Source: Prasinococcaceae sp. CCMP 1430
Lineage: Eukaryota; Plantae; Prasinodermophyta
Reading direction: 5' to 3'
DNA: 16,299 nucleotides
Assembly (NCBI GenBank): GCA_013416795.1
Contig: RQSC01001337.1
Span: 97,631-113,929 of the forward strand
The position numbers were made by a program, and so were the translations under genes. The notes under the pieces were generated by a model. The model was given only the letters and a program-made list of their open reading frames with translations. It was not told the DNA's origin and searched no databases. This document shows, one piece after another, positions 1 to 16,299 of this stretch. The first letter of the stretch is position 1. Every line of letters starts with the position of its first letter.

Positions 1-939
1 CGCGCCGGCCACGCGCTCCGGCGCGCGCGCGCAGATTTGCTCCCCTCGCCCCGCGCGCGGCGCACCCGGTGATTTGCACGCGCGAATCGCCTTCCGCGAA
101 ACGCGCCGGAGCGGCGCCCCGCCTGCCGTTCGATGGCGCTCCTGCGCGCGCGTATCGCGCTCCTCGCGCCTTTTCGCGCGCGCGCTCCCGCGCGTTTTCG
201 CGCACTATCGGCGGGTGCTGGGCGCGCACGGGTGCGCGCGCGGCGCTGACTCAGCGCATTATCCGCGCGCGCGTGGCGAAAGAAAAAACGCCCAAAAAAC
301 GGAACGGCGGTTCGGCACGCCGTTTCGCGCGCGCGTCCGCGTCTTCGGGTGCGTGCGGACACGGACGGAGAAAGAGCAACGAACATTTGGGAGAATGCGG
401 TGCACCGATCGAGCGTGCGATTCGACGGCGTGCCAAATCTGAATGGGCGGGGCGACCGTCGTTCGGTCGGCCGTGGTTTTTTCGTTTGTGTTTCCGTATG
501 ACGACGAGTCACCAATTGCAAGCGTATGATGAGAATTGGATTTGGTTGGTGCGCAATCGGCGCGAGGTCGGTTGGGGGCAAGCGCGCAATTGGCACGCGC
601 CGAGCGCGTGGCGGGTGGTGGGTGCGGCGGCCGGCTGGGGCGAGCGCGCGGCGTGGTGGGTGGGTGGACGCGTGGGTGAGAGGCGGCGCGGCCGCGCGGG
701 CGCGCGGCGCGCGGCGCAGGTTGCGGAGGAGGAGGAGGCCTGGGTGGTGGTGGGTGGGTGGGGGGCGCGCCGCGCCCCCGCCAGGGACTGCATCGCCATC
801 ATCGCGGCGCTCGATGGGGCGGGGGATGAAGAGGGGGGTAGGTAGCCTTTCCTCTTCCTTCTCCGAAGAGGAGCGAGCTTGCGCTGTTTCGACGGGTGCG
901 CGCGCGCCGGCGCCGGCGGACGCGCGCGGAGGCGAGGGG

Positions 940-1547
940 NNNNNNNNNNNNNNNNNNNNNNNNNNNNNNNNNNNNNNNNNNNNNNNNNNNNNNNNNNNNN
1001 NNNNNNNNNNNNNNNNNNNNNNNNNNNNNNNNNNNNNNNNNNNNNNNNNNNNNNNNNNNNNNNNNNNNNNNNNNNNNNNNNNNNNNNNNNNNNNNNNNNN
1101 NNNNNNNNNNNNNNNNNNNNNNNNNNNNNNNNNNNNNNNNNNNNNNNNNNNNNNNNNNNNNNNNNNNNNNNNNNNNNNNNNNNNNNNNNNNNNNNNNNNN
1201 NNNNNNNNNNNNNNNNNNNNNNNNNNNNNNNNNNNNNNNNNNNNNNNNNNNNNNNNNNNNNNNNNNNNNNNNNNNNNNNNNNNNNNNNNNNNNNNNNNNN
1301 NNNNNNNNNNNNNNNNNNNNNNNNNNNNNNNNNNNNNNNNNNNNNNNNNNNNNNNNNNNNNNNNNNNNNNNNNNNNNNNNNNNNNNNNNNNNNNNNNNNN
1401 NNNNNNNNNNNNNNNNNNNNNNNNNNNNNNNNNNNNNNNNNNNNNNNNNNNNNNNNNNNNNNNNNNNNNNNNNNNNNNNNNNNNNNNNNNNNNNNNNNNN
1501 NNNNNNNNNNNNNNNNNNNNNNNNNNNNNNNNNNNNNNNNNNNNNNN
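940..1547. other. Assembly gap (N run, 608 nt)
   Basis: Continuous Ns. ORFs spanning it are artefacts. Confidence 0.99.
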
Positions 1548-1590
1548 GCCCGCGCCCGGCCGGCGCGCCGGCGGCGGAGGCGGCGGCGCG

Positions 1591-1654
1591 GGGGTTAGGG
1601 TTCCAATTTTGAGGTAGGGTCAGTACAGAAAAAGGAGATTTGAACCCTAACCCC
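1591..1654. repeat. 17-bp imperfect inverted repeat containing TTAGGG/CCCTAA
   Basis: Left arm 1591-1607 is GGGGTTAGGGTTCCAAT. Right arm 1638-1654 is ATTTGAACCCTAACCCC, whose reverse complement GGGGTTAGGGTTCAAAT matches 16/17. The spacer is 30 nt. Confidence 0.85.
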
Positions 1655-1826
1655 AAATCAGACCCGCGCAGGCCTCGCCCACCAACCACCTTCAAACGCC
1701 TCCCATACCATCCAAAAAAAAAAAAACCAAAAACCAACATTCGTCCAACCAAACACACAATATTCAGATTAAAATAAGCCCGTCCGTACCTTTGTACCTG
1801 TGGTTACCAGAACAGTCCAGTAAAAC

Positions 1827-1828
<2 letters not shown>

Positions 1829-1860
<32 letters not shown>

Positions 1861-1866
1861 AAAAAA
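1829..1866. repeat. Homopolymer tract C30 followed by A8
   Basis: C at 1829-1858 and A at 1859-1866, read directly. Confidence 0.9.
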
Positions 1867-2723
1867 CCAAAAAAACAGCAAAAAGAAAGGTCGCGGCCCG
1901 CGCGCCTCCGCCAGCGGCCTAGCCAAAGTATCGCCCGTCTCGCGGGTGGGTGGGGCCCTCCTGCTCGGTGTCCCGCCTGGGCGGTCCCCCAGACTCATCC
2001 GGGATCCGCGGCGCCGGGCTCCCCCGGCGCGCGGCCCGGCACACCCGCGTACGGGCGGATCGGCATCGACGACCACCATAGCGGCAGAGGCGCGCGGCCG
2101 CTCCCAGCCCTCCGTGCGCCCCGCGCAAAGGCGGTCACAGCCCCCACGAGGGGAAGCCGGCGGAAACATAGGGGAATTGAGAAAACAGCACAGCGCGACG
2201 ACGGCGATGCGGTCTCGCGACAATAAATCAACGCAACCGTGAGGTTACGGTTCGGGTGCGAGCTGCAGGACTCGCACGGATATGAAAGGGTGGCTATTTA
2301 GGTCAAAAATGCATGCGAAATAATTCAGGACCCTGCATCGAACCCCAAAGAGCGTCCGTTTCCGCGCGCGTGAGCGCGCGCGCGCGCGCTGCCCCCGGTA
2401 CTCGGCGTCCCGGGCTCGATCCCGGGCGTAATTTCATTCTTACGCCGCCGCGAAAAAGCCGGCGAAAAAAAAAAGCGTCGCCGGATTCGGGGCGAGGGCG
2501 CGCGCTTTTCCCTTTCGGTTCGGGCCGGGGGGAAACGGGAAGGCGCGCGGAATTGACGGGAACGGCGTTCGGAGGGGGCGCCGTCCGCTGAATGCCCCGG
2601 CTGGGCTCTCCCGGCAAGGCTGCCGACCTTTTATTTTCAAATTATTTTTTATTTTCCCTATTTTCCCGGCCGGCCTGCCGTCCGAGGGTACTCGCTTTCT
2701 CGATCGGAGAGGAAAGGAAATGG

Positions 2724-2762
2724 CAAAAAACAAAAACAAAAATCAAAATCAAAATCAAAATC
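2724..2762 (+). repeat. Composite hexamer microsatellite (CAAAAA)n(CAAAAT)n, copy 1
   Basis: CAAAAAA CAAAAA CAAAAAT CAAAAT CAAAAT CAAAAT C, read directly. Confidence 0.9.
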
Positions 2763-2988
2763 GCGGCGTCCGCGCTCGCCGCGTCCCATCACTCCGCATG
2801 CGGCGGCGGCGGAGGCGCGCCGCACTGCAAAAACCACCTTCACATTACTCAAACACACCAACTCGGGATTGGCTCCCGTCGCGACCCGGTGATGATACGT
2901 CAATTACAAACAAAAAAGCGAGTTTACGGAAAGGATTTGGGGCGCGCGCCCGCCGCCCTGGCCGGCGGCTGCGCGCGGGCGCCGCGCG

Positions 2989-3730
2989 NNNNNNNNNNNN
3001 NNNNNNNNNNNNNNNNNNNNNNNNNNNNNNNNNNNNNNNNNNNNNNNNNNNNNNNNNNNNNNNNNNNNNNNNNNNNNNNNNNNNNNNNNNNNNNNNNNNN
3101 NNNNNNNNNNNNNNNNNNNNNNNNNNNNNNNNNNNNNNNNNNNNNNNNNNNNNNNNNNNNNNNNNNNNNNNNNNNNNNNNNNNNNNNNNNNNNNNNNNNN
3201 NNNNNNNNNNNNNNNNNNNNNNNNNNNNNNNNNNNNNNNNNNNNNNNNNNNNNNNNNNNNNNNNNNNNNNNNNNNNNNNNNNNNNNNNNNNNNNNNNNNN
3301 NNNNNNNNNNNNNNNNNNNNNNNNNNNNNNNNNNNNNNNNNNNNNNNNNNNNNNNNNNNNNNNNNNNNNNNNNNNNNNNNNNNNNNNNNNNNNNNNNNNN
3401 NNNNNNNNNNNNNNNNNNNNNNNNNNNNNNNNNNNNNNNNNNNNNNNNNNNNNNNNNNNNNNNNNNNNNNNNNNNNNNNNNNNNNNNNNNNNNNNNNNNN
3501 NNNNNNNNNNNNNNNNNNNNNNNNNNNNNNNNNNNNNNNNNNNNNNNNNNNNNNNNNNNNNNNNNNNNNNNNNNNNNNNNNNNNNNNNNNNNNNNNNNNN
3601 NNNNNNNNNNNNNNNNNNNNNNNNNNNNNNNNNNNNNNNNNNNNNNNNNNNNNNNNNNNNNNNNNNNNNNNNNNNNNNNNNNNNNNNNNNNNNNNNNNNN
3701 NNNNNNNNNNNNNNNNNNNNNNNNNNNNNN
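2989..3730. other. Assembly gap (N run, 742 nt), followed by A17 at 3731-3747
   Basis: Continuous Ns. The gap probably hides the 5' exon(s) of the eL42 gene. Confidence 0.99.
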
Positions 3731-4057
3731 AAAAAAAAAAAAAAAAAGCCCAAACGAAGGCCACGCGCGCAGCGCAGCTGCTGCTCGTGCGTGTGGCACG
3801 CGCGCCGGCGACGCGATGGCACCGCGGGGGCTTCGATGCCACGTGCGCGTGTGGTCGCGCGCGGGCCGCGCACTGCGCGTCGCCCCTCCCCCCCAGGTCG
3901 CACCAAACGCCCGCCTGCGCCCGCGCCGCCCCGGGCGCGCCAAACGCCCGCCCGCGCCCGCGCCCGCGCCTCCCTGCGCTGCCGCGGGCCTTGCTTGCAA
4001 AGCCCACCGGAGCCGACCGCTGACGACCCGCCCTCCGCCGCTGGCGACGCGCAACAG

Positions 4058-4194
4058 AGGCCAAGACCACCAAGAAGATCGTGCTCAAGCTGCAGTGCAC
4101 GCAGTGCAAGCGCATCGCGCAGAAGGCCATCAAGCGCTGCAAGCACTTCGAGATCGGCGCCGACCGCAAGAAGAAGAAGGGCAGCATGTACTAA
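4058..4194 (+). CDS. RPL36A: 60S ribosomal protein eL42 (RPL36A/L44), terminal exon
   Basis: A CTGAC branch (4020-4024) and CAG acceptor (4055-4057) precede the exon. It reads (K)[44 protein letters not shown], the hallmark eL42 C-terminus ([12 protein letters not shown]....IKRCKHFE). The stop is TAA at 4192-4194. This frame is missing from the ORF track because it has no start codon. Upstream exons are not visible. Confidence 0.96.
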
Positions 4195-4487
4195 GCGTAC
4201 TGCTGGCCGCGGCAGCATCTTAATTTTGCGCCGTGCCTGCGCACGCGCGGCGGCCGAGGCGGCGGGCGGCCCGAGGCGGCCGTCCGTCCCGTGCCCGCGC
4301 GCATGTAAGCACGCGCAGCAGTGGGGGTCTCAACTCGCGCGCACGGGCCGCCGCGCCGCGACGACGACGCCTCTCCCCGTCCCCCTCCCTCACCGCCCAG
4401 CATCAGCATCACCAGCATCCACAACGTTGTCCCCGCTTTCTCGTCACATCCCCCTGCAAACAAACAAACAAACAAAAAACGCCGTCA

Positions 4488-7400
4488 TTACCGCCGCCCT
4501 CGCGCATAAGAGGAAGAGTCCTGCTCGCCTCGCCGCCGCGAGCCCGCGGCCGCTCGGCCCCCCCCCCGGCGCGGCAGCGCCCGGCATGGCAGGGCGGGCG
4601 CCGCCTCGATCGCGTGGCGCACGACGTCCCCCACCTCGTCCTCGTGCCCCCCCCCGCCGGCGAAGGTCGCGCGGTCCGCCGCCGTCACGCGCACGTAGAG
4701 GCGGACGACCGTCAGCTTGTTGGTCTGCTGGTCCAGCAGGCACTTGTCCAGCTCGCTCTGGTTCTGCTTGGTGCGGTCCTTGGAGCCCGGGAAGAAGAAG
4801 GCCGCGCCCGCGCAGAGGGTCCTGTCCTGGTCCACCAGCCGATAGTCCTGGGGGTGGTCGGTGTCCGCCGGGCAGATGATGGCGAGCACGCGCGGCTGCA
4901 GCTCGCGCGCCGCGTGGGCCATGAACTTGTAGGCCAGGTTGCGGCCGCCGCCGCTGACGTCGAAGCCGAACGGCGGGTTGAGGCCCACCACCAGCCGGTC
5001 GCCCGGCGGCAACCAGCGGTGGCTCGCGCGCGTGAGCCGCATGAAGTCGTACTGCTCGAAGTCGCGGTCGTTCCTCGCCAGAAAGATGTCGAAGCCGCGG
5101 AATGCCAGCCCGCGCAGGCCGTCCCCCTGCAGCTCGTCGCGCGCGATGGCCAGCCACTCGTTCGAGCCGCACGAGTGGTCGATGAGCATATCGTCGTCGC
5201 GCAGCAGCGGCCGCAGCTTGCGCACGATCTCGCGCAGGTGGTCGGACTGCGGCGCGCGCGCGGTGGCGCGAGTGCGCCGAGTCAGCGGCGCACCGCAGGC
5301 GCGCGCGCGCCAAGGGACGCCAGCCGCCCTCCCCACCCCGCAACGCTCGTCCGCGACAGCGCGGCGCTCCCGCCCCGTCCTCCGCAACAACAAAAAATAC
5401 GTCACTCACCTTGGTGAAGTTGCGACCGAAGCTCGAGTACGTCGCCCTGTCCCTGTACGGCGCGGTGAACGCCGGCAGGCGCGACATGAGGACGTCGATG
5501 GTGCGCAGGTCCTCCCGCCGGCACGTCTCCCTCGCCGCCCGCTCGTTCCCCTGGCGCAGGGCCCTCATCGCCAGCTCGGCCTGGCTCACGACGTTGCGCA
5601 CGTACTCGCGCGAGGGCATGCGGAAGTCCAGCGCCGACGCGTGGTACGGGAAGACCTGCACGATGCCGGCCTCCACCTGGGACAGGCTGGGCAGGCCAGC
5701 CTCGCGCACGGCCTCGCACACCTCCTCCACCGCCGCGCGCGCCGCGGCGAGCGCGCCGTCGTCGTCCGCCGCGGGCACCAGGGGCGGCGCCACCTTGCCA
5801 TCCTCCTCCGCCCGGGGGGGATCGTCGCCCCCGCCCGCGCCCTCGCCCGCGCGCTCGCCCGCGCCCTCCCCCGCGCCGCTCCCTCCGCCCCCCGCACCTG
5901 TCGACCGCACGCGCTCCCCCCGCCGGCGCTTCACCACGGCGATGCCCTGGCGCATCCTCTCCTGGGTGAGGCGGGCCGGCGTGCTGCACTCCGGAAGGAT
6001 GTCGTGCCGGAGGCAGTACATGATGTTGTCCTGCTCGGGCCAGTGGCGCCGCTCGCCCGCCGCCTCGCGCTCGCGGATGCCTTCGGGGAGGCAGCCCTCG
6101 TGGTAGGCCACGGGGCAGCGGCGGCACCGCAGCAGCGGGCGGTCCGCGGAGGCGCCCTCGCCGCACGCGGCGCAGCGGTGCAGCGGGCAGAAGAAGCTCA
6201 CCGCGGCAGGGTCGCCGCGCCGAATGGCCTCCATTTTGGCCTCGTCGCTGGGCCGCTCGCCCTCCCCACCGTCGGCGAGGAGCATGACGTCGGCGGGCTT
6301 CACCCCCGCCTCGATCAGGCAGCGCATGTGGTAGAAGCGCCCGCAGCCGGCGTGCTGGCACTTCACCACGCGGTGGTCCCTCGGCGCGCCCTCGCGCGCG
6401 TCGCCCGTCTCGTGGCACCAGTAGCACTCGTGCGCCTCCTCCCTGCAGCTCTCGCACACCCAGCGATCGTTGGTGCCCTTGATGCGAAGGCGCTCGGCCT
6501 CGCTCAGGCGAATGCCCTTGCACTTCGAGGCCGGGTTGGCGTACTTGTGGAAGGAGCGCTTGCACGGACCGTCGCACATGAGCAGGTCGCCGCCGTCGTC
6601 GCAGAAGACACAGACGCCGTCGTTGGTGTCGTTGGTGTCGTTGGTGTCGCCGGCGTCGGGGCCGTCGGCGTCGTCCGATGCCGAGCCGTCGGCCGCCACG
6701 GCTCGCCGCGCCGTCGCCGCCGCCTGCGCGGCGCCCGAGCGCTTCACCGGCGTGATCCCCTCCGGCGCTACCAATTCGAAGTTCATGTCGATCTTCTCGC
6801 GATCGGAGGCCGGGATGACGTTGCCCGGCACCGGATCGGCGTTTTCTTTCTCTTTTTTGTTGAACATGCCTCCATCGCGCTTGCGCCTGCGCTTGGGCTG
6901 ATCCTCGTCGTCGTCTCCCCTCGCCTGCCGTGGCGGCTGCTGCGCCTGCGCGTTCGCCCCAGCTCCGGCGTCGCGCGCGCGTTTCGCGCGGCGCTCCTTC
7001 TCCTTGCCCTGCGCCTTCGTCATCACCTCCATGGCCTGCCGGTGAAAGGCGCGAAAGGCAGAGGCAGGCCCTCGGGTCAGGCGCGCGTCGCCGCGCGCGC
7101 GCGCGCGCGCGCGCAGGCGATCGTGCGCAGGCCGGCGCGGCGCGCGCGCACCTTGTTGATGAAGGCTTTCGCCGCCTGGTTCGACGTCCGAGAGGCCCCC
7201 ATCCCTGCCATGACTCTGCTGACCTGGAGAAGGCACTGAATGTCGTCCATGTGGGAGAACACCTCCGACGCGTTGCGCAGACGCCCCCTGTTGTTGGGCT
7301 CCAGCACCACCTCGGACACGCGCTCCGCGGTCTCTGCCGGCGGCGCCCGGGGGTGCGCGATGCAGTGCGACGCGGCCGCCACGCCTATCATGATCTCCTT

Positions 7401-8303
7401 CACGAACGGCCAGAAGTAAGGCTCGTACGCGGGCGAGGGCTGCGCGAGCTCCACCCACAGGGTGCTCCTCTTCAGCTGCAGGCACGCGAACAGCTTGGGC
7501 CGCGAGGCCGAGAGGTCCAGGCCGATCGCGCGCACGACCTTGTTTTTGACCTCAGCGCCGGCGGAGGCGCCGTCCAAGATCTCGCCGTGCAAGTAGCACC
7601 GCACGCCCTGCTCGCCAACGACCTTGGGCGAACACTGTGGAGGGTCCTCGCCGGATCTCCGCGCGCCCTGCACACCCTCCGTGAACATGAAGTCCTTCAG
7701 GCGGTGGGCGCCGGCCGGTGCTTGACCCGCCCGGCCGGACCCGCCCGCCCCGTCGGCACCACCGCCGGCACGCGCGTCCTTGGCGGTCAAGTCGATCAGG
7801 AAGCCCGGCCTGCCGCCCCCGCCAGCCTCGCCCCCCCCGGCGCCCTCCTCCTCGGCGTCGCTCGCGCCAGCCTCGCCCCCGCCGGCGCCCTCCTCCTCGG
7901 CGTCGCCCCCGCCAGCCTCGCCCCCGCCGGCGCCCTCCTCCTCGGCGTCGCCCTCATCGCCCCCAAGCGTGCCGGGAAACACGTCCAACCGCGTGTCGGG
8001 AAACAACGCGTGGTGCTCCGTCGCTCGGATCACGGCGACTCGGGCGGCGGGAGGCAGCTGGTCCAACGCCGATTCGCCGTCCTCGGTGGCCGCGGGCGTC
8101 CACTGCAGGCTGCCGTCGGGCGTCGTCGAGTAGCCTCCAGCGTGGAGCTCGCTCAACTGGGTGGGCGCCCCCGCCTGCAGGTCCTCCTCATCCGGCGGCA
8201 CGACGAGCAGCCACTGCGCGCGCCGCCGCCCGCGCTGGAGCTCATCGTCGTCGCTGCCCCCACCCCCCCCCAGGCGAAACACGCGCGCGCGCACGCGCGC
8301 CAT
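4488..8303 (-). CDS. EDM2-like chromatin protein: RFD-like region, PHD-finger cluster and N6-adenine methyltransferase-like domain (~1178 aa)
   Basis: Exons are 8303-7152, 7035-5410 and 5246-4488, with both introns in phase 0. Intron 7151-7036 is GTGCGC...CTGAC...CAG and intron 5409-5247 is GTGAGT...CTGAC...CAG. The second splice joins YSSFGRNFTK|SDHLREIVRKL, colinear with the SFGRHFTK...L.EIV..L motif I recall from plant EDM2. Other motifs are CVFCDDGGDLLMCDGPCKRSFH, CGRFYHMRC, FFCPLHRCAAC, CRRCPVAYHEGCLP, MYCLRHDI, DHSCGSN, VVGLNPPFG and FFFPGS. The start ATG at 8303 is inferred from context, and extra small introns in exon 1 are possible. Confidence 0.88.
4690..5440 (-). other. N6-adenine/amino-methyltransferase-like domain of the EDM2-like gene (interrupted by intron 5247-5409)
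   Basis: SAM-binding-like motif I DHSCGSN at 5180-5160 and motif IV NPPF at 4979-4968. Confidence 0.82.
6000..6615 (-). other. Tandem PHD/PHD-like zinc-finger cluster of the EDM2-like gene
   Basis: Cys/His arrays CVFC..C...C...FH..C..WVCESC, CYWC..C...CGRFYH..C, CPLHRCAAC..CRRC...YH..C and YCLRH. Confidence 0.9.
7330..7706 (-). other. Putative DNMT1-type replication foci (RFD/RFTS)-like region
   Basis: HRLKDFMFTE near the start and LWVELAQPSPAYEPYFWPF near the end resemble the RFD pattern (W..L..PS..Y.P.F). Arabidopsis EDM2 is reported to have an N-terminal RFD. This is motif recall only. Confidence 0.5.
7816..7950 (-). repeat. 3 x 45-nt in-frame tandem repeat encoding acidic DAEEEGAGGGEAG(GG/AS)
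   Basis: Units are 7816-7860, 7861-7905 and 7906-7950, nearly identical. Confidence 0.92.
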
Positions 8304-8485
8304 TGCGCCGCGCCGCGCCGCGCCGCGGCGACGAGCGCGCGAGCGCGCGGAGGCCTGCGCGCGCGCCGGGGGCGACGGAAAGGGGAAGAGTGGTGGCGGA
8401 GAAGCGGGCGCGCCTGCCCGTGGCGCGGGGTCGATGGGCCCGCCGCTGCTGACTGCGACGCGCCCACGCTTTCGCGCCGCTCGCG
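8304..8485. promoter_or_regulatory. Putative bidirectional promoter/5'UTR region between the EDM2-like and HBS1-like genes
   Basis: The inferred start codons at 8303 (-) and 8486 (+) are 182 bp apart. The region contains TTTCGCGC at 8470-8477. Confidence 0.6.
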
Positions 8486-10707
8486 ATGCCGGCCGCGCCG
8501 CCCCGTCCCGCGCGGGCGCGCAGCTACGGGGACTACGACGATTACGGCGACTACGACGACTACGCCGCGCCCAAGCCCAAGCCCAAGCCCAAGCCGAAAC
8601 CCGCGCCCAAGCCGGCGCCCAAGCCGGCGCCCACGCCAAAGGCGCGCGATGAGGGCGAGGCGTCGGGGAGCGGTGCGTGCGCGGCGCGCTGGACGACCAA
8701 GATGCGCGCAGCGGCCCCCGCGGCCAAGCGCGCGTGCGGGCGCCCGCCGAGGCGGCGCGTACCCTCCCTCTTCCCCCCTACTTGGAACCCACCCACCCCC
8801 GGCGCGCGCTGACGTCCTCTCAATGCCCTGTCCGTCCCTCGATGACGCGCGGGCGCGCGCGCAGGCCCGGCTGAGGCGCTCGCAGCCGAGCTCGAGTCGG
8901 CGTCGCTGGGCGGTAAGGGGGCGCAGGCTCAGCAGGCGCAGCGCGTGTCCGCGGCGGCCGCCGCGGCCAACGTGAGCGAGTACGCGCCGACGGCCGCCGA
9001 CCGGCGCGCCGCCGAGGCGGCCGCGGACGGAGCGTCGGGTGCGGGAGTCGAAGCGTCAATCGTTGTGCTCGGTCACGTGGACGCAGGAAAGAGCACGCTG
9101 GTGGGGCACCTGCTCGCGCAGACGGGCGCCGTGAGCGCGCGCGACGTCGACAAGCTGCGACACCATGCGTCCAAGTCGGGGCAGGGCGCGAGCGCGCTCG
9201 CCTGGATCATGGACGCCACGGAGGGCGAGCGCGGGCGCGGCGTGACCGCCGACGTGGCGATGACGCACTTCGACGCCGCGCCGGGCGTGCGATGCGCTCT
9301 GCTCGACGCGCCAGGGCACAGGGACTTCGTTCCAAACATGATCGCGGGCGCCGCGCAGGCCGACGTGGCCGTGCTGGTCGTCGACGCGAGCCCGCAGGCG
9401 TTCGAGCGGGGCTTCGAGCGAGGCGGCCAGACGCGCGAGCATGCGGCGCTCGCCCGCGCGCTGGGCGTGTCGCGATGCGTCGTGGCCGTCAATAAGATGG
9501 ACCGCGCCGGCTGGGACTGCGCGCGCTTCGACGCCATCCGGCAGCACCTCGCGCCCTACCTGGCGTCGGTGGGCTTTGGGGCCAAGGCGTGCGCGTGGGT
9601 TCCTCTGAGCGGCCTCGCGGGTGACAACCTCACCCGGCCGCCCGAAGGCGCCGAGGCAGCAGCAGCGCTCGAACGATGGTGCGTCCCTACGCGTGCACGT
9701 TTGCTCTTGCGGTGTGCGTTTGCACGCTCTGTGCACGCGCGCGACAACCGCGCGCCGTCCCCAGGAATGCTCTCGGTGTCTGACGCCAGCCGCCCCCCCA
9801 CCACCACCACCACGCTCGGCACATGTCTGTGGCCCTTACAGGAGCAGCGAGGTGGACACGCTCACGGAAGCGCTCGCGTCGGCCGCGCGTGCCGTTGCCT
9901 CGGCGCGCACGCCCGAGGATGCGCTCCTGCCGCTGCGATTGCCGGTGGCAGCTGCCGTGGACAAGAATGAAAGCCGCGATATTGGCACGGGCTGCGCCGG
10001 CAAAGTCGCCGCTGGGGCGGTGGCGCCGGGCCAGAAGGTGCGGACGCCCGCTCGGCGCGCGCACGCAAGACGCACCACGCGCGCGCCGCCCGCGCGCGCT
10101 CTGACAAGGCGCGCGCTCTTTCCCCGGCATGCCCGCCTGCCCTGCTGCTTTCCTGCCTGCCTTACATGCGCGTCGTGTGAAGGTTGTGGTGCTTCCTGGC
10201 GGCGTGGATGCCGTGGTCAAGGTGGTGCGACGGTGCGGCGCCGCCGCGCCCGCTGCGGCGGCGGGCCAGTCTGCCGAGATTGGTCTTTCTCCGGCCGGCG
10301 GCGCAGACGCGGCAGCGCTCGGGGCGGCGCTCCGACGCGGCGCGGTCGTCTGTGCGGGCGCGGCGCCGGCACCGGCGGCTGTCAGGGTCGAGTGCAGGGT
10401 GCAGACGCTCGAGCTCGCACTGCCGCTGCTCAAGGGCGCGAGCGCAACGCTCCACGTGGCCGTGGGCGCCGCGCCGTGCGTGGTGTCGCGGCTCGTCGCG
10501 CTGCACGACCCCTCCACGAACGAGGTCACGCGCGCGCGCCCCCGAGCGGTCGCCTCGCGCTGCGCGGCGACGATCGAGGTCGAGCTCGTCGAGGGCGAGC
10601 GCATCGTGTGCGAGGAGTACGCGCGCTGCCGCTCGCTCGGGCGGCTGTGCCTGCGCGACGGCGGTCGCACCCTCGCCGTGGGCATCGTCACCAAGGTGCT
10701 CGACTAA
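8486..10707 (+). CDS. HBS1: HBS1-like translational GTPase (eEF1A/eRF3 family), ~573 aa
   Basis: Exons are 8486-8672, 8865-9678, 9842-10037 and 10183-10707, totalling 1722 nt in frame. Introns are GTGCGT..CAG, GTGCGT..CAG and GTGCGG..AAG. Motifs are G1 GHVDAGKS, ERGRGVTADVA, G3 DAPG, GGQTREH, G4 NKMD, G5 SGL and the C-terminal LGRLCLRDGGRTLAVGIV. The YDD-rich low-complexity N-terminus, AW..D...ER.RGVT.DV and GQTREHA.L.R.LGV favour HBS1 over eEF1A or eRF3. Confidence 0.88.
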
Positions 10708-11014
10708 GAACCCGTCCGCGCGGCTCTGCATATGCAGTGCAGTATTTAAACCCTAAACCCTTATTATCGGATAAGGCCATATCAGATCGCATGCGCGGTG
10801 CGCGTACGCGTGCGGCGGGAAGGCGCGTTCGAAAGCGCATGCGAATGCGAATGCGCGAAACGGGCACGCGCGCGCAAGTGGGGCGTTGGTGGTGGTGGTG
10901 TGTGTGGGGAGGAGGTGGGCTGGAGGGCGGTGCGCGCGTGTCGTGTGGGCGCGCGCGCGTACGCGGGGGCACCACAGGGCGCGCGGGGCGCCGGCTGGAG
11001 AGGAGGCCGCGGGC

Positions 11015-11266
11015 GGATTCGTGATGGGCGGCGGCGCGCGCGGGCGCCTGCGGTCGATGTGGAACCCAAATATACATATGATAACATATACACTACCTTT
11101 ATGGATTCGCTCTCGGAGTCGTCATTTTTATGGGATTCCATAGAATCCATCCGTTGCAGCGACCGCGCGCGGAATGCGGAATCCGGATGACAGATCATAC
11201 GCCCAAAATCGCGCCGGTATGGATTCGCTACAATTAATTACAAAATGTTGGAATCCATGGAATCCA
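11015..11266. repeat. Cluster of eight GGATTC/GAATCC hexamers with a 12-bp direct repeat and a 9-bp tandem repeat
   Basis: GGATTC at 11015, 11103, 11133 and 11221. GAATCC at 11143, 11179, 11251 and 11260. TATGGATTCGCT at 11100 and 11218. TGGAATCCA occurs twice at 11249-11266. Confidence 0.85.
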
Positions 11267-11665
11267 CTTTGCGGGGCGGATGGTGGGTGGGGTGGTTGCT
11301 GCTGCTGCACCGGCGACGGGACGGCGTCCCAGGACGCTGGCGACTGGCGAGGGCGGTGACTGCCGCCAGCTGGCGCTGCTGGCGGGATGACCCCGGGTCG
11401 GACCCGCTGAGGACCCGCACGCCGGTCCACGCCCCGGTCTTGAGGCAGGGGCCGCCCTGGTCGAGCTGTGGATCCGTCCGGGGTTCTTCGTGGCTTTCCC
11501 CTTCTTGACACGCGCACCAACCGTCACGCGCAGCAGCACCTCCCACGCGCAGGTCAAAACACACGCATCAGAAACCAATACCAAATGTGAGTCTCCCGTG
11601 GTTATTGTTCAACTCGCGGCGATATCAAAAGGTTCGGGTGGTGCGTTACCGCGCGCGCCTGATGA

Positions 11666-12700
11666 AGGGAGGAGCAGCGCTCGGCGGCGGGCGGGACCGG
11701 CACGCGAACGCGCGCATGGCGCAGGGGGGGTGGGGGCCGAGAGGCGTGGAGAGGGGGGACGCGACAAGCAGGCGGCCAGGGTGGCGGCGCGTGGCGGCGC
11801 GCGGGCGGCGCGGACGCCAAGGAAAACGCGAGGCCGCGCGACCCGCAGCAGCAGGGGCAGGGGCAGGGGCAGGCGACCTACAGGCCGCAGAAGGGTGAGC
11901 GTCGCGGCCGCGAGGGCCGCGGTCCCTCTCGCCAGGAACGCAAGGGCGGGCGCGGCGCCGGCGCCGCGCCCCAGCCGCCGCGCCCGGGGCTGCGCGTGCG
12001 CCCTCCTTCACAGAAGAGGAACACCGTGCAGTTCACCCCCACGCACGCGCGGCCCGACGTGCGCGTCGTGTGCGGCGATGCGTCCGCTCGCACGTACGGC
12101 ACCCGTCCCACGCCGTGGGACGTCGTGCTCGTGCCAGGCTTCGCCGCGGCGCGCGACGACCTCAGCGTGTACGAGAAGCTCCTCGCCGAAATCGAAGGCA
12201 CGGGCCGCGATGACATTTTCTGCCTGTGGCACGGCGACTCGCACTACATCGCCAACGACCGCAAGGGCTGGAAGAACAACGGCTCGTGCCCAACCTTCGA
12301 CGCGCTCATCAAGCGCATCGAGGTGTACTTTGGCATGACCGTCAACGCCACGCGGCTGAACTGGTACCGGGACGACTCGGAGTGGAAGCCTTTCCACTTT
12401 GACAGAGCGGCCTTCACACCCGGATGCCCGCAGAACTTCACAGTGGGCATCAGCATCGGTCCCTCAACTCGTGACATCGCCTTTGAGCACGCCGAGAAGG
12501 GCGCCGAGCGCGGCATTGGCGGCGTCACGGTGTCCGTCCCGCAGCCGAACGGATCGATGTACGCCTTCTCGGAATACGTCAACATCGAGTGGCGGCACGG
12601 CGTGCCGCAGGCGCCAGCGCACGCCCGCTCGGACAAGGAAGGCCGAATCTCGATCATCGCATGGGGCCAGGTGGAGCTCGACAGGCGCGGCGACGAGTGA
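11666..12700 (+). CDS. AlkB-like 2OG-Fe(II) dioxygenase with Gly/Arg/Gln-rich N-terminus (5' end uncertain)
   Basis: The frame is open from 11666 to TGA at 12698-12700. It contains NATRLNWY, HFD (His codon 12395, HxD), distal WRHGV (His 12596) and RISIIAWG (Arg 12644), consistent with the DSBH Fe/2OG ligands. There is no in-frame ATG near the start (see findings). Confidence 0.82.
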   Translation, partial: REEQRSAAGGTGTRTRAWRRGGGGREAWRGGTRQAGGQGGGAWRRAGGADAKENARPRDPQQQGQGQGQATYRPQKGERRGREGRGPSRQERKGGRGAGAAPQPPRPGLRVRPPSQKRNTVQFTPTHARPDVRVVCGDASARTYGTRPTPWDVVLVPGFAAARDDLSVYEKLLAEIEGTGRDDIFCLWHGDSHYIANDRKGWKNNGSCPTFDALIKRIEVYFGMTVNATRLNWYRDDSEWKPFHFDRAAFTPGCPQNFTVGISIGPSTRDIAFEHAEKGAERGIGGVTVSVPQPNGSMYAFSEYVNIEWRHGVPQAPAHARSDKEGRISIIAWGQVELDRRGDE

Positions 12701-12822
12701 TGGGGCCCCCGTGATGCGATCGCGCGAGGCTGTGCGCGTCACTGCAATGCGTCCCACCGCGTACACACATCTGCGATATATTACACAATGCGTCCGCGCC
12801 CGCGCCAGCGAGCTCGCCTCTG

Positions 12823-13960
12823 TCACCACTCCTCGACGCGGCAGTTCGGTATGGAGAGGGGCGCGAGCCATTCGCCCTGTGCAGCGTGTGCTCTCGCCGC
12901 TGCTCCCACGGAGGCGCTCGCCCGATCAAGCCCGTCTGCAGCGCAGCTCCCGCAGAGCATCGCGGGCAGGAGCGCGGCGCAGCGCCCGCACGTGCCGTAC
13001 ACGCGCCCGGCGACAGCGGATGCGCCCGACTCGCTACCCCCTCCTCTTCGCTTCCCGCGCTTCGAGGCGGCATCACCGAAGGCCCACCACTCGCACATGC
13101 CCTCGGGTTCCACCCCCGCGCGCGCCGCCGCGCGCACAAGTTTGGCAGCGGCGCAGTCGCCAGCGCCGCCGGGTACAGCTGCTGGCGCGTACACGGCTTC
13201 GAGCGTCAGCGGGGTTCGATCGTCGCCTTCACCGAGGTCGTACGACTCTCGGATACGTGCGAGCAGCGCTGTGCTCAGAGCACGGCGCTCGGCGCGTAGG
13301 CGCTCAGCGCCGGCAGTGTCGCCTGCACCGTCCGTCGCCTCGAGGCGCTCGCTCAGTGCGCGCGTCCGCGCCATCACCGCTCGGTACTCGCTCGTGTGAT
13401 GCGTGACGCGCGCGAGCGGCGGCGCCCACCCCTCGAGGTACCAGCTGCCGAGCGCGGGCTCTGAGGAGGATGCTGTCACGCACGACGTAGCGGGGCCGGG
13501 AGGTAACTGGCCTGAGAACGCCTTCAAAGTCACCCGCTCGCCAGTCTCTGTCGCGGAGGCGGCGGGGGATGGGGCAGGGACACGTGCAGCGGGCGAAAGT
13601 GCTCGCGTCAGCACGCGACGGACCACGTAACTACGCGTGCGCGTAGAACGCGCGCAGAACGCGCGCCCACCCACCTCGGTGAGTCCCCACGAGCACGCCG
13701 AGCATTTTGCCACCGTAGCTGCCAGCCATGGTGCTGGCGCTTGCCCCTGGCACGCGCTCCACCCCCGCATCGGTGGCCGTGTCGACATCTAGCCCGCCTC
13801 GTGCGCGCACGCGTGCCATGAGGTCCGTGGCGGCGTCGAGCGCGGCCTGCGAAAGGGGTACGCCGCGCGCACCGGCACAGGACGCACACGTGCCGTCCGC
13901 GCCGTACGCGTACTCGTGCCCGAGCTCGGCGAGCCGTGGCGCGCTGCCGTCGCGCGCCAT
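12823..13960 (-). CDS. Protein resembling the N-terminal extension of long bacterial RluA-family pseudouridine synthases, without the catalytic domain (~336 aa)
   Basis: Exons are 13960-13675 and 13547-12823 (1011 nt). The phase-1 intron 13674-13548 is GTGGGT...CTGAC...CAG. Splicing gives GGKMLGVLVGTHRETGERVTLKAFSGQL...EGWAPPL, then RRALSTALL, PGGAGDCAAAKL, MCEWWAFG and VYGTCGRCAALLPAMLCG. These match, in order, the motifs I recall from long RluA proteins (GKMFGVL, LKAFSG, GWVPP, GAGECAAPKL, EFWWG, YPAC..KC..IL..ML.G). Confidence 0.72.
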
Positions 13961-14147
13961 CGTCCCAGTCGCAGGGCGGCGAGCCCAGCTGCGTGGCCTC
14001 GCGCCGCGCGTCGGTCACCGGGCGGCCGACGAAGGAAGGGAATGGGGCGGGGGGTGCGGGGAGGGGAAGGGAAGGGAGGGTGCGCCCCGCCCGCGCGCAC
14101 TGGCGCGGTACACACCTCCGCATCCACGCTCAGCACCGCAGGACAAT

Positions 14148-14219
14148 CAAAACAAAAACAAAAACAAAAACAAAAACAAAAACAAAAACAAAAATAAAAT
14201 CAAAATCAAAATCAAAATC
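14148..14219 (+). repeat. Composite hexamer microsatellite (CAAAAA)7-TAAAAT-(CAAAAT)3, copy 2
   Basis: Read directly. It has the same two units in the same order as 2724-2762. Confidence 0.92.
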
Positions 14220-15546
14220 AGAACCTGCCGTGCAACGCGGAGCATCATCGGCAGGGGGTTTGGCCTGCCTGTCGTACCGCGTGCGCCGTGTGATACCCAA
14301 CGCTTTTCCCGGCATCTTCGAGCCTCGCCAATGCGTTTTGATGGAGGGTTCGCGTTCGCCGCGCCCCGGCACGCGGTGTCGTACGCCGGCGGCGCTTTTT
14401 ACCTTTTGCGCTTCCGTTTTCGGCGTGCGCGCCCGCGCGTCGCGGGGCGGGCGGGTGTGCGTTCTGATTGGGGAATTCGCCGCGACGGGTGCGGCGGATT
14501 TCCGCGAGGTCGCGCGGCGTCGCGCGGGCGGGCCACAGCGCGCGCGCAGCGCGCGCGGGGAGGGATCGAGAGGAAGAGGGAGCCGAGGTCGGGCTCAGCG
14601 CGCGCGCGCGCGCGCAGGCGCAGCGCGCAGCGCGCGGCGCGCGAACGCTCTCTGTGGCGAGGCCCGCCACGCCGCCGCGCCGCCTCCCTGTGCCCCCCTG
14701 TGCCCCCTCAAGCCGTGCCACACACTGTGCTCTCGCGCCGCGCCGGCCAGCGGGCATGGCAGTGCGCCACCCACCCGATCCGCTTCCGTCTCCACCCCGT
14801 TTCCTATGATTTCTCCGGTGTGATAATACGAAATCAAATCCGTCGTTCCTGTGTGTCTTCTAATATGGATAAATTTGTTAATTACTGTGCCTGAAGGCGC
14901 GCGAACAACGATTTCAAAATGTACACATCCGTTGGTTGTCGCAAACCCCAGCCAGCGCCCACAGCCGCCGCACGCGCGCGCGCGCGCGTGGGGGCGCACG
15001 CGTGGGCGGGCGAGCGCAGCGCCAGAGGGCGCGCAAGGGGCTGCTCCCAGGCTGTGGGGGCGGGGATGGGCGAGGAGGGGCGCGAAGGGGCGCGTAGGGA
15101 CGCCCCGACGAGGGCAGGGGGCGGTGTTGGCGCCGCCGGGGGCGAGGCGCGCGCGCATTCGTGGGCGGCGGCTCGGGCGAGGTGCGTGGGGGCGAAGGGC
15201 GGCCGCCGCGGCTTTCGCGCGTGGGCGGGCACGGAGTGGGCATAGGGCGGTGGCTGCGGGACCTCCCCCCCCCCCCGGGCCGGCATCCCGTGCGCACCGC
15301 ACGCGCTTGGCGCGGCGCAGCGGCTGAGCCTCGCGTGCGCCGCGTGGTGCACACCTCCGGTTGATGATCCATCTACAATCCAACGCTGAGCAACACATGC
15401 TGAGACACAAACTTGAGCTTTTTAACCCTGACGGAGCGAGCGCGACGTTCGCACGCATGAGACAGGCTCGTGCCCCTCCTGGCGCTGACACCGGCTGACG
15501 CGCCTTCTTGGTCCCGCATGTGCGTGCGTTTGCCCTCTTGTGCGTC

Positions 15547-15879
15547 TCACGCGTGACACGCCTGCAGGATGCGAATGCGCACGCGCACACAGACCACCAG
15601 GACCGACCGTGCGCCGTGGCACCACATTGGCACCCGGGACACGTCTGCGCCCGGCGCCCGTTGCAGCTCGCGATAGGAGGTGCGGGCCGCGCGACCGCAC
15701 AGCGCGCCCCCTCCCGCGCGCGCGATGCCGTCCGCGAGGCTCTTCTTCAGTTGGTCGCGAATGGCTCTCTCCCATAGCCGCGTGTACCCGTTCCCGAGGA
15801 GCAACAGCGAACCCCGCGCGTCGCGAGGGAGGATCAACCCTCCGCGGCGCGTGCCGTGACCCGCTATCTCGTGCCGCTC
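15547..15879 (-). CDS. Possible coding fragment of an unidentified gene
   Basis: The stop-free stretch includes the protein-like segment LILPRDARGSLLLLGNGYTRLWERAIRDQLKKSLADGIAR. There is no ATG near its start, no recognisable motif and no convincing splice model. Confidence 0.2.
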   Translation of the reverse strand, partial: ERHEIAGHGTRRGGLILPRDARGSLLLLGNGYTRLWERAIRDQLKKSLADGIARAGGGALCGRAARTSYRELQRAPGADVSRVPMWCHGARSVLVVCVRVRIRILQACHA

Positions 15880-16299
15880 TCACCCACAGCGGATGCGGGA
15901 CGAAGGTCGCGGCACAGCTCAACGCGCGCCTCGCACCAGCGCGCCGAGCGTCGCAGCGGGGCTCACACGTGAGCGCGGACGTATCTGACGCCTCTCGCGC
16001 CACACGCGAAGACAGGATGAGTGCCGCGAACGCCGCCAATCCTGGCGTCCGGCCACGCACGCGAGTGCGACAACGACGGCGTTTGTCAACGCCTCCAGCC
16101 CACAGAACACACACACCCCACGCCGTCGGGAAAGGCACCAAGCAGCGTGCTTGAGCGGAAGGATGGGAGAGCTTGGTCTTGGTTAGGTGAGGGTGAGTAA
16201 TATTTAGGGTAAATGTATAAACCCTTGTCTCCCGAAGCCCTCGCCGGCGTGCGTCGCCAGGCTGGCGGCCGACTCGCCGGCGCCCGCCGCCGCGCTGGC

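What the first reader, a model, noticed from the sequence alone, without database searches (positions are those of the whole stretch)
12823..13960. Stand-alone RluA N-terminal extension with no pseudouridine-synthase domain, in a eukaryote
Seen: a spliced ORF carries the ordered motif set of the long-RluA N-terminal region and stops about 40 codons after MLCG. It lacks the catalytic HRLD motif, and only 122 bp remain before the convergent AlkB-like stop, so there is no room for that domain. Known from recall: in bacteria such as cyanobacteria and Bacteroidetes this region precedes the RluA catalytic domain and its function is uncharacterised. Inference: a bacteria-derived (EGT or HGT), intron-bearing gene has kept this module alone, implying an independent activity. 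The conserved Cys residues (GDCAA and C..C) hint at metal binding or a catalytic fold.
Basis: partly seen in the sequence, partly recalled or inferred. Interest (0 to 1): 0.76.

Follow-up and report, generated by a model that had tools for sequence, protein, structure and literature searches.

The report
Algal stand-alone TrcP-type RNA cytidine deaminase
A marine green alga carries a two-exon gene for just the cytidine-deaminase half of the bacterial tRNA editor TrcP, with its catalytic residues intact and no pseudouridine-synthase half, which points to an unstudied family of likely C-to-U RNA editors in algae.

Summary
A two-exon minus-strand gene (13960..12823, one 127-nt GT-AG intron) encodes a 336-aa protein. 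It carries the ordered motifs of the N-terminal region of long RluA proteins and stops 41 codons after MLCG, 122 bp from a convergent AlkB-like gene. No pseudouridine-synthase (PUS) domain occurs anywhere in the window.

It is the N-terminal half of TrcP (Kimura et al. 2022, PMC9553926), a zinc cytidine deaminase (CDA) with an inserted long helical domain. That half alone converts tRNA-Tyr C32 to U. The algal protein keeps the three zinc cysteines (C227, C282, C285) and the catalytic glutamate (E248). It lacks about 84 profile positions of the helical domain and the whole PUS domain.

It belongs to a PUS-free clade in which every member with known context is eukaryotic (marine picoalgae, Scenedesmus, an MMETSP transcript). 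Three of three bacterial "stand-alone" genes examined are instead split operons with an adjacent RluA gene. The gene is under purifying selection.

My reading: a new eukaryotic stand-alone variant of a known enzyme, most likely a C-to-U RNA (tRNA) editor. Activity and substrate are untested. The scan had not noted this family before.

The parts
13675..13960 (-). Exon 1 (aa 1-95 plus 1 nt). It holds the start codon, the N-terminal helix LSQAALDAATDLMARVRA (13799-13855) and the first core strand GKMLGVLV (13688-13711).
   Evidence: It aligns to profile nodes 18-118 of the TrcP-type HMM together with the start of exon 2. It is conserved in P0003.
13548..13674 (-). Spliceosomal intron, 127 nt, GT...AG, phase 1.
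   Evidence: Read from the sequence. The intron-less ortholog P0003 spans the junction without a gap. There are 3 substitutions in 127 nt against a 99%-identical strain, compared with 11 in 1008 nt of CDS. No RNA read across the junction was obtained.
12823..13547 (-). Exon 2 (aa 96-336 plus the stop at 12823-12825). It holds the rest of the deaminase core, a short helical hairpin and a C-terminal tail.
13234..13401 (-). Short helical hairpin (aa 145-200), a remnant of the TrcP long helical (tRNA-binding) domain. About 84 profile positions of that domain are missing.
   Evidence: HMM nodes 119-202 have no counterpart in the protein. Two helices, 143-161 and 167-190, appear in the AF2 model of the ortholog. 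The KAFSG-to-GDC spacing is 121 aa here against a median of 186 in PUS-fused proteins.
13153..13155 (-). Cys227 in GDCAAAK, the predicted first zinc ligand (equivalent of TrcP C282).
   Evidence: Invariant in 33 eukaryotic-clade sequences and at least 90% conserved in 150 family members. Role taken from PMC9553926.
13090..13092 (-). Glu248 in CEWW, the predicted catalytic glutamate (equivalent of TrcP E303). It lies 21 residues after the first Cys, as in the bacterial proteins.
   Evidence: for the role
12979..12990 (-). Cys282 and Cys285 (CGRC), the predicted second and third zinc ligands (equivalents of TrcP C324 and C328). The spacing is CxxC here, against Cx3C in bacteria.
13006..13077 (-). 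Lineage-specific Gly/Ser/Arg-rich insert (aa 253-276) between the Glu strand and the CxxC helix.
   Evidence: It appears as alignment gaps against P0003 and the bacterial proteins.
12826..12948 (-). 41-residue C-terminal tail after MLCG. The motif W-L-x-P...P-x-x-R-x-x-E-W is shared only with ortholog P0003. Its function is unknown.
   Evidence: pLDDT is low in the model of the ortholog. It does not match the PUS part of the TrcP-type profile.
12701..12822 (.). 122-bp interval to the convergent AlkB-like gene; it holds the 3' UTRs.
   Evidence: A metatranscriptome contig, 12687-12914, is collinear with the genome across the stop codon.

Best explanation
The gene encodes a stand-alone eukaryotic member of the TrcP N-terminal-domain family, a zinc-dependent cytidine deaminase.

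Proposed mechanism, inferred from TrcP: Cys227, Cys282 and Cys285 hold a zinc ion that activates water. Glu248 shuttles the proton. A cytidine flipped out of an RNA loop is hydrolytically deaminated to uridine. The most likely substrate is a tRNA anticodon-loop cytidine (position 32 in TrcP). Because no pseudouridine-synthase domain is fused or encoded nearby, the product would stay U unless an unlinked enzyme acts afterwards.

The tRNA-gripping long helical domain of TrcP is reduced here to a short hairpin. Substrate recognition must therefore differ from that of the Vibrio enzyme.

Shown here: homology, conservation of the catalytic residues, absence of the PUS domain, purifying selection, and membership of a eukaryotic clade. 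Inferred, not shown: enzymatic activity, zinc binding and substrate.
For: Homology: the TrcP-type profile gives E = 1.2e-41 in two collinear segments. BLASTP of exon 2 gives 2e-13 (Pseudanabaena), 8e-11 (Vibrio campbellii 'RluA family pseudouridine synthase') and 4e-16 (Desulfobaculum stand-alone protein).

Link to TrcP: the Pseudanabaena N-terminal region matches Vibrio, Pseudoalteromonas, Photobacterium and Bacteroidales proteins at up to 4e-36. These are the taxa that Kimura et al. list as TrcP holders.

Catalytic residues: the Cys/Glu/Cys/Cys set is invariant in 33 eukaryotic-clade sequences and at least 90% conserved in 150 family members.

Published function: the TrcP N-terminal half alone converts C32 to U in vitro, binds zinc, and needs C282, C324, C328 and E303.

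Selection: NG86 dN/dS is 0.35 and LWL85 0.28 against the TARA ortholog. Against a 99%-identical strain there are 5 nonsynonymous and 6 synonymous changes, all nonsynonymous ones at unconserved positions, while the intron carries 3 changes in 127 nt.

Expression: two seawater metatranscriptome contigs match exon 2 and the 3' end at 100% identity. A family member is a complete ORF in an MMETSP transcript.
Against: No activity, zinc or substrate data exist for any eukaryotic or stand-alone member.

The second and third Cys are spaced CxxC rather than Cx3C, and the near-invariant Pro of CAPK is Ala here.

The structure was modelled on the ortholog P0003, not on the window protein, because the spliced sequence could not be passed by reference.

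The intron was not confirmed by RNA reads, and the metatranscriptome contigs could derive from contaminating DNA.

V. cholerae TrcP itself was not compared directly.
Confidence: 0.6

Rival explanations
1. Two-component C-to-pseudouridine editor. The algal deaminase works with an unlinked RluA-type pseudouridine synthase encoded elsewhere in the genome, so the end product is pseudouridine, as with TrcP.
For: In bacteria the module can be a separate polypeptide next to its own PUS gene. All three bacterial 'stand-alone' loci examined have a 223-226-aa PseudoU_synth_2 gene immediately downstream, overlapping or within 7 bp (L015, L016, L017). From established knowledge, eukaryotes have RluA-family enzymes that make pseudouridine 32 (the yeast Pus8/Pus9 type).
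Against: No PUS domain lies in the window or within 3-6 kb of the gene in any of seven eukaryotic loci. In vitro, the TrcP N- and C-terminal halves added as separate proteins did not make pseudouridine. The rest of the genome could not be searched here.
Confidence: 0.2
2. An active deaminase with a different substrate (mRNA, rRNA, organellar RNA, DNA, or a free nucleoside or antibiotic, as for blasticidin-S deaminase), after loss of the tRNA-binding helical tip.
For: About 84 profile positions of the tRNA-binding long helical domain are missing. The closest solved fold is a small-molecule deaminase. Lineage-specific basic inserts (aa 253-276) could create a new binding surface.
Against: The whole family, fused or split, is tied to an RNA pseudouridine synthase in bacteria. 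Other eukaryotic-clade members keep a full-length helical domain, with spacing of 184-275 aa. A hairpin rich in Arg remains in this protein.
Confidence: 0.15
3. A non-catalytic remnant: an RNA-binding or regulatory protein, or a decaying pseudogene left after loss of the PUS half.
For: The motifs are altered (CAAAK, CxxC), the helical domain is truncated, and there are low-complexity inserts and a disordered tail.
Against: All four catalytic residues are retained and invariant across the eukaryotic clade. dN/dS is about 0.3. The reading frame is intact in two strains and in a 55%-identical ortholog with the same C-terminus. The intron evolves faster than the exons.
Confidence: 0.05

Closest known systems
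TrcP of Vibrio cholerae (tRNA-Tyr C32-to-U-to-pseudouridine editor; Kimura et al. 2022, PMC9553926) and its fused homologs in cyanobacteria, Bacteroidales and Myxococcota
   Same: Homologous N-terminal module. It has the same order of motifs, the same three Cys plus Glu, the same 21-residue spacing from the first Cys to the Glu, and a helical insertion at the same place in the deaminase core.
   Different: There is no RluA/PUS domain. About 84 positions of the long helical domain, including the region of the basic tRNA-binding tip, are absent. The Cys pair is CxxC instead of Cx3C. The gene is eukaryotic and spliced, and the protein has an extra 41-residue tail.
Bacterial split versions: a CDA-like 'hypothetical protein' plus an adjacent RluA gene (e.g. 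Desulfobaculum bizertense WP_233815482.1 / WP_233815484.1)
   Same: The deaminase module is a separate polypeptide of 220-335 aa with a short helical insertion. BLASTP against exon 2 gives 4e-16 over 212 residues.
   Different: The bacterial genes are translationally coupled to a PUS gene immediately downstream. The algal gene has no PUS nearby and falls in a separate, PUS-free eukaryotic clade.
Blasticidin-S deaminase and homotetrameric cytidine deaminases (CDA fold)
   Different: No sequence similarity is detectable, even profile against PDB. The catalytic Glu is not in a [HC]AE motif. There is a large helical insertion, and the presumed substrate is RNA.
ADAT2/ADAT3 of Trypanosoma brucei and the unidentified plant cytosolic tRNA-Ser C32-to-U32 deaminase
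   Same: The predicted reaction is the same (C-to-U in a eukaryotic tRNA anticodon loop). The plant enzyme is still listed as unknown and is not ADAT1/2/3 (review PMC11802342).
   Different: ADAT2/3 are canonical TadA-type deaminases, unrelated in sequence. No land-plant homolog of the present family was seen or could be searched for here.

Membership tests
TrcP N-terminal domain family (CDA plus long helical domain) | Significant sequence homology to the N-terminal half of TrcP-type proteins | tested here: met
   Profile of 46 fused proteins: E = 1.2e-41. BLASTP 2e-13, 8e-11 and 4e-16. The library-wide profile search returned both fused and unfused relatives. V. cholerae TrcP itself was not available; the link runs through Vibrio campbellii and the taxa listed in PMC9553926.
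TrcP N-terminal domain family (CDA plus long helical domain) | Three conserved zinc-ligand cysteines (TrcP C282, C324, C328) | tested here: met
   C227, C282 and C285 are present and sit in invariant columns. The spacing of the last two is CxxC rather than Cx3C.
TrcP N-terminal domain family (CDA plus long helical domain) | Catalytic glutamate (TrcP E303) | tested here: met
   E248 lies 21 residues after the first Cys, as in the Pseudanabaena protein and in TrcP's published numbering. It is invariant in the eukaryotic clade.
TrcP N-terminal domain family (CDA plus long helical domain) | Cytidine-deaminase-like fold of the globular part | tested here: inconclusive
TrcP N-terminal domain family (CDA plus long helical domain) | Full long helical domain with the basic tRNA-binding tip | tested here: not met
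   HMM nodes 119-202 are absent, with only 6 residues between the two matched segments. A short two-helix hairpin remains.
TrcP (complete C-to-pseudouridine editor) | C-terminal RluA-family PUS domain in the same polypeptide | tested here: not met
   No PF00849 hit. No match to profile nodes 317-534. No PUS signal anywhere in the window.
TrcP (complete C-to-pseudouridine editor) | C-to-U editing activity on tRNA position 32 | not testable with these tools
   This needs tRNA sequencing or an enzyme assay.
RluA family pseudouridine synthase (PF00849) | PUS catalytic domain with the HRLD Asp motif | tested here: not met
   Database labels such as 'tRNA pseudouridine32 synthase' on PUS-less homologs are carried-over annotations.
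Canonical cytidine/deoxycytidylate deaminase superfamily by sequence | [HC]-A-E ... P-C-x-x-C signature and detectable sequence similarity | tested here: not met
   No Pfam or NCBIfam deaminase hit. A 150-sequence family profile finds no deaminase in the PDB at E up to 10. The Glu is 21 residues from the first Cys, not adjacent to it.

The most novel reading that the evidence does not exclude
Stand-alone TrcP-type deaminases are the eukaryotic enzymes behind cytosolic tRNA C32-to-U32 editing in the green lineage. That activity is known in Arabidopsis tRNA-Ser, but its enzyme is still unidentified. This algal gene would then be a first handle on that enzyme class, acquired from bacteria and stripped of its pseudouridine-synthase half.
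Probability: 0.12. Interest if true: 0.85.

Novelty: new variant of a known kind. Interest (0 to 1): 0.6.

Why it matters
TrcP is the only enzyme known to perform C-to-pseudouridine editing. It was described as always carrying both halves and as confined to bacteria.

This gene shows that the deaminase half exists alone in eukaryotes. It is spliced, conserved and under selection, and it sits in a clade that includes abundant marine picoalgae and Scenedesmus.

That gives a concrete, testable candidate for C-to-U RNA editing in algae, where no such enzyme is assigned. It also offers a possible lead to the unknown plant tRNA C32 deaminase.

The work further shows that many bacterial 'hypothetical proteins' are the deaminase half of split TrcP operons, and that PUS-less homologs are mislabelled in databases as pseudouridine synthases. 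No Pfam or NCBIfam model exists for the module.

Tried and rejected
Searches that found nothing:
- Pfam and NCBIfam on both exons.
- PDB by sequence with exon 2 and with a 150-sequence family profile.
- ESM-Atlas feature search gave only sub-threshold 'hypothetical protein' clusters.

Structure searches:
- Foldseek against the PDB gave nothing significant.
- The wide VIA search was swamped by helical-hairpin matches.
- Only the second-look search showed deaminases.

The tail as a relic of the first strands of the PUS domain: I noticed that 'PLSIPNCR' resembles 'LLSIPGR' of RluA enzymes. With all filters off, the TrcP-type profile does not align the tail to any PUS node, so the idea is unsupported.

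RNA confirmation of the intron: no joints were seen. Two runs that contain the intron are probably DNA. The metatranscriptome contigs cover only 12687-12914 and 12921-13092.

Other limits:
- The search for related loci with the four-row alignment failed for lack of conserved columns. The three-row alignment found one cyanobacterial locus.
- Land-plant homologs: none were named among the hits, but the tools could not query plant proteomes, so this is not evidence of absence.
- Direct comparison with V. cholerae TrcP and modelling of the window's own spliced protein were not possible, because the spliced sequence has no reference and was not typed in.
- Synteny with the ortholog: the gene downstream of P0003 is not the AlkB-like neighbour.

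Full report
**1. What is in the sequence**

On the minus strand an ATG at 13960 opens a reading frame that runs to a GT donor at 13674. A 127-nt intron (GTGGGT...GACAG) ends at 13548. The frame then continues from 13547 to a stop at 12823-12825.

- GKMLGVLV (aa 84-91)
- VTLKAFSGQ (101-109)
- GDCAAAK (225-231)
- CEWW (247-250)
- CGRCAALLPAMLCG (282-295)

The protein ends 41 residues later. The next feature is a convergent + strand ORF ending at 12700, 122 bp away. It weakly resembles ALKBH2/ALKBH3 (5.6e-5 against PDB sequences). Upstream of the ATG lies an (AAAACA)n microsatellite at 14149-14217. The window is about 70% G+C and contains two runs of N, at 940-1547 and 2989-3730.

**2. Is the gene model right, and is the gene alive?**

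An intron-less ortholog from a TARA metagenome (P0003, 310 aa, 55% identity over 295 aligned codons) reads through the proposed splice junction without a gap. It ends with the same W-L-x-P...R-x-x-E-W tail followed by a stop. A 99.15%-identical TARA contig (L013) allows a strain comparison. The CDS carries 11 substitutions in 1008 nt, 5 nonsynonymous at unconserved positions and 6 synonymous. The 127-nt intron carries 3.

Against P0003, dN/dS is 0.35 by NG86 and 0.28 by LWL85. dS is saturated, so these figures are rough, but they lie clearly below 1.

Two seawater metatranscriptome contigs match 12687-12914 and 12921-13092 at 100% identity. The first is collinear with the genome across the stop codon. 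No read across the intron was found, so splicing rests on comparative evidence only.

No PUS domain exists in the protein, in any frame of the window, or in the flanks of the orthologs. Transcripts splicing onward to a catalytic domain are therefore very unlikely.

**3. What the module is**

Pfam, NCBIfam and PDB sequence searches are blank. A full-library profile search found 1201 relatives, 886 of them at E <= 1e-10. Among the best 150, 53 carry an RluA-type PUS domain and are mostly 440-600 aa. The other 99 do not, and are mostly 180-420 aa.

A Pseudanabaena locus fetched from genome contigs encodes a 555-aa protein with the module at residues 1 to about 345 and PF00849 at 358-505. Exon 2 aligns to it at 2e-13 plus a collinear 2e-6 segment. 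That cyanobacterial N-terminus in turn matches 'RluA family pseudouridine synthase' genes of Vibrio, Photobacterium, Pseudoalteromonas, Bacteroides, Parabacteroides, Prevotella and Phocaeicola. Exon 2 matches the Vibrio campbellii protein directly at 8e-11.

These are the taxa in which Kimura et al. (Nat Commun 2022, PMC9553926) found homologs of TrcP. That paper reports the following about the N-terminal half of TrcP:
- It is a cytidine deaminase domain with an inserted long helical domain.
- It binds zinc.
- It needs C282, C324, C328 and E303.
- It uses water as the oxygen donor.
- On its own it fully converts C32 of tRNA-Tyr to U.
- A basic patch at the tip of the helical domain is required for tRNA binding.

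**4. How the algal protein compares**

A 534-node profile of 46 fused proteins matches the spliced protein in two collinear pieces: nodes 18-118 to aa 28-168, and nodes 203-316 to aa 175-301, with E = 1.2e-41. Nodes 119-202 (the outer part of the helical domain) and 317-534 (linker and PUS) have no counterpart.

The four catalytic positions are C227, E248, C282 and C285. They are invariant in an alignment of 33 eukaryotic-clade sequences and at least 90% conserved across 150 family members. The Cys-to-Glu distance of 21 residues is the same as in the bacterial proteins and in TrcP's published numbering. The Cys pair is CxxC here and in P0003, against Cx3C in bacteria.

**5. Who else has it, and in what form**

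In a maximum-likelihood tree of 155 domain sequences (quick IQ-TREE search, SH-aLRT support), the window protein pairs with P0003 (support 100). The pair lies in a 34-row clade (support 93) with no PUS-fused member.

Every member of that clade whose context I could inspect is eukaryotic:
- L003: neighbours include a WD40 protein, an ATP-synthase c-subunit family protein and a TPR-like protein. The homolog itself is split by an intron.
- L005: adaptin and PTH2 neighbours.
- L006: V-ATPase E and ubiquitin, on an 879-kb contig.
- L007-L009: bilin reductase, UBX and sialyltransferase-like genes in a compact genome. This protein is indexed in 177 blocks of the assembly collection, including marine metagenome contigs.
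- L018: a MULE transposase neighbour.
- Scenedesmus sp. KAF8062629.1, and a complete ORF in an MMETSP transcript.

L010-L012, which hold P0215, also have eukaryotic neighbours (kinesin and a sugar transporter), but P0215 was not one of the tree's rows. None of the eukaryotic loci has a PUS domain within the 3-6 kb flanks.

The bacterial 'stand-alone' genes are different. In Desulfobaculum bizertense (L015) and in two metagenomic loci (L016, L017), the module is followed immediately by a separate 223-226-aa PseudoU_synth_2 gene, overlapping or 7 bp away. These are split TrcP operons. Structural relatives in the ESM Atlas are likewise Thermodesulfobacteriota 'hypothetical proteins'.

Kimura et al. 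stated that all the homologs they found had both halves. The split bacterial form and the unlinked eukaryotic form therefore extend that picture. The papers found with 'TrcP' as a search term that I checked do not mention either form.

Some eukaryotic-clade members keep a full-length helical domain (KAFSG-to-GDC spacing of 184-275 aa, against 121 here). Shortening therefore appears to be secondary in this lineage.

**6. Origin**

The family is overwhelmingly bacterial. The eukaryotic sequences form one clade nested among bacterial ones, which is consistent with acquisition from bacteria. However, the eukaryotic clade, the cyanobacterial fused clade and the bacterial split-gene clade meet in poorly supported forks, and the tree is unrooted. 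I cannot say whether this was cyanobacterial EGT or another HGT, or whether the PUS half was lost before or after transfer.

**7. Most likely function**

I commit to an active zinc cytidine deaminase that edits C to U in RNA, most probably in a tRNA anticodon loop, leaving U unless an unlinked pseudouridine synthase follows. I put membership in the TrcP-NTD family at about 0.9, catalytic competence at about 0.7, a tRNA substrate at about 0.5, and position 32 specifically lower than that.

The missing helical tip is the main argument that substrate choice differs from Vibrio TrcP. The N-terminus (34 residues before the conserved helix, containing several acidic residues) does not look like an organellar transit peptide. 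That is inspection only, not a prediction tool.

Cytosolic C32-to-U32 editing of tRNA-Ser in Arabidopsis still has no assigned enzyme, according to a 2024 review (PMC11802342). A green-lineage TrcP-type deaminase is an attractive candidate. I found no land-plant member and could not search for one, so this stays a low-probability lead.

**8. Verdict**

The stand-alone, eukaryotic, metal-binding and catalytic readings are right. 'Uncharacterised' is wrong. The origin is unresolved.

It is a new eukaryotic stand-alone variant of a known enzyme module, not a new kind of system. The earlier notes of this scan do not mention this family.

Noticed in passing
L015:2597-3937; L016:3001-4688; L017:3001-4646: Bacterial 'hypothetical proteins' homologous to the TrcP deaminase half are followed immediately by a separate 223-226-aa RluA/PseudoU_synth_2 gene (overlapping, or 7 bp apart). 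These are split two-gene versions of TrcP. Kimura et al. reported that every homolog they found carried both halves.
   Followed up: partly
window 11996-12700 (+): The convergent neighbour resembles ALKBH2/ALKBH3 dioxygenases (phmmer against PDB, 5.6e-5), although Pfam is blank. ALKBH3 acts on m1A and m3C in RNA including tRNA (my own knowledge). The adjacency to a putative tRNA C deaminase may be coincidence. The TARA ortholog P0003 has a different downstream gene.
   Followed up: partly
P0173, P0177, P0178, P0181, P0235, P0238, P0088: IMG labels several PUS-less homologs, some in the eukaryotic clade, 'tRNA pseudouridine32 synthase/23S rRNA pseudouridine746 synthase'. The label seems to be carried over from fused TrcP-type proteins and is wrong for these sequences.
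   Followed up: no
P0038 (Scenedesmus sp. PABB004 KAF8062629.1, 1194 aa): The deaminase module sits at the C-terminus (aa 880-1192) of a long predicted protein with an ankyrin-repeat hit at 763-804. This may be a real fusion or a merged gene model.
   Followed up: no
13-row CxxC subclade in the tree (P0007, P0155, P0022, P0029, P0063, P0073, P0075 and others): A well-supported eukaryotic subclade (SH-aLRT 100) has CxxC spacing and a long low-complexity insert between the Glu strand and the Cys pair. The window and P0003 also have CxxC but fall outside this subclade, so the one-residue deletion may have arisen twice.
   Followed up: no
window 14149-14217: An (AAAACA) x 11.5 microsatellite lies about 190 bp upstream of the start codon. 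In the 99%-identical TARA contig L013 the similarity ends near 14016, at that contig's own end, so the repeat region could not be compared between strains.
   Followed up: no
window 8945-9970 (+): An ORF with a strong GTP_EFTU domain hit (3.5e-42), probably one exon of a translational GTPase gene.
   Followed up: no
window 940-1547 and 2989-3730: Runs of N (assembly gaps). Any statement that a feature is absent from the window excludes these stretches.
   Followed up: yes
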